From positions 1 through 53,147 of the forward strand of contig JAJRSX010000079.1 in NCBI GenBank assembly GCA_024278555.1: 53,147 bases of DNA, read 5' to 3'. The notes beneath the pieces were generated by a model. That model ran no database searches. It had not been told where the DNA came from and saw nothing but the letters and a program-made list of their open reading frames with translations. This stretch comes from a bacterium. GTDB taxonomy: Bacteria; CG2-30-53-67; CG2-30-70-394. Numbering within the stretch: position 1 is the stretch's first letter; each line of letters starts with the position of its first letter. Positions 1 through 53,147 of the stretch are shown here, one piece after another. A program made the position numbers and the translations under genes.

Positions 1-86
1 CCACGTTGACCTGGGCGGCGTCGTTGAAGGCGACATCCGCCACGGAATCCACAGAAGGGCGCGGAGAGGGCGCGCCGGGGAGGGGG

Positions 87-169
87 GTAGGAGCGGGTTG
101 TACCCGCGATCCGCGCCGCTGGCGCGGCCGGGCCGTGGGGCCGGGGTCGGGGGTGCAACCCCCTCCTAC
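87..169. repeat. GTAG-foot REP doublet (REPIN-like)
   Basis: GTAGGAGCGGGTTGTACCCGCGA ... TCGGGGGTGCAACCCCCTCCTAC; near-identical unit at 24310-24392. Confidence 0.75.
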
Positions 170-305
170 CGGGGGGCGGGGGTAGCGGTGTCATCGGCGG
201 TGGAGCGGGGGAGGGCGTGGGCCGGAAGCGATTTTCACCGCCGGGGGCACGGCGGGCGTAGAGAGGGTCAGCAGAAAGGTCCCTGATCGTTCCGTCATCT
301 TTTGG

Positions 306-470
306 AACACGAAAACGCGAAAGAGGAAAAGCAGGAAAGGCAACCGATTGAATTCTTTCGTGGTTTGAGCTTTTCGTGCCTTCGTGTGCCCGCTCACGCG
401 AAGTCTCGGAAGCAGCGGATATCTCGACAGCCACTATTTTCGCTGATCCGCTTCGTGCCCTTCGTGGTTT
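306..470. repeat. Degenerate inverted repeats of CACGAA/TTCGTG type
   Basis: ACACGAAAACGCGAAAG opposed by TTTTCGTGCCTTCGTGT, and a second TTCGTGCCCTTCGTGGTT; lower GC, non-coding. Confidence 0.45.
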
Positions 471-514
471 GCTCCCGGCTTGACCTCCCCTCTCTCCTAC
501 CGCGCAATGGCGCT

Positions 515-1531
515 ATGCGCGTGCCGGTGATCGATTGCCACGTCCACCTGGCGGGGCTGGGGGGCGGGGGCTCCGGGTGTCGTATCGCGCCGCGCCTGGC
601 ACGGCGGCTGCCGGTTCGTTACCTGCTGTGGCGCCACGGGATTCCGCCGGGCGGCCGGACCGACGACCCGGACGACCGCTTCGCCGCCTACCTCGCCGCG
701 CAGGTGGCAACGGCGCAGCGGGTGGACTTCGCGGTGGCTCTGGCCTTCGACGCTCGCTACGACGAGGCGGGCCACCGCCTCGACAATGAGACCCTCTTTT
801 TCGTCCCCAACGACTACCTGCTCTCGGTGTGTGATCGCCACCCGGAGCTGCTCCCCGGTGTCTCCATCCACCCCTATCGCGAGGACGCCCTCGACGAGCT
901 GGAGCGGTGCGTGGCCGGGGGCGCGGTGGCGGTGAAGTGGCTGCCGTCGGTGCAGGGGATGGACCCGGCGGAGCGCCGCTGCATCCCCTTTTACGAGCGG
1001 CTCGTCGAGCTCGCCCTGCCGCTCATCTGCCACACCGGCCGCGAGCACGTCTTTCCCCCCCGCTTTCTCCCCCTGGAGGATCCGCGCCGGTTGGTCCTCC
1101 CCCTGGAGGTGGGGGTGACGGTCATCGCCGCCCACGCCGGCTCGTTGGGGGCGCTCACCGGCCGCGAGGGGTTCGGCGACCGGGTCGCCCTGTCGGCCGC
1201 CTGGCCCAACCTCTACGCGGACCTTTCAGGGATGTCGATCCCCGGCCGCGGCCGCCACCTGGCGCTGCTCGCCCGCTGCCGCCACCTCCACGACCGCCTG
1301 GTCCACGGCTCCGACTACCCGGTCGAGCCGATGGTCCTCCCCTTCGCCCGCGACCTCGGCCGGGCGCGCGTGCGGGAGCTGCGCCGGATCCGCAACCCCT
1401 TCGACCGGGACGTGGCCCTGAAGGGGGCCCTCGGCCTTCCCGCCGCCCTCTTCGACCGCGCCTACCACCTCCTCTCCCGCGTCCGCGGCCCCGGCGGCGC
1501 CACCGTGCACCGGGGAGGGCGCGGCCGGTAG
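515..1531 (+). CDS. Amidohydrolase (Amidohydro_2-like) metal-dependent hydrolase
   Basis: IDCHVH metal motif, ICHTG, IAAHAG, HGSDYP; start taken at ATG 515. Confidence 0.85.
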   Translation: MRVPVIDCHVHLAGLGGGGSGCRIAPRLARRLPVRYLLWRHGIPPGGRTDDPDDRFAAYLAAQVATAQRVDFAVALAFDARYDEAGHRLDNETLFFVPNDYLLSVCDRHPELLPGVSIHPYREDALDELERCVAGGAVAVKWLPSVQGMDPAERRCIPFYERLVELALPLICHTGREHVFPPRFLPLEDPRRLVLPLEVGVTVIAAHAGSLGALTGREGFGDRVALSAAWPNLYADLSGMSIPGRGRHLALLARCRHLHDRLVHGSDYPVEPMVLPFARDLGRARVRELRRIRNPFDRDVALKGALGLPAALFDRAYHLLSRVRGPGGATVHRGGRGR

Positions 1532-1561
1532 GGGGGCTCGCCCTCCTCATGGCGGGCGCAG

Positions 1562-2062
1562 AGGGCAGGCCGCAATGGGCTTGGGACGGACTGTGGCGGC
1601 GATCGCGTTACTCCCGGATCCCATGCCGCCCGGCAGGGAATTAGCCACGGAATCCACGGAAGCACACGGAAGGGGCGTGAAGGTGCGGTGGGGGGAAGAG
1701 AACGAGGTGGCGCCTGCCGCGTTTCGAGCAGAAACGGGGTTCGGGCCGAGTGGGGCTTTCAACGCAAGGGGGGGACAGCAGTAGAAAGTTAGGAAGTAGA
1801 AAGTAGAAAGGGGGGGGCTGGGCGGGGGGGATGGCGTCACCGGTGGTAAGCCAGAGCACCGTGAGGGCCAGGAAGGCCGGGGCTCACCACAGAGACACAG
1901 TGGATTCCGTGGCTAAAAAATCGCCTTCCGGGCGCCCTGTGCGCCGGCGGTCTCCACCGGTGAGGTCAGACTGCCGCCGCCCACCATTCGCGTCCATTCG
2001 CGCCCTACTTGCGGCTCGATCTATGGATTGGCCTGCCGGGCCGCCTCCCCACTAGGTTGCAC
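1562..2062 (+). repeat. Non-coding composite repeat, copy 1 (core reversed, interrupted)
   Basis: Flank A, arm GCCACGGAATCCACGGAAGCACACGGAAG at 1644-1672, partial arm 1900-1913, flank B homologous to revcomp of 19482-19620. Confidence 0.8.
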
Positions 2063-2258
2063 CACCGATGGCGCATGACCCGGTGGCCCGCCACGCTCTC
2101 TGCGCGAGCTTTCCAACCGACGAGTGTGTGCCCTCTCCGCGACCTTTGCCTGCTCCCCCCTTTGCGCTAGAACAGGGGCGCAATCCATCCTCTCCGCCGC
2201 GACCCCCTGCCGCGGCGCCGCCCGACCCGCTGCACCACCCCCTCCAAGGAGTAGACCC

Positions 2259-2783
2259 ATGCGCTGGCCGACTCGCCTCTCCCTCCTCTTCGTCGCCGCC
2301 ACCCTCGCCCTCCCGGCGTGCCAGACCCTGCCGGGCAAGAAGATCGACAAGGTCCTCTATGGCGAGCAGCCCACCGGCACCTTTACCCCGGCGGGGCTCC
2401 CGGACGTGGAGCTGCCGCGCGGTCTCACCTACCTGCCGAACAAGTCGACGGTCCTCCACTCAGGGGAGCGTGCCCTCGGCGAGTTCCGCTTCAAGGGGCG
2501 GTTCCAGGGCGAGGCCCTCGCCGACTTCCTCGATGACCACATGCGCCGCAGCGGCTGGCGGCCGGTGAGCCGGATCCACCTCGACCGCCACCTCCTCCTC
2601 TTCGAGAAGCGCGATCGGGTGGTCGTGGCGACGGTGGACGAGGGGACGATCACCACCCACCTCACCCTTCTGGTGGTCCCCCAGGGTACGCCGGCGCCGG
2701 TCGCCCACCGCCCCGCGCCGCCGGCCGAGCCCCCGGCCGAGGCGGTCGACCAGGTGCCGCTCTTCCCGGAGGAGCTGCAGTAA
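2259..2783 (+). CDS. Lipoprotein of unknown function
   Basis: AAGGAG RBS, signal peptide with lipobox LPAC. Confidence 0.75.
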   Translation: MRWPTRLSLLFVAATLALPACQTLPGKKIDKVLYGEQPTGTFTPAGLPDVELPRGLTYLPNKSTVLHSGERALGEFRFKGRFQGEALADFLDDHMRRSGWRPVSRIHLDRHLLLFEKRDRVVVATVDEGTITTHLTLLVVPQGTPAPVAHRPAPPAEPPAEAVDQVPLFPEELQ

Positions 2784-2932
2784 GGCTTAGGGAAATAGGA
2801 AGTACGCCTATCCCTTAGCTCATGACCGGAGAAGGGCAATCGGAAGACAGCAAGGGCTCAGGGGGGAAGGGGATCCACCCATCAGGATCGAAGGAACCAC
2901 CAGGTGGTCACGGCGCCAGCCTTGAAGGCCAT

Positions 2933-3191
2933 TTCACCACAGAGACGCAGAGGGCACAGAGAACGGCAAAGGAAGGGCGCTTTTCTCATGTCGTGTCTAT
3001 TCCAACGGATTTCATCGACGTTCTTCGAGCGCTTGCCCACACGCCATCGAGATGGCCCCCCGCTCAGAATCGGAGGGCTGGAGGGTCGGTTTCGCAAGAG
3101 ATCGTCAAGGAGGGACGACCACCGCGGACGCGGCAAACATCATGCTGTTTTCTGATGGAGTTCTCTGCGCCCTCGGTGTCTCTGTGGTGAA
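2933..3191. repeat. MITE-like element with 31-bp terminal inverted repeats
   Basis: TTCACCACAGAGACGCAGAGGGCACAGAGAA (2933-2963) vs 3161-3191, 28/31 complementary; no credible ORF inside. Confidence 0.7.
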
Positions 3192-3343
3192 TGTCCCCTT
3201 CGAGGGGTCGGCCATTTCCCGATCGAAGAAGAGTGAGATGTCGTCCTTGAAAACGCCTCCCCCCTACGCGGGTGGATGCCATGTCACTCGCCATGCTCAA
3301 TCTTGTTGTTCTCAGAATGAAGTACGCCGTCCGTCATGAGTGA

Positions 3344-3500
3344 AGGGGATAGGCAGTTAGGGTAATAGGGGGGGGCCGGCCGCTGCGCGGCCGGCAAATT
3401 GTGTGGGCAGCTCCCATCGGCATTGTCGTCGGCCCGAAGGGCCGTCCACCCCTACTTCCCTATCTCCCTGTCTCCCTATCCCCGCGAGCGCAGCGAGCCC
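3344..3500. repeat. Intergenic element with TAGGG/CCCTA periodic ends, copy 1
   Basis: TAGG-rich left end, CCCTA-rich right end; internal GGCCGCTGCGCGGCC, CCATCGGCAT and GCCCGAAGGGC shared with 46258-46480. Confidence 0.65.
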
Positions 3501-3501
3501 C

Positions 3502-4434
3502 ATGTTCTTCCTCCTTCGCCGCCTCCTCCTGGCGCTGCCCGTCCTCCTCGGGGTGGTGACGGCGGTCTTTCTGCTCCTCCATCTGGTGCCGGGGGATCCG
3601 GTGGAGGTGATGCTCGGTGACGCCGCGGCGCCTGCGGACCGCGCCGCCCTGCGCGCGGCGCTCCACCTCGACGATCCCCTCCCCCTCCAGTACGGCCGCT
3701 ACCTCGCCGGGGTGGTGCGCGGCGACCTGGGCGAGTCGATCCGCCTCCACCGGCCGGTGGCGCGGCTCATCGCCGACCACCTCCCAGCCACCCTGGAGCT
3801 CCTCGGCGGCGGGCTGGTGGTGGCCCTGCTCATCGCCCTGCCCGGGGGCATTGTCGCCGCCCTGCGCGCCGGCCGCCCCGCGGACACGGTGCTCCGCTGG
3901 CTCGCCGTGGGCGGGGTGGCGATGCCCAACTTTTGGCTCGGGCCGCTGTTGGTGCTGCTGTTTGCCATCGGCCTCGGCTGGCTGCCGGTCTCCGGCCGCG
4001 GCGGCATCGACCACCTGATCCTGCCGAGCATCACCCTCGGCACCGGCATGGCCGGGATCCTCATGCGGATGACCCGCTCCGGCTGGCTGGAGGCGCTCTC
4101 CGCCGACCACGTGCGCACCGCCCGCGCCAAGGGGGTGGGGGAGGCATCGGTCATCCTCAAGCACACCGGCCGTAACGCCGCCCTGCCGCTGATCACCGTG
4201 GTGGGGCTGCAGACCGGGGCGCTCCTCGGCGGCGCGGTGATCACCGAGACGATCTTCGCCTGGCCCGGCGTCGGCCGCCTCACCCTCACCGCCATCGAGG
4301 CACGCGACTACCCCCTGGTGCAGGGCGCCGTCCTCTTCATGGCGGTGGGCTACGTGGCGGTGAACCTGGTGGTCGACCTCCTCTACGGCGTGCTTGACCC
4401 GCGCACCCGCGGTGCGGGGCGCGGGTCCGCTTGA
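3502..4434 (+). CDS. Peptide/nickel ABC transporter permease (DppB/NikB family)
   Basis: LVPGDPV, PNFWLG, VRTARAKG (EAA loop), TETIFAWPGVG, RDYPLVQG. Confidence 0.92.
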   Translation: MFFLLRRLLLALPVLLGVVTAVFLLLHLVPGDPVEVMLGDAAAPADRAALRAALHLDDPLPLQYGRYLAGVVRGDLGESIRLHRPVARLIADHLPATLELLGGGLVVALLIALPGGIVAALRAGRPADTVLRWLAVGGVAMPNFWLGPLLVLLFAIGLGWLPVSGRGGIDHLILPSITLGTGMAGILMRMTRSGWLEALSADHVRTARAKGVGEASVILKHTGRNAALPLITVVGLQTGALLGGAVITETIFAWPGVGRLTLTAIEARDYPLVQGAVLFMAVGYVAVNLVVDLLYGVLDPRTRGAGRGSA

Positions 4435-4444
4435 GAGGGCCGTC

Positions 4445-5266
4445 TCACACCGCGGCGCGGCGCGAACGGATCGCGATCCCGGCAACGCCGATCAGCAGGA
4501 GCACCGCCCCCGTGGGCTCGGGCACCACCACCAAGAAGCCGATGTCGGTGAAGGAGGCGAGGGTCGTTCGGCTGACGAAGGTGTTGGCGGGGTTGGGGCT
4601 CATCCAGCCGGTCATCAGCTCGTCGCGCATGTCGCGACCGAGACCGTCGGTGATCCCGGTGAGACCACTGCCGCCGTTGTTTTCGTTCCAGTGGGCGTTG
4701 GCGGTGCCGGCGCCCCCGCCGAGCTCCACCGGCACGAAGGCGGCGCCGGGCTGGTTGAATTCATTTCGATACGCGGCGAGGGCGTTGGCGCCGGTGTACT
4801 CGCCGGTGCCGTCGACGTAGACGCCGTTGTCCACCCACAGGGTTCCGAACCCCATGACGTGGGCCATCTCGTGGAGGATGACGTCGTAGAGGGAGCCGTT
4901 GGACTCCATGGCGGAGAGGTCGGCGGTGTCAAAGGCCATGGTGCCGGTGGTGGCGAGGGTGTACCCGGCCTGAATGGTCCCTGCGGTCGGGCCCGCCTGA
5001 CCGAGGACGCCGCCGGCTCCGTCGATGTACGAACCGCCGGCGTCGATGGTCAGACCTCCGATGGCAATCCCCGGCTGGTAGCCGGTGACGTGGCCTTCCC
5101 AGAAGGTCGCCGCGTCCCCGAAGACGGTCTGCTGGGTGGCGGTGAGGCCGCCGGTGAAGTTGAGGGTGAGGTTGAAGCTCGTGGCCGCGTGCGCCGTGGC
5201 GGTGGCGAGGGCAATGGCGATGGACAGAACGCACCCGAGGCGGCGGAGCCGCTTCTTCCGGTCCAT
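4445..5266 (-). CDS. PEP-CTERM-sorted zinc metalloprotease (leishmanolysin/M8-like)
   Basis: Signal peptide; HEMAHVMGFGTLW, AHW, ELMTG Met-turn; C-terminal VPEP + hydrophobic helix + RSRR. Confidence 0.85.
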   Translation of the reverse strand: MDRKKRLRRLGCVLSIAIALATATAHAATSFNLTLNFTGGLTATQQTVFGDAATFWEGHVTGYQPGIAIGGLTIDAGGSYIDGAGGVLGQAGPTAGTIQAGYTLATTGTMAFDTADLSAMESNGSLYDVILHEMAHVMGFGTLWVDNGVYVDGTGEYTGANALAAYRNEFNQPGAAFVPVELGGGAGTANAHWNENNGGSGLTGITDGLGRDMRDELMTGWMSPNPANTFVSRTTLASFTDIGFLVVVPEPTGAVLLLIGVAGIAIRSRRAAV

Positions 5267-5336
5267 GAAAATCCCCCTTCTGGTTGGTGGCCGCATGACG
5301 CCGGCCGGTCTTGGCTGCTATCCCCACCGGCGTTGA

Positions 5337-5352
5337 TGCAAGTAGGATGCCT
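5337..5352 (-). promoter_or_regulatory. sigma54 -24/-12 promoter of PEP-CTERM protease gene
   Basis: Minus strand AGGCATCCTACTTGCA (GG-N10-GC). Confidence 0.65.
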
Positions 5353-5452
5353 ATGCCTTGAATATTCTCTACACGAGGCAAGAAAGGCTTATGTAACTGG
5401 TCGTTAGGCCGTCGGTGCCGGGGGGCATCGGGCGGCCGGGTGGTGAATAACC

Positions 5453-5500
5453 ACCGGTCGGTGAGACACCTGGTGAGACATCCCCGTCTCAAACTGAGAC
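5453..5500 (-). promoter_or_regulatory. Putative enhancer (bEBP UAS), GTCTCA-N3-TGAGAC array
   Basis: Perfect palindrome 5486-5500 plus TGAGAC at 5462 and 5474; same layout at 11914-11961. Confidence 0.65.
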
Positions 5501-5575
5501 CGGGGGCGGGAGGCGACGCGGATGGCTCGTCGCCGGGAGCTGTCCGCCGCCGGCCGTGGCTGGCAAGATCGCCCC

Positions 5576-7114
5576 ATGGAGGAGGTCGCCGCCTTTCACA
5601 ATCCGCCGCGGGTGCGCCTCCTGCGCAGCTTTGACCGCCCCTTTGCCTCGGTGGTGGAGGCGGCGCGCACCTGCTATGCGGCCAAGGGGGTGGTGGAGGG
5701 GGGGGAGGTAGGGGAGCGCGGTGAGGCCCTGGCGCGGGACCTCTACCGGGCCGGCCACCACACCACCTTTCAGCACGCCTACTTCCAGTTCGCCGTCGAG
5801 GGGGTGTCGCGCCAGGCGATCTGGTCCCTGCTCCACGCCCACCCCTTCTACAACTCGGAGCAGGTCTCCCAGCGGTACGTGGCGGTGGCCCCGGAGGCGT
5901 GTCTCCTGCCGCGCCTGGCGCCGGCCGCGGAGGCGCGTTTTCGCGGCTGCCTGGCGCTGCAGATGGAGGCCTACCGCGACCTCACCGAGCGCCTCGCCCC
6001 GGTGGCGGCGGCCGCCTACTTCGACCGCTTCCCCGGTCGCGCCAAGGCGCCCGACCGGTACGCCACCGCCCTCCGCCGCCGTGCCCAGGAGGCGGCCCGC
6101 TATGTCCTGCCCCTGGCGACCACCGCCCACCTGGTCCACACCATCTCCGGGCTCACCCTCCTGCGCTACCAGCGCGCCTGCCTGGAGCCGGACGCGCCGG
6201 CGGAGCAGCGGGCGGTGGTGGCGCAGATGGTGGCGGCGGTGGTCGCGATCGACCCGGCCTACGAAGCGGTCCTGGAGCCGCCGCGGGGGTGGGAGGCGCC
6301 CCCCGCCGCCGGGGCGGAGGTCGACCGGCCACGCGCCCGCGCCTTCGCTGCGGAGTTCGATCGCCGCCTCGAAGGCCGCGTCGCCCACCTCGTCTCGGCG
6401 CCGCCGGAGAACGGGGCGGTGACCGCGGCGGCGGTGCGCGAGGTCCTCGGCCTGCCCGCCGGGGCGCTCTCCGACGCGCAAGCGATCGAGCTGCTCCTCG
6501 CCCCGGAGAGGAACCCGCTGATGGGCGAGCCGCTGAATCTCCACACGATGGACAAGCTCGGCCGCTGCCTCGCCCACGCCCACTTCACCTTTGCCAAGCG
6601 GCTCTCCCACACCGCCGACTCCCAGGACCAGCGCCACCGCGCCACCCCGGCCTCGCGGCCGGTCCTGGCGCGCCACTACACCGGCGAGCCCGACTACGTG
6701 ACCCCGGCCCTGCTCGCCGAGGCGCCGGCCGCGGCGGCGCGCTACCGCGACACCATGGAGGCGACCTGGGAGGCGATCGAGGCGCTGCTGGCCGACGGGG
6801 TGGCGCCGGAGGTCGCCCTCTATCTGCTGCCGAACGCGGTCAACCTCCGTTTCACCGAGTCCGCCGACCTCGGGGCGCTGCACCACAAGCACCGGATGCG
6901 GCTGTGCTACAACGCCCAGGAGGAGATCTGGCGGGCGTCGCTGGAGGAGGCGTTGCAGATCCGCGCGCTCCAGCCGGAGCTCGGCCGCCACCTCCTGCCG
7001 CCGTGCACCCACCGGCTGCACGCCGGGGTGAAGCCGATCTGCCCGGAAGGAGAGCGGTACTGCGGGGTGCGCGTCTGGCGGCTGGCGCTGGAGGGGTACG
7101 AGCGGGTGATCTAG
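5576..7114 (+). CDS. thyX: FAD-dependent thymidylate synthase, tandem double ThyX domain
   Basis: GHHTTFQH and SEQVSQRY in N-half; QRHR, YLLPNA, RLCYNAQEEI in C-half. Confidence 0.75.
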   Translation: MEEVAAFHNPPRVRLLRSFDRPFASVVEAARTCYAAKGVVEGGEVGERGEALARDLYRAGHHTTFQHAYFQFAVEGVSRQAIWSLLHAHPFYNSEQVSQRYVAVAPEACLLPRLAPAAEARFRGCLALQMEAYRDLTERLAPVAAAAYFDRFPGRAKAPDRYATALRRRAQEAARYVLPLATTAHLVHTISGLTLLRYQRACLEPDAPAEQRAVVAQMVAAVVAIDPAYEAVLEPPRGWEAPPAAGAEVDRPRARAFAAEFDRRLEGRVAHLVSAPPENGAVTAAAVREVLGLPAGALSDAQAIELLLAPERNPLMGEPLNLHTMDKLGRCLAHAHFTFAKRLSHTADSQDQRHRATPASRPVLARHYTGEPDYVTPALLAEAPAAAARYRDTMEATWEAIEALLADGVAPEVALYLLPNAVNLRFTESADLGALHHKHRMRLCYNAQEEIWRASLEEALQIRALQPELGRHLLPPCTHRLHAGVKPICPEGERYCGVRVWRLALEGYERVI

Positions 7115-7221
7115 GTGTCTGATCCGTTGCCACGGCCACGGTGGTGACCTCACAAGCCCAGGCGCCATTCCCGGCGGTGATCGCGTTCACCCATCCGGTG
7201 AAGAGCGAGGTCGGTGTTGTG

Positions 7222-7535
7222 GACGGCAAGCCGCAATGGGGTTGGGACAGGCTGTGGTGGCAATCTGCGTTGCCCCCGGATCCGATGCCGCCCGGCAGGG
7301 AATAGGCCACGGAATCCACGGAAGGGCACGGAAGTCGAGGTCTCCCGTTGGGTTTGGCGTGCGGACCGGACCCCATTCCTTCTCGAAACACGGCCGGCGT
7401 CACCTCGTTCTCCTCTCCCCGCCCCACGCTCTCGCCCCTTCCGTGCCCTTCCGTGGATTCCGTGGCGAAAAAACCGCCTTCCAGGCCGTTACGTACGGAT
7501 TGGTGGCGCCGCTGACGTCAGACTGGAGGCGCCAC
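7222..7535 (+). repeat. Non-coding composite repeat, copy 2 (core in opposite orientation)
   Basis: Perfect 29-bp inverted arms 7306-7334 and 7438-7466 enclosing a 103-bp core; flanks A and B as in copy 1. Confidence 0.85.
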
Positions 7536-7839
7536 CGGTGGCGCCTGCTTCCCGGCGTCACCCTCGGAGTCTCGGCGCGAGCTTTCCAGCCGACGATTAG
7601 GGCCTTCATACTCTTCTGGTGTTCCTCCTGCCGGGCGGGGTAGAGCCATGCGTCGCACCTGTGCCGCCCGTGGACCGGGCCTCGTCTTCTGAACCCTCTG
7701 TGGTGAGTCATCCCCTCCAGGCCACGTGCGATTCATGCCTGGCCACCGACAACGGTGGTGGCCTCCATCTTCACCCTGTCGGTGAAGGGGTTACGCTGGT
7801 ACCACCGCCCGGGCTTCGCTTGCTGACCGTTGACCGTTG

Positions 7840-9234
7840 ATGAATCCCCTCCGCGACATCCCCGCCATCGATGCCCTCCTCGGCTGGCCGGAGCTTGCCG
7901 AGGCCGCCGCCCCCCTGCCCCACCGGCGGGCGGTGGCGGTGGTGCGGCGCGAGGTGGCGGCGGTGCGTGAGGAGGTGCGGGCGGGCGGCGCGCTCCCCGA
8001 TCGTGGGGGGTGGGTGGCACGCCTCGCCGGGGCGTTGGCGGTGGCGGCGCGGCCGAACCTGCGGCGGGTGGTGAACGGGACCGGGGTGGTCTTGCACACC
8101 AACCTCGGCCGGGCGCCCCTGGACCGGGAGAGCCTGGCACGGGTGAGGGAGGTGGCGGCGGGCTACTCGACCCTCGAGTACGACGTCGCGGCCGGGCGCC
8201 GCGGCAGCCGCCGGGAGGCGGTGGCGGAGCTGTTGGTGGAGGTGACCGGGGCGGAGGCGGCCTACGTGGTGAACAACAACGCCGCCGCGGTCCTGCTGAT
8301 GCTCGACGCCCTCGCCCACGACCGCGAGGTCGTGGTGTCGCGCGGCGAGCTGGTGGAGATCGGCGGCGCCTTCCGTATCCCCGAGGTGATGGCGAAGGGT
8401 GGCGCCACCCTGGTGGAGGCGGGGGCGACGAACCGTACCCGCCTCGCCGACTACCAGGCAGCGACCACCGAGGCCACCGCGGCGTGGCTCAAGGTCCACC
8501 AGTCGAACTTCCGCCAGGTCGGCTTCACCGGTCAGGTGGCGGTGGCGGAGCTCGCCGCCGCCGCCCACGCCCGCGGGCTGCTGTGTCTCGAAGACCTCGG
8601 GAGCGGCTGCCTCGTCCCCCCGGCGGAGCTCGGCCTCGCCCCGGAGCCGACGGTGGCCGAGGCGGTGGGAGCCGGCGTTGACCTGGTGACCTTCAGCGGT
8701 GACAAGCTCCTCGGCGGGCCGCAGGCGGGGATCGTCGTGGGCCGGAGGGCGCTGGTCGAAAGCCTCGCCGCCGACCCTCTGGCGCGGGCGGTGCGGTGCG
8801 ACAAGATGACCCTCGCCGCCCTGGAGGTGCTCCTGCGCCGCTACCTGGAGGCGGACGGCTGGCGCCGGGTTCCCACCCTGAGGATGCTCACCACGCCGGT
8901 GTCCACCCTGGCCGGCCGCGCCCGGCGGCTGGCGGCGGCGATCCAGCGGGTGGCGCCGGCCCTGGCGGTCTCCTGCCGGAGGGTCGAGGCGCGGGTCGGC
9001 GGCGGTGCTCAGGCGGAGGTGGCGCTGCCGAGCGTGGCGGTGGCGTTGCGCCACCCGGGCCGCTCGGCGCGTGAGCTGGAGGCCTGGCTGCGCGGCGGCG
9101 AGGTCCCGATCATCGGTCGCATCGACGGGGGGGAGCTCCTCCTCGACTGCCGCTGTCTCCTCCCCGGCGACGGCAAGGTGATCTGTGATCGCCTGGCTCC
9201 CCTTGTCGCCGGTGGCGGTGATCAGGGATCCTGA
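7840..9234 (+). CDS. selA: L-seryl-tRNA(Sec) selenium transferase
   Basis: VVNGTGVVLHTNLGRAP, VNNNAAAV, SRGELVEIGGAFRIP, EDLGSG, FSGDKLLGGPQAG (PLP Lys). Confidence 0.97.
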   Translation: MNPLRDIPAIDALLGWPELAEAAAPLPHRRAVAVVRREVAAVREEVRAGGALPDRGGWVARLAGALAVAARPNLRRVVNGTGVVLHTNLGRAPLDRESLARVREVAAGYSTLEYDVAAGRRGSRREAVAELLVEVTGAEAAYVVNNNAAAVLLMLDALAHDREVVVSRGELVEIGGAFRIPEVMAKGGATLVEAGATNRTRLADYQAATTEATAAWLKVHQSNFRQVGFTGQVAVAELAAAAHARGLLCLEDLGSGCLVPPAELGLAPEPTVAEAVGAGVDLVTFSGDKLLGGPQAGIVVGRRALVESLAADPLARAVRCDKMTLAALEVLLRRYLEADGWRRVPTLRMLTTPVSTLAGRARRLAAAIQRVAPALAVSCRRVEARVGGGAQAEVALPSVAVALRHPGRSARELEAWLRGGEVPIIGRIDGGELLLDCRCLLPGDGKVICDRLAPLVAGGGDQGS

Positions 9235-9310
9235 CTCCCGCGCGGCGGCTCCGGCCACCGCGTCGCTGCTCCATTCCGTTCTGCCTCCCACCGTTCCAAC
9301 GCCGCCCACG

Positions 9311-10564
9311 ATGCCTACCGTCGCCCTCGCTCGCCGTCTCGCTGCTGCCCTGCGTGGTGGCGCGGCCCCTCTGTTCGTGCTCCTCCTGGCGGCGGATGCG
9401 GCGGCGGCGTGGCGGGTTGAGCTCACCCCCGGGGTACGCGTCGCCACCGAGGTGAGCGACAACGTCACCTTCGCGGACAAGGATCGTGACGCGGTCAACG
9501 ACATCTTTCTCACCGTGGAGCCCGCCCTCGACTGGACCCTCGACCGTGGCGACCTGCGCCTGGCGGGGCGCTCCCGCGAGCGGATCGAGCGGTTTATGGA
9601 GAACGACCAGCTGGACGGCAACGACCCGGGCCACCGGGTCACCCTCACCTGGCAGCCGACGGAGCAGTGGACCGTGGAGCTGCGCGAGGACTTCCAGCGT
9701 ACCCGCAACCTCGACGAGGCGGTCGCCGCCGGCGGGATCGTGGTCGAGCGCGAGCGGCGCACCACCAACGACGCCGGCGCCACCCTCACCTACCGTCCCA
9801 CCGAACAGGTCACCGTGTCGGCCGCCTACACCAACTACAACTCCCAGTCCGCCGATCCGCGCAACACCGACTACCTCCTCCACATGGGGCAGGTCACCGG
9901 CAGCTATCAGTGGACCGAACAGCTCGGCTTCAGCCTCGGGGCGAATATTCAGGACTACGACTTCAACCCCTTTCCCGGGAGCCGAGCCCGCTTCTTCACC
10001 CGCAACTACGGCCTCTTCCTCGGGGCCGGGTACCGGGTGAACGAGCGGTTGCAGCTCTCCGTCCAGCTCGGTGAGCGGCTCACCGAGCAGACCACCCGCT
10101 TCCCGGCCCTCGACGCCACCACCTTTCCGCCCCGCTTTACCGAGGAGCAGGACACGAGCTCGAACCTCGCGAACACCTTCTCCCTGGCGGCGACCTACCG
10201 GCTTGAGCGCGGCTCGATCACCCTCGACGGGAGCCAGGATCTCACCGCCACCGCCGGCGCCGGGGGGACGGTGGAGCGGCGCAGCCTGCGGCTGGCCGCC
10301 GACCGCTGGATCACCCCCGACTGGAAGGTGGGGGGCTCGGTCAGTTACAGCACGAACAAGAGCGATACCCTGCAGGCGGGGATCATCTCCCGCGATTCCC
10401 GCTCCCTGAGCGGCAGCGCCAACCTCACCTACCGGTTCAACGACGAGTGGAGCGGCGGCCTCGCCCTGCGTCGCCTCCAGTACCGCGACACCGCCATCGG
10501 CACCGAGGTTGTGCGCAACTCGGCGGTGGTGACGGTCACCGCCCGGTGGCGCAACCTCCTGTGA
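9311..10564 (+). CDS. Outer-membrane beta-barrel protein (polysaccharide-export/PEP-CTERM-system-like)
   Basis: Signal peptide, alternating amphipathic strands, N-terminal SDNV motif, C-terminal RNSAVVTVTARW. Confidence 0.65.
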   Translation: MPTVALARRLAAALRGGAAPLFVLLLAADAAAAWRVELTPGVRVATEVSDNVTFADKDRDAVNDIFLTVEPALDWTLDRGDLRLAGRSRERIERFMENDQLDGNDPGHRVTLTWQPTEQWTVELREDFQRTRNLDEAVAAGGIVVERERRTTNDAGATLTYRPTEQVTVSAAYTNYNSQSADPRNTDYLLHMGQVTGSYQWTEQLGFSLGANIQDYDFNPFPGSRARFFTRNYGLFLGAGYRVNERLQLSVQLGERLTEQTTRFPALDATTFPPRFTEEQDTSSNLANTFSLAATYRLERGSITLDGSQDLTATAGAGGTVERRSLRLAADRWITPDWKVGGSVSYSTNKSDTLQAGIISRDSRSLSGSANLTYRFNDEWSGGLALRRLQYRDTAIGTEVVRNSAVVTVTARWRNLL

Positions 10565-11316
10565 TGGCGGGCTCGGAGGTGGAGCGCGGCGAGGCCGGCC
10601 TCGCCCTGGTGACCGGCGGCTCCGGGGGGATCGGCGCCGCCGTGGCCACGGCCCTCGCCGAGCGGGGCTTCCCGGTGGCGGTCCACTACCACCGCCAGGG
10701 GGAACGGGCGGAGAGCGTTGCGGCGGCGATCCGCGCGGCCGGCGGCGCGGCGTGGCCGGTGGGGGGGGAGCTCGCGGACGGAGGCGAGGCCGAGGCCCTC
10801 TTTGCGGAGATCGACGGACTGGGCCCGCCGCTCGCGGTGGTGGTCCACTGCGCCGGGACGATCGCGGATTGCCGCGTCGAGAGGCTCAGCGAGGAGGCGT
10901 GGGACTCGGTGGTCGCCTCCAACCTCACCTCCGCGTGGCAGGTGGTGCGCCGCGCCGGGCGGCGGATGGTGCGGCAACGCGACGGCCACATCCTCCTGGT
11001 CTCCTCCATCGGCGGCGTCCAGGGCCGCTTCGGCCAGGCGAACTACGCCGCCGCCAAGGCCGGCGAGATCGGCCTGGCCAAGGCGGCGGCGCGCGAGTTC
11101 GGGGGCCGCAACGTGCGGGTGAACGCGGTGATCCCCGGTTTTCTGGAGACCCCGATGACCGCGACGGTGCCGGCGCGGGCGAAGGAGGCGGCGCGGGCAC
11201 AGAATTGCCTCGGCCGCTTCTCCACCGTGGCGGAGGTGGCACGCGCCATCGCCTTCATTGCCACCCTGCGCGATGTCTCCGGCCAGCTCTTCAACCTCGA
11301 CAGCCGGATCCTCTAG
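10564..11316 (+). CDS. 3-oxoacyl-ACP reductase-like SDR (FabG family)
   Basis: TGGSGGIG, GQANYAAAKAG, VNAVIPGFLETPMT; start overlaps upstream stop. Confidence 0.88.
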   Translation: MAGSEVERGEAGLALVTGGSGGIGAAVATALAERGFPVAVHYHRQGERAESVAAAIRAAGGAAWPVGGELADGGEAEALFAEIDGLGPPLAVVVHCAGTIADCRVERLSEEAWDSVVASNLTSAWQVVRRAGRRMVRQRDGHILLVSSIGGVQGRFGQANYAAAKAGEIGLAKAAAREFGGRNVRVNAVIPGFLETPMTATVPARAKEAARAQNCLGRFSTVAEVARAIAFIATLRDVSGQLFNLDSRIL

Positions 11317-11319
11317 TCG

Positions 11320-11439
11320 TTTTGGGGTCAGTTTTGGGGTCAGGCTTGCAAACTTGCAAGTTTGCCCGTTGATGGCCAACAGCGAGGTCCAATCTTGCAA
11401 GTTTGCAAGCCTGACCCCAAAACATGCCTGACCCCAAAA
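11320..11439. repeat. 30-bp perfect inverted repeat element (GGGGTCAG type)
   Basis: GTTTTGGGGTCAGGCTTGCAAACTTGCAAG 11331-11360 complementary to 11394-11423, with extra outer TTTTGGGGTCAG copies. Confidence 0.8.
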
Positions 11440-11486
11440 AATATCTGCTCCGGCCGCCCCCATTGGGGGCGGCCGGACAGTGGGCC

Positions 11487-11862
11487 GAAGCCGGTTGGTA
11501 AGCCGGATTCTGTCCCCGCCCCGGGGTTACCCCGGTGGGGCGGGGGGTGGTCATTCCTCTAGGCCCGTGGTCGCCCACGGGCTCCAGCAACCAACCCGAC
11601 AGCTTGGGCTGGCCGCCCTCGAACGCTGTCCTATTTGGTCTTGCTGCGGATGGGGTTTACCGAGCTGCCGGGGTTACCCCCGGCACTGGTGCGCTCTTAC
11701 CGCACCCTTTCACCCTTGGTCCCCTCGGAAGGGGGCCGGTCTACTCTCTGTGGCACTTTCCCTGGGGTCACCCCCGGCTGCCGTTAGCAGCCATCCTGCC
11801 CTGTGCAGTCCGGACTTTCCTCCCGTTCCAAAAGTGGAACCGGCGACCACCTTGCCGGCTTC
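11487..11862 (-). ncRNA. rnpB: RNase P RNA, class A
   Basis: Minus strand GAGGAAAGTCCGGACTGC, AGTGCCACAGAGA, GGTAAACCCC, ACAGAATCCGGCTTA; complementary ends GAAGCCGG/CCGGCTTC. Confidence 0.97.
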
Positions 11863-11913
11863 GACCCGCGACCATTGTAACGGGTGGAGGGGAGAGGGGA
11901 ATGGCCCCCCGCC

Positions 11914-11961
11914 ATCTCAGGGTGAGACAGGGGTGCCTCGCCATCCGTCTCAGGTTGGCAC
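11914..11961 (+). promoter_or_regulatory. Putative enhancer (bEBP UAS), second copy
   Basis: ATCTCAGGGTGAGAC-N6-GCCTCG-N6-GTCTCA, colinear with 5500-5453. Confidence 0.6.
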
Positions 11962-12084
11962 GCCCCCTTTGTAGGCCATGTGGCGCACCCACAAGCCATC
12001 CCGATGGCGGCGGCGGCGGCGGGCAGGGGTCGGCTGGTGGGGGTGGCTCAATCGGGCGTCACGGCTTCGCCACGACCGGGAGGG

Positions 12085-12100
12085 TGGCACGCCGGTTGCT
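12085..12100 (+). promoter_or_regulatory. sigma54 -24/-12 promoter
   Basis: TGGCACGCCGGTTGCT, consensus match. Confidence 0.8.
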
Positions 12101-12204
12101 GTGTCCGGGGTGGCCTTCGATTCCATTGAAACGGTTGCCCAGCCCCCGGCTCCTACCCACGGCGCCATTAATCCTGACTCAAACACGACCCACGGAGTAT
12201 CTCC

Positions 12205-12819
12205 ATGGTCTCCCTCGTCTACCGACTCGTCCTCGCCACCACCCTCCTGACGGTGGCCACGGCCCTACCTGCTGGGGCCGCCCTCTTTGCCCCGCCCGCC
12301 CTCCTGGCGCCGTCCGGTGATCCGGGCGCGGGGGCGCCGGTCGACCACGACATCACCGGCCTGGCCATCGACCTCACCCTCGACGCCACCCACCCGACGG
12401 CTGAGACGACCCACCTCGCCTACGACGTCGCCCTCGGCGACGACGCCAGCGCCACCGTCTGGGCGATCGTCGGCTTCTCGGTGATCCGCGGGTGGAGCGA
12501 GGGGGCGGTGGTGGGGGCGGTGGAGTCGCCCGACGGGTGGGACGGTGTCGTCGCCGCCCACTTCGGGGACTGGGCCGCGGCCGGCCCGGGGATCGGCGAG
12601 GGCGACCACCTCGGCGGCTTTGGCTACACCGTGGCGCGGAGCTCGGCCCCGAGCCAGCTCTACGTCTACTTCGTGACCAAGGACGGCGGCGACGCCTTCC
12701 CGGTCCTCTCCAGCGACCTCCCGGTCCTCGCCGGGTCCGAGGTCACGGTCCCCGAGCCGGCGAGCGCCGCCCTGCTGCTCACCGCCATCGGCCCCTTATT
12801 CCTGCGCCGGCGCGGGTGA
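12205..12819 (+). CDS. PEP-CTERM sorting domain protein
   Basis: GGAG RBS, signal peptide, C-terminal VPEPASAALLLTAIGPLFLRRRG. Confidence 0.85.
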   Translation: MVSLVYRLVLATTLLTVATALPAGAALFAPPALLAPSGDPGAGAPVDHDITGLAIDLTLDATHPTAETTHLAYDVALGDDASATVWAIVGFSVIRGWSEGAVVGAVESPDGWDGVVAAHFGDWAAAGPGIGEGDHLGGFGYTVARSSAPSQLYVYFVTKDGGDAFPVLSSDLPVLAGSEVTVPEPASAALLLTAIGPLFLRRRG

Positions 12820-12838
12820 GCAGTCGATCGCCCGTGAC

Positions 12839-12875
12839 AAAAAAAGGGGCGGGGCGGCCACAGCCACCCCGCCCT
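12839..12875 (-). terminator. Rho-independent terminator
   Basis: GC hairpin GGGCGGGGCGGC/GCCACCCCGCCC followed by T8 on minus strand, between convergent genes. Confidence 0.75.
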
Positions 12876-12886
12876 GGCTTGTGGAC

Positions 12887-13789
12887 CTAGGGCACCAGCG
12901 CGCCGCCGGAGAGGGTGCCGGCGATCGCCGAGCAGTCGTTGGTGCCATCGAAGGCGCCGTCGCCGTCGGCGTCGACGTTGCCGGTGAAGGTGCCGGTGAG
13001 GGTGCCGTCACCACCGATGGCGAGGGTGATGTCGAGGGTGGCGAGGTAGCTGGTCCCGGAGGTGGTGCCGACGCCGGTGAAGTGCAACTCGCTGCCGGTG
13101 TCGGCGGAGGTGCCGATGACGCCCACCTGCGCTGTGGTGCCGGTGGGGGCGAAGCTCATGATGACGTCCACCGTGCCGCCGGCGTTCGGCTTCAGGAGGA
13201 TGGCGACGTTGTCGGTGGCGGTGGTGCCGCGATACGGGTCGGCGCCGGTGCCACCCTCGGTGCAGGTGGTGGCTGCGTCGTCCACCGCCGAGATGAGGTC
13301 GGCGGAGACCGACTCGCTCGCCCCGAGGTCGGCGACCTGCTGGGCGGTGCAGATGGTCGTGTCACCGGAGAGGGTGACGACGAAGTTGCCGGTCGCCCCG
13401 GTGTCGGTGGTGAAGGAGCCGGTGAGGTCACTGCCGTTGACCACCCCGGTGAGGGTGTGGCTCTCACCATTGCGAGTGACGGTCGCCTGAAAGGCGCCGG
13501 TGGTGGCGTTCCAGGTGGTCACCGTGCCGGTGACCTGCTCGGCGTCGCCGCCGGTCGGGGTGAGGGTGCCGGTGAGGCCACCGGAACAATTGATGGTCGC
13601 CGAGAACGTGGAGTTCTCCGCCCCCTCGGTCCAGGTGCCGCCCCAGCTCCCCGCCACCCCGGCGGTCTCCGCGGCGGTGGCCGCCGCCGGCTTGGAGCTG
13701 CTGCCGCTGTCGCCGCATCCCACCGTCCCCAGGGTCAGGGCGACGACCGCCGCCACACATCCCACCATCCAACGTTGCCTTGCCATCAT
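12887..13789 (-). CDS. Thr/Gly-rich lipoprotein of unknown function
   Basis: AGGAGG RBS, lipobox TVGC, repeated beta-strand motifs (LTGTF/LTGSF). Confidence 0.8.
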   Translation of the reverse strand: MMARQRWMVGCVAAVVALTLGTVGCGDSGSSSKPAAATAAETAGVAGSWGGTWTEGAENSTFSATINCSGGLTGTLTPTGGDAEQVTGTVTTWNATTGAFQATVTRNGESHTLTGVVNGSDLTGSFTTDTGATGNFVVTLSGDTTICTAQQVADLGASESVSADLISAVDDAATTCTEGGTGADPYRGTTATDNVAILLKPNAGGTVDVIMSFAPTGTTAQVGVIGTSADTGSELHFTGVGTTSGTSYLATLDITLAIGGDGTLTGTFTGNVDADGDGAFDGTNDCSAIAGTLSGGALVP

Positions 13790-13983
13790 CGCGTCCTCCT
13801 TCTTGGGTTTCACGGTTAAGGGGCGCTCTTCACCCCGCTACGGCGCTCCTCCACCGTTGAAACATACATCATCGGCCCGTACGGGAAAAAACCGAATCAA
13901 CCCGACGGGGCAACGTCCTCTCTCGCCGCGCGGCAGGGCCGGGCCGTCCGACGGGCTCCTGGCGTGGGAGCCCACGGGCCGCC

Positions 13984-14295
13984 TCACGCCGGCGGCAGGG
14001 CCAGGATCGTGTGCTCCAGCCCCTCGATCTCCTGGCGGCAGGCGTTCACCTTGCGGATGAGGCGGGAGACGGTCTCGTCCTTGAGGATGTTGCCGGACTC
14101 CGCCTCGCCGGCGAGGAAGTGCACCCGGCTGCCGAGCTCCAGCAGCGTCAGGTCCATCTCCTTGCGCATCGAGCGGATCACCAGCCGCATCCGGCCGATA
14201 CGGGTGGCGCGGTTCGCCTTCGCCTTCAGCCGCTCGACGCCATCGAAGAGGGTCTCGACCCAGCTCGTCTGTTGTGTCGGTGTCTCATTTTCCAT
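13984..14295 (-). CDS. Hypothetical coiled-coil protein
   Basis: GGAG RBS, helical charged sequence, downstream of recG. Confidence 0.65.
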   Translation of the reverse strand: MENETPTQQTSWVETLFDGVERLKAKANRATRIGRMRLVIRSMRKEMDLTLLELGSRVHFLAGEAESGNILKDETVSRLIRKVNACRQEIEGLEHTILALPPA

Positions 14296-14361
14296 CGCTC
14301 GTCTCCAGCCCCTCTCCACCCGATCGCGGGCGGGCGATTTCATCGGTCCGGCGGCGTGGTG

Positions 14362-16470
14362 TCAACCGCCCTCCACGAGCCCCAGACGGTCGCCCCACAG
14401 TTTGATGGCGCGGGCGACCTCGTCGCCGGTGATCCCCTTGGCGAGGCGGGTCGCCGCCGCCCTGCGTGCCTCGATAAAGGTGTCGCGGTCGCGCACCGGG
14501 TCGGCGAAGCGGAGGCCGGTGTCGCCCCACTGGTGCAGGCCGGCGATCTCCCCCGGGCCGCGCTGGGCGAAGTCCGCCTCGGCGAGGGCGAAGCCGTCGG
14601 TGGTCCGTTCGAGGATCGCCAGCCGCTTTTTCGCCGCCTCGCCCTCCTCGTCGTCGCCGACCATCAGGACGCAGTAGCCGGGGGCGGTGGACCGTCCCAC
14701 CCGACCGCGGAGCTGGTGGAGCTGGGCGAGGCCGAACCGCTCGGCGTGCTCCACCACCATCACCGTGGCGTTGGCCACGTCGACCCCCACCTCGATCACC
14801 GTGGTAGCGACGAGGATGTCGATCTCCCCCTTGGTGAAGGCGGCCATGGTCGCTTCGCGCGCCTCCGTCGCCATCCGTCCGTGGACCAGCCCCACCCGCA
14901 ACCCGGCGAACGGGCCGTCGGCGAGCTCCGCCGCCATGCGGGTGGCGGAGCGGGCGCTCTCCGCGGTCTCCCGATCCACCGTGGGGTAGACAAAGTAGGC
15001 CTGGTGGCCCGCCTCCACCTGGCGCCGGACCCCGTCGTAGAGGCGGGCGCGCGCCGCCTCGCCGCGCACCACCGTCTCCACCGGCTGGCGGCCCGGAGGG
15101 AGCTCGTCGAGGAGGGTGAGGTCGAGGTCGCCGTAGAGGGTCAGGGCGAGGGTGCGTGGGATCGGCGTGGCGGTCATCGCCAGGAGGTGGGGGCGCTCCC
15201 CCTTTTCCACCATGGCGAGCCGTTGGGCGACGCCGAAGCGGTGCTGCTCGTCGACCACCACCAGCCCCAGGCGCCGGAAGCGCACCCCGTCGGAGAAGAG
15301 GGCGTGGGTCCCCACCGTGATCGCCGCGTCGCCGGAGGCGAGGTCCGCCTCCACGCTCCGGCGCTGGCGGGCGGGGAGGCTGCCCACCAGGAGCTCCACC
15401 CGCAGCCCCAGGGGCTCCGCGAGGGCTCGCACGGTGGCCAGGTGCTGGCGGGCGAGGAGCTCGGTGGGCACCAGCAGCGCCGCCTGCTCGCCGTTCTCCA
15501 CCGCCCGCAGGCAGGCGAGCAGCGCCACCAGGGTCTTGCCCGAGCCCACGTCGCCCTGGAGCAGCCGCCCCATGGGGGCGCCGCGGCGCAGCTCCTCCTC
15601 GATCTCCGCCACCGCCCGCCGCTGGGCACCGGTGAGGGAAAAGGGGAGGGCGGCGATGAGGCGGGCGCCGAGGGAGGGTGGTGTCCGGTACGGGGGGCGC
15701 CCCTCGGTGGTCCGTTGTTGCCGCGCCCACAACAGGGCGAGCTGGAGGAAGTAGAGCTCCTCGAAGACGAGGCGGCGGTGGTAGGGGGAGAGAAAGGCGT
15801 TGAGGGCGTCGAGGTCGGCATTCGCGGGGGGGCGGTGGAGTCCGAGGAGGGCCTCTCCCCGACCCGGCAGGTCATGGGCGGCGCGCACCGGCTCCGGGAG
15901 GTGGTCGGGGACGGCGGGAGCGTGGCGGCCGGCGAGGTGAAAGAGGAGCTCGCGCACGGTCCGCTGGGCGATGCCGCGGGTCAGGGGGTAGACCGGGCAG
16001 ATACGACCCACGTGGGCGCCGGTGGTGCCGTCACTCAGCTCGTGCTCCGGGTTGATCATCATCAGCCGCGCCGGCCGACCGCCGACGAAGTCGACGCGGC
16101 CGTGGACCACCACCGGCGTGCCCTCGGTGAGGTGTTGCGCCAGGTAGGTCTGGTTGTACCAGCGCACCGGCAGGGCGCCGCCGGCGTCCACCACCAGACA
16201 CTCAAAATACCCCTTGACGCGGCCGCGCCGCTCCTTCACCCGTGGGTCGGCCACCACCCCGGCCACCGTCGCCACCTCCCCCGGGCGGGTGTGGCGGGCG
16301 CCCTGGATGATGCGCCGATCTTCGTAGCGCAGGGGGAGGTGGGCGAGGGCGTCACCGAGGGTCTCGATGGCGAGACTCTTCAGTGGCCCCACCATGCGTC
16401 CCGTCACCCCCGAAAGCTCGGCGATGGGGGTGGCCAGGGGGAGGTCGGAGGCGGCAGGCAACGTCGCCAT
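14362..16470 (-). CDS. recG: ATP-dependent DNA helicase RecG
   Basis: RLLQGDVGSGKT, DEQHRFG, MTATPIPRTL, AERFGLAQLHQLRGRVGR, RGPGE. Confidence 0.97.
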   Translation of the reverse strand: MATLPAASDLPLATPIAELSGVTGRMVGPLKSLAIETLGDALAHLPLRYEDRRIIQGARHTRPGEVATVAGVVADPRVKERRGRVKGYFECLVVDAGGALPVRWYNQTYLAQHLTEGTPVVVHGRVDFVGGRPARLMMINPEHELSDGTTGAHVGRICPVYPLTRGIAQRTVRELLFHLAGRHAPAVPDHLPEPVRAAHDLPGRGEALLGLHRPPANADLDALNAFLSPYHRRLVFEELYFLQLALLWARQQRTTEGRPPYRTPPSLGARLIAALPFSLTGAQRRAVAEIEEELRRGAPMGRLLQGDVGSGKTLVALLACLRAVENGEQAALLVPTELLARQHLATVRALAEPLGLRVELLVGSLPARQRRSVEADLASGDAAITVGTHALFSDGVRFRRLGLVVVDEQHRFGVAQRLAMVEKGERPHLLAMTATPIPRTLALTLYGDLDLTLLDELPPGRQPVETVVRGEAARARLYDGVRRQVEAGHQAYFVYPTVDRETAESARSATRMAAELADGPFAGLRVGLVHGRMATEAREATMAAFTKGEIDILVATTVIEVGVDVANATVMVVEHAERFGLAQLHQLRGRVGRSTAPGYCVLMVGDDEEGEAAKKRLAILERTTDGFALAEADFAQRGPGEIAGLHQWGDTGLRFADPVRDRDTFIEARRAAATRLAKGITGDEVARAIKLWGDRLGLVEGG

Positions 16471-16555
16471 CCATTCTTGTCGCCCCCCCGGCGTCGTGGT
16501 AGGCTCCGCGCCCTTTTCGATCCGGTTCGGAACGACGTCACCGGGAGATGGAGCC

Positions 16556-16747
16556 ATGGCACATACTTGTGAGATCTGCGGCAAGGGACATCAGGTGGGG
16601 ATGAAGGTATCCCACGCCCACAACCGCAGCAAGAAATGGTGGCACCCGAACATCCAGCGGGTCCATGTGCTGGTGGCCGGGACCCGCAAGCACATGCATG
16701 TCTGCACCCAGTGCATCAAGGGCAATCGGGTGCAGAAGGCGGGGTAA
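16556..16747 (+). CDS. rpmB: 50S ribosomal protein L28 (Cys-containing form)
   Basis: CEICGK...VSHAHNRSKKWWHPNIQ...VCTQC. Confidence 0.95.
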   Translation: MAHTCEICGKGHQVGMKVSHAHNRSKKWWHPNIQRVHVLVAGTRKHMHVCTQCIKGNRVQKAG

Positions 16748-16979
16748 CGCGCCCCGCACTCCCCGTCCGCGCCCGATGGCGGCGGCGCCGGAGGGGCAAC
16801 GTGGACCTTGCCGCCCCGGTGGTGCGGCCGGCGTCTGGAGAGCAGGGTCGGAGTCTCGGCCCAAGGTCCGATCTCACTCCCAAACGGTGTCGGGGGAGTG
16901 CCGTTTATTTGGACTTCTTTGGAAAAGATACACGTTTTGTAGTCCGTTAATTTGAACGTAAACACTTCGAATTAGTTTT

Positions 16980-16988
16980 TGCTATAGT
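16980..16988 (+). promoter_or_regulatory. Extended -10 promoter in AT-rich island
   Basis: TGcTATAGT at the end of a ~90-bp AT-rich tract in a GC-rich genome. Confidence 0.45.
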
Positions 16989-17356
16989 GAGTTGCGCACC
17001 CACTCGCCGACGGGATGGAGGCGTGGGTCGGGAGGAGGAGCTCGAGGCCGCGGAGGCGGCCGCCCCCTCACGTCCCACCCCGTCGGCGACACCCAACCGG
17101 TGGCGTGCCAGCGAGAGCGGTGACGGATGGCGCAGCCCGTCGCGCCCCTGGTTACGCCCCCCGCGGGGGCCCTCCCCCCCGCGGGGACGGTGACGGGCGG
17201 CTGATGCACCCCATCTTTGCGTCGTGTCCTCGCCCGTGCTCCTCAACGTACAACTAGTACGCTTCGTCGCCCGGGCTGCGGGCCGGCACAAATCTGGGGT
17301 GGCTGGCGGGGCCTACAGATGGGGTGGGGGCGATAGACGGGATGTGGGGGTGATGG

Positions 17357-17443
17357 GGTAGGAGCGGGCCGTGCCCGCGATCCAGGCCCGAAGGGCCTGC
17401 CGCGGCCTGCGGCCGCGGATCGCGGGCACGGCCCGCTCCTACC
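17357..17443. repeat. GTAG-foot REP doublet
   Basis: Perfect 27-bp inverted pair GGTAGGAGCGGGCCGTGCCCGCGATCC. Confidence 0.85.
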
Positions 17444-17456
17444 GTTGGCGGGGCGG

Positions 17457-18872
17457 TCATTGCTCCGCGCCGAGAGCCTCCATCAGGGCGGCCGCTTTGT
17501 GGAGGGTCTCTTGGTATTCCCGCGCCGGGTTTGAGTCGGCGACGATGCCGCCGCCCACGTGGAAGAGGCAGCGGCCGCCGGTGACCACCACGGTGCGGAT
17601 GAGGATGCTCATGTCCATGGCGCCGCCGTCGCTGAAATAGGCCAGCGAGCCGGTGTAGGGGCCGCGGGTAAACGGCTCCAACTCGTCGAGGATCTCCATG
17701 CAGCGCACCTTGGGCACCCCGGTGATGGTGCCGCCGGGGAAGCAGGCGCGGACCACGTCGACCCGGTCGCGCTTCGGGTGCAAGCGGCCGCGGACGTTGG
17801 AGACCAGGTGGACCACGTGCGAGTAGGTCTCGCTCACTAGCAGCTCGTCCACCTCCACCGTGCCGTAGAGGCAGACGCGGCCGAGGTCGTTGCGGATCAG
17901 GTCGACCAGCATCAGGTGCTCTGCCCGCTCCTTTGGATCCGCCGACAGGGCGGCGGTGGTCGCCGCCAGGGCCGTGGCGCCAGCCGGGCGGGGAAAGGTC
18001 CCGGCGATCGGGCGGCTCTCCACCCCGCGGTGGTCGACGCTCACCAGCCGCTCGGGCGACGAGGAGACGACCGCGAAGTGGTCGCCGCGCAAAAAGCCGG
18101 CGAAGGGGGCCGGGTTGATCTCCCGCAGCCGCCGGTAGAGGGACCACGGCTCCCCCTCGGCCACCTCCGCGGCGAAGCGGTGGGCGAGGTTCGCCTGGAA
18201 GATGTCGCCGGCGCGGATGTAGTCGAGGACCCGCGCCACCCGTTGCTGGTAGGCCTCCCGCTTCCAGTGGGAGCGGGGCGGGGCGGCGAGGGCGAAGGGG
18301 GGCGCGGGGGCGGCCGCCGGCGGCGGGTCGGCGAGACGGGCGGCGGTCTCGGCCACCCAGCAATCGCCGCCGTCACCCCGGGCCATCACCCACATGGCCC
18401 CGTCGAGGTGGTCCACGACCACGCACCGGTCGGCGACCAGGAGGTAGAGGTCGGGGAGGTGGGTGTCGTCCACGGTGGTGGCGGGGAGCCGCTCCCAGTG
18501 GCGGACCAGCTCGTAGCCGAGGAGCCCCACCACGCCGCACTGGAAGGGCGGCAGCCCCGCCACCGCGGGCCGCGCCCGCTCGCGCAGGAGGCGGCGCAGG
18601 AGGTGGAGGGGGTCGCCCGCCAGGGGCCGGGCCACCTCGACGCCGACCTCCGCGAAGGTGATTGACCCGCCCGCGGCCACGACCACCGCGCTCGCCGCCC
18701 CCACGACGATCGAGTAGCGGCCGGTGTGCGGGGCCTGGACACCGCTCTCCAGGAGGCAGGCGGGGCCGGTCTCCGCGAGCGTCTCGAAGAGGGTGGCCGG
18801 GTCCCACCTCCCCTGGGCCACGCGGGCCACGTGGAGGTCGCCGTGGGTGGTGGCGGCGAGGGCGGCGGACAT
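17457..18872 (-). CDS. Chorismate-binding enzyme: aminodeoxychorismate/anthranilate synthase component I
   Basis: LLESG, GDIFQAN, SSSPE, PIAGT, KERAEHLMLVDLIRNDLG, GGTITGVPK, GGGIVADS. Confidence 0.92.
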   Translation of the reverse strand: MSAALAATTHGDLHVARVAQGRWDPATLFETLAETGPACLLESGVQAPHTGRYSIVVGAASAVVVAAGGSITFAEVGVEVARPLAGDPLHLLRRLLRERARPAVAGLPPFQCGVVGLLGYELVRHWERLPATTVDDTHLPDLYLLVADRCVVVDHLDGAMWVMARGDGGDCWVAETAARLADPPPAAAPAPPFALAAPPRSHWKREAYQQRVARVLDYIRAGDIFQANLAHRFAAEVAEGEPWSLYRRLREINPAPFAGFLRGDHFAVVSSSPERLVSVDHRGVESRPIAGTFPRPAGATALAATTAALSADPKERAEHLMLVDLIRNDLGRVCLYGTVEVDELLVSETYSHVVHLVSNVRGRLHPKRDRVDVVRACFPGGTITGVPKVRCMEILDELEPFTRGPYTGSLAYFSDGGAMDMSILIRTVVVTGGRCLFHVGGGIVADSNPAREYQETLHKAAALMEALGAEQ

Positions 18873-18895
18873 GGCGGCGGGGCCGCGGCGCGCGG

Positions 18896-19231
18896 CTACT
18901 CCGGGTTGCCCGACTTGCGCCGGGGCCACAGGGCGTCCACCACCCCCACGACCCAGGCGGCGACCAGGAGGAGGGTGCCGCCGCGCAGGGGAGCACCCGC
19001 CTCCTCGGCGAGTTGCCGCCCGGCGGCGCGCAGCTCGTCCGGGGTGAACGGCGTGGTCAGGGAGAGGTGGGAGGCGGCGGTGGCCGCGGCCACCGCGGTG
19101 ACGATCAGGGCGATGGTGGTAGCGACGATCAGGCCGCCGCCGAGGCGCCTGCGGCCGAGGTAAAGCTGCCCCACGCCGGGGAGGACGGTGGCGGAGAGGA
19201 GGGCCGCGACCACGGGGTTTCGTTGCGCCAT
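18896..19231 (-). CDS. Small membrane protein (PGxGQxY motif)
   Basis: AALLSATVLPGVGQLYLG plus further hydrophobic segments. Confidence 0.65.
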   Translation of the reverse strand: MAQRNPVVAALLSATVLPGVGQLYLGRRRLGGGLIVATTIALIVTAVAAATAASHLSLTTPFTPDELRAAGRQLAEEAGAPLRGGTLLLVAAWVVGVVDALWPRRKSGNPE

Positions 19232-19237
19232 GGGGAC

Positions 19238-19267
19238 AAAAAAGGGGCCGACAGCCGCCGGCCCCTG
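19238..19267 (-). terminator. Terminator after tRNA
   Basis: AGGGGCCG/CGGCCCCT hairpin followed by T6 on minus strand. Confidence 0.7.
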
Positions 19268-19276
19268 GGATCGTTT

Positions 19277-19352
19277 TGGTGGAGGATAGCGGGATCGAAC
19301 CGCTGACCTCGGCATTGCGAACGCCGCGCTCTCCCAGCTGAGCTAATCCCCC
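19277..19352 (-). tRNA. tRNA-Ala(CGC)
   Basis: GGGGGATTAGCTCAGCTGGGAGAGCGCGGCGTTCGCAATGCCGAGGTCAGCGGTTCGATCCCGCTATCCTCCACCA; 76 nt, anticodon CGC, encoded CCA. Confidence 0.97.
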
Positions 19353-19481
19353 AAAAAAGGAGCGGGAAGGATCGCGCCGGACGGCCGGAGCCGTCAAGAT
19401 CGCCCCCACCCCACCGTCGTCGGTTGCGGGCCTCGCGCGGAGGCGCGGAGAGGTTGGAGGGGTGGGCAGGCGTCGTCGGAG

Positions 19482-19840
19482 CTGCAACGCGGTGGGGTGG
19501 TGGCCCGGAAGGCCAATCCACAGATCGAGCCGCAAATCGGGCGCGAATGGACGCGAATGATGGGCGCCTCCAGTCTGACGTCACGAGTGAGGACGATCGG
19601 CGCGCAACGGCTCGGAAAGCGATTTGTGGCCACGGAATCCACGGAAGCACACGGAAGTAGGGGCCTCCCGTTGGGGTGAGCGAGCAACCCGGACCCCGTT
19701 CCTGCTCGAACCATGGCAGGCGCCACCCCGTTCTCTTGCCCCCGCCGCGCGTTCTCGCCCCTTCCGTGTGCTTCCGTGGATTCCGTGGCCAATTCCCTGC
19801 CGGGCGGCATGGGACCCGGGGGCGACTCGATTGCCGTCAG
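19482..19840 (-). repeat. Non-coding composite repeat, copy 3
   Basis: Perfect arms 19629-19657 and 19761-19789 around a 103-bp core; flanks are reverse complements of A and B. Confidence 0.85.
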
Positions 19841-19988
19841 GGGTGGAGCCATGTGGTTGTGAGATCAGCACCGTGGCGGTGGTGGGAAAATCTGAGGCGA
19901 TGCTCTGGGCCTCTCTCGCGCGGCCGGCCTTCGGGTGCGAGACTGGCGCGGCTCGCGACGGGCTGTCTGCCAGAGGAGAATCGTGGCC

Positions 19989-20384
19989 ATGCCTCCCCTT
20001 ACCACCGGTGCCCTGGCCAAGGCGGCCGGGGTCCACGTCGAGACCCTCCGCTACTACGAGCGGCGCGGCCTGCTGCCGGTGCCGCCGCGGCGGGCGTCGG
20101 GCTACCGCGACTACCCGGAAGAGGCGGTGGGGCTGGTGCGCTTCATCAAGCGGGCCCAGGGGCTCGGCTTCACCCTGGAGGAGATCCGCGAGCTGCTGTG
20201 GCTACGCGAAGGCGAGGATTGCCACACGGTGCGCCGCCTGGCGGAGCGCAAGCTCGCCGATGTGGCGGGGCGGCTGCGCGACCTGCGCCGCCTCCAGGGT
20301 GCCCTCAAGGGGCTGGTCAAGCAGTGCGCCGCCGAGGGGGGCCCCGGTCACTGTCCGATCGTCGAGAGCCTCGATCGCGACTGA
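19989..20384 (+). CDS. merR: Hg(II)-responsive MerR-type regulator
   Basis: VETLRYYERRGLL HTH, FIKRAQGLGFTLEEI, three Cys (DC, QC, HCPI); upstream of merTP. Confidence 0.85.
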   Translation: MPPLTTGALAKAAGVHVETLRYYERRGLLPVPPRRASGYRDYPEEAVGLVRFIKRAQGLGFTLEEIRELLWLREGEDCHTVRRLAERKLADVAGRLRDLRRLQGALKGLVKQCAAEGGPGHCPIVESLDRD

Positions 20385-20663
20385 GCCGTGGCGCCCCTTC
20401 CCGGGGCGCTGCTCTTCGGCCTCCTGTGGCCGGCCTTCGGCCCGCCTACCGCCTTTCTCTATGCCGCCACCCTCACCGCCGCCACCACCGCGATCCGCGG
20501 CCGATGGCCGCGGCAGGCCCGCAGGGCCTGAATCGCCGATGGAATCGGCTCCTACCGCCCAGCCAGCATCTCCGGCCATTTGCATGCCCTCGCGACGATC
20601 CCTGGTGAGAAATCCGGTCCAAAGTCCGACAGGCTCCTACCCAAGGGTTCGCAAAAAAGACGC

Positions 20664-20695
20664 TTGACTCCGTACCCAAGTACGGGATGTAGGCT
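20664..20695 (+). promoter_or_regulatory. MerR operator/promoter of merT
   Basis: TTGACT-CCGTACCCAAGTACGGGATG-TAGGCT, dyad CCGTAC/GTACGG, 20-bp spacer. Confidence 0.9.
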
Positions 20696-20729
20696 GTGGT
20701 CAACCATCCACTCCACTGGAGAACTGATC

Positions 20730-21092
20730 ATGACCGAAGCCCCCCCTCACCCCCCCAACAACCGCTCCCTCTGGGTGGCGGGGATCGCCGCCATCGGCGC
20801 CTCGGCCTGCTGCGTCGGCCCCCTGGTGCTCCTCGCCCTCGGGATCAGCGGCGGCTGGATCGCCACCCTCACCGCCCTGGAGCCGTACCGGCCGATCTTC
20901 GTCGGGGTGACCCTGCTCGTCCTGGGGCTCGCCTTCCGCCGCCTCTACCTGGTGCCCGAGCGGTGCGCGCCGGGCACCGCCTGCGCCGTGCCACAGACCC
21001 GGCGCAACCAGCGGCTGATCTTCTGGGTGGTGGCCGCGGCCTTGATCGGGCTGCTCGCCTTCCCCTGGTACGCCCCCCTCTTTCTCGCCTGA
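20730..21092 (+). CDS. merT: Mercuric transport protein MerT
   Basis: ASACCVGPLVL, LEPYRPIF, CAPGTAC, FPWYAP. Confidence 0.93.
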   Translation: MTEAPPHPPNNRSLWVAGIAAIGASACCVGPLVLLALGISGGWIATLTALEPYRPIFVGVTLLVLGLAFRRLYLVPERCAPGTACAVPQTRRNQRLIFWVVAAALIGLLAFPWYAPLFLA

Positions 21093-21117
21093 TCCCCCCG
21101 CTCAAAGGAGCACCACC

Positions 21118-21417
21118 ATGCGACCGATCCTCTCCCTCCTGCTCGCCGCCTCCCTCCTCGCCGCCACCGCCCCGCCCGCGGCCGCCACCGGCGACCCCGA
21201 CCTCCAGACTACCACCCTGGCGGTGGAGAACATGACCTGCTCCATGTGCCGGATCACCGTGGGCAAGGCCCTGAAGCGGGTCGACGGGGTGGTCGACGCC
21301 CAGGTCGACGTGGAGAAAAAGAGCGCCACCGTGCGCTTCGACCCCGCCAAGACCGACGTCACCGCCCTCACCCGGGCGACCACCCAGGCCGGTTACCCGT
21401 CGACCCCCAAGAAATGA
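21118..21417 (+). CDS. merP: Periplasmic mercury-binding protein MerP
   Basis: Signal peptide, MTCSMC HMA motif, AGYPS end; follows merT. Confidence 0.88.
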   Translation: MRPILSLLLAASLLAATAPPAAATGDPDLQTTTLAVENMTCSMCRITVGKALKRVDGVVDAQVDVEKKSATVRFDPAKTDVTALTRATTQAGYPSTPKK

Positions 21418-21439
21418 CTCCCGTCCCGAGGCCACCCGC

Positions 21440-21643
21440 ATGAAAATCCGCAGCCTGTTACCGCTCGTCGCTCTCACCCTCGCTGTGGCGACCCTTGCGG
21501 CCACCACGCTGCCGGCCGAGGCCGGCGGCGAGCGGATCCTCTTCCACCTCAAGATCGGCCTGAAGCAAGACGACGCCCAACTCTGTGTCGCCTACAACGA
21601 GATCTGGGCGGCCCTTGACTCCGTACCTTGGTACGGGGTGTAG
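21440..21643 (+). pseudogene. 5' remnant of secreted DsrE-like protein truncated by a MerR promoter
   Basis: Signal peptide + ILFHLKIG...LCVAYNEIWAAL, then frame runs into the promoter sequence and stops. Confidence 0.55.
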
Positions 21644-21646
21644 CCT
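21615..21646 (+). promoter_or_regulatory. MerR operator/promoter
   Basis: TTGACT-CCGTACCTTGGTACGGGGTG-TAGCCT, 20-bp spacer. Confidence 0.88.
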
Positions 21647-21707
21647 GATCTCCGGTGGATCAATCAGACCCCTCACGTAACTCCATATCCCCGAGGGAAG
21701 GCACCCC

Positions 21708-22181
21708 ATGAGCGATCACGACTGCTGCGCCGCCGAGACGGCGGCCGCCCCCACCAAGCCCCCCTGCCCCGCCTGCGGCCGCACCGGCAAGCGGGTGCCC
21801 GAGGAGACCCCCGCCGCCCTGGTTCGGCCGGAGGAGGGGGCCCGGGTGCGGCCGGGGGTCCGCTACCGCCTCTGCGTGACGCCGGGCTGTGGGGTCGCCT
21901 ACTACCCCGACGCGGGGGAGGCACCTCCCATCCCGGCGAGCGCCCTGCGGGTTCCGGTGGGCCAGAAGGGGATGGGGGAGCCACGGCCGCTCTGCTACTG
22001 CTTCGGCTTCAGCGAGCAGGACGTCCGCGACCGTCTCGCCTGCGGCGGCGAGGCCGTCTCCGCCGAGGTGAAGCGCAAGATGAAAGACCCCGGCTGCGCC
22101 TGCCCCACCGAGAACCCATCGGGGAGCTGTTGTCTGGGCGGCATCCGCGCCGCCGAAAAGCGGCTCACCGCGGTGGTCTGA
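21708..22181 (+). CDS. Cys-rich metallochaperone (CopZ N-terminal Zn/[2Fe-2S] type)
   Basis: CPACG, CVTPGCGVAYY, LCYCFG, CACPTENPSGSCCLG. Confidence 0.8.
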   Translation: MSDHDCCAAETAAAPTKPPCPACGRTGKRVPEETPAALVRPEEGARVRPGVRYRLCVTPGCGVAYYPDAGEAPPIPASALRVPVGQKGMGEPRPLCYCFGFSEQDVRDRLACGGEAVSAEVKRKMKDPGCACPTENPSGSCCLGGIRAAEKRLTAVV

Positions 22182-22406
22182 TCGGCGCCTTGGCGATGAT
22201 CCCAGGCGTCGGTGCGGTTCTCCCGCCGGTGGTGGCCCGCCCGGCCTGTGGGCCCTAAGGACGCCTCTCTTCACGACGATCGCCAAAGTCCGACGGGCTC
22301 CTGGGTTCTAACTTCGGAAAGCGCAGCTCTGCCGGTAGAAGGTTGGCGCATGGCGTGCGAAATATATATCGTAGACAGAATATAATCGCCGTTGTAGTGT
22401 TGATTT

Positions 22407-22721
22407 ATGGATCTTCAGGACAAGGTGCAGCTCCTGCGGGTGGTCGCCCATCCCACGCGGCTCAAGATCATCGAGCGGCTGGCGGCGGAGGGCGAGCCGC
22501 TCTGTGTCTCCGACCTGGAGCCCGACCTCGGCGTCCCGCAGCCGAACGTCTCCCAGCATTTGGCGGTGCTACGCAAGGCGGGAGTGGTGGACTTTTATGT
22601 GGACGGTCGGTTGCGTTGCTACTTTTTGAAGGATCCGCGGGTCGCGCGCCTCCTCGCGCTCCTTGACGAGGCGGTGGAGGAGGAGCCGGTCCCGCCCACC
22701 TGCTGTTCGGCGAAGGGGTAG
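22407..22721 (+). CDS. ArsR/SmtB family regulator
   Basis: AHPTRLKII, LCVSDL, QPNVSQHLAVLRKAG, C-terminal CC. Confidence 0.9.
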   Translation: MDLQDKVQLLRVVAHPTRLKIIERLAAEGEPLCVSDLEPDLGVPQPNVSQHLAVLRKAGVVDFYVDGRLRCYFLKDPRVARLLALLDEAVEEEPVPPTCCSAKG

Positions 22722-22754
22722 GGGAATGTGTCACCTTTTTCACAGGAGGTAGCC

Positions 22755-22988
22755 ATGAAGATCGATCTCCCCGATGTCCTCGTTCACCTCGACGAGACCC
22801 TCGACCACGACCACCTGGCGGCTATCGAGACCAATCTCCGGCAGGATCCCGGTGTGGTCTCCGTCGCCTTTCACGACGAGAGGCCGCACATGATGGTGGT
22901 GGCGTACGATCCGCAGGCAACCACGGAGGGGGCGATCCTCGAGCGGGTCACCGCCGAGGGTGTTCACGCGGAGCTCGCGGGGCTGTAG
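22755..22988 (+). CDS. His-rich HMA-like small protein lacking CxxC
   Basis: AGGAGG RBS, ferredoxin-like pattern GVVSV...VVAYDP. Confidence 0.7.
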   Translation: MKIDLPDVLVHLDETLDHDHLAAIETNLRQDPGVVSVAFHDERPHMMVVAYDPQATTEGAILERVTAEGVHAELAGL

Positions 22989-23119
22989 GGGGCTGTCGGA
23001 CCCCCTTTACAATTCAGCGCCCCTGCTCCTCGCCATCTTCGCCGCAGGGGCGCGGTAGGAGCCATCCCGCTTCACGCTCCTTCCCTCCATCGGCCGCCTC
23101 GGCACCCCTCTGCCTTCCG

Positions 23120-23353
23120 TGGACAGATCCCAACCAGGTGTGTGTTCGCTGCCATGTGGTGAGCGGCGAGCGGAGGAACACCTTCTTCCGTTTCCCGCCG
23201 TGCGGCACGGTGGCCGAGATCCAGGCCAGTGGCCAACTCGCTGATCGCGTCGGCTGCCACATGCCGGAGGTCCGCCGGCCGCTGGTGGAAGGCGGGCAGG
23301 TACGCCCTGGCCACCTCCACCTGTGGCGCGGCGGCCACGACCCCGACACCGTA
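23120..23353 (+). pseudogene. Internal fragment of a multiheme c-type cytochrome
   Basis: PNQVCVRCH, degenerate RVGCHMP (C to R), HLWRGGHDP; no start or RBS. Confidence 0.65.
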
Positions 23354-23379
23354 CACCCGGTAGGTGGGTACAGAGTCAA
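23348..23379 (-). promoter_or_regulatory. Orphan MerR-family promoter (divergent)
   Basis: Minus strand TTGACT-CTGTACCCACCTACCGGGTG-TACGGT, 20-bp spacer. Confidence 0.65.
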
Positions 23380-23488
23380 GGGAACGCCGGTAGGTATGTA
23401 GACAGGGGGGAGACCCGTTGGAGATCGGGTGTCGCCGGTGGCCCCGTTTTTTCCACCCCCACCTTTTTTCGCGCAGCGAAAAAAGCCC

Positions 23489-23520
23489 TTGACTCTATAC
23501 TTTACTACAGACTGTAGGCT
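23489..23520 (+). promoter_or_regulatory. MerR-family promoter upstream of second MerR gene
   Basis: TTGACT-CTATACTTTACTACAGACTG-TAGGCT, 20-bp spacer. Confidence 0.75.
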
Positions 23521-23543
23521 TGCTCTCGAACCAAGAGGTCGCC

Positions 23544-23975
23544 ATGGAATCGTTCACCATCGGTCAGGTCGCCCGGCGCGCGGAGGTTGGCGTGCAGACG
23601 ATCCGCTACTACGAACGGGAGGGGCTGCTCCCGGAGCCCGCCCGGCGTCCCTCGGGCTACCGCGTGTACCCCGAGGGGGTGGTGCGCCGCCTCCTCTTCA
23701 TCCGCCGTGCCAAGGAACTGGGCTTCTCCCTGCGGGAGATCAAGGAGCTTCTCGCCCTGCGGGTCGACCCGGGCTGCACCTGCGGTGAGATCAAGGCGAG
23801 GGCGCTGGCGAAGGTCGACGATGTCGACCGCAAGATTGCCTCTCTCCAGTGCATCCGTGGTGCCCTCCTCGACCTGGCCGACGCCTGCCCCGGGGGCAAC
23901 GCCACCACCGATTGCCCCATCCTTGATGCCCTCGATGGCACCAAAGGAGAACACCATGCAGAAGCGAACCGTTGA
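23544..23975 (+). CDS. MerR-family heavy-metal-responsive regulator
   Basis: FTIGQVA...TIRYYEREGLL, FIRRAKELGFSL, CTC and C-x8-CPIL. Confidence 0.9.
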   Translation: MESFTIGQVARRAEVGVQTIRYYEREGLLPEPARRPSGYRVYPEGVVRRLLFIRRAKELGFSLREIKELLALRVDPGCTCGEIKARALAKVDDVDRKIASLQCIRGALLDLADACPGGNATTDCPILDALDGTKGEHHAEANR

Positions 23976-24231
23976 AGTCTTCACCGCCGGATGTCACCTG
24001 TGCGACGACGCCGTCACCCTGGTAAAGGAGATGGCGTGCCCGAGCTGTGAGGTGGTGGTCCACGACCTCGCCAAGGGGTGTGAGAGCGACGACTGTCGGG
24101 AGCAGGCGCGGCGGTACGGGGTCACCACCGTCCCGGCGGTGGTCGTGGACGGCGCCCTCGCCGCCTGCTGCCGGGGCGGTGGCGTCGATCGGGATGGGCT
24201 CACCGCCGCCGGGGTGGGAGTGGCGCGGTGA
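23956..24231 (+). CDS. Cys-rich thioredoxin/glutaredoxin-like protein
   Basis: AGGAG RBS; VEVFTAGCHLC, CPSC, VPAVVVDG, ACC. Confidence 0.82.
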   Translation: MQKRTVEVFTAGCHLCDDAVTLVKEMACPSCEVVVHDLAKGCESDDCREQARRYGVTTVPAVVVDGALAACCRGGGVDRDGLTAAGVGVAR

Positions 24232-24309
24232 TTCGGCCTTCGTTTGGATGTCCGCGATCGGCCGTGGGCGCGTCACGGTCCGGACCGGCCGGCCGCCTCC
24301 TCGCCCGAG

Positions 24310-24392
24310 GCGGGAGCGGGTCGTATCCGCGGTCCGCGCCGGCGGCGCGGCCTCCCCTTCGGGCCGGAATCGGGGGTGCAACCCCCTCCTAC
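24310..24392. repeat. REP doublet homologous to 87-169
   Basis: Colinear with 87-169 including identical TCGGGGGTGCAACCCCCTCCTAC. Confidence 0.75.
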
Positions 24393-24412
24393 CCTATTTC
24401 AAGGAGCTCCCC

Positions 24413-24646
24413 ATGAAGGTCCTCGTCCTCCTTGCCCTCCTCCTCACCGCGCTTCCCGCCCTCGCTGGCGAGGTGCACGTCCAGGTGAACGGCCTCGCCT
24501 GCCCCTTCTGTGCCTACGGCCTGGAGAAGAAGCTGAAGCCCTTGGCCGGCGTGGCGGGGGTGCAGGTGCCGGTGGTGCAGAACCTGAACGGCTACAGCCT
24601 GGAGTCAGACTATGTAGTCACCGTGGGCGCACGGTGGCAGCACTAA
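24413..24646 (+). pseudogene. Chimeric ORF: truncated periplasmic HMA domain fused to a beta-barrel-like C-terminus
   Basis: Signal + GLACPFCAYGLEKKL, domain breaks at GVQV; then PVVQNLNG...VTVGARWQH. Confidence 0.55.
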
Positions 24647-24783
24647 CTCGCCGCGGCGATGGTCACCTCCACCGGGCTGCGGAGGATGTCGAGGACCGGC
24701 GAGGTCTTTTTCACCTGGGCCCAGAGGGCATCGAGCTGGTCGACGTTGACGCCGTTGAGCGTGGTTTCGATGCCCATGGTCAT
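24643..24783 (-). pseudogene. Internally deleted OsmC-like gene (46 aa)
   Basis: GGAGG RBS; N-terminal LNGVNVDQL joined directly to C-terminal VKKTSPVLDILRSPVEVTI. Confidence 0.55.
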
Positions 24784-24845
24784 GCCTCCGGTGGGAGTGG
24801 ATGTCGGGGGTACTGCGGTGTCTACTGCCACTATTGGATACCAAA

Positions 24846-25874
24846 CTAGTGTTTTGTGTTCCCGGAGATAGAGGCAGCAGTCGAGGGCTCGCTCGTCGCC
24901 ACCGGTAGCCCCTCTCGGCACCACGCGCGCATGCCGCCACGCACCAGGATGGGTGCCTGGAAACCGGCGGCGCGCAGCCGCCGCACCGCCACGGTGGAGC
25001 GCTTGTCGGTGCGACAAACCACGGCGACGGTACGATCGCGCCACCCTTCCAGCTTTCCGAGGTGGCTCTCCAGCTCCCCGAGGGGGGGGTTGCAGGCGCC
25101 CAGGATGTGACAGGTGACGTAGTCTTTGGGATCGCGTACGTCGAGCACCAGGTCCACCTCGCCCAGCGTAAGCCCCTCCTCAAGGGTGGTGGCGGTGAGC
25201 TCACCCGCCGTTGGGTCGCCACCACGCAGCCGTCGCACCAGGCGCGGAAGCAGGGCTACCGCCGCCAGCGCCCCGAGGGCGAGGAGCCCCTTGCGGATCG
25301 CCCCCTCGCCGCCCGCCGCCGCCGCCCGCCCCGCGTACCCCAGGTAGGTGTAGGCGGCCGCCGCCGGCGCCATGCACACGGCGGTGGCGAGGCAGTAGGC
25401 ACGCAGGGGGATGCGGGTGAGACCGAAGGCGTAGTTCAGGAGGTTGAAGGGGAAGAGCGGCACCAGGCGGACGAAGGCGACGAAGCGCCACCCCTCCCCC
25501 TCGACGCCGGCCACGAGTCGCTGCAGGCGCGGGCCGCTCTTGCGTGCCACCCAGTCGCCGGCGAGGTGGCGTGCCAGCAGAAAGGCGAGGGTGGCGCCGA
25601 GGGTGGCGCCGGTGAGGTTCCACACCGTCCCCCACAGCGGCCCGAAGAGGGCACCGCCGGCGAGGGTGAGGAGGGTGCCGGGGAGAAAGAGGAGGGAAGC
25701 CCCGGCGTAGAGGAGAATGAAGAGGAGAGGCGCCGCCGGTCCCAGACCCGCGAGCCACGCCCGCACCGCATCGGGGTCGATCCGGTCGCGGTAGGCGGCT
25801 GCCACCGCGATCGCCACAAGCAGCGCGGCCGCCATCGGCCAGCGGCGGAGTTTGAGTGGCGCCGGGGGCCTCAT
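24846..25874 (-). CDS. VTT/DedA (TVP38) membrane domain fused to rhodanese
   Basis: GGALFGPLWG, FVRLVPLFPFNLLNY; LDVRDP, HILGA, VCRTDKRS, GGMRAW. Confidence 0.88.
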   Translation of the reverse strand: MRPPAPLKLRRWPMAAALLVAIAVAAAYRDRIDPDAVRAWLAGLGPAAPLLFILLYAGASLLFLPGTLLTLAGGALFGPLWGTVWNLTGATLGATLAFLLARHLAGDWVARKSGPRLQRLVAGVEGEGWRFVAFVRLVPLFPFNLLNYAFGLTRIPLRAYCLATAVCMAPAAAAYTYLGYAGRAAAAGGEGAIRKGLLALGALAAVALLPRLVRRLRGGDPTAGELTATTLEEGLTLGEVDLVLDVRDPKDYVTCHILGACNPPLGELESHLGKLEGWRDRTVAVVCRTDKRSTVAVRRLRAAGFQAPILVRGGMRAWCREGLPVATSEPSTAASISGNTKH

Positions 25875-26105
25875 CGCGGCCACCCCCAGCCGCGTCCACG
25901 GGGGGCAAAGGTGTCGTATGCAGGAGGCATAATATGCAACGATACTAATATATCGGCGTGGCAACACGTCAACCGCCACGAAACGGCGGGGTCACGCGAC
26001 GCGGTGATCGACCAACCCGACCCGCAGTTCTCACCGGAGGTCTGCTGCGAGCGTGTATCTCCCCGAATCTGCCGGCTGCATCCTCGTCCGAGTCCTCGGC
26101 GACGT

Positions 26106-26128
26106 GTAGGAGCGAGTTGTACTCGCGA
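26106..26128 (+). repeat. Single GTAG REP
   Basis: GTAGGAGCGAGTTGTACTCGCGA, compensatory variant of the REP at 87. Confidence 0.7.
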
Positions 26129-26177
26129 CCACGCGGCTTCGGCCGCGGGACGAAGATCCGGATGGGGGAGATAGGGA

Positions 26178-26205
26178 TTGAACTCGTCATAAACAAAGCT
26201 ATGAT
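26178..26205 (+). promoter_or_regulatory. sigma70-like promoter overlapping a TCATA-N8-TATGA dyad
   Basis: TTGAAC-16 bp-TATGAT upstream of AGGAGG RBS. Confidence 0.45.
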
Positions 26206-26243
26206 GTCATGAATGTTGTCAACCCTAGAAGGAGGAGACACCC

Positions 26244-27281
26244 ATGAAGCTACATCCCCACACCCGCCGGGCGATCTACACCTGGTTCATTGCCCTCGCG
26301 CTCCTGGCCACGCCCTCCATGGCGATGGCCGCAAAGAAGGCGGGGATCTTCCAGAAGGTCCTCGAGACCCCGCGGAGCTTCGCCGAGACCACCGCCGCTT
26401 TGGAGCAGGCGATCGCGTCCTCCAACCTGGAGCTCATCGGCAAGAGCGACGTGCCGGTACCCAAAAACGCCCAGAAGGCGCGGGTCTACGTGCTCACCTC
26501 TCCCGCCTTCACCCGTGTCGCCCTGGCGATCATGGCGCCGGACGAGGTCTCCGCCCTGATCCAGCGGATCGGGGTCTACGAGGCGTACGGCAAGGTCAAC
26601 ATCAACATCGCCAACCCCGAGGCGATCGCGAACGTCTACTTCGCCGACGAGAAGCAGCGCGACACCCTGATCGCCGCGGCGCTGGCGGCGAAGACCGAGC
26701 TGATCAAGGTAATCCGCTCGGTCCCGGGGATCCCGAAAGATGAGCAGCAGGCGCCGGTGCGTAAGTTGAAAAAGTACCGCGGCTACAACGGCGACGGCCC
26801 GGCCAAGATGATGGCGAAGTTCCGGGACTTCCGGGAGAGCCTCCTGACCGTCAAAGAGGTGGACGGCAACACCCCGGTGGAGCGTCTCATCGACGAGATC
26901 AAGGCGAACGCGGCGCGCTCCCTGGCCGCGAACGCGGAGAAGGGGTGGCACGTGGTGGCGGAGAAGCGCTTTTCCAACGACCTCGCGTGGCTCGGGATCA
27001 TGAACCAATACACCGGAATCAAGTGCATCAACATCAACTCGGACTTCCGCTTCGGAGACAAGAAGGACAACACGCGGTACCCGGGGGTGGACCACACCCC
27101 GGCGATGCCCATGGAGCTGATCCTTTACAAGAAGGACGGCAAGTGGCAGATCGCCCAGTACGGAGAGATGTGGCGGATGCAGCTCTACTTCTGGGACTCG
27201 GGCTACACCGCCTTCGCCAAGAACACCCTCATCCCGTCGATCATCTTCGGGAACATCGAGGATCTGGTGGAGGGGAAGTAA
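26244..27281 (+). CDS. Secreted protein of unknown function (DUF302-like N-terminus)
   Basis: Strong RBS, signal peptide, SFAETTAALEQAI pattern, Lys-rich composition unlike backbone genes. Confidence 0.8.
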   Translation: MKLHPHTRRAIYTWFIALALLATPSMAMAAKKAGIFQKVLETPRSFAETTAALEQAIASSNLELIGKSDVPVPKNAQKARVYVLTSPAFTRVALAIMAPDEVSALIQRIGVYEAYGKVNINIANPEAIANVYFADEKQRDTLIAAALAAKTELIKVIRSVPGIPKDEQQAPVRKLKKYRGYNGDGPAKMMAKFRDFRESLLTVKEVDGNTPVERLIDEIKANAARSLAANAEKGWHVVAEKRFSNDLAWLGIMNQYTGIKCININSDFRFGDKKDNTRYPGVDHTPAMPMELILYKKDGKWQIAQYGEMWRMQLYFWDSGYTAFAKNTLIPSIIFGNIEDLVEGK

Positions 27282-27292
27282 CCCCGTCGTTG

Positions 27293-27328
27293 ACAGCCCC
27301 CCCTGCCGGCAGGTTGGGGGGGCTGTCC
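27293..27328. terminator. Hairpin between convergent genes
   Basis: GACAGCCCCCCC ... GGGGGGGCTGTC stem, no U tract. Confidence 0.45.
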
Positions 27329-27525
27329 GACCTGGACGATCGCGGCCCGGGGAGGCGGCCAGAACCACCGGCACCCGCGATCGAGCTGATTCCCACTGCC
27401 GCTGAGTGCGGCACGGAGTGCTCGTGTGAAGAGGGTGCAAAACCGCGGCCATCGTAAGCGCCACGCCGTCCGAGGCGCTGACCCTCTCATCGCCCGCGGC
27501 ACCGGCGGGCTCGCGCTCACCTTCC

Positions 27526-27855
27526 CTACCGGCCGTCTCCCGAGGCGGTTGCCTCCTCCCGCTTCTGGAGCCAACGCCCCAGCTCCTCCAGGATCGCCAG
27601 CAGCCCCGGGTCGGGGAGACAGTAGTAGATAAAGGGGCCGCGCCGCTCTGGGCGCACCAGCCCCGCCTCGCGCAAGAGGCGGAGGTGGAAGGAGCAGTTG
27701 GTCTGGGAGAGGCCGGTAGCGGCGAGGATGGCGGAGACCGGCCGGCACTCCAGCCCGAGGCTGCACAGGATCCGCAGGCGGTTCGGCTCCCCCAGGAGCT
27801 TGAAGACACGACTCAGGGGTTCGACGTTGATGGCGGGTGTTGTGTTATCGCTCAT
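27526..27855 (-). CDS. ArsR/SmtB family regulator, Cys-rich
   Basis: FKLLGEPNRLRIL, SQTNCSFHLRLLREAGLV, YYCL; divergent from methyltransferase. Confidence 0.9.
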   Translation of the reverse strand: MSDNTTPAINVEPLSRVFKLLGEPNRLRILCSLGLECRPVSAILAATGLSQTNCSFHLRLLREAGLVRPERRGPFIYYCLPDPGLLAILEELGRWLQKREEATASGDGR

Positions 27856-27962
27856 ATGAGTCTTTACTAAAGTATGGGGTGATCGTCCCCAGCCGACCGC
27901 CCGGTGTCAACCTTGTCCGATGGAGCAGGGGGCGGTGTCAACTGGATCAGTGGAGCGCCTGT

Positions 27963-28712
27963 ATGGCAACCGAGCATGACGTCGAGGGTATCCAGCAGGG
28001 GATCCGGCAGAAGTACGCCGCGGTCGCCGCCAGCGCCACGGGCAAGTTCGCCTACCCCACGGGGCGCGAGGGGGCGGTGACCTTGGCTTATGACCCGGTC
28101 CACCTGGCAGCGGCGCACGAGGGGCTTTTTGCCGCCTACTGCGGCGTAGGCAATCCGTTCTCCCTGGGGGAGATCCGGGAGGGGGAGGCGCCCCTCGACG
28201 TGGGGTGCGGCGGCGGCCTCGACCTCTTCGTGGCGAGCCGCCTGGTGGGCCCGACCGGGCGGGCGTGTGGGATCGACCTGACGCCGGAGATGGCGTCCCG
28301 CGCCCGCGCCAACCTGACCTCCGCAGGCGTCGCCCACGCGGATGTCAAGGTGGCAACGGCCGAGGCGATCCCCTACCCGGACGCCACCTTCGACGTGGTC
28401 ACCTCCAATGGCGTCCTCAACCTCGCCCCGCGCAAGAGGCAAAGCTTCCGGGATATCTTCCGGGTGCTGCGCCCTGGCGGCCGGCTGCACCTCGTCGACA
28501 TCGTTCTGGCGGACGGGGTGCCGCAGCCTTCGACCTGCTCCATCGACGCCTGGTCCCGGTGAATCGGCGGTGCGATCCCGGTCGGGGATCTCGTTGCCCT
28601 CCTGCGGGAGGTGGGGTTTATCGAGGTGGAGCATGCAGGTGCCACCCCCATGGCCACCTCCAGACAGACGGCTGGGGCCTGCTTCCGGGCTCGCAGACCA
28701 CCCACCGACTGA
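27963..28712 (+). CDS. Selenocysteine-containing SAM-dependent methyltransferase (ArsM/AS3MT-like), Sec at residue 200
   Basis: LDVGCGGG, FDVVTSNGVLNL, RVLRPGG; in-frame TGA 28560-28562 in AWSR-U-IGGA, then 49 more codons; SECIS-like hairpin; selA in window. Confidence 0.85.
28566..28598 (+). promoter_or_regulatory. Bacterial SECIS element
   Basis: GGCGGUG-C-GAUCCC-[GGUCG]-GGGAUC-U-CGUUGCC; G-starting apical loop begins 17 nt after UGA. Confidence 0.78.
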
Positions 28713-28779
28713 TCACGCCATCGAAATTATTATTGTTCACCTCCCGCGCCGTACCGGCGCCCAACCCGAGGAGCCCCCC

Positions 28780-29139
28780 ATGGCCGACCGCTACCTGCTG
28801 ATCATCACCCACGCCAAGGACGACGAGGACCGGGCGAATGCCGCCATTGCCTTTGCCACCTCCCTGGTGAGCGACGGCCACGAGGTGGCCCTCTTCTTCC
28901 TCTTCGAGGGGGCCAACCTGGCGCGGCGCGGGGTGGCGGAGACCATCGCCGGGCGCAACTACGCGCCGGTGCGCGACCTGTTGCCGATCCTCCGGGAGGC
29001 GCCGGTGGAGCTCATGGTGTGCGGCGCCTGCGCCAAGACCTACAACATCGCGGAGGGCGACCTGATCGACGGCTGCCGGATCGTCCAGATCCCCACGGTG
29101 ACCGCCCTGATGGGGGGCCGCCAGACCCTCACCTTCTGA
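28780..29139 (+). CDS. DsrE/DsrF family sulfur-relay protein
   Basis: GAGGAG RBS; LFFLFEGANL, MVCGAC, ends QTLTF. Confidence 0.87.
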   Translation: MADRYLLIITHAKDDEDRANAAIAFATSLVSDGHEVALFFLFEGANLARRGVAETIAGRNYAPVRDLLPILREAPVELMVCGACAKTYNIAEGDLIDGCRIVQIPTVTALMGGRQTLTF

Positions 29140-29233
29140 GGGCTCGTGCAACAACACCAAGCTATTTTTTCGCGAGCCCTAACCGGGCAAGCCCCGGCCC
29201 GCCCGACCGAGGAGTTGTCATGGCCGTAGCACG

Positions 29234-29555
29234 GTGGCGCCGGATCGCCGCCGTTACACCCTCACCCTGACCAACACCGGCGCCGCCCACTACCTCCCCA
29301 CCGGCGCCCCCGACCGCCACCTCACCGTGACCTTCCGCCTCCTCGACACCGCCGGCCACACCCTCCGGGAGGAGCGCCACCGCCTGCGCCGCGCCATCCT
29401 CTGGCGCCCCTTTATCGTCGACCTGTGGGACACCCGGTTGGTGCGCCACACCCCCCGCACCTACACCTTCGACTTCGCCACGGTCGGCCGCGCCGCCTCC
29501 GCCACCCTGGAGGTGGCGGTCCGCTACCACCTCCTGGACGAGAAACGGCGGGCTC
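29234..29555 (+). pseudogene. C-terminal fragment of a multiheme c-type cytochrome
   Basis: LTLTNTGAAHYLPTGAPDR motif typical of the post-heme Ig-like domain; no start. Confidence 0.65.
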
Positions 29556-29745
29556 GCTCTCTGCGCGCAGGAGATCGAAGAGGGCGGGCATGGCGTCACG
29601 TACAGCCTCGGGGCCGGGCGGCACGTGCATCGGTGGGATTCTGCCGGAAGCAGGCGGGGGAGCAGGCGATGAGGGTGGCCGGCAGCGAGAAGAGGCGCGG
29701 GCCGTCCACCTCCTCGACGTCGCTTTCCGGCGGCATCGGCCTTGA
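29545..29745 (-). pseudogene. Internally deleted Fic-domain gene remnant
   Basis: RLFSLPATLIACSPACFRQNPTDAR in one frame, HVPPGPEAVRDAMPALFDLLRAESEPAV in another; recognised from family memory only. Confidence 0.5.
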
Positions 29746-29759
29746 AGGCGGGGTTTTAG

Positions 29760-29879
29760 CGCAGAGATGGGATGAGGAGGCCGCTCTCCTCGCGAGCTCA
29801 GGTTCTAACCTGGCTCAATCTAACCACGGGCTCGGAGCCCCCAAACAGAGGAGAGCGGCCTCCTCATCCCATCTCTGCG
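29760..29879. repeat. Perfect 32-bp inverted repeat with 56-bp spacer
   Basis: CGCAGAGATGGGATGAGGAGGCCGCTCTCCTC 29760-29791 and exact complement 29848-29879. Confidence 0.9.
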
Positions 29880-29888
29880 GTGCGCAAA

Positions 29889-30716
29889 TCAGTCGAGGAA
29901 GAGGTCCGGCAGGAGCGGCGCGCCGGGTTGCACTGCGTAGCGGTCAAAATCGGTGACCCCCTGGCCGCGGAGGAGCTCTTCGTCGATGAAGAAGCGGCCG
30001 GTGGCCTCGCGACTCGGACGGCAGAGGAGGCAGTGTGCGGCGTCGGCGACGATCTCGGCCTTGCGGCAGTTCTCCGCGCGCACCTGCGGGATCATCGCCA
30101 GGGCGGCGGTGGCGATCACCGTGCGCGGCCAGAGGCCGTTCACCGCCACCCCGGCCCCGGCCAGCTCCGCGGCCAGGCCGATCACCGCCAGGCTCATGGC
30201 GTACTTCGCCATGGTGTAGCCGGTGTGGTCCCGGAACCACTTGGGATCCAGATTCGGGGGCGGGGCGAGGGTGAGGATGTGGGGGTTGTCCGCCTCCAGG
30301 AGGTGCGGCAGACACGCCTGGCTGACGCACAGGGTGCCGCGACCGTTCACCGCCATCATCAGGTCGAACCGCTTCAGGGGCAGGGTGGCGGTGGAGGCGA
30401 GGAAGATGGCGGAGGCGTTGTTCACCACGATGTCGATGCCGCCAAACCGTTCCGCGGTTGTTGCCACCGCCGCGGCCACCGCCCCCTCGTCGCGGATATC
30501 CACGGCCAGGGGCAGGGCCTCCCCGCCCGCCTCCTCCACCTGCTCGGCCGCGGTGTAGATGGTCCCCGGCAGGCGCGGGTGGGGCTTGGCGCTCTTCGCC
30601 ACGATCGCCACCTTGGCGCCGTCGCGCGCCGCGCGCTCCGCGATCGCCAGGCCGATGCCGCGGCTGGCGCCGGTGATGAAGAGCCGCTTGTCGCGCAGGT
30701 CCGCCACCGGGCTCAC
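29889..30716 (-). CDS. SDR oxidoreductase, HSDL2/citronellol dehydrogenase-like
   Basis: ITGASRGIG, HPRLPGTIYTAA, NNASAI, YTMAK, LWPRTVIATAA. Confidence 0.9.
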   Translation of the reverse strand: MSPVADLRDKRLFITGASRGIGLAIAERAARDGAKVAIVAKSAKPHPRLPGTIYTAAEQVEEAGGEALPLAVDIRDEGAVAAAVATTAERFGGIDIVVNNASAIFLASTATLPLKRFDLMMAVNGRGTLCVSQACLPHLLEADNPHILTLAPPPNLDPKWFRDHTGYTMAKYAMSLAVIGLAAELAGAGVAVNGLWPRTVIATAALAMIPQVRAENCRKAEIVADAAHCLLCRPSREATGRFFIDEELLRGQGVTDFDRYAVQPGAPLLPDLFLD

Positions 30717-31120
30717 CGATCCGCGATGCAGGTGACGATTGCGGTGCGGCCGGTGCGCGGGCCGTCGAAATCGCAGAAGAAGAGGTTCTGCCAGCGCGAC
30801 AGGCCGAGGGTGCCGTCGATGATCGGGATCGTCTCCGACGGCCCGACGATCCCCGCCTTCAGATGGGCGTCGCCGTTGCCGTCCTGGCGGTCGTGGAGCC
30901 ACACCCCCTTCGGGATCAGCTTGCGCAGGCAGCTCACCACGTCGGTGGGGATGGAGGCGTCCCAGTTCTCCTGGACCATGATCGCCGAGGTCGCCCCCTG
31001 GGCGTAGACGCTACAGAGGCCATCACCCACGCCGCTTGCCGCCACCGCCGCGCGCACCTCCTCGGTGATGTCGATCAACTCCTCCCGCTGGCGGCTGGCC
31101 ACGACGATCTCGCTGCGCAT
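30713..31120 (-). CDS. yjbQ: YjbQ (UPF0047) family protein
   Basis: ELIDIT, QENWD, GNGDAHLKA, LGLSRWQ, DFDGPR. Confidence 0.88.
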   Translation of the reverse strand: MRSEIVVASRQREELIDITEEVRAAVAASGVGDGLCSVYAQGATSAIMVQENWDASIPTDVVSCLRKLIPKGVWLHDRQDGNGDAHLKAGIVGPSETIPIIDGTLGLSRWQNLFFCDFDGPRTGRTAIVTCIADR

Positions 31121-31277
31121 GGGCGGAGAGTAGCGCGGCAGGAGGCGGTGTCGCAGGGGGGGTGAGCGGAAACTGCGGCGGCCGTGGCTCCAACCCTCGA
31201 CAACCGCGATCACCATGGCCGTTGGTTGGCGCTTTGAGGTCGCGGGTGCCGGCAACGGTCCGCGAGGCCCATGGCGC

Positions 31278-33053
31278 TCACTGCGCGCGCAGGGAGATCT
31301 CTGGGGCGGCCGGGGCGGTGAATGCCTCGGGGAGGTGTTCTTGGCAGAACCGCTCCAGGCGGTCGCGGATGCGCGCGCTGTCGTCCATCCGCAGGAGGGC
31401 GGTGGCCAGCCGGCGGGCGTCGGCGGCGGGGACCGCGCGAATCACCTGTTTGACGTGCGGGATCTTCGGCAGGCTCATGGAGAGTACCCGCACCCCGAGG
31501 CCAATGAGCAGTGGTACGTAGAGGGGGTTGCCGCCCATCTCGCCGCACACCTCGACCTCGACCCCGTGGCGGTTGGCGCGCCGCACGACCTCGCGGATGA
31601 CCCGCAGGACCGCCGGCTGGAGGGGGTCGGTGAGGTAGGTGACGTGCTCGTTGGTGCGGTCCGCGGCCATCAGGTACTGGACGAGGTCGTTGGTGCCGAT
31701 GGAGAGAAAGTCGGATGCGCGGGCGATGTGGTCGCAGGTCAGGGCCGCCGACGGCACCTCGATCATCGCCCCTACCTCCACCTCCTCGGCGTGGGGGATG
31801 TTCTCCTCGCTGAGCTCGACGGCGATGGCGGCGATGAGCTTGCGTGTCTCAATGACCTCGCCCGCCGAGGTGACCATCGGCAGGAGGATGCGCAGGTGGC
31901 CGAGGACCGAGGCGCGCAGGAGCGCGCGGATCTGCGGTACGAAGAGCTCCCGGTGGGCGAGGCAGCAGCGGATCCCACGGAAGCCGAGGGCGGGGTTCTT
32001 CTCCAACTCGACGTCGAGGATGGGGGCGCTCTTGTCGGTGCCGAGGTCGACGGTGCGGATGGTGACCGGGTGGGGGGCACAGCCACGGAGGAGCTTTTCG
32101 TAGGCCCGGTAATGCTCCTCCTCCCCCGGCGGGGTGGTGTCGGTAAAGAGGTACTCGGTGCGGTAGAGCCCCACCTCTTTGACCCCGTAGCCGGCCATGC
32201 GCCGCACCTCGCGGGTGAGCTCGAGGTTGGCGAGCAGGCGGATCTCGACCCCGTCCGGGGTGGTGGCGGGGAGGTCGCGGAGGGTGGTAAGCGCCCGCTC
32301 TTCCGCCTGCTCGCGCCGCTGCTCGCGGCGGAAGTAGCGGAGGGTGGAGGGGTTGGGGGTGGCGATGGCGCTGCCGCGGCGGCCGTCGAGGATGACGATC
32401 TCGCCGGACTGGATGGTCTGGGTGGCGTTCTCCGTCCCGACCAGGGCGGGGATCTCCATGGAGCGCGCCATGATCGCCATGTGCGAGGTGGGGCCGCCGA
32501 GGTCGGTGATAATTCCCGCCACCTTGCGCGGCTGCATTCGGATGATCTCCGACGGCGCGAGGTCGTGGGCGACAAGGATGGCGCCGTCGGGGACCTGCGC
32601 GAGGTCGAAGCCGTGCTCGCCGCCGAGGTTGCGGAGGATGCGCCCCGCCACCTGCTCGATGTCGATGGTGCGTTGCTTCAGGTAGGGGTCGTCGCTCCCC
32701 TGCAGGCGGGAGATCAGCTCCAGGGTGGTCTGTCGGATCGCCATCTCCGCCGAGTACCCCTTGTCCGGGATGAGGGTGCGCGGCCGCTCCTCCCAGCGGC
32801 GGTCTCTGAGGAGGAGGACGTGGGTCTTGAGGATCTGGAGCTGCTCCTGCGGCGCGTGGCCGGCCACCTCCAGGAGGATGTGGTCGAGTTGGTCGCGGGA
32901 GCGCGCCACCGCCTCGTCGAGGCGGGTCAGCTCGCCCTCCGGGTCGGGGGTCATCACCGGGCAGTGGTCGCCGGCGGCGGTACGCACCGCGAGGAAGGCG
33001 GGTCCGATCGCCACCTGGCCGGTGGTGGCATAGCCGCGGGCGACGCGCATCAC
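31278..33053 (-). CDS. ptsI: PTS enzyme I (no GAF domain)
   Basis: GGPTSHMAI, GLYRTE, NPALGFRGIR, MIEVP, SIGTNDLVQY, VCGEMGG. Confidence 0.93.
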   Translation of the reverse strand: MMRVARGYATTGQVAIGPAFLAVRTAAGDHCPVMTPDPEGELTRLDEAVARSRDQLDHILLEVAGHAPQEQLQILKTHVLLLRDRRWEERPRTLIPDKGYSAEMAIRQTTLELISRLQGSDDPYLKQRTIDIEQVAGRILRNLGGEHGFDLAQVPDGAILVAHDLAPSEIIRMQPRKVAGIITDLGGPTSHMAIMARSMEIPALVGTENATQTIQSGEIVILDGRRGSAIATPNPSTLRYFRREQRREQAEERALTTLRDLPATTPDGVEIRLLANLELTREVRRMAGYGVKEVGLYRTEYLFTDTTPPGEEEHYRAYEKLLRGCAPHPVTIRTVDLGTDKSAPILDVELEKNPALGFRGIRCCLAHRELFVPQIRALLRASVLGHLRILLPMVTSAGEVIETRKLIAAIAVELSEENIPHAEEVEVGAMIEVPSAALTCDHIARASDFLSIGTNDLVQYLMAADRTNEHVTYLTDPLQPAVLRVIREVVRRANRHGVEVEVCGEMGGNPLYVPLLIGLGVRVLSMSLPKIPHVKQVIRAVPAADARRLATALLRMDDSARIRDRLERFCQEHLPEAFTAPAAPEISLRAQ

Positions 33054-33331
33054 TGCTCCTCGTCGAAGCAGCGGTGGAAGAGGTCGCCGAGGGCGGCGAG
33101 GGCCTCTTCCGCCTGCGGGCCCGCGGCCCGTGCTTCGAGGGTGACCCCCTTGGGGGCGGCAAACATCATCAGACCGAGGATCGAGCGGGCGTTGACCTCC
33201 ACCCCGTCACGCGCCAGGTAGATCTCCGTGGCGGGGTCGAACTGGTTGGTGAGGTTGACGATCTTCGCCGAGGCGCGGGCATGGAGGCCGAGCTCGTTTT
33301 CGACCGTGAGGGTGCAGGAGTGCTCGTTCAC
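33050..33331 (-). CDS. ptsH: Phosphocarrier HPr
   Basis: GLHARAS (His15), NARSILGLM (Ser46). Confidence 0.93.
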   Translation of the reverse strand: MNEHSCTLTVENELGLHARASAKIVNLTNQFDPATEIYLARDGVEVNARSILGLMMFAAPKGVTLEARAAGPQAEEALAALGDLFHRCFDEEQ

Positions 33332-33735
33332 TTTGGCGGCGTGGCATCGAGGACCGCACGGGTGACGAGGATCCCTCGTCGCCCCGCCTCCAGGGCCTGT
33401 TGGGCGAGGTCGGCGGGCGTTGCCCCCTCGCGCCGGGTGAGACACTTGATGAGCATCGGCAGGTTGACCCCGGCGACGATCTCCACCTGTTCCCGATCGA
33501 GAAAGGGGAGGGAGGTGTTGCTCGGGGTGCCGCCGTACATGTCGGTGAGGATGACCAGCCCATCTCTACAGCCGAGTGAGGCGATCACCGCCCGGATGTG
33601 CTGCTCGGTGAGCGGGAGCTGGTGGCTCTCGACGGTGATCGCCGCCAGACACTCCTGGCTGCCGAGGATGTATTCGGCGGCGGCGACCATGGCGGCGCCG
33701 ATCTCACCGTGGGTGACAAGGAGGATGCCGATCAT
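33328..33735 (-). CDS. PTS EIIA, mannose/fructose type
   Basis: MIGILLVTHG, LTDMYGGTPSN, GVNLPML. Confidence 0.92.
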   Translation of the reverse strand: MIGILLVTHGEIGAAMVAAAEYILGSQECLAAITVESHQLPLTEQHIRAVIASLGCRDGLVILTDMYGGTPSNTSLPFLDREQVEIVAGVNLPMLIKCLTRREGATPADLAQQALEAGRRGILVTRAVLDATPPK

Positions 33736-34601
33736 CGTTCCAGATCCCGGTGGCGGGTGGTGAGGGGGATCCCCCGCCCCTGTAGATAGGAGGCGAGGGC
33801 CTCGACGATCGCCACCGATCGGTGGTGTCCGCCGGTACACCCCACTGCGAGGGTAAAGTATGCCTTGCCTTCGTGGTGGTAGCGAGGGATGAGGAAGTCG
33901 AGCATCCCCCTGAGGTGCGCCAGGAAGGTGGTGGTGTCGTCGCAATCGAGCACATACCGCGCCACCGCCTCCTCCAGGCCGGTGTGCGCCTTGAGTTCGG
34001 GGACGAAATAGGGGTTGGGGAGGAAGCGGGCATCGACCACCATGTCGGCCTCGTACGGCAGGCCGTGCTTGAAGCCGAAGCTCACCAGGCCGACGTGCAG
34101 GGGGTGGTGGCCGTCCAGGGGCAGGAGCTCGCCGATGCGGCGACGCAGGTCGTGGACGGTGAGTTCGGTGGTGTCGACCTCGTGGGTGGCGAAGGGGCGC
34201 AGGGAGTCGAGGAGGGTCCGTTCGGCGTCGATCGCCTCGTCGAGGACCGGATAGCGGTCGGCGAGGGGGTGGGTGGAGCGGGTCTCCTGGAAGCGGCGGG
34301 TGAGGGTGGCGGAGGTGGCGAAAAGGTAGACGAGCTCGAAGGCGAGATCGCCCTGGCGGAGCTCCTCGAAGAGGGTGGTGAGACCGTCGCGGTCCGCCTC
34401 CGAGCGCACCTCCAGGCAGAGGGCGACCCGCTCCAGGGGCGAGCCCGACTGGTTGGCCTGTTCGATGAGCTGGCCGATGAGCGCCGTCGGCAGGTTATCG
34501 ATGCAGAAGACGCCGCGATCCTTCAGCGCCTTGATGGCGGTGGTCTTGCCGGAGCCGGAGAGGCCGAGGATGACAATGAGCTGGAGCGACGACTTATCCA
34601 T
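33732..34601 (-). CDS. rapZ: RNase adapter RapZ
   Basis: GLSGSGKT, IDNLP, SFGFKHG, DARFLPNP, GCTGGHHRSV. Confidence 0.95.
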   Translation of the reverse strand: MDKSSLQLIVILGLSGSGKTTAIKALKDRGVFCIDNLPTALIGQLIEQANQSGSPLERVALCLEVRSEADRDGLTTLFEELRQGDLAFELVYLFATSATLTRRFQETRSTHPLADRYPVLDEAIDAERTLLDSLRPFATHEVDTTELTVHDLRRRIGELLPLDGHHPLHVGLVSFGFKHGLPYEADMVVDARFLPNPYFVPELKAHTGLEEAVARYVLDCDDTTTFLAHLRGMLDFLIPRYHHEGKAYFTLAVGCTGGHHRSVAIVEALASYLQGRGIPLTTRHRDLER

Positions 34602-35091
34602 GGGGAGATCCCTGACCACGATTGGACACCAGTCCGGCGATCACCTCCAGCCGGTTAGCGCACGAGGTGGTGTCGGCGGCCTGGAGGACAAAGGTGGGGA
34701 GGCGGAAGCCGCACAGGGGGGTGGGAGGGTGGGGCGCGGTGGCGCGGCTCGGCGGGGCCGTGGCCGGCGGCAGCAGGTCGACCACCGCGTCGATCGCCGA
34801 GGTGGCGACGATCGCCTCCGGGCCGAAGAGATCGCCCACCTCCACCACCCCGACCTCGCGGACCTCCAGGCGGCCGGCGATCCGCGCCGGCGGTCTCCCC
34901 CACGGCCGCCCATCCCGTTCGGCGACCTCCACCACGTCGTCCGCCACCAGCCGGTGGCCGCGGCGCAGCAGCTCCAGGGCGACGTCACTCTTGCCCGCCC
35001 CGCTCGGGCCGCGGAGCAGGAGCCCCCGTCCGCGGACCACGATGAGGGAGGCGTGGAGGTGGTGGTTCGACGCCGACCGGCGCGGGGTCAC
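34594..35091 (-). CDS. hprK: Short HPr kinase/phosphorylase (kinase domain only)
   Basis: LHAS, GPSGAGKS, LVADDVV, LEVREVG; operon position. Confidence 0.8.
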   Translation of the reverse strand: MTPRRSASNHHLHASLIVVRGRGLLLRGPSGAGKSDVALELLRRGHRLVADDVVEVAERDGRPWGRPPARIAGRLEVREVGVVEVGDLFGPEAIVATSAIDAVVDLLPPATAPPSRATAPHPPTPLCGFRLPTFVLQAADTTSCANRLEVIAGLVSNRGQGSPHG

Positions 35092-35576
35092 GCAGCCGTG
35101 TCCTCGAACATCTCCCGCTCCATCTGCGCCACCAGGTGCTGGATCGCGGTCGCCGAATTGAGCTCCATGACCTCCGAGCGGAAGCCCGGGGCGCGCACCA
35201 TGCGGGCGAGGCGGGCGAGGACCTGGAGGTGGTCGCGGCTCTTGCTGGTCACCGGTGCGGCGATCAGGAAGAGGAGGTGGACCGGGGCATTGTCGCTGGC
35301 ATCGAACTCGACCCCCTTGTGCGACAGGCCGAGGACGATGCGCAGCTCATTGAGGTCCGGGATCTTGGCGTGGGGGATCGCCACCCCGTCGCCGATGCCG
35401 GTGGAGCCGAGGGCCTCGCGTTCGAGCATCGCGGCAAGTGCCTGCTCGTGGGTCGGGGTGTTGCCGTCCCGGCATGCCACCTCGCACAGCTCGCGGAGGA
35501 CCGCGACCTTGGTCTCCCCGGAAAGCTCCGGGATGATGTGGTCCTCTCCCAGGTGGTCAGCGATGATCAGGGTCAT
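35088..35576 (-). CDS. ptsN: PTS EIIA-Ntr
   Basis: REALGSTGIGDGVAIPHAK, HLQVLARLAR. Confidence 0.92.
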   Translation of the reverse strand: MTLIIADHLGEDHIIPELSGETKVAVLRELCEVACRDGNTPTHEQALAAMLEREALGSTGIGDGVAIPHAKIPDLNELRIVLGLSHKGVEFDASDNAPVHLLFLIAAPVTSKSRDHLQVLARLARMVRAPGFRSEVMELNSATAIQHLVAQMEREMFEDTAA

Positions 35577-35630
35577 GGTTGGCTCCGGCCGCGGGGCGGG
35601 AAGATACCACTTTTGTCGCTGTGTCTCCTC

Positions 35631-36182
35631 CTACTGGTTCTCGATCAGGTCGAAGCGGCGGAGCTTTTCACCGGTACCCCGGGTGAGGATCCGCAGGCGG
35701 CCGTCGACCACGTCGCGGTAGGCCCAGAGGGGCTCGTCGTGGTCCTCCATCAGGCGGATCGCCTCGTACTCCGGGAGCGTCTCGACGTTGATGTCGCGGG
35801 TCTCCTCGATCCGTCCGAGGCTCTCCAGGAGCGCCTCGGAGACGGTCGGCTCCGGCGCGAGGTTGTCCGGGGAGGTGAGCTTCTGGACCCGCGCCTTGGC
35901 CTCGGTGCGCTTGTCGTGGTCGCGCCTAAGCTGGCGCTCCAGCTTGGTGGTGGCGCGGTCAATGGCGGCGTACATGTCGTCGGAGCGCTCCTGCGCCTGG
36001 AAGAGGGTGCGCGGCCCCTTGGCGATGATGTCGGCGATCTGCAGGTTGCGCTCCACCGACAGGGTGACGTGCAGGCGGCTCTGATCGTCGAGGAGACGGG
36101 TGAGCTTTTCGCATCGCTCCTCCGCGTGGCTGCGCAGGCCGTCGGTGAGCTCCATGTGACGCGCCGAGATCGATAGATTCAT
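35631..36182 (-). CDS. hpf: Long-form ribosome hibernation promoting factor
   Basis: MNLSISARHMELT, DMYAAID, C-terminal extension; follows rpoN. Confidence 0.9.
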   Translation of the reverse strand: MNLSISARHMELTDGLRSHAEERCEKLTRLLDDQSRLHVTLSVERNLQIADIIAKGPRTLFQAQERSDDMYAAIDRATTKLERQLRRDHDKRTEAKARVQKLTSPDNLAPEPTVSEALLESLGRIEETRDINVETLPEYEAIRLMEDHDEPLWAYRDVVDGRLRILTRGTGEKLRRFDLIENQ

Positions 36183-36386
36183 TGCTCCCCCAAGAGAGTG
36201 TGGCCAGGGGTAAGTTCAGACGTCCGTCCGTGTCCCGCCAGGCTTCTACCAGCGGCCGTGGTGGTGGACGTGGGGGCTCCGGCTGGCCGTCCGGAGCGCG
36301 TCTGGGATGCTGGTCGCACGGTGGGTTGTGACCGGGTGTGGCGGGCGATGGCTCGAACTCTTTCTTCGTGGGCCCTGACCATGAGT

Positions 36387-37823
36387 CTAGTACCCTCGCC
36401 GGCGGCTGGCGGCGGGGAGGATCTTCAGCTCTTCGCGGTATTTGGCCACCGTACGCCGGGCGATCTTGATCCCCTCCTGGGCCAGGAGGTTAGCGAGGGA
36501 CTGATCGCTGAGACAGCGTTTGGGGTCCTCTTCGGCGAGGATCTCCCGCAGGCGGTTCTTCACGTAGACCGCCGACAGGTCCTCGCCGTGGGTCGACTTG
36601 AGGCTGCTGGAGAAGAAGTACTTGAGCTCGAAGATGCCGCGCTCGCAGTGCAGGTACTTGTTGCTGGTGACCCGTGAGATGGTCGACTCGTGCATCCCCA
36701 GGTCCTCGGCGACGTCGCGCAGGATGAGCGGCCGCAGGTAATTGGGACCCTTGAGGAAGAAGTCGCGTTGGAAGCGGAGGATCGACTCGGTGGTCCGGTA
36801 GATCGTCTTCTGCCGCTGGTCGAGGCTCTTGATGAGGGCCATCGCGTGGTTGAGCTTCTCCTTGATGAACTCGCGCGAAGCGGCGTCCATCTCCTCGCTG
36901 TTCAGCCGCTTGTACATCTCCAGGTAATAGGGGGAGATGCGCGGCCGCGGCAGGCCGTCGTCGTTCAGGCGGATCTCGAACTGGTCGCCCTTGCGGACCA
37001 CGTAGACGTCCGGGACGACGTAGATCGGCGCGTCGCTGTCGAAGCGGCGCCCCGGCTTCGGTTCGAGCTGGCGGAGCTGGTGCAGTGCCGCCAGGATTTC
37101 GTCGACACTGGTCTCCAGGGCCTCCGCCACCTCCGTGTACCGGCGGGTCTCCAGATCCTTCAGATAGTTGCGGATCAGCGGCTCGACCAGGGGGTGGGGA
37201 TCGGCGACCTGTTTGAGCTGCAGGAGGAGACACTCGGTGAGGTCGCGGGCAAAGGCGCCGACCGGGTCGAGGCGGCGCAGGTGGGTGAGGACCTTGGGGA
37301 TCTGCTCCACTGGGCAGTGGCAGAGCTGCGACAGGGCCTCGTCGTTCTCGCGCAGGTAGCCGTCGCCGTCGAGGCAGCCGATGAGACACGGCCCGATCTT
37401 CTTGACGAACTCCGGCAGGTTGCTCACCCGGAGCTGCCACACCAGGTGGTCGGCGAGGGAGCGCTCCACCGTATAGGTGGACTCCAGGGTCGGGCGCTCT
37501 CCGTCGTCGAGGGGCACCCCCGCCTCCGCCTGGAAGCCGGAGCCGATGGCGGAGTCCATGTACTGCTCCCAGTCGAGCTCCTCCCCACCGCTCCCCTCCT
37601 CCTTCGCCTTCTCCTTCTCCGTGGCCGATTCGGCGACCCGTTGCTCCACCGTGCCCTCTTCCAGGGTCTCCTCCTCGAGGACCGGGTTCTCCACCATCTC
37701 CTCCTGGATCGCCTGCTCCAGATCGAGGCGGGAGAGCTGCAGGAGGCGGATCGCCTGCTGAAGCTGGGGGGTCATCACCAGCTTCTGGGTCAGCTTGAGG
37801 GAGAGCTTGGGACTCAGCTGCAT
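36387..37823 (-). CDS. rpoN: RNA polymerase sigma-54 factor
   Basis: MTPQLQQAIRLLQL, HESTISR, ARRTVAKYRE RpoN box. Confidence 0.98.
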   Translation of the reverse strand: MQLSPKLSLKLTQKLVMTPQLQQAIRLLQLSRLDLEQAIQEEMVENPVLEEETLEEGTVEQRVAESATEKEKAKEEGSGGEELDWEQYMDSAIGSGFQAEAGVPLDDGERPTLESTYTVERSLADHLVWQLRVSNLPEFVKKIGPCLIGCLDGDGYLRENDEALSQLCHCPVEQIPKVLTHLRRLDPVGAFARDLTECLLLQLKQVADPHPLVEPLIRNYLKDLETRRYTEVAEALETSVDEILAALHQLRQLEPKPGRRFDSDAPIYVVPDVYVVRKGDQFEIRLNDDGLPRPRISPYYLEMYKRLNSEEMDAASREFIKEKLNHAMALIKSLDQRQKTIYRTTESILRFQRDFFLKGPNYLRPLILRDVAEDLGMHESTISRVTSNKYLHCERGIFELKYFFSSSLKSTHGEDLSAVYVKNRLREILAEEDPKRCLSDQSLANLLAQEGIKIARRTVAKYREELKILPAASRRRGY

Positions 37824-38003
37824 GGAGGTCTCTTCGGTGCACCCTCTTGATGTGTGAGCCAGCCTGCCGTTGCTACGGTGGCGATCCGGACGGTGTGATC
37901 GCACCACGCGGTGCGGCAGCGGACAAGGTGAGCGACCATTCTCCCATCCGAGAGGCCCACCGTGCGAGCGGCTCGACAGGTGTCGAATACCTCCGGGTGT
38001 CGC

Positions 38004-38732
38004 CTAGTCATCGCAATCCAGAATGAAGTTCTCACCCAAGTATACTGCCCGCGCGAGGTCGCTCTTGGCGATGTCGCACGACGGCCCGGAGAGGAGCATC
38101 TCCCCCTCGTTCATGATGAAGGCGGTGTCGACGATCGACAGGGTGTCACGCACCGAGTGGTCGGTGATCAACACCCCGATCCCCTGGGCGCGCAGGTTGA
38201 GGATGATCTCCTGGATGTCGGCCACGGCGATCGGGTCGACGCCGGCGAACGGCTCGTCGAGGAGGATGAAGGCGGGGTCCAGTACCAGGGCGCGGGCGAT
38301 CTCCGCCCGCCGCCGCTCGCCGCCGGAGAGGGCGTAGCCGGGCGACGCCCGCACGTGGGCGATGGAGAGCTCCGCAAGCAGCCGTTCGCACCGCTCCTGG
38401 CGCTCCCCGCGCGGGATGTCGAGGGTCTCGGCCACCGCCAGGAGGTTCTCCTCCACCGACAGGCGGCGAAAGATCGACGGCTCCTGCGGCAGGTATGAGA
38501 TGCCCAGCCGCGCCCGCCGGAACATGGGGGTATCGCTGATCTCCTCCTGGTTGAGAAAGATATGGCCGTCATCCAGGGGGATCAGGCCGACGGTCATGTA
38601 GAAGCTGGTGGTCTTGCCGGCGCCATTCGGCCCCAGGAGGCCGACGATCTCGCCGCGATGGATGGCGAAGGAGACCCCCTTCACCACCTGCCGGCCGCCG
38701 AACTGCTTCTGTAGGTTCTCTACCTTGAGCAC
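38004..38732 (-). CDS. lptB: LPS export ABC ATPase LptB
   Basis: GPNGAGKTT, LSGGERRRAEIAR, LDEPFAGVDP, ITDH. Confidence 0.95.
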   Translation of the reverse strand: MLKVENLQKQFGGRQVVKGVSFAIHRGEIVGLLGPNGAGKTTSFYMTVGLIPLDDGHIFLNQEEISDTPMFRRARLGISYLPQEPSIFRRLSVEENLLAVAETLDIPRGERQERCERLLAELSIAHVRASPGYALSGGERRRAEIARALVLDPAFILLDEPFAGVDPIAVADIQEIILNLRAQGIGVLITDHSVRDTLSIVDTAFIMNEGEMLLSGPSCDIAKSDLARAVYLGENFILDCDD

Positions 38733-38756
38733 GGTGCCCGTTCTCCTGGAGCGACC

Positions 38757-39602
38757 CTACTCGGGCCGGTAGCGGATGGTCCCACGCTCTACCCGGACTT
38801 GTCGCGTTTGAAGGTCGAGGTGGATGGCGTCGCCGCGGATCTCGTTGCCCCCCTCTGCCAGGCGTGCCTGCCCGGTGAGGGTAAGGTGGTGGCGGAGGAG
38901 GTCGTAGTGGGCCTCCTTTGCCGCGCCGCGTCGGCCGCCATCGACCACCCGCACGCCGCCGACCGCGTCGATCCGCTGCACGGTGGTGCCGTTGGCGTTG
39001 GTGTGGACGGTGATGTCGTCGCCCCACAGGTGGCGGGTCCCGCTCACCACCTCTACCTTGCCTCTCAGGTGCGCCACCCCGCGCAGGTCGTCCGCCTCGA
39101 TGGTGTCCGCCACCACCCGCACCGCCGGGTTGGCGCCCTCCGCCGGCACCAGCAGGTGGCCGGCGACCACCGCGACCGTGCGCCGGCGGGTGTCGAGGTC
39201 GATCCGCTCGCCCGCCACCTCGCGCCCCGCGCCCCACACCTTTGCCTTGCCGGTGAGGGTGGAGCGGCCCGAGGCCCCATCGAAGTCGGCCGCCTCGGCG
39301 GTGGCGGTGTACGGCCCGTAGATGAGCTGCACCGCCCCCTTCGCCACCACCCGGCGGAGGGTGTGGCCGGGCGTCTCCAGGGTGAGGTCGACCCGCGCGG
39401 CGCGCAGCCGCTGGGCGCCGCTGGTGATCTCCACATGGCCGGTGAAGGTGAGCCGGCCGCCGGCCAGCTCCCCCTCCAGTCGGTCCGCGGTGGCGTCGAG
39501 CCCCGCCGCCAGGGTGAGCGGCGGCGGCGACGGTGCCCAGCCGCCGGAGGCGGCGGCCGGCGCCGCCGTGGCCGCGAGGATGAGGAGGAGGGCGGCGATC
39601 AT
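38757..39602 (-). CDS. lptA: LptA with two tandem OstA domains
   Basis: Signal peptide, two repeats of A(D)xxE...GxV...LTGxA...G(E/D)xI; between lptC and lptB. Confidence 0.8.
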   Translation of the reverse strand: MIAALLLILAATAAPAAASGGWAPSPPPLTLAAGLDATADRLEGELAGGRLTFTGHVEITSGAQRLRAARVDLTLETPGHTLRRVVAKGAVQLIYGPYTATAEAADFDGASGRSTLTGKAKVWGAGREVAGERIDLDTRRRTVAVVAGHLLVPAEGANPAVRVVADTIEADDLRGVAHLRGKVEVVSGTRHLWGDDITVHTNANGTTVQRIDAVGGVRVVDGGRRGAAKEAHYDLLRHHLTLTGQARLAEGGNEIRGDAIHLDLQTRQVRVERGTIRYRPE

Positions 39603-40222
39603 GCGACGCGGCGCCGGGCAGACGACGGAGCGATGGCCTCGGGATCGCCGGCGGCGGGGTGGGGGGATGGCGGCGGGGTGACTACCAGGTGGACCGCCTC
39701 TTCCACGGTGATCCGGCGGGTGGCCACGTCGTAGGTGAACCCCTCCCCGGCGATCCGATACGGCGGCCGCCGGAGGTCGAGGGGGCCGTCCCCGGTGAGG
39801 ACACGGCTGGGACCGTCGAAGTGGAGCTGGGGGGTGGTGAGACGCAGGCCGTCGGGATCGGTGATCCGCACCCCGCCGGTGAGGTCGAAGGTGAAGGAGG
39901 CGAGGTCCACGTGGCCGCTGGTCGCCTCCAGGTGGAGGAGGACCCGCTTGCCGTCGCGCAGGTCGGCGCGGATTGCCTCCACCTCCACCCGGTTGTCGTG
40001 CTCAAAGTAGCGGGCGCGGTGCGCCTTGAGGAGCCAGTGGGTCAGCTCACCCCGGGTCTCGGTAAAGGTGAAGTCGGTGACCACCGCCGGTGCGCCGTCC
40101 GCCTCGCCGCTGCCTGTGGGCGGCGCGGCCGGACCGTGGGCGAGGAGGAAATAGAGGGTGGCCACCAGGGCCACCGCCATCGTGGTGACCAGTGTGGAGG
40201 TGGGTGTGACGCGCAGGATCAT
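39599..40222 (-). CDS. lptC: LPS export protein LptC
   Basis: N-terminal TM, WLLKAHRA, LTGGV, LTTPQL; operon position. Confidence 0.82.
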   Translation of the reverse strand: MILRVTPTSTLVTTMAVALVATLYFLLAHGPAAPPTGSGEADGAPAVVTDFTFTETRGELTHWLLKAHRARYFEHDNRVEVEAIRADLRDGKRVLLHLEATSGHVDLASFTFDLTGGVRITDPDGLRLTTPQLHFDGPSRVLTGDGPLDLRRPPYRIAGEGFTYDVATRRITVEEAVHLVVTPPPSPHPAAGDPEAIAPSSARRRVA

Positions 40223-40298
40223 GGGCAGCGGTAGAAAGGGGAGTACACGGTGCCACGGTTGGTGCCGATGAAGGTACTAACAGAGCCGCGAGGGAACC

Positions 40299-40859
40299 AT
40301 GGCGACTACCGACCCCGACCCTACCCTCCTCTCCTTCTTCCGACGAGAGTTGGCGCGCATTGTCGCCGACGCAACGATCCCGTCACAGGAGACCATCGAC
40401 TACCTCAGCCGGATGCTCAGCCGCTTCGTGCGCACCGTCGACCTCTTTCCCGTCGACGGTCGCGGCGAGGCCATGGTGGCGGTGGCGGATATCCTCGGGG
40501 CGGCAGAGGGGTGTCGCGGGGTGGAGGGGATCGACACCTACGATCCGTTCGGCGAGGCGCGTTGGGTGCGCCACCTGGGGGACTACACCCTGTTCATGGC
40601 CGGGCTCTTTCGAGAGCGGGTGGAGCAGCGCGCCGGGGTACGGTTCTACGTCGACGTGGGGCGCCACGCCTACCACCGCGCCGCCGACTTTGAGGCGCTC
40701 CTCGACCCGCGCCGATCGCACCTCTTCGCGGAGCTCGCCGAGACCTTCGAGCTGTGCGTCGCCACCCTCACCACCTTTCGCCGCCGCGGCCGCGGCGCCG
40801 CTCTGCCTGCCCACGTGGTGGGCGACGGTCGGATCCTCTTCGGCCGCCTCGACGGTTGA
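40299..40859 (+). CDS. Conserved hypothetical helical protein
   Basis: GAGG RBS; LGDYTLFMAGLF...YVDVGRHAY motif. Confidence 0.7.
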   Translation: MATTDPDPTLLSFFRRELARIVADATIPSQETIDYLSRMLSRFVRTVDLFPVDGRGEAMVAVADILGAAEGCRGVEGIDTYDPFGEARWVRHLGDYTLFMAGLFRERVEQRAGVRFYVDVGRHAYHRAADFEALLDPRRSHLFAELAETFELCVATLTTFRRRGRGAALPAHVVGDGRILFGRLDG

Positions 40860-41049
40860 GCGCGACCGGCTTCTCGCATCCTGGATCGTCGGCCCCCGGT
40901 CGTTCCGTTGTGCCGGTTGTGGAGATCGCCCCGTGTCCCCCGGGGTGGAGTAGGGGACGACGATTATCGCGTAGCGCCTGACTTGCCTTTAGTCGCGCCC
41001 ATGCTAATTTTGAGAGGTCCTTGTTAACCCGTTGGCGGAGGTGTGTCTT

Positions 41050-41262
41050 ATGCCCTTTACCGGTTCCCAGGCCGAGCGTGCACGCAAGGAGAACCCCCGG
41101 TTTCGCAAGCTCGAGGAGGACCACTCCTCGTACGAGACGGAGTTGGAGAAGATCGAGCAAATCCGGCATCTCACCCCGGATCTCGAGGTGCGCAGGTTGA
41201 CCCTGAAGAAGCTCAAGCTCCAGGCCAAGGATGAGATGAAGATGATCCTCGGCTCCCTGTAG
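41050..41262 (+). CDS. YdcH/DUF465 family coiled-coil protein
   Basis: GGAGG RBS; FRKLEEDH...LKKLKLQAKDEM. Confidence 0.82.
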   Translation: MPFTGSQAERARKENPRFRKLEEDHSSYETELEKIEQIRHLTPDLEVRRLTLKKLKLQAKDEMKMILGSL

Positions 41263-41284
41263 CCGGGTCGCAACGGACCCTTGG

Positions 41285-41315
41285 GGCCTCGGGCGGCGAC
41301 GCCCGGGGCCTTTTT
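41285..41315 (+). terminator. Rho-independent terminator
   Basis: GGCCTCGGGCG/CGCCCGGGGCC followed by TTTTT. Confidence 0.8.
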
Positions 41316-41335
41316 CGTTGTCGTGGGGGTGTGTG

Positions 41336-41935
41336 GTGGTGGATCGCGGCGGGGTGGACCGGGGGGGGGACAAACAGGCGTGGCGCGCCCGTCTGCGGGC
41401 GGTGCGCGCGGCAGTGGAGGGGGAGGCGCGGCAGGCGGCGGCAGAGGCGGTCGCCGCCCGCCTCACCGCCTCACCCCTGTGGGCGGCGGCCGGGACCATC
41501 CTCGCCTACGCCGCCACCGCCACCGAGCTCCCCACCCTGCCGCTCCTGAGCGTCGCTCTGGCCGGGCACAAGCGGCTCTGCCTGCCGCGGGTCGCCGCCG
41601 ACGGCGACCTGATCCTCCACCGGGTCGAGGCGCTGGAGGGGCTCGTTCCCGGGTACCGCGGTCTGCTGGAGCCGGCCGCCGACGCGCCGCGGGTGGCTCC
41701 GGCGGAGGTCGACCTGGCGGTGGTCCCCGGGGTCGGCTTCGACCGCGATGGTGTCCGCCTCGGCCAGGGGGGCGGCCACTACGATCGCCTCCTCGCCCGG
41801 TTCGCGCCCACCTGCGTCGTCTGCGGCGCCGCCTTTGCCTGCCAGGTGGTGGCCCGCCTGCCGAGCCATCCGCACGATCGGCCGGTCGCCTACGTGGTCA
41901 CCGAACAGAGCCTTCTTCAGATCGGAACCACGTAA
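41336..41935 (+). CDS. ygfA: 5-formyltetrahydrofolate cyclo-ligase
   Basis: VPGVGFDRDGVRLGQGGGHYDR, HDRPV; start codon uncertain. Confidence 0.92.
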   Translation: MVDRGGVDRGGDKQAWRARLRAVRAAVEGEARQAAAEAVAARLTASPLWAAAGTILAYAATATELPTLPLLSVALAGHKRLCLPRVAADGDLILHRVEALEGLVPGYRGLLEPAADAPRVAPAEVDLAVVPGVGFDRDGVRLGQGGGHYDRLLARFAPTCVVCGAAFACQVVARLPSHPHDRPVAYVVTEQSLLQIGTT

Positions 41936-42055
41936 CCCTCTCAATGCTTTATGCTTCACCGCGGGGTGGTCGAAAAGCGCCTTATCCGGAGGCGTAAGTC
42001 GACCGCCCCGAAGGAGAGATTGAAGGCACCTCAGCCGGCGGAATGAATCGGTCTT

Positions 42056-43741
42056 ATGCGCCACCTGTTCCACCGAGGTCGGGAAGAGAGAGGGGAGGTT
42101 ACCTACCTCCTCTGGCTCGCCTTTCTCCTCGTCTTCATCCTCCCGATCCTCGTCCTCGTCCTGCTCCTGTATCAGGTGGCGCGGGGCGGCGGCGTCGACT
42201 CCATTACCTACCTCTTTGGTGCCATCGCCTTCGGCCTGATCGGCTTTGCCCTCCTGCGCGGCGAGCTTGCCGCGACCGGTGACGCGCCGGTGGTGGTGGC
42301 CGGGGGTGATGGAGAGGGCGACGGCGACACCCCACCGGCGGTGCGTCTGGAGGGGATTGCCAACCACTTCGACGACCTCCTCGAAGGGTTCCACGACACC
42401 TCCCACCAGCTCACCCGGCAGGTCCTGCAGCTCTCCTCCCTGAACGAGATCTCCGAGTTCGCCGCCCGCCTCACCGACCTCAACGACATGCTCGATCGGG
42501 TCTTGGTGCGCGCCATGCGGGTGGTGAACGCCGAGATCGGCTCGATCATGCGGCTGGTGGAGGGCGGCAAGGAGCTGGAGCTGATCGCCGCCTACGGCCT
42601 GGAGGTCGACGCGCGCATCGGCAGTCGGGTCGCGGTGGCCGACTCCCTGTCGCGGGTGGCGGTGCAGGAGGGCAAGGCGGTGGTGGTTGCCGATATCGCC
42701 ACCGACCCGCGGTTTGAGCGGTTCAACGACGCCAAGTACGGCGCCCCGAGCTTCCTCACCGTGCCGCTGTTTGCCCACGGCGAGCTGATCGGGGTGATCA
42801 ACCTGTCGAAGAAGCGCGACGGCGGCCCCTTCACCGAGGAGGATATCCACTTCCTCAACGCCGCCTTCGGCCAGATCGGCTTCGCCCTGGAAAACGCCCG
42901 CCTCTACGAGCGGATGGAGCAGGGGTATCGCGAGCTCAAGGGGCTCAACCAGCAGCTCAAGGGGTACGCCGCCGACCTGGAGGGGCAGATCCAGGCGCGC
43001 ACCCGGGAGGTCGAGGAGGCCAACGAACACCTGCGGGCGGAGATGGCGCGGGTGGCGGAGGCGGACCGGGTGAAGGCCGACTTCATCGCCTCGGTCTCCC
43101 ACGAGTTCCGCACCCCGCTCAACGCGGTCCTCGGCTTCTCCAGCCTCATCCTCTCGGGTCAGGAGGGGGAGATCCCGGAGCAGGTGCGTACCGACGTCGA
43201 GATGGTCCACCAGGCGGGCGAGCGGCTCCTGCGCATCGTCTCCAACATCCTCGACACCTCGCGCATCGAGACCGGAAACTTCGAGGTCGATCGCCGGCCC
43301 GTCGCCCTGGCGGAGATCCTTCACGAGGTGGCGGAGCGGGGGTGCGCCCTGCCGCGCGCCGAGGGGGTCACCTGTACGCACGACCTCCCCTCCAACCTCC
43401 ACCTGGTCTCCGCCGATCGCGACAAGCTGGTCAGCGCCCTGCTGCACCTGGTGGAGAACGCCTGCAAGTTCACCCAGGCGGGCGAGGTCCGCCTCGCCGG
43501 TGAGCAGCGCGGCAACCAGGCGGTGGTGACGGTCACCGACAGCGGCATCGGCATCGCCGAGCAGGACCTGCCGTACGTCTTAGACAAGTTCTGGCAGCAC
43601 CCGTCGCACCGGGGCATGGGGGGGACCGGCCTCGGCCTCGCCCTGGTGAAGCGGATCATCGAGCTCCACGACGGCACCATCGAGGTGGCGAGCCGTTCCG
43701 GCGGCCCCACCACCTTCACGGTGACCCTGCCGACCCTGTAG
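42056..43741 (+). CDS. Membrane sensor histidine kinase (GAF-HisKA-HATPase)
   Basis: Two N-terminal TMs, GAF (DPRF, LIGVINL, LENARLY), SHEFRTPL, NACKFT, DSGIG, GTGLGL. Confidence 0.93.
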   Translation: MRHLFHRGREERGEVTYLLWLAFLLVFILPILVLVLLLYQVARGGGVDSITYLFGAIAFGLIGFALLRGELAATGDAPVVVAGGDGEGDGDTPPAVRLEGIANHFDDLLEGFHDTSHQLTRQVLQLSSLNEISEFAARLTDLNDMLDRVLVRAMRVVNAEIGSIMRLVEGGKELELIAAYGLEVDARIGSRVAVADSLSRVAVQEGKAVVVADIATDPRFERFNDAKYGAPSFLTVPLFAHGELIGVINLSKKRDGGPFTEEDIHFLNAAFGQIGFALENARLYERMEQGYRELKGLNQQLKGYAADLEGQIQARTREVEEANEHLRAEMARVAEADRVKADFIASVSHEFRTPLNAVLGFSSLILSGQEGEIPEQVRTDVEMVHQAGERLLRIVSNILDTSRIETGNFEVDRRPVALAEILHEVAERGCALPRAEGVTCTHDLPSNLHLVSADRDKLVSALLHLVENACKFTQAGEVRLAGEQRGNQAVVTVTDSGIGIAEQDLPYVLDKFWQHPSHRGMGGTGLGLALVKRIIELHDGTIEVASRSGGPTTFTVTLPTL

Positions 43742-43892
43742 GAGCGGGGTTGTACCCGCGGAACAGGCCCCAGCTTGAGATCGGGGTGCCTGCCGCGCTA
43801 TCTGCGGATCGCGGTTGGCGAGCGAGCGCCTCGAGCGGATCCGCGTCGGGCCTGCCGCGCTGCGCGCGGATCGCGGGTGCCCCCGCTCCTAC
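43738..43892. repeat. REP doublet supplying both flanking TAG stop codons
   Basis: GTAGGAGCGGGGTTGTACCCGCG at 43738 and TCGCGGGTGCCCCCGCTCCTAC ending 43892. Confidence 0.75.
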
Positions 43893-45025
43893 AGGGTGCT
43901 TTCCTGCACCCGGATCGGCTCCTTGATCTTCAGGAGGCGTGCCTGGTTGTGGAGCCGGGCGATGACCGCGGCGGTGATCCGGTGGCCGGGGGCGAAGAGG
44001 AGGCGGCCATCGTCGGTCTCGATCGGGGAGAGGAGGGTCTGGCCGGGAGAGAGGCCCATCACCCCCACCTCGGACACCTTGGTTGTTTGGCCATCGGCCG
44101 ACGATTGGGCCGCCACCACTACCCGCGGGTCGAAGCGCCCAGACTGCTCTGCCAGCCGTTGCACCGCGTCCGCCCGCTCGACTCCACGACCGGTGAGGTC
44201 GGTGACCGCGGTCGCCACCTGCAAGATGCGCGCGGCGATCGGGATCTCCTCGCCGGCGACGTCGTCGCGTGGGAAGCCGGACCCCTCGAACCGCTTATTC
44301 TGATACAGGATCGCCTCCGCCACGCCGCCGAGGCGCGGGATATTGGAGAGCATCCGGTGGGCCGCCTCCGGCAGCCGCTCCACCATCTCCGCCTCCTCAT
44401 CCGAGAGGGCAGCCCCGCTGCGGACCTTGGCGAGGGTGTCGGGGGGCAGGGTGACGTTGGCGATGGGGGCGAGCATGGTCGCCACCTCCGCCTCCCACGC
44501 ATCGCCCACCCCGAGGGTCTTGGTCAGGTTCGCCGCCTCCTCGCGGGCCGCGAGTGACCGGTCGAAGGAGTCCGGGTCGACCATCGTGAGGATGTCGGCG
44601 ACGAGCTGGATGGCGCCGTTGAGGGTCTCCTCCAGGACCCGCCGCTCGGCGGTCTGCCGGCGGTGGAGCTCTAGGGCGGCGTCCAGAGCCTCGGTAAGGG
44701 TCTCCGGCGGGCACGGTTTGGTGAGAAAGCGAAAGACCTGGCCGCGGTTCACCGCCTCCTGCGCGGTCTCCTGGTCGGCATTGCCGGTGAGCATGAGGCG
44801 TACCGTCTCCGGGGAGCGACGACACACCTCGGCGAGCAGGGCCACGCCGTCCATCTCCGGCATCCGCTGGTCGGAGACAATCACCGCAAAGGGGCCGCTC
44901 TCCAGGAGCTGCAGCGCCTGCTCGCCGCCCAGGGCCGTCTTGATGCGAAACCGCTTGCGCAGGTGGCGCTGGAAGCCGGAGAGGATATTCGCCTCGTCAT
45001 CGACCAGGAGGATGCGTTCGCTCAT
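43889..45025 (-). CDS. Response regulator with degenerate HD-GYP-like domain
   Basis: LLVDDE, SDQRMP, LTKP; LAPIANV in place of LHDIGK, GSGFP, IPIAARIL. Confidence 0.88.
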   Translation of the reverse strand: MSERILLVDDEANILSGFQRHLRKRFRIKTALGGEQALQLLESGPFAVIVSDQRMPEMDGVALLAEVCRRSPETVRLMLTGNADQETAQEAVNRGQVFRFLTKPCPPETLTEALDAALELHRRQTAERRVLEETLNGAIQLVADILTMVDPDSFDRSLAAREEAANLTKTLGVGDAWEAEVATMLAPIANVTLPPDTLAKVRSGAALSDEEAEMVERLPEAAHRMLSNIPRLGGVAEAILYQNKRFEGSGFPRDDVAGEEIPIAARILQVATAVTDLTGRGVERADAVQRLAEQSGRFDPRVVVAAQSSADGQTTKVSEVGVMGLSPGQTLLSPIETDDGRLLFAPGHRITAAVIARLHNQARLLKIKEPIRVQESTL

Positions 45026-46257
45026 GGGGTGGCAGCCTCCGCCTTCACCTCCGCTTCAGCGACGGTGGAGGACGCCTCGATCCGCTCCCGCCACGCCTCC
45101 AGTCGATCCGCGAGCCCCGCCTGCTCCAGGTACGCCTCATCTATCTCACCGGCATAGCGGGTCGGGTGGTCGGTCGGGGTCGCCCCCTCCAGGCAGTTGA
45201 CCACGTGGACCGCGGCCAGGGGGGTGAAGCCGTCCGACGGACATGCCTCCGGGCGGTGGTGGAAGGCGACCGCCTCGACAATCCCGTCGGGCAGCCCCCA
45301 GAGGCCGAGGAGGTAGGCGCCCACCTCGGCGTGGGTGGTACCGAAGACTTGGCGCTCGGCGGAGAGGAGATCGCGCTTGCCCCCGTAGACCATTCCCTCC
45401 ACCTCGGCGTATGGCGCTGGCAGGTTGACCCGCAGGATCATCTTACCCAGGTCGTGGAGCAGTCCGGCCATGAGTGCCTCCTCGCCGATCTGCTTCTCGC
45501 CGCTCTCCGCCAGGGCGATTTGTTTGGCCATCGTGCCCACCGCCAGGCTGTGGCTCCACAACGCCTCGATGGGGAAGTGGTTACCGGTCGCCTCCTTGAG
45601 CTCGGCGAAGACGTGGACCGACAGAACCAGGGCGGTGATCGTCTCCAGCCCGAGGAAGCTCACCGCCTCGCGGGCGTCCGAGACCTCGCGCCGGAGGCCG
45701 AAGAAGGCCGAGTTGACGAGCTGCAACACCTTCGCGGCCATCGCCGGCTCCTGGCCGATCACCTCACCCACGGCGGCGAGCGAGGCTTCGGGCTGTTGCA
45801 GGACCTCGACGATCTTCTGGTAGAGGGTGGGTAGGGAGGGGAGGGTGGTCAGCCCCGCGGCGAGCGCCTGGAGCTGTCCGTCGGCGAGCAGCTCGCGAAG
45901 GGCGAAGGCGCGCTTGAGGGTGGCGCGCAGGAGGTCCGGGTCGCACGGCTTGGTGAGGTACTGGTGGGTCGGTCCCACCGACTTCATCACCAGCTCCAGC
46001 TCCGAGTGGCCGGAGAGGATGATCCGCACCGTCTCCGGGTAGAGCTCCTTCATCCGCCCGAGGAGCTCGGCGCCGTCCATCCCCGGCATCCGCATGTCGG
46101 AGACGACCACGTCGAAGGGAATCTTCGTCAGCATGTCGAGGGCCTCCTCGCCGGACTCGGCAAAGGCCATCTCCCACTCCTTGCGCTGGGAGCGGAGCTG
46201 TCGCTTCAGTCCCGAGAGGATGTTCGGCTCGTCGTCAACGAAGAGGATGCGTTTCAT
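45022..46257 (-). CDS. Response regulator with HDOD domain
   Basis: VDDE, SDMRMP; LPSLP, VNSAFFG, LWSHS, GLLHDLGK, LWGLP, FHHRP. Confidence 0.92.
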   Translation of the reverse strand: MKRILFVDDEPNILSGLKRQLRSQRKEWEMAFAESGEEALDMLTKIPFDVVVSDMRMPGMDGAELLGRMKELYPETVRIILSGHSELELVMKSVGPTHQYLTKPCDPDLLRATLKRAFALRELLADGQLQALAAGLTTLPSLPTLYQKIVEVLQQPEASLAAVGEVIGQEPAMAAKVLQLVNSAFFGLRREVSDAREAVSFLGLETITALVLSVHVFAELKEATGNHFPIEALWSHSLAVGTMAKQIALAESGEKQIGEEALMAGLLHDLGKMILRVNLPAPYAEVEGMVYGGKRDLLSAERQVFGTTHAEVGAYLLGLWGLPDGIVEAVAFHHRPEACPSDGFTPLAAVHVVNCLEGATPTDHPTRYAGEIDEAYLEQAGLADRLEAWRERIEASSTVAEAEVKAEAATP

Positions 46258-46480
46258 GGCTCGCTTCGCTCTCCAGGGGTTAGGGAATAGGGATTAGGGG
46301 TGGTGCCGGCCTGCGGCCGGCGATGATCTTGGGCTCGCTTTGCTCGCGGGGGGTGGGTGGGGGGATGGTTGGCCGCTTGCGCGGCCAAATGGTTCATTCG
46401 GTTGGGTGGCTTCCATCGGCATCTCTGTCCAGCCCGGAGGGCTGACCTTCCCTAGCCCCTAGTCCCTAACCCCTATTCCC
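46258..46480. repeat. Intergenic element with TAGGG/CCCTA periodic ends, copy 2
   Basis: TAGGGAATAGGGATTAGGGG ... CCTAGCCCCTAGTCCCTAACCCCTATTCCC; shares internal motifs with 3344-3500. Confidence 0.65.
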
Positions 46481-48470
46481 TGGGGGCCGAGCCCCCCCCC
46501 AGCGGCAGCCGGATCACGAACACCGTTCCCTTGCCCATCTCGGTCTCGAAGGTGAGGGTGCCGCCGTGCTTGTCCACCACCACCGAGTGGGAGATGGAGA
46601 GCCCCTGGCCGGTCCCCTTGCCCACCTCCTTGGTGGTGAAGAAGGGGTCGAAGACCCTGGCGCGGGCATGGTCGGGGATTCCACTGCCGGTGTCGCGGAT
46701 GCGGATCTCCACCCACGGGCCGTGTTGGCGGCTGGTAACGGTGATCTGCCCCTTGTCGCCCGAGTCGCCCACCACGTCGCGGATCGCGTGGGCGGCGTTG
46801 ACAATGATGTTGAGGAAGACCTGGTTGAGCTCCGCCGCCAGACACAGGACCGGCGGCAGGTTGGGGTCGAGGTCGGTGGTCAGCTCCGCCACGTATTTCC
46901 ACTCGTTGCGCGACACAGTGATCGTCGATTCGATCTGCTTGTTGAGGTCGGTGGGGTGCTTCTCTGCCTGGCTCGGGTGGGAGAACTCCTTCATTGCCGC
47001 GACGATGGTGTTGACCCGCTCGATCCCCTCCAGGGACTGGTGGATGGCGGTGGGGATCTCGTCGTTCAGGTAGTCGAGGTCGGCCTCCTCGATCGCCGCG
47101 TCGGTCGCGGCTACCACCTCCGGGGCGAGGGTGCCGGTGCGTGCAGCCTCCAAGAGGGTCTGGAACTGGGTGAGGAGGGTGGTGAGGTCGGTGAAGGCCT
47201 CCTCCAGGAAGCGGATGTTGTCGCCCACGTACTGGGTGGGGGTGTTGATCTCGTGGGCGATGCCGGCGGCGAGCTGGCCGATCGACTCCAGCTTCTGCGC
47301 CTGCGAGAGCTGGCTCTCCAGGTGGCGGCGGTCGGTGATGTCGGAGGCGAGGAGGAGGCACCCCTCGGCCCTGCCATCGCTGCCGGTCACCGGCGTGAGG
47401 GTGATGCCGAGCAGGCCGTCGCGGCCGTCGGGACGGACAAAGAAGACGTCGTCGAGGCGGAGGGGCTTCCCTTCGGTGACGCACGTAGCCACCGCCTCCT
47501 CCATCTTCATCATGTGCCAGAGGATGCGACACTTCTTGAAGGGGCGGCCGACTACCTGCTCTGCGGCGATCGCGAAGGTGTGCTCCGCGGCCGGGTTCCA
47601 CTGGCTGATCCGCCCGTCGTCGTCGACCCCGATGAGGATCGACGGGATGGTGGCCAGCAGCAGGGTGTTGGCGCGGTGGGCCCTGTGCAGGGCCTCCTCT
47701 GCCGCCTTCGCCTCGGTGATGTCGTTCTTCACCGCCAGGTAGTGGGTGGTGATCCCCGCCTCGTCGCACAGGGGTGAGATCGACACCTGCTCCCAGAAGA
47801 GGGTGCCGTCCTTTCTGCGATTGCACAGCTCGCCGCGCCACTCCTTGCCCGCGGTGATCGTCGACCAGAGATCCTCGTATACCTCTGGTGCCATGTTGCC
47901 CGACTTCAGTACCCGCGGGTTGCCGCCGAGCGCCTCGTCGGTGGTGTAGCCGGTCACCTCGGTGAACCGCTGGTTCACGTACTCGATGGTCCCTTCGGTG
48001 TCGGTGATCACCACCGACGCAGGCGACTGCTCCACCGCCTGGACGTATCGGTCGAGCTCCTCGCGGGTCTGGCGCGCCTCGGTGATGTCGGTGAGGAGCA
48101 CGGCAATGCTCCCTGCCGTCCCGTCGTTCACGATGGGGTGGCGGTTTACCTCGAAGAGACGATCTCCCGCCGGCGTCGGCCAGGTCTCGGCAAAGACCAC
48201 CGGGACCTGCTCGGCGAGGGCCATCCGGTCCCACTGCTCGGCCCCCTCCGCGAGCTCGGCGGGCAGAAGATCGGCGTCGGTGCGTCTCACCACCTCCTCG
48301 GGGGTGAGACCGAGGAGGGCGCAGAAGGCGGTGTTGGCGATCTGGTAGACGAGCCCCTCATCCTTGACCGCCATCGGCAGCGGTGACAGGTTGAGGAGGG
48401 CGTGGAGGAGGGTGCAGCCGCTGATGCTCGACTGGCGGCAGGTGGTTCGATGGGCTGTGGGATCGGCCAT
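46473..48470 (-). CDS. Cytoplasmic multi-PAS NtrB-type histidine kinase
   Basis: Three PAS/PAC domains, QKLESIGQLAAGIAHEINTP, FDPFFTTKEVGKGTGQGL. Confidence 0.93.
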   Translation of the reverse strand: MADPTAHRTTCRQSSISGCTLLHALLNLSPLPMAVKDEGLVYQIANTAFCALLGLTPEEVVRRTDADLLPAELAEGAEQWDRMALAEQVPVVFAETWPTPAGDRLFEVNRHPIVNDGTAGSIAVLLTDITEARQTREELDRYVQAVEQSPASVVITDTEGTIEYVNQRFTEVTGYTTDEALGGNPRVLKSGNMAPEVYEDLWSTITAGKEWRGELCNRRKDGTLFWEQVSISPLCDEAGITTHYLAVKNDITEAKAAEEALHRAHRANTLLLATIPSILIGVDDDGRISQWNPAAEHTFAIAAEQVVGRPFKKCRILWHMMKMEEAVATCVTEGKPLRLDDVFFVRPDGRDGLLGITLTPVTGSDGRAEGCLLLASDITDRRHLESQLSQAQKLESIGQLAAGIAHEINTPTQYVGDNIRFLEEAFTDLTTLLTQFQTLLEAARTGTLAPEVVAATDAAIEEADLDYLNDEIPTAIHQSLEGIERVNTIVAAMKEFSHPSQAEKHPTDLNKQIESTITVSRNEWKYVAELTTDLDPNLPPVLCLAAELNQVFLNIIVNAAHAIRDVVGDSGDKGQITVTSRQHGPWVEIRIRDTGSGIPDHARARVFDPFFTTKEVGKGTGQGLSISHSVVVDKHGGTLTFETEMGKGTVFVIRLPLGGGSAPRE

Positions 48471-49078
48471 TACGATTTCCTGACGGGAACCGCCCCCGGC
48501 GCCCGGCGGTCCACCGCCCCTACCGGCCACTGCTCGGCGAAGGTGTCGACGGTGAAGGTGGCGATCTCCGTCCCCGGCCGCCGCCAGAAGGCGGCGCCGA
48601 GGCCGCACCGTTCGCACGCCCGATCGAGGATCCCGGGGAGGGTGGAGACGGCCGTGGTGAGGGCCGGCGGCGGCAGGACCAGGCGGCGGTCGTCGTCTTC
48701 GATGACCACCCCGTGGTGGCCGGGGACCACCGCCGCCTCAACGCTCCCGGCGGAGAGGGGGATCGGTTTCGAGGCGATGGAGATCTCCAGGGTGTGGTGG
48801 GCCACCGTCTTGGCGGTGACCGGCTGCCCCTGCGGGTGGCGGCCGAGGAGGATGGCGGCGTTTACCGCCGCCTCCACCACGGTTGGCGGGTCGTAGAGGA
48901 CCCCCATGGCGCCCCGGTGGGCGTGGTCCGGGTAGGTGTAGAGGCTCACCCACATGGCACGGCGGATCTCCATGCCGTCGGGCGGTTCCGGCGGCGTGCA
49001 CTCGATATTATCCTCGACCCACAGGGTGAGGGCGGCGCGTGCCAGTCTGAGCAGGTAGGACCCGTCGTCGATCTCCAT
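48470..49078 (-). CDS. Divergent AMMECR1-domain protein
   Basis: LLRLARAAL, WVSLY, HRGAMG (cf. LRGCIG), LEISI, PGHHGVVI, ACERCGL, FAE. Confidence 0.75.
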   Translation of the reverse strand: MEIDDGSYLLRLARAALTLWVEDNIECTPPEPPDGMEIRRAMWVSLYTYPDHAHRGAMGVLYDPPTVVEAAVNAAILLGRHPQGQPVTAKTVAHHTLEISIASKPIPLSAGSVEAAVVPGHHGVVIEDDDRRLVLPPPALTTAVSTLPGILDRACERCGLGAAFWRRPGTEIATFTVDTFAEQWPVGAVDRRAPGAVPVRKS

Positions 49079-49210
49079 GACTCCTCTCTTCGTCGAAAGG
49101 CGCGGGTGGCAGTAGAGAGGCAGACAGCACCAGCCGCCCACCCCGTTCACCGGCCCAGAAAAAGGGGCCAGGACCCTTTTTATCGCTCGTCGGAAGGGTA
49201 TGTAGCCGTT

Positions 49211-49254
49211 GCTGACCGCTGACCGCTGACCGCTGACCGCCTACTTCCTACTTC
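49211..49254 (+). repeat. Heptamer tandem repeats
   Basis: (GCTGACC)x4 then (CTACTTC)x2. Confidence 0.85.
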
Positions 49255-49279
49255 GCGCGTGCGGGTACACTCCGGCGCC

Positions 49280-50338
49280 ATGATCGACACCCTCCTCGTG
49301 GACTGGTCCGGGACCCTCGCCGACGACCTCGGCGCGACCCTCACCGCTACTAACGCGGTCTTTGCCGCCTACGGCGAGCCGCCCCTGGACCGCCCCACCT
49401 TCCAGCGCGAATTCGAGCTCCCCTTCATGCGCTTTTACGGCCGCTTTCTGCCGGGCCGTTCGCGCGAGGAGGTGGACGCGTGCTTCTTCGCCGCCTACGA
49501 GCCCTTGCGCCACCAGGTCCCGCTTCTACCGGCGGCGCGGGCGCTGCTCTCCTTCGCCCACGACACCGGTATTCGAGTCCACCTCTTCTCCACCATGCGG
49601 CCGGACCTGCTGGAGGCGGAGGTGGAGCGTCTCGAACTCGCGGAGCTGGTAGACGGCGTCCACGGCGGCGTCGGCGACAAGCGGCAGGCGATGGCGCCGC
49701 TCTTGGCGGAGCTCGATGCCCGCCCCGACGCCACCGTGTTCGTCGGCGACATGGTCCACGACGTGGAGGCGGCACGGGCGGCCGGGGTGCGGGCGGCGGC
49801 GGTGGCCACCGGCTACACCGGCCGCGCCGCCCTCGCCGACGCCCACCCCGACTACCTCTTCGATGACCTCGGCGAGGTGGTGGCCCTCCTGGCCCGCGAC
49901 GGCGGGGTCGAGCGGCTGGCCATGCCGATCGCCACGGTGGGGGGGCTCATCGTCCACGACGACGGCGAGCTCCTCCTGATCCGTACCGCCAAGTGGTCGG
50001 GAAAGTGGGGGACGCCAGGGGGCAAGATCGACTACGGGGAGACCATGGAGCAGGCCTTCCTGCGCGAGGTGGCGGAGGAGACCGGCCTGGTGCTCACCGA
50101 CCCTGAGATCCTCCTGGTGCAGGAGGCGGTCTTCTCCCCCGAGTTCCACACCAAGAAGCACTTCCTCCTGGTGAACCTGCGCGGGAGCGCCCACACCAAG
50201 GCGGTGCGCCTCAACTACGAGGCCCAGGACTACGCCTGGGTCACCCCGGAGGCGGCCCTGGCCATGGAGCTCAACGAGCCGACCCGGGTGCTCATCGAGG
50301 CGGTTTTCGTCGGCGACGAAAACCGAGCTGAAAGGTGA
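49280..50338 (+). CDS. HAD phosphatase-Nudix hydrolase fusion
   Basis: DWSGTLAD, FST, GDK, VGDMVHD; Nudix box GGKIDYGETMEQAFLREVAEETG. Confidence 0.9.
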   Translation: MIDTLLVDWSGTLADDLGATLTATNAVFAAYGEPPLDRPTFQREFELPFMRFYGRFLPGRSREEVDACFFAAYEPLRHQVPLLPAARALLSFAHDTGIRVHLFSTMRPDLLEAEVERLELAELVDGVHGGVGDKRQAMAPLLAELDARPDATVFVGDMVHDVEAARAAGVRAAAVATGYTGRAALADAHPDYLFDDLGEVVALLARDGGVERLAMPIATVGGLIVHDDGELLLIRTAKWSGKWGTPGGKIDYGETMEQAFLREVAEETGLVLTDPEILLVQEAVFSPEFHTKKHFLLVNLRGSAHTKAVRLNYEAQDYAWVTPEAALAMELNEPTRVLIEAVFVGDENRAER

Positions 50339-50344
50339 TTTGTG

Positions 50345-50713
50345 ATGGCTGACAAGATCCAGATTCACGACCTCGCCGTCGACTGCGTCATGGGGATCCA
50401 CCCGTGGGAGCGGCAGCACGCCCAACGCCTCTTCATGGACGTGGAGATGGCGTTCGACGTGCGCCCCGCGGCGGCCGACGACGACTTCACCAAGACCGTC
50501 GACTACGACGCTGCCTCGCAGGGGGTCGAACGGATCGCGGTGGAGTGGCGGTTCCGGCTCATCGAGACCCTCGCCGAGCGGGTTGCCGCGTGGCTCCTGG
50601 AGACCACCCCGATCGATGCGGTCACCGTGCGGGTGCGCAAGCCGCAGGCGTTGAACAGGGCGGCGTGGGCGGGGGTGGAGATCCACCGCCGGCGCGGCGA
50701 GGGCGGAGGGTGA
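50345..50713 (+). CDS. folB: Dihydroneopterin aldolase
   Basis: MGIHPWER, QRL, TVDY, LIETLAERVA, VRKP. Confidence 0.92.
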   Translation: MADKIQIHDLAVDCVMGIHPWERQHAQRLFMDVEMAFDVRPAAADDDFTKTVDYDAASQGVERIAVEWRFRLIETLAERVAAWLLETTPIDAVTVRVRKPQALNRAAWAGVEIHRRRGEGGG

Positions 50714-51432
50714 GGCGGGTCGCTCTGGTCACCGGCGCGGCCCGCCGCCTCGGCGCGGCCATCGCCCGCCACCTCGGGGGTGCGGGCTACGCCACCGTCG
50801 TCCACTACCGCGAATCGCGGGAGGCGGCGGAGGCGGTGGCGGGGGCGATCCGCGCCGCCGGCTCCGAGGCGTGGTGTATGGCCGCCGACCTCACCGTCGA
50901 GGCTGAGGTGGCCGCCCTGTTCGAGGAGGTGGCGACGGTAGCGGGCCGGCTGGATGTGGTGGTGAACAACGTCGGCACCTACCAGGTGAAGCCGGTGGAC
51001 GAGCTCACCCCGGCGGACTGGCGCTACGTGGTCGACGGCAACCTCACCGCCACCTTCCACTGCTGCCACTTCGCCCTGCCGCACCTGCGGGCCAGCGCCC
51101 CGGGCGGCCGGATCATCAACCTCGGCTACGCCTCCTGCGGCCGCATGGTCGCCCGACCCCGTGCCGCCCACTACCAGCTCGCCAAGACCGGGGTGCTGCT
51201 CTATACCCAGGCCCTGGCCAAGGCGGTTGCGGCCGACGGGATCACCGCCAACTGCCTCTCTCCCGGCCACCTGGAAAACTCGGTGGACCTCCCGGAGGAC
51301 CCCGCCGCCATCCCCGCCGGCCGCCCGGCCGCCGAGGTGGACGTGCTCGCCGCCCTCGACTACCTGCTCTCCGACGGCGCCGCCTACGTCACCGGCCAGA
51401 ACCTGGAGGTCGCCGGCGGGTTCAACCTGTGA
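50710..51432 (+). CDS. Pteridine reductase/FolM-like SDR
   Basis: TGAARRLG, VVHYRES, YQLAK, VTGQNLEVAGG; overlaps folB stop. Confidence 0.8.
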   Translation: MRRVALVTGAARRLGAAIARHLGGAGYATVVHYRESREAAEAVAGAIRAAGSEAWCMAADLTVEAEVAALFEEVATVAGRLDVVVNNVGTYQVKPVDELTPADWRYVVDGNLTATFHCCHFALPHLRASAPGGRIINLGYASCGRMVARPRAAHYQLAKTGVLLYTQALAKAVAADGITANCLSPGHLENSVDLPEDPAAIPAGRPAAEVDVLAALDYLLSDGAAYVTGQNLEVAGGFNL

Positions 51433-51483
51433 TGTTGGGCGGCGACCGTACCGGGCTACGGGACCCGACGCCGAACCTCGACG

Positions 51484-51999
51484 TTAGTGGTGGTGCTCTC
51501 CCGCCGGGGGCGTGGCGAGGGCGGGGAACCGCTGGGTGGCATACCGGGTGTGGCAGCCCACACACCCCTCCATGAGCCGCTGGAGGTAGAAGGTGACCAC
51601 CTCTCCGTTACCCGCCTCCGCGGCGTGGGCCAGCATGCCCGCGGTGTGGTGAAAGGCGCCGTCCATCTCCCGGAACCGTGGCGGCAGAGTGCGGTGCAGC
51701 TCGTGTCGCTGCCGCGGGGAGAGCCGCTGCTTCATGATGAAGCTGTCACGGATCTCCCGGCCCGTCGCGGCGACCTCCTCCCACTTGCCCGATGCGATCG
51801 CCGGGATGAGCCCCTTCATCCCGGCCTCGATGGCGCGCATCTCCTGCCTGAGGATCTTCGCCACGCCGGGGGAGAGGCGGAGCTCTGTCGCCGCCGGTGA
51901 GGAGCCGGAGTGCTCGTGCTCGCCCGCCGCGCTGTCTGCCGGCGCGAGGGCAAATGCCAGGATCCAGAGAGAACAGAGCATCGAGAGAGCTGTCTGCAT
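51484..51999 (-). CDS. Secreted class II (four-helix) c-type cytochrome
   Basis: Signal peptide, helical body, C-terminal CVGCH. Confidence 0.75.
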   Translation of the reverse strand: MQTALSMLCSLWILAFALAPADSAAGEHEHSGSSPAATELRLSPGVAKILRQEMRAIEAGMKGLIPAIASGKWEEVAATGREIRDSFIMKQRLSPRQRHELHRTLPPRFREMDGAFHHTAGMLAHAAEAGNGEVVTFYLQRLMEGCVGCHTRYATQRFPALATPPAGEHHH

Positions 52000-52045
52000 C
52001 GAAGTCGCCTTTGCATCGGGGAGGGTGATCGGTGGCCGATTCCGA

Positions 52046-53147
52046 TTACACCGCCTGCAGCGGCGCGCGGCTGGCGAGCATCCGTTTGACGCCGACGGTG
52101 GGGAAGCGGACCGAGACCTTGAGCTCGCCGCCGTCGCCCTCGCGGGCGACGACCTTGCCGTCGCCCCAGCGGGGGTGGGTGACGTGGGCCCCGAGGGGGA
52201 AGGGGTCGTTCACCGGCGCCGCCCGCATGGCGGCGACGGGGGTGCGGCGGGGTAGCGGGGCGGCCATTCGCGGCGGCGCCGGGGGCGTGTCGATCTCCAG
52301 GAGCGACTCGGGGATCTCGTCGAGGAAGCGCGACGGGTTGTTGTACTGGACCGTCCCTTGGAGGTGGCGGCGGGTGGCCAGGGTCAGGTAGAGGCGCTCC
52401 TTCGCCCGGGTGATGCCGACGTAGGCCAGCCGCCGCTCCTCCTCGACCTCCTCCTCCGATCCTTGCGACATCTTGTGCGGGAAGAGCCCCTCTTCCAGGC
52501 CGGTGATGAAGACCACCGGGAACTCCAGCCCCTTGGCGGCGTGCAGGGTCATCAGGGTGACCACCTCCCGCCCGTCGGCCGCCTCGTCGAGGTCGGTGAC
52601 CAGGGAGATCTGCTCCAGGTAGGCGGCGAGGTCGATCTCCGGGTCGTTGGCCACCGCGCGGGTGATGGCGGTGGCGAGCTCCTGGACGTTCTCCACCCGG
52701 CTCACCGACTCGGTGGTCCCCTCGCGGGCAAGGTGGGCGACCAGGCCGGTCTCCGCGAGGAGCGCGTCGAAGAGGGCGGGCAGGGGGAGGTCGGCCACCG
52801 AGCGCAGCCTGGCCCACAGCTCGGTGAGGCGGGCGAGGGCGTTGCGCGTCCGGCCCGGGAGGGTGGCGTCGTCGAGGCAGTGGCCCACCGCCCGGTAGAG
52901 GGAGCACGAGCGGCGCACCGCCGTCTGTCGTAGCCGGGCGAGGAGGTTGGCGCCGATGCCGCGCGGCGGCAGGTTGATGATCCGCTCGAAGGAGACGTCG
53001 TCGTCCGGGTTCACCAGGACCCGCAGGTAGGCGAGGCAGTCTTTGATCTCCTTGCGCTCGTAGAACCGCTGGCCGCCGTAGACCGCGTAGGTGAGGTTGT
53101 GGGCGCGCAGGGTCGCCTCCAGGACCCGGCTCTGGGCGTGGGTGCGG
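52046..53147 (-). CDS. uvrD: UvrD/PcrA helicase, 3' part (runs off window)
   Basis: FYERKEIKD, TLMTLHAAKGLEF, EEERRLAYVGITRA, PSRFLDE, C-terminal HPRWGDG Tudor-like domain. Confidence 0.95.
   Translation of the reverse strand, partial: RTHAQSRVLEATLRAHNLTYAVYGGQRFYERKEIKDCLAYLRVLVNPDDDVSFERIINLPPRGIGANLLARLRQTAVRRSCSLYRAVGHCLDDATLPGRTRNALARLTELWARLRSVADLPLPALFDALLAETGLVAHLAREGTTESVSRVENVQELATAITRAVANDPEIDLAAYLEQISLVTDLDEAADGREVVTLMTLHAAKGLEFPVVFITGLEEGLFPHKMSQGSEEEVEEERRLAYVGITRAKERLYLTLATRRHLQGTVQYNNPSRFLDEIPESLLEIDTPPAPPRMAAPLPRRTPVAAMRAAPVNDPFPLGAHVTHPRWGDGKVVAREGDGGELKVSVRFPTVGVKRMLASRAPLQAV

What the first reader, a model, noticed from the sequence alone, without database searches (positions are those of the whole stretch)
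27526..29139. Hidden selenoprotein: ArsR / Sec-methyltransferase / DsrE module
The ORF track stops at TGA 28560, but the frame continues 49 codons (IGGAIPVGDLVALLREVGF...FRARRP) that resemble the ArsM C-terminus. The TGA sits where ArsM has the Cys of W-x-x-C-I-A-G-A. A hairpin with a GG-starting loop begins 17 nt downstream, as expected for a bacterial SECIS, and selA is present. The other core ArsM Cys (SNCVxNL) is Gly here (SNGVLNL), while CGVGNP and a TCS Cys remain. With a Cys-rich divergent ArsR and a downstream DsrE, and no ars genes nearby, the substrate may be a sulfur/selenium species or another metal(loid) rather than arsenite (inference). Sec-containing ArsM-like proteins have been predicted before; I know of no characterisation of this module.
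Basis: partly seen in the sequence, partly recalled or inferred. Interest (0 to 1): 0.85.

Follow-up and report, generated by a model that had tools for sequence, protein, structure and literature searches.

The report
Unannotated selenocysteine ArsM-like methyltransferase gene
The apparent stop codon inside this methyltransferase gene is almost certainly read as selenocysteine, which makes it a new member of an already known selenoprotein family that gene callers routinely cut short.

Summary
The gene at 27963-28712 (+) has an in-frame TGA at 28560-28562, followed by 49 more sense codons.

Evidence that the TGA encodes selenocysteine (Sec):
- It aligns with the catalytic Cys (GEC[L/I]xGA) of solved ArsM structures.
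- The same codon is TGA in 80 of 80 best related genome loci, with the downstream frame conserved.
- A 6-bp hairpin 11 nt after the TGA is paired in 99.4% of cells across 82 sequences. Four of its 6 pairs show compensatory changes, and 0 of 500 shuffles match this.
- selA, selB, selD and tRNA-Sec are all present.
- The read-through protein folds with pLDDT 93.6, and its best structural matches are ArsM and AS3MT.

The family is not new. "Arsenite methyltransferase, UxxG" is a listed selenoprotein family (PMC13188914, PMC2398784), and NCBIfam holds models of fused Sec forms.

The ArsR/DsrE "module" is local. ArsR neighbours occur in 6-8 of 80-82 loci, DsrE in 3 of 80.

All Sec forms carry Gly at the ArsM Cys174 site. 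This protein therefore fails the "3 of 4 cysteines" ArsM criterion, and its substrate is open.

Verdict: real feature, new member of a known kind, moderate interest.

The parts
27963..28712 (+). Sec-containing ArsM-like SAM-dependent methyltransferase. It has 249 residues with U at codon 200, and the final stop is TGA 28710-28712.
   Evidence: Translation. Pfam Methyltransf_31/11/25. NCBIfam ArsM selenoprotein models at E 6e-82. PDB ArsM alignments. AlphaFold2 pLDDT 93.6. Foldseek top hits are ArsM/AS3MT.
28560..28562 (+). In-frame TGA read as selenocysteine (U200, motif U-I-G-G, i.e. UxxG).
   Evidence: It aligns with the ArsM Cys of GEC(L/I)xGA. The codon is TGA in 80 of 80 genome loci, in 23 further metagenome loci, and in 5 of 5 close relatives.
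28574..28590 (+). SECIS upper stem-loop: GAUCCC / loop GGUCG / GGGAUC. The stem starts 11 nt after the UGA.
   Evidence: Covariation on 82 sequences: 99.4% of cells paired, 4 of 6 pairs with compensatory changes, 37 double-change cells, 0 of 500 shuffles as high. Loop G22 is invariant and U23 is at least 90% conserved.
27526..27855 (-). Divergently transcribed ArsR/SmtB-family regulator with Cys31, Cys37, Cys54 and Cys79.
   Evidence: Pfam HTH_5/HTH_20. NF033788 at 73.3 bits, above the cut-off of 55; TsoR model at 66 bits, below 115. An 80% identical orthologue sits upstream of the MT in G002. It lacks the ELC(V/A)C motif seen in the ars-operon ArsRs of L080 and L100.
27902..27942 (.). Two exact copies of CGGTGTCAAC, 31 nt apart, in the 107-nt ArsR-MT intergenic region. 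They are a candidate operator (inference).
   Evidence: No sigma-70-like promoter was found by the consensus scan.
28780..29139 (+). DsrE/DsrF-like small protein (119 aa) with an invariant C81-G-A-C84 motif, 67 nt downstream of the MT on the same strand.
   Evidence: Pfam PF02635 at 61 bits. The CxxC is invariant in 13 of 13 relatives. Adjacency to the MT is not conserved.
7849..9195 (+). selA (selenocysteine synthase), part of the Sec machinery that the reading requires.
   Evidence: TIGR00474 at 541 bits, above the cut-off. selB is on C170, selD on C210 and tRNA-Sec on C88.

Best explanation
The gene at 27963-28712 encodes a 249-residue, stand-alone, ArsM-like class I SAM-dependent methyltransferase. 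Codon 200 (TGA, 28560-28562) is decoded as selenocysteine by SelB and tRNA-Sec, which are recruited by the stem-loop at 28574-28590.

Sec200 occupies the position of the catalytic, As(III)-binding Cys224 of CmArsM (Cys206 of human AS3MT). The protein belongs to the known selenoprotein family 'arsenite methyltransferase, UxxG'. Its methyltransferase domain is closest to those of the fused Sec forms NF041537, NF041536 and NF047649, but it lacks their C-terminal domain.

It keeps Cys60 (= CmArsM Cys72). It has Gly at the Cys174 site and no N-terminal Cys44 equivalent.

Inferred working model:
- A soft metalloid or chalcogen substrate is held between Cys60 and Sec200, perhaps with loop Cys192, next to bound SAM, and is methylated.
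- A Cys-Sec selenenylsulfide could take the redox role of the ArsM disulfide cascade.
- The divergent Cys-bearing ArsR probably represses the gene until a thiophilic inducer binds.
- The CxxC DsrE-like protein downstream may be a local thiol/sulfur-transfer partner, but it is a lineage-specific neighbour and not a conserved part.

Shown here: Sec decoding signals, fold, family placement, and the variable neighbourhood. Inferred: substrate, catalytic cycle, regulation.
For: Position and frame:
- The TGA lies opposite the ArsM catalytic Cys.
- Six of 6 TGA-bearing relatives and 24 of 24 Cys-bearing relatives align at this column.
- 80 of 80 genome loci have TGA here, together with Cys60 and Gly150. 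The pattern that brought in TGA loci was [YF]CGVGNPF, which does not select for TGA.
- 23 metagenome loci have TGA, against 3 SNC-type loci with TGC.
- Downstream residues are conserved: G202, G203, G218, T228, S233, T236 and G238 are invariant in 42 sequences.

SECIS: covariation as. For example, pair 16-30 is A-U in 54 sequences, G-C in 21 and G-U in 7, with no mismatch.

Sec machinery: selB 326 bits, selA 541 bits, selD 357 bits (itself with one in-frame TGA), tRNA-Sec 77 bits.

Fold:
- Mean pLDDT is 93.6 and pTM 0.92.
- Residues 201-249 form a helix and two strands, with block pLDDT of 92-98.
- The top 11 chains listed by Foldseek (ranks 1-13) are all ArsM or AS3MT, with TMq 0.62-0.76.

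NCBIfam: the best hits are three ArsM/methyltransferase selenoprotein models, at E 6e-82 to 4e-75.

Literature: the family is listed in PMC13188914 Table 1 (passages) and in the PMC2398784 table (passages).

Tree: the gene sits in a Sec-only clade of 26 rows (support 100/99), separate from the Cys-type ArsM clade.
Against: - No direct evidence of selenium incorporation or of any enzyme activity exists.
- Folding energy of the hairpin is not better than shuffles (z -0.33).
- The extended lower stem seen in the window is not conserved (44% of cells paired).
- Ten of 120 database homologues show Trp and one shows Ser (P0014) at the site. The contigs of those proteins themselves were not recovered, so the Trp explanation is indirect, and the Ser form was not followed up.
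- Against an arsenic role: only 2 of the 4 canonical ArsM cysteine positions are filled, the genome's arsC-acr3 lie on another contig, and only 2 of 80 family loci have acr3 within 4 kb.
- For an arsenic role in at least some members: those 2 loci (L080, L100) place the gene directly beside arsR-acr3(-arsC).
- Haft & Tolstoy 2025, the source of the fused-form models, is not held. What it says about stand-alone forms is unknown to me.
Confidence: 0.88

Rival explanations
1. ArsR, the Sec-methyltransferase and DsrE form a conserved functional module. It acts on a sulfur/selenium species or a non-arsenic metal(loid), with DsrE as an obligatory partner.
For: - The three genes are adjacent, with MT and DsrE on one strand 67 nt apart.
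- Within the genus, a DsrE copy (83-87% identical) lies on the same contig as the MT in all three loci: the window, C50 and G002.
- DsrE has an invariant CxxC.
- The window neighbourhood also holds a rhodanese fusion, a thioredoxin-like ORF, a MerR and a second ArsR.
- A DsrE-like UxxC selenoprotein family exists (PMC13188914, passage seen).
Against: - Family-wide, DsrE is within 4 kb in 3 of 80 loci and ArsR in 6 of 80.
- No neighbour cluster exceeds 8 of 82 loci.
- In G002 and C50, DsrE lies 9 kb and 3.6 kb from the MT with other genes between, so adjacency in the window is a local rearrangement.
- The ArsRs next to family members are heterogeneous.
Confidence: 0.1
2. The protein is a bona fide arsenite (or methylarsenite) methyltransferase. 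Sec simply replaces Cys224 for higher reactivity, and arsenic detoxification is its role.
For: - Closest structures and sequence families are ArsM and AS3MT.
- The family is named arsenite methyltransferase in the selenoprotein literature.
- The regulator is of the ArsR family.
- In L100 (Bacillus benzoevorans) and L080, the family member sits beside arsR-acr3(-arsC).
- A relative occurs in Anaerobacillus arseniciselenatis.
Against: - It fails the field's sequence criterion of at least 3 of the 4 Cys at positions 44/72/174/224 (PMC5552862, passage seen). Only C60 and U200 are present.
- Gly150 is invariant in all Sec forms examined.
- It scores below the NF008823 cut-off (184.5 against 263).
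- ars genes lie elsewhere in this genome.
- Only 2 of 80 loci are linked to ars genes.
- A Cys-type ArsM-like domain also exists on contig C4.
Confidence: 0.35
3. The TGA is a true stop. The gene is a 199-residue truncated methyltransferase or a pseudogene, and the downstream frame is open by chance.
For: - Gene callers end the ORF there.
- 109 of 120 database homologues have no residue at this column.
Against: - The TGA and the downstream protein sequence are conserved across phyla in 80 of 80 loci.
- The hairpin shows compensatory changes.
- Truncation would remove a helix and the last two strands of the confidently modelled fold.
- Cys-type homologues continue through this column.
Confidence: 0.02

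Closest known systems
Selenoprotein family 'arsenite (S-adenosyl)methyltransferase', motif UxxG. Sources: PMC13188914 Table 1, citing Fomenko et al. 2007 Science (not read); the GOS selenoproteome, PMC2398784.
   Same: - ArsM-like SAM methyltransferase domain.
- Sec in a U-x-x-G motif (here U200-I-G-G203).
- Single Sec, bacterial SECIS.
   Different: I could not fetch the family's representative sequence, so identity of subfamily is inferred from the motif and from NF008823 similarity (E 2.7e-54, below the cut-off). Whether the literature notes Gly at the Cys174 site is unknown to me.
NCBIfam NF041537 (ArsM/AhpD-domain selenoprotein), NF041536 (ArsM/DUF2284 selenoprotein) and NF047649 (methyltransferase/UXPK-star double selenoprotein), attributed to Haft & Tolstoy 2025.
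   Same: The methyltransferase domain matches model positions 6-249, 6-250 and 6-248 at E 6e-82, 1.6e-75 and 4.1e-75, and the match spans the Sec position.
   Different: - Scores are far below the cut-offs: 275 against 510, 254 against 575, 252 against 460.
- There is no AhpD, DUF2284 or UXPK tail, and only one Sec.
- None of 61 related genomes has a hit above the NF041537 cut-off.
Canonical ArsM/AS3MT (CmArsM 4fr0/4fsd/6cx6, CrArsM 5evj, human AS3MT 8xt7).
   Same: - Fold (TMq up to 0.76).
- SAM motif and the GCGNP-like Cys.
- The position of the catalytic Cys, here Sec.
   Different: - Sec instead of Cys224.
- Gly instead of Cys174.
- No Cys44 equivalent.
- About 80-130 residues shorter, lacking the C-terminal domain.
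- Not in an ars operon in this genome.
E. coli fdhF-type bacterial SECIS (recalled knowledge: a minimal upper stem-loop 11 nt after the UGA, with conserved G and U in the apical loop).
   Same: - The stem begins 11 nt after the UGA.
- The loop carries an invariant G and a nearly invariant U.
   Different: - The sequence is unrelated, with a 6-bp stem and a 5-nt (or 3-nt) loop.
- No Rfam model matched.
- The comparison to fdhF is from memory, not from a call.
DsrE-like selenoprotein family (PF02635, UxxC; PMC13188914 and PMC2398784 tables).
   Same: The downstream gene is a PF02635 protein with an invariant C-x-x-C.
   Different: - It is a Cys form: no in-frame TGA in any of the 14 matches in 12 of 61 genomes.
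- Alignment of its CxxC to the family's UxxC was not tested.

Membership tests
Bacterial selenoprotein gene (Sec-decoded UGA) | In-frame UGA aligned with Cys in homologues (Sec/Cys pair) | tested here: met
   (PDB ArsM Cys). (24 of 24 Cys-type relatives have Cys at the column). (3 of 3 have TGC).
Bacterial selenoprotein gene (Sec-decoded UGA) | UGA and the downstream reading frame conserved in other organisms | tested here: met
   80 of 80 TGA; 23 further TGA.
Bacterial selenoprotein gene (Sec-decoded UGA) | SECIS stem-loop shortly downstream of the UGA, supported by covariation | tested here: met
   99.4% of cells paired, 4 of 6 pairs compensatory, 0 of 500 shuffles as high. Slid controls give 18-72% paired.
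Bacterial selenoprotein gene (Sec-decoded UGA) | selA, selB, selC and selD present in the genome | tested here: met
   All are above the curated cut-offs.
Bacterial selenoprotein gene (Sec-decoded UGA) | Selenium physically incorporated at the site | not testable with these tools
   Needs 75Se labelling or mass spectrometry.
Canonical arsenite methyltransferase ArsM/AS3MT | Class I SAM-binding methyltransferase fold most similar to ArsM | tested here: met
Canonical arsenite methyltransferase ArsM/AS3MT | At least 3 of the 4 conserved Cys (CmArsM 44, 72, 174, 224), the criterion used in PMC5552862 | tested here: not met
   Only C60 (=72) and U200 (=224) are present. Position 174 is Gly, and there is no Cys N-terminal of C60. 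Criterion read as a passage.
Canonical arsenite methyltransferase ArsM/AS3MT | Score above the NCBIfam NF008823 cut-off | tested here: not met
   184.5 bits against a cut-off of 263. 177 bits in the genome search.
Canonical arsenite methyltransferase ArsM/AS3MT | SAM-dependent methylation of As(III) | not testable with these tools
   Needs an enzyme assay.
NF041537 / NF041536 / NF047649 fused Sec methyltransferases | Score above the cut-off, and a C-terminal AhpD / DUF2284 / UXPK part with further Sec | tested here: not met
   Scores are 275/510, 254/575 and 252/460 bits. The protein ends at residue 249.
Selenoprotein 'arsenite methyltransferase, UxxG' | Sec in a UxxG motif within an ArsM-like (NF008823/PRK11873-like) domain | tested here: met
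   U200-I-G-G203. NF008823 at E 2.7e-54. Motif as listed in PMC13188914.
ArsR/SmtB metalloregulators | Winged-helix HTH_5/HTH_20; NF033788 above the cut-off | tested here: met
   73.3 bits against a cut-off of 55. Pfam.
As(III)-sensing ArsR (R773 type, ELCVCD motif; the motif is recalled) | CVC/CAC triad in helix alpha-3 | tested here: not met
   The window ArsR has LC31SLGLEC37. The ars-operon ArsRs of L080 and L100 have ELCVCE and ELCACD.
DsrE/TusD sulfur-relay proteins | PF02635 above the cut-off; TusD/DsrE equivalog score | tested here: inconclusive
   PF02635 at 61 bits, above 22.7. TIGR03012 reaches only 25 bits against 89, so the protein is a family member and not a TusD/DsrE equivalog.

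The most novel reading that the evidence does not exclude
The Sec forms with Gly at the Cys174 site may be a distinct, very widespread enzyme class, found in at least 420 stretches of species-representative genomes. They would not be 'ArsM with Sec'.

They have given up two of the four ArsM cysteines and work through a Cys60-Sec200 selenenylsulfide pair. A third chalcogen appears to be supplied in mutually exclusive ways:
- a second, N-terminal Sec in a U-P-P-x-G-G motif (42 of 80 loci);
- one or two Cys in the loop before Sec200 (15 of 80, including this gene's Cys192);
- neither of these.

On this reading the natural substrate would be something other than As(III), for example a selenium, tellurium, sulfur or mercury species. 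The family would be systematically hidden, because 109 of 120 database entries are cut at the TGA.
Probability: 0.2. Interest if true: 0.65.

Novelty: new member of a known kind. Interest (0 to 1): 0.35.

Why it matters
The gene would be annotated as a 199-residue methyltransferase fragment. The true product is a 249-residue selenoprotein, so correcting it restores the last helix and two strands of the fold and the catalytic residue.

The same error affects most database entries of this family: 109 of the 120 closest entries lack the column. Surveys of arsenic-methylation potential that filter on the four ArsM cysteines therefore either miss these genes or mislabel them.

All Sec forms examined have Gly at the Cys174 site: 6 of 6, 80 of 80 and 22 of 23, the other having Ala. 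This gives a concrete, testable question about whether these enzymes methylate arsenite at all.

For the organism, a Nitrospirota-related MAG by its nearest named relatives, it adds one or two selenoproteins to the selenoproteome.

Tried and rejected
- Frame slip: the first translation started two bases off. It was corrected.
- Rfam at E up to 10 on 27400-29300 gave only two chance sRNA matches and no SECIS model.
- Single-sequence folding energy was uninformative.
- The lower stem of the window's hairpin is not conserved.
- tblastx of the paralogous contigs against the window was swamped by G+C-rich noise. It was repeated with identity and length filters.
- The metagenome scan with the Trp-bearing protein P0015 did not recover its own contig. 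The Trp question was settled indirectly.
- A consensus structure for the hairpins after the N-terminal TGA of the long forms was inconclusive. RNAalifold gave only 3 pairs, although the single-sequence folds show hairpins after most of them.
- Neighbour searches with single queries are of low sensitivity. All-against-all clustering of flank ORFs agreed that no neighbour is common.
- No NF041537-type fused form was found in 61 related genomes.
- The promoter scan found nothing, and the only terminator-like site lies inside the DsrE gene.
- Literature searches for Sec-ArsM. None of the hits I opened describes the Gly174 pattern or the N-terminal Sec. Haft & Tolstoy 2025 (mSystems) is not held, and supplements are closed, so I do not claim that these are unpublished.
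Full report
**1. What is in the sequence.**

The ORF list ends a 241-codon frame at TGA 28560-28562. From the ATG at 27963, preceded by GGAG 7 nt upstream, that TGA is codon 200. The frame then runs 49 further sense codons to TGA 28710-28712.

An ArsR-family gene lies divergently at 27526-27855. A DsrE-family gene follows at 28780-29139.
- YCGVGNP holds Cys60.
- SNGVLNL holds Gly150.
- STCS holds Cys192.
- The frame continues IGGAIPV after the TGA.

**2. Is the TGA a Sec codon?**

Five independent lines say yes.

(a) Position. In phmmer alignments to solved ArsM structures, codon 200 lies opposite the Cys of GEC(L)(A/G)GA, and Gly150 lies opposite the Cys of SNCV.

(b) Conservation.
- In 61 related genomes, the closest matches carry TGA at the same codon with the motif CSIDAWSxU-IGGAIPV. 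These are a second copy on contig C50 of the same assembly, G002, G012 and G010.
- A pattern scan of species-representative genomes found 420 relatives. Of the 80 best loci, 80 have TGA at this codon, 80 have Cys60 and 80 have Gly150. The pattern that brought in TGA loci ([YF]CGVGNPF) does not select for TGA.
- In metagenome contigs, 23 loci of this type have TGA, and 3 SNC-type loci have TGC.
- The protein after the TGA is conserved, with seven invariant residues in 42 sequences from several phyla.

(c) SECIS.
- A 6-bp stem (28574-28579 with 28585-28590) with loop GGUCG starts 11 nt after the UGA.
- On 82 ungapped sequences, 99.4% of cells pair, 4 of 6 pairs show changes on both sides (37 cells), and no shuffle of 500 reaches these values. 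Sliding the partner by 1-3 columns drops pairing to 18-72%.
- The compensations link amino-acid-changing sites to synonymous sites: Ile/Val first base with Asp third base, and Pro/Ser first base with Gly third base. This pattern is what selection on RNA structure predicts.
- Loop G22 is invariant and U23 nearly so.
- Energy alone is not informative, the lower stem is not conserved, and Rfam has no matching model.

(d) Machinery. selA lies in the window at 7849-9195. selB, selD (itself with an in-frame TGA) and tRNA-Sec are elsewhere in the genome. All are above the curated cut-offs.

(e) Fold. The read-through protein is modelled at mean pLDDT 93.6 and pTM 0.92. Residues 201-249 form a helix and two strands of the sheet. 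The best structural matches are ArsM and AS3MT chains. A 199-residue product would lack these elements.

**3. The Trp problem.**

Of the 120 best database proteins, 109 have no residue at the column (most end in AWSx), 10 show Trp and 1 shows Ser.

The Trp-bearing proteins also show Trp in an N-terminal WPPxGG motif. In genome DNA that same motif is TGA-CCN-CCN. No TGG was seen at codon 200 in any of the 103 TGA-type loci (80, 23).

I conclude that those Trp residues are TGA translated under a TGA=Trp code. This is an inference, because the contigs of those proteins themselves were not recovered. The Ser form (P0014) was not followed up.

**4. What family is it?**

The NCBIfam best hits are three curated selenoprotein models: ArsM/AhpD, ArsM/DUF2284 and methyltransferase/UXPK-star. 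They hit at E 6e-82 to 4e-75 over the methyltransferase domain only, far below their full-length cut-offs. NF008823 (arsenite methyltransferase) scores 184.5 bits against a cut-off of 263.

A 2026 review lists 'Arsenite methyltransferase, NF008823, UxxG, 1 Sec' in its experimentally verified block, citing Fomenko et al. 2007. It lists the three fused forms from Haft & Tolstoy 2025 (PMC13188914, passages). The GOS selenoproteome paper lists arsenite S-adenosylmethyltransferase with 8 Sec sequences (PMC2398784, passage).

The window protein has U200-I-G-G, i.e. UxxG. It is therefore a new, stand-alone member of a known selenoprotein family. No fused form was found in 61 related genomes.

**5. 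How it differs from canonical ArsM.**

The field's sequence criterion is a SAM domain plus at least 3 of the Cys at CmArsM positions 44, 72, 174 and 224 (PMC5552862, passage). Here only 72 (Cys60) and 224 (Sec200) are filled.

The switch is correlated throughout:
- Every TGA form examined has Gly, once Ala, at position 174.
- Every Cys form has Cys at position 174.

In a maximum-likelihood tree of 77 rows, the window gene lies in a Sec-only clade of 26 rows (support 100/99). A second Sec-only group of 19 rows has weaker support (84/69), and the Cys-type ArsMs form their own clade. The Sec label needs at least 3 changes. Four outgroup rows without Cys at the site were counted under 'Cys' by my labelling.

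Arsenite normally binds three cysteines in AS3MT (abstract of PMC3877260). The site here is therefore different.

**6. The 'module'.**

- Family-wide, ArsR is within 4 kb in 6 of 80 loci by tblastn and 8 of 82 by clustering. DsrE is within 4 kb in 3 of 80. No other neighbour is more common.
- The ArsRs involved are heterogeneous. Only the same-genus orthologue shares the four Cys of the window's ArsR.
- Within the genus, DsrE copies (83-87% identical) lie on the same contig as the MT, but 3.6 kb (C50) and 9 kb (G002) away. Synteny shows that the window's MT-DsrE adjacency arose by local rearrangement.
- DsrE has an invariant CxxC.
- Two loci put the family member directly beside arsR-acr3(-arsC): L100 (Bacillus benzoevorans) and L080. 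In this genome, arsC-acr3 are on contig C59.
- The window's wider neighbourhood holds a second ArsR, a MerR, a thioredoxin-like ORF and a VTT/rhodanese fusion. This fits thiol or metal stress but proves no substrate.

**7. Mechanism (inferred).**

SAM binds the Rossmann-like domain. A thiophilic substrate is held by Cys60 and Sec200, with loop Cys192 as a possible third ligand or resolving residue. Methyl transfer follows, and a selenenylsulfide may substitute for the ArsM disulfide cascade.

In the family, a third chalcogen seems to be supplied in alternative ways:
- 42 of 80 loci have an N-terminal in-frame TGA in a U-P-P-x-G-G motif, and none of these has a Cys in residues 183-199.
- 15 of the other 38 loci have one or two Cys in that stretch. 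My pattern missed a few N-terminal cases.

Relatives are not independent, so this may simply reflect clades.

**8. Verdict.**

The claim of a conserved module is not supported, and the family is already known. Novelty: new member of a known kind. Interest is moderate: the annotation fix, the invariant Gly174 and the possible second Sec in relatives are worth a note to specialists.

Noticed in passing
L063-L130 (42 of the 80 loci L051-L130), about 45-75 codons upstream of the conserved IRxAIRxKY start; not in the window: Many family members have an N-terminal extension with a second in-frame TGA in a conserved M...(S/A)U(P/A)P(S/A)GGxGG(C/H/R) motif. The single-sequence folds show hairpins after most of these TGAs, but the consensus covariation test was inconclusive. 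The same motif appears as 'WPPxGG' in database proteins. It may be a second Sec.
   Followed up: partly
G000:C50:468-1208 (-) and G000:C50:4834-5190 (-): There is a second Sec-methyltransferase copy (74% identical, same TGA and hairpin) and a second DsrE copy (83%) on an 8.2-kb contig of the same assembly. The MT copy is closer to G002's gene than to the window's. The contig could therefore be a true paralogous region or a mis-binned contig of a related organism.
   Followed up: partly
G000:C210:5886-6809: selD itself carries one in-frame TGA, so the selenophosphate synthetase is probably a selenoprotein too.
   Followed up: no
window 22407-24646: A cluster of small regulator and redox genes. 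It holds a second ArsR (22407-22721, ending in CC), an 86-aa ORF without a Pfam hit, a MerR-family regulator (23544-23975) and a thioredoxin-like ORF (23962-24231). It also holds a signal-peptide ORF with a C-P-F-C motif (24413-24646, no Pfam hit).
   Followed up: partly
window 24846-25979 (-): A membrane VTT/DedA-type domain is fused to a C-terminal rhodanese domain. It is conserved at 85% identity in G002.
   Followed up: no
window 29234-29956 (+): An ORF without a Pfam hit. Its first ~107 codons are conserved in G002 and on C50 (59-76% in tblastx frames), where they sit next to the homologue of window 23113-23353. This marks the rearrangement that brought DsrE next to the MT.
   Followed up: partly
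G000:C4:8535-9122: A Cys-type ArsM-like domain (SNC and GEC forms; 232 bits to NF008823, below the cut-off) lies inside an 884-codon open frame. Similar long frames (825-998 codons) occur in G001, G002, G004 and G052. It may be a large fusion protein.
   Followed up: no
L100:4001-6850 and L080:2437-4726: In Bacillus benzoevorans the family member is tail-to-tail with an arsR-acr3-arsC operon. In a Thermodesulfovibrionales MAG it is divergent from arsR-acr3. Both of these ArsRs carry ELC(V/A)C.
   Followed up: yes
P0014 (database protein, 256 aa): This is the one full-length homologue with Ser (AWSD-S-IGGAIPV) where the others have TGA. It could be a natural Ser variant or a sequencing or translation artefact.
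   Followed up: no
L059:3023-3697: An ArsR next to a family member is fused to a C-terminal rhodanese-like extension. This is seen only as sequence in the alignment and was not scanned against Pfam.
   Followed up: no

Follow-up and report, generated by a model that had tools for sequence, protein, structure and literature searches.

Which enzyme takes the last phosphate off dihydroneopterin monophosphate during bacterial folate synthesis? Passages on this step in two papers (PMC1971073, 2007; PMC9544542, 2022) credit it to unspecific phosphatases. Searches of the main texts of mostly open-access journals yielded neither a dedicated dihydroneopterin-monophosphate phosphatase nor a folate-synthesis enzyme of HAD-Nudix or HAD-FolB architecture. 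The question is raised by a locus at positions 49280-51432 of the forward strand of a 53,147-nucleotide bacterial contig (‘the window’, that is, the whole stretch of DNA analyzed), where three coupled genes encode a HAD-Nudix fusion, FolB, and a short-chain dehydrogenase/reductase (SDR) of the FolM/PTR1 type. A sequence-only reading of the window had interpreted the fusion as a two-step folate enzyme, and our computational analysis supports that interpretation: judged from sequence and gene context, the HAD-Nudix enzyme is a strong candidate for a step in folate synthesis that has never been assigned an enzyme.

Every element of the earlier reading, namely the fusion, folB, the SDR, and the atypical motif I, is present in the sequence where it had been placed (Table 1). 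The open reading frame of the fusion (49259-50338, forward strand) begins with a GTG and codes for a 359-residue form whose numbering is used throughout; the true start is likely the ATG at 49280, which corresponds to the start of close homologs such as P0002 (MIDTLL). Only 3 nt separate the TGA of the fusion from folB, both genes lying in one reading frame, and the GTG start of the SDR overlaps the folB stop codon (GTGA). Upstream of the operon, tandem heptamers occupy part of a 129-nt divergent intergenic region. A promoter consensus scan of 49000-51700 returned no sigma-70-like site, and a terminator scan of the same interval returned one terminator-like site, inside a coding region and not above shuffled sequences. 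This arrangement is not a product of chance: it is found again in hundreds of loci, and the Pfam domains all score above their curated cut-offs. The three genes are best read as a pterin-branch folate operon.

Table 1. Features of the operon and its upstream region; coordinates are those of the window and residue numbers those of the 359-residue form.
Feature	Position	Strand	Remarks
Tandem heptamers, GCTGACC x4.3, then CCTACTT x2.1	49211..49254	no strand	Tandem Repeats Finder
HAD-Nudix fusion gene	49280..50338	+	352 aa from ATG at 49280
HAD domain, residues 9-212	49283..49894	+	Pfam; subfamily IA fold with inserted helical cap
HAD motif I, D15-W16-S17-G18-T19	49301-49315	+	read from sequence
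Nudix domain, residues 224-346	49928..50296	+	Pfam PF00293, 74.2 bits, above cut-off
Nudix box, G255-x5-E261-x7-R269-E270-V-x-E273-E274-x-G276-L	50021-50089	+	complete
folB, dihydroneopterin aldolase	50342..50713	+	123 aa
FolM/PTR1-type SDR	50710..51432	+	240 aa, GTG start

The folate context is defined by FolB and by the gene set of the host. FolB scores 108.3 bits against its Pfam model and 86.7 bits against NCBIfam TIGR00525 (cut-off 72.15). It is not FolX (model NF008418, 41.1 bits; cut-off 152), and its nearest solved sequences (3o1k, 2o90, 1nbu) are bona fide dihydroneopterin aldolases. The host genome is 100% complete and contains one gene each for FolE, FolK (HPPK), FolP (DHPS), and ThyX, and the folB of the window is its only FolB-family gene; searches of the same genome found no FolA (PF00186, DHFR) and no pterin-dependent hydroxylase (Biopterin_H). 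The third gene of the operon carries the sequences TGAARRLG and YQLAK, which match TGX3RXG and the SDR motif YxxxK, respectively; TGX3RXG is the PTR1/FolM cofactor motif according to PMC1971073. Its best NCBIfam model is NF012208 (TmpR, dihydropteridine/dihydrofolate reductase) at 245.5 bits, which is below the cut-off of 325, and the next family, a FabG subfamily, lies far under this score at 158.6 bits. In a PDB sequence search the top matches are FabG reductases; only NCBIfam sets the protein apart as TmpR/FolM-like. The SDR is probably the dihydrofolate/dihydropterin reductase of this folA-less genome, in which case the operon would account for reduced folate in a ThyX organism without FolA. 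The earlier reading had treated this pteridine-reductase-like SDR as part of the folate linkage. The coupling to folB stands for the window, but the SDR is not conserved alongside the fusion: it stands after folB in the window, in 2/4 relatives from the same family, and in 3/80 metagenome loci, and is absent from that position in 80 mostly verrucomicrobial genome loci. The gene order fusion-folB-SDR, together with both SDR motifs, recurs in loci L106, L107, and L108.

The linkage of the fusion to folB is strongly conserved. The absence of any such linkage would have spoken against a folate role, and a neighborhood survey found the opposite: the fusion is followed by a same-strand folB in 64/80 genome loci (63 of them within ~500 nt), in 69/80 metagenome loci (68/74 of those whose sequence extends 400 nt or more downstream), and in all four other genomes of the window's family; genome hits number roughly 533 in all. 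Same-strand adjacency thus amounts to 133/160 loci overall, a count that overstates the number of independent events because related genomes are not independent. Adjacent folB is missing from 16/80 genome and 11/80 metagenome loci, some of which end shortly after the fusion. Each of the 12 genomes checked has exactly one FolB match, beside the fusion, and one HPPK elsewhere; the fusion-linked folB is the housekeeping folB. No FolK, FolP, or FolE was detected within ~6 kb of the 160 loci by single-sequence phmmer with the host proteins as queries, a search that distant copies may escape. Recurrent neighboring ORF clusters, both upstream and downstream, encode DciA, ferredoxin, a subtilase, or proteins with no Pfam match, none of them folate-related. 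The two-domain architecture is itself stable, with both PF13419 (HAD) and PF00293 (Nudix) in 119 of the 120 fusion homologs listed, among them P0093, which its source names as Luteolibacter pohnpeiensis. All nine genomes of the sister family f2 lack the fusion family and carry pepA-folB-folK in its place.

The HAD half is tied to FolB even where the Nudix half is missing. We analyzed a sample of 121 genomes from the phylum of G022, in which the HAD family is patchy, occurring in 17 of the 114 FolB-bearing genomes; all 17 carriers have FolB, as do 114/121 genomes of the sample, so that 17/17 would arise by chance with a probability of ~0.36. In 10 of the 17 carriers the HAD domain is joined to FolB in a single ORF without Nudix; the other seven comprise three with HAD-Nudix followed by folB, three with a standalone HAD, and one in which FolB comes immediately after HAD. 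With a HAD-FolB query, 5097 of 8000 scored protein clusters reached E <= 1e-20, and of the 120 matches listed 118 combine HAD with PF02152; the carriers include proteins that their sources name Akkermansia sp. These Nudix-free fusions link the HAD half itself to FolB and offer direct Rosetta-stone support for the earlier claim concerning the HAD domain. All three domains can also be joined: homolog P0001 (90% identical, three member sequences) has a tryptophan at the position of the window's TGA, which yields HAD-Nudix-FolB in one chain. This form was found in the P0001 cluster only, 168 loci contained no single ORF of this type, and a weak search of proteins of 630-2000 aa retrieved no longer fused forms at E <= 1e-10.

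The HAD domain combines an ordinary fold with an atypical catalytic motif. Residues 9-212 score 50.9, 45.7, and 48.9 bits against PF00702, PF13419, and PF13242, respectively, all above cut-off. An AlphaFold2 model of the fusion (mean pLDDT 93.5, pTM 0.73), compared using Foldseek, has the Rossmann-like core with inserted cap that defines HAD proteins, and the domain superimposes on the COG0546-type HAD phosphatases 2ah5 and 3mc1 with target-normalized TM scores of 0.82-0.87. It falls short of specific families, with 51.9 bits for phosphoglycolate phosphatase (Gph, TIGR01449; cut-off 180) and 23 bits for the PhnX-like TIGR03351 (cut-off 218.9). Besides motif I, the domain contains motif II (S111), motif III (K141), and motif IV (G163-D164-x-x-H167-D168). 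The nucleophilic Asp D15, as well as K141, D164, and D168, is invariant in 118/118 HAD-Nudix and 117/117 HAD-FolB proteins, and position 111 is Ser or Thr in 118/118 HAD-Nudix proteins.

Motif I reads DW[S/A]GT in all 235 proteins examined. Position 17 (Asp+2) is Ser in 105 and Ala in 13 of the 118 HAD-Nudix proteins and Ser in 117/117 HAD-FolB proteins, but never Asp, so the suggestion that DWSGT marks a subfamily is borne out in both sets; the nearest solved HAD homologs have DLDGTL where this family has DWSGTL. (The genome and metagenome locus scans were seeded with DW[SA]GTL, and the conservation of the motif in those loci follows by construction.) HAD-Nudix and HAD-FolB proteins have a common signature consisting of D15, W16, S17, G18, T19, L20, D22, D23, N32, F52, P55, Y60, K141, G163, D164, H167, and D168. 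Dephosphorylation of the monophosphate releases an alcohol, a leaving group that ordinarily has to be protonated. In HAD phosphatases, the second Asp of motif I acts as the general acid/base (PMC8069645). With DW[S/A]GT in place of a motif containing Asp+2, this residue is missing, and its absence speaks against the textbook mechanism of HAD phosphatases. The motif also resembles the DWAGT of phosphonoacetaldehyde hydrolase (PhnX), an enzyme acting on a C2 aldehyde. PhnX requires a Schiff-base lysine in its cap, and the aligned homologs contain no invariant or near-invariant Lys between motifs I and II.

The Nudix half carries the full GX5EX7REUXEEXGU box on a Nudix fold, which makes it a Nudix hydrolase. 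G255, E261, R269, E270, E273, and E274 are invariant in 118/118 proteins, and G276 is nearly so. Foldseek matches this half to NudI, Ndx1, and plant NUDX1; by sequence, PDB entries of NudI/MutT type score above plant NUDT1 (E 1.4e-10), and the 60 PDB sequences listed for the fusion do not include E. coli NudB. Against the NudB model NF006961, the domain reaches 25.5 bits for a cut-off of 103. None of the five Nudix genes in the host genome reaches that cut-off, the best being the fusion's own domain at 24.8 bits in the genome-wide search, and none of 12 carrier genomes passes it either; the model is so narrow, recognizing only E. coli among 14 controls, that these absences carry little weight. 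By these scores, neither domain of the fusion specifically resembles a characterized folate enzyme. Solved structures were also considered as a source of substrate clues and gave none, the matches being generic PGP-like HADs and MutT/NudI-like Nudix proteins.

These observations can be assembled into a working scheme, in which we infer from sequence the substrates of both domains, the order of the steps, and the chemistry of a HAD enzyme without Asp+2. FolE, encoded elsewhere in the genome, would supply 7,8-dihydroneopterin triphosphate, from which the Nudix domain would remove pyrophosphate to leave the monophosphate, the role played by FolQ/NudB. The HAD domain would then dephosphorylate the monophosphate by way of an aspartyl-phosphate formed at D15, D164 and D168 coordinating Mg2+ and K141 and S111 binding the phosphate. 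FolB, whose gene starts 3 nt farther on, would receive the resulting dihydroneopterin, and the SDR would act as the FolM-type reductase. That the Nudix domain makes the monophosphate and the HAD domain dephosphorylates it for FolB is the assignment that we favor, with somewhat better than even confidence. A bolder proposal, which we regard as evenly balanced, is that dihydroneopterin monophosphate has its first dedicated phosphatase in the DW[S/A]GT HAD, which would hand its oxidation-prone product straight to FolB, its fusion partner or translationally coupled neighbor in many bacteria. Without Asp+2, either scheme would need another proton donor, for which D23 and H167, both invariant, or hydroxyl or pterin groups of the substrate itself are candidates.

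Other assignments of the HAD domain have to be weighed, and two of them draw on the missing Asp+2. The domain might hydrolyze only good leaving groups, such as the pyrophosphate released by the Nudix domain or the anhydrides of tri- and diphosphates, leaving the last phosphomonoester to unspecific phosphatases. Indeed, the residue that protonates alcohol leaving groups (role as given in PMC8069645) is absent in 235/235 proteins, and there is a weak likeness to HAD pyrophosphatases (PpaX model NF009804, 43.8 bits; 3qu4 family, E 2.4e-8). However, PpaX and BT2127-type scores fall far below cut-off (218 for PpaX), and the HAD domain stays fused to FolB in genomes without a close Nudix relative (14 genomes; best match 36 bits). 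The latter implies that HAD does not act as an auxiliary to the Nudix reaction; moreover, fusion to FolB places it beside the substrate of FolB, not beside pyrophosphate. We consider this explanation unlikely. The loss of Asp+2 could also mean that the domain is catalytically inactive and serves FolB as a binding, scaffolding, or regulatory module, but the invariance of D15, K141, D164, and D168 in both sets, and of Ser/Thr111 among HAD-Nudix proteins, is the pattern expected under selection for catalysis, which leaves an inactive domain very improbable. A purely generic role in nucleotide house-cleaning, with a MutT-like pyrophosphatase joined to a nucleotidase and a functionally meaningless position next to folB, would agree with the top Nudix likenesses (NudI, MutT, and Ap6A hydrolase types) and with the names given by sources, ‘phosphoglycolate phosphatase’ or ‘ADP-ribose pyrophosphatase YjhB’. 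Against it stand the same-strand adjacency of folB at most loci, where other neighbors vary, and the existence of direct FolB fusions, and we give it very little credence.

Two further alternatives accept the tie to FolB and place the HAD domain differently. FolB might cleave the monophosphate directly, with the HAD domain acting afterwards on the C2 product, glycolaldehyde phosphate. Fusion to FolB is equally compatible with a step before or after FolB, the HAD domain is at family level most similar to phosphoglycolate phosphatases, whose substrates are C2 phospho-acids, and the motif I likeness to phosphonoacetaldehyde hydrolase points the same way, as does the label ‘dihydroneopterin monophosphate aldolase’ applied to an archaeal protein (PMC5041015). 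On the other hand, the FolB of the window passes the bacterial folB cut-off and has ordinary dihydroneopterin aldolases as its solved relatives, the phosphonatase-type cap lysine is not an invariant feature, and the phosphoglycolate phosphatase and PhnX-like scores are far under cut-off, all of which render a post-aldolase role quite unlikely. The cluster might instead make a non-folate reduced pterin, with the fusion as phosphatase of a branch like the FolX/FolM tetrahydromonapterin branch, of which a FolB-family gene next to a TGX3RXG reductase is the signature; folM-like genes are predicted pteridine reductases in PMC1971073. Here, however, folB is the sole FolB-family gene of a genome with FolE, FolK, and FolP, its product fails the FolX model, no pterin-dependent hydroxylase was found in the host genome, the SDR does not consistently accompany the fusion, and a genome lacking FolA needs a FolM-type DHFR for folate itself. 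A separate pterin branch thus appears distinctly improbable, and dephosphorylation of dihydroneopterin monophosphate ahead of FolB is retained as the preferred assignment of the HAD domain.

If this assignment is correct, the pterin branch of bacterial folate synthesis would have no enzyme gap left, and thousands of genes now called ‘HAD hydrolase-like protein’ or ‘phosphoglycolate phosphatase’ could be re-annotated. Folate reconstructions would improve for Verrucomicrobiota, including Akkermansia-labeled proteins, and for the small phylum of the window. An active HAD phosphatase that lacks Asp+2 would be mechanistically interesting, and the enzyme would add a further bacterial-specific step to a drug-targeted pathway. 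Since the HAD domain is fused to or directly precedes FolB in hundreds of loci, the question of the last phosphate is testable by ordinary enzymology.

Comparison with known systems places the fusion among related but distinct enzymes. FolQ of Lactococcus lactis (YlgG), NudB of E. coli, and Arabidopsis NUDT1 have in common with it the Nudix fold and a complete Nudix box, the proposed reaction, from triphosphate to monophosphate with release of pyrophosphate, and a linkage to folate genes, FolQ being part of a folKEPQC cluster (PMC1971073). They differ in that the Nudix domain is here the C-terminal half of a two-domain protein and is not a NudB ortholog, given that NudI and MutT score higher and the NudB model is not reached. 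A parallel in architecture is the FolQ-FolB fusion tabulated for Parachlamydia sp. UWE25 (PMC1971073, Table 2), in which a pterin-branch phosphohydrolase is joined to FolB by the same logic as in the P0001 chain and in HAD-FolB; the table entry names a FolQ-type domain and mentions no HAD. The HAD half shares its fold, cap type, motifs II-IV, and nucleophilic Asp with subfamily IA HADs of the COG0546/phosphoglycolate-phosphatase type (2ah5, 3mc1, 2nyv). It departs from them in having DW[S/A]GT rather than DLDGT, in scoring far below the phosphoglycolate phosphatase cut-offs, and in carrying its own set of invariant cap residues (N32, F52, P55, F59/Y60). Lastly, the FolX/FolM tetrahydromonapterin branch of E. 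coli and Pseudomonas, to which a reference title listed in PMC5041015 refers and whose folM is discussed in PMC1971073, likewise combines a FolB-family protein, a TGX3RXG reductase, and a dephosphorylation that has no assigned enzyme. In contrast, the operon described here contains the sole FolB of its genome, of the aldolase type, in a host without FolA or pterin-dependent hydroxylases, and for these reasons most likely serves folate itself.

Three ORFs follow one another without real spacing on the forward strand at 49259-51432, encoding a HAD-Nudix fusion (numbered here on its 359-aa form), FolB, and a FolM/PTR1-type short-chain reductase (SDR). The coordinates and description of this cluster in the sequence-only reading were confirmed by ORF, Pfam, and NCBIfam analysis. 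Translation of the fusion most likely begins at the ATG at 49280, the same point as in close homologs such as protein cluster P0002. The folB start lies 3 nt past the fusion's TGA in an unchanged reading frame, and the GTG start of the SDR overlaps the TGA of folB. The FolX epimerase model gives FolB only 41.1 bits (cut-off 152), and its closest solved relatives, among PDB sequences, are ordinary dihydroneopterin aldolases. The SDR motif fits TGX3RXG, described as typical of PTR1 and FolM in a passage of PMC1971073; its top NCBIfam family is TmpR, a dihydropteridine/dihydrofolate reductase (245.5 bits, below the 325 cut-off), followed by a FabG subfamily (158.6 bits). The predicted operon is bordered upstream by an AMMECR1-family gene, for which the AmmeMemoRadiSam system protein A model gives 54.8 bits, under its cut-off of 99; on the downstream side lies a convergent ORF that Pfam matches weakly to cytochrome c'. 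Perfect tandem heptamers in the divergent intergenic region may have a regulatory role or be prone to slippage. Three signalling genes stand in a row shortly before the operon region, and no connection between them and the folate genes was found.

Features of the folB region and of the ThyX gene in the window
Feature	Position	Strand	Details
ORF with two tandem Thy1 (ThyX) domains	5522-7114	+	530 aa; domain matches at 5615-6256 and 6557-6961
Triple-PAS histidine kinase	within 43889-48617	-	714 aa
Response regulator with HDOD and HD domains	within 43889-48617	-	411 aa
Response regulator with HD_5 (HD-GYP-like) domain	within 43889-48617	-	378 aa
Divergent AMMECR1-family gene, upstream border of predicted operon	48470-49150	-	PF01871, 52.2 bits
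Tandem heptamers, between AMMECR1 and HAD-Nudix genes	49211-49254		GCTGACC x4.3, then CCTACTT x2.1
HAD-Nudix fusion ORF	49259-50338	+	359 aa counted from GTG
HAD domain of fusion	residues 9-212		PF00702, 50.9 bits; PF13419, 45.7 bits; PF13242, 48.9 bits
Nudix domain of fusion	residues 224-346		PF00293, 74.2 bits
folB	50342-50713	+	123 aa; PF02152, 108.3 bits; TIGR00525, 86.7 bits (cut-off 72.15)
SDR	50710-51432	+	240 aa; motif TGAARRLG

Conserved fol linkage, the survey that the sequence-only reading had proposed as its own check, was found for folB. Contigs from one genome per species held 533 stretches encoding a relative of the fusion, and in the best 80 (almost all labelled Verrucomicrobiota, although such MAG labels may be wrong, and 39-45% identical) a same-strand FolB ORF lies downstream in 64, within ~500 nt in 63 and at 2.2 kb in one (locus L050); one of the 16 loci without a downstream FolB ends 108 nt past the fusion. 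FolB is directly downstream in 69 of 80 metagenome loci, and in 68 of the 74 with at least 400 nt of room, all these counts coming from stop-to-stop ORFs rather than called genes, and from related genomes that share ancestry, so that they do not equal independent events. FolK, FolP, and FolE were never near the fusion in the surveyed genome and metagenome loci, and none of the other neighbours (DciA, ferredoxin, subtilase) was conserved or folate-related. In four loci without folB after the fusion (L008, L045, L046, and L055), the convergent downstream gene begins, by eye, like IMP dehydrogenase/GMP reductase, a guanine-nucleotide enzyme beside a GTP-derived pterin gene.

The window's phylum comprises only 14 genomes: the fusion occurs in all five of the window's own family, f1, with folB following it in all four relatives, and in none of the nine genomes of the sister family, f2. 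In f2 loci (L095-L099), the gene order is a leucyl-aminopeptidase-like gene, folB, folK, and then a deoxynucleoside-kinase-like gene (neighbours read by eye from translations), and GC is ~55% versus ~70% in the window. The SDR is a looser partner. The reading had claimed tight linkage to folB and SDR together; the folB part recurs widely, whereas an SDR after folB was seen only in the window, in two of four f1 relatives, and in three metagenome loci with the same TGX3RXG motif. It is not next after folB in verrucomicrobial loci or in the same-genus genome G010, where a Cys-rich ORF takes that place (locus L088); the reductase is thus not a fixed operon member, even within the genus.

The coupling to FolB extends to fusion into a single chain. 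Protein cluster P0001 (488 aa, three member sequences, 90% identical to the window's fusion) has W at the site of the window's TGA and reads on into FolB, giving a HAD-Nudix-FolB polypeptide. A family profile searched at E <= 1e-40 in 121 genomes, evenly sampled from the phylum of genome G022, found 17 carriers: ten with a single-ORF HAD-FolB fusion (~336 aa, DWSGT, no Nudix domain), three with HAD-Nudix and folB next, one with FolB immediately after HAD and in a different frame, and three with a standalone HAD and FolB on another contig. Pfam confirmed the HAD-FolB architecture in all three fusions submitted, and the HAD-only genomes held no close relative of the fusion's Nudix domain (top match 36 bits). 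With one HAD-FolB protein as query, 5097 clusters scored E <= 1e-20 among 8000 scored; 118 of the 120 listed carry both families, some under the name 'HAD hydrolase-like protein [Akkermansia sp.]'. HAD-Nudix and HAD-FolB proteins have in common D15, W16, S17, G18, T19, L20, D22, D23, N32, F52, P55, Y60, K141, G163, D164, H167, and D168. The HAD domain is thus the element coupled most tightly to FolB, with Nudix an optional addition, which weakens the case for a HAD half that only assists the Nudix step. Such coupling is what one would expect of an enzyme producing FolB's substrate. The standalone DWSGT HAD (loci L196-L198; genomes G123, G141, and G069) adjoins a LOG/'lysine decarboxylase'-family gene and one for a bifunctional homocysteine S-methyltransferase/MTHFR, another folate-dependent enzyme.

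A search of a large protein collection with the fusion returned 289 matches, 119 of the 120 listed combining PF13419 with PF00293; source names among those listed include Nitrospirae, Pseudomonadota, Immundisolibacter, Akkermansiaceae, and Luteolibacter pohnpeiensis, under generic annotations, 'phosphoglycolate phosphatase' and 'ADP-ribose pyrophosphatase YjhB' among them. Across 118 of these proteins, once aligned, motif I is D-W-[S/A]-G-T, with S at position 17 in 105, A in 13, and D in none, versus DLDGTL in the closest solved HAD homologs, which bears out the proposal that DWSGT marks a HAD subfamily. Both locus scans were seeded with DW[SA]GTL, making motif conservation inside the loci one of construction; the A2 alignment and the 121-genome profile search used no such seed. 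Motif II is S or T, and the Nudix box is complete, with G255, E261, R269, E270, E273, and E274 invariant.

The AlphaFold2 model, built on a 118-sequence alignment, is confident (mean pLDDT 93.5, pTM 0.73) and places a helical linker (residues 204-219) between a capped HAD domain and the Nudix domain. Foldseek matches the former to COG0546/PGP-type phosphatases (target-normalised TM 0.82 for 2ah5 and 0.87 for 3mc1) and the latter to NudI, Ndx1, MutT-like proteins, and plant NUDX1 (0.73-0.85). In a profile search of PDB sequences, Arabidopsis NUDT1 matched at E 1.4e-10 and NudI matched better; E. coli NudB was not among the 60 matches listed. The structure matches included no solved protein with both domains, and nothing in the Foldseek or PDB matches pointed to a substrate.

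These data make it very probable that the fusion acts immediately next to FolB in the pterin branch. A more specific scheme, with substrates assigned from linkage and fusion, is somewhat favoured: the Nudix domain would split PPi from dihydroneopterin triphosphate to leave the monophosphate, the HAD domain would transfer the remaining phosphate to D15 and hydrolyse the aspartyl phosphate, and FolB would cleave the freed dihydroneopterin. The weak point of this putative scheme is motif I, which always lacks Asp+2, the general acid/base of HAD phosphatases (stated in part of PMC8069645), and our confidence in it is held back for that reason. Another residue (candidates are the invariant D23 and nearly invariant H167; D22 is also nearly invariant), substrate assistance, or different chemistry may substitute. 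The invariant aromatics of the cap and +1 position (W16, F52, F59/Y60) might, speculatively, suit pterin-ring stacking. Given this motif, the HAD domain could instead cleave only PPi or anhydride bonds, which we consider unlikely, or be an inactive scaffold, a highly improbable state for a domain whose nucleophile D15, K141, D164, and D168 are invariant. It is quite unlikely that FolB cleaves the monophosphate itself and leaves glycolaldehyde phosphate for the HAD domain to remove, an arrangement that would also join HAD to FolB.

The remaining alternatives concern the pathway. The assembly (3.06 Mb, 211 contigs, rated 100% complete) encodes one FolB-family gene, the window copy, and one each of HPPK, DHPS, and GTP cyclohydrolase I, each on a different contig, besides a MetH-sized pterin-binding protein. 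ThyX is present in the window; DHFR_1 was not found, nor was a pterin-dependent aromatic amino-acid hydroxylase. On this gene set, the window folB must be the housekeeping aldolase of a de novo folate pathway, and a FolM-type reductase would naturally take the place of the absent FolA; a non-folate reduced pterin as the product is very doubtful. None of the genome's five Nudix genes reaches the NudB equivalog cut-off (103 bits), the top score, 24.8 bits, being the fusion itself. A nucleotide house-cleaning enzyme lying meaninglessly next to folB has a very slim chance. In all 12 carrier genomes checked, the adjoining folB is the only FolB match, with HPPK elsewhere, and where the two are apart, four of five genomes hold a lone folB elsewhere. 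The tandem ThyX ORF is the genome's sole ThyX match; its duplication or fusion is unusual and fits a FolA-less folate economy.

A full-text literature search, with most subscription journals outside it, retrieved no paper on a folate enzyme of HAD-Nudix or HAD-FolB type. PMC1971073 credits loss of the final phosphate from dihydroneopterin monophosphate to unspecific phosphatases; it lists FolQ, FolQ2 candidates of HDIG type, and for Parachlamydia a FolQ-FolB fusion, with no HAD among them. A 2022 review still draws the step as 'a phosphatase (Pase)' (PMC9544542). To these the window adds a carrier outside Verrucomicrobiota, from a 14-genome phylum; a three-gene form, FolM-type reductase included, in a genome that lacks FolA; a contrast inside one phylum, with the fusion in f1 and absent from f2; and a counted absence of Asp+2.
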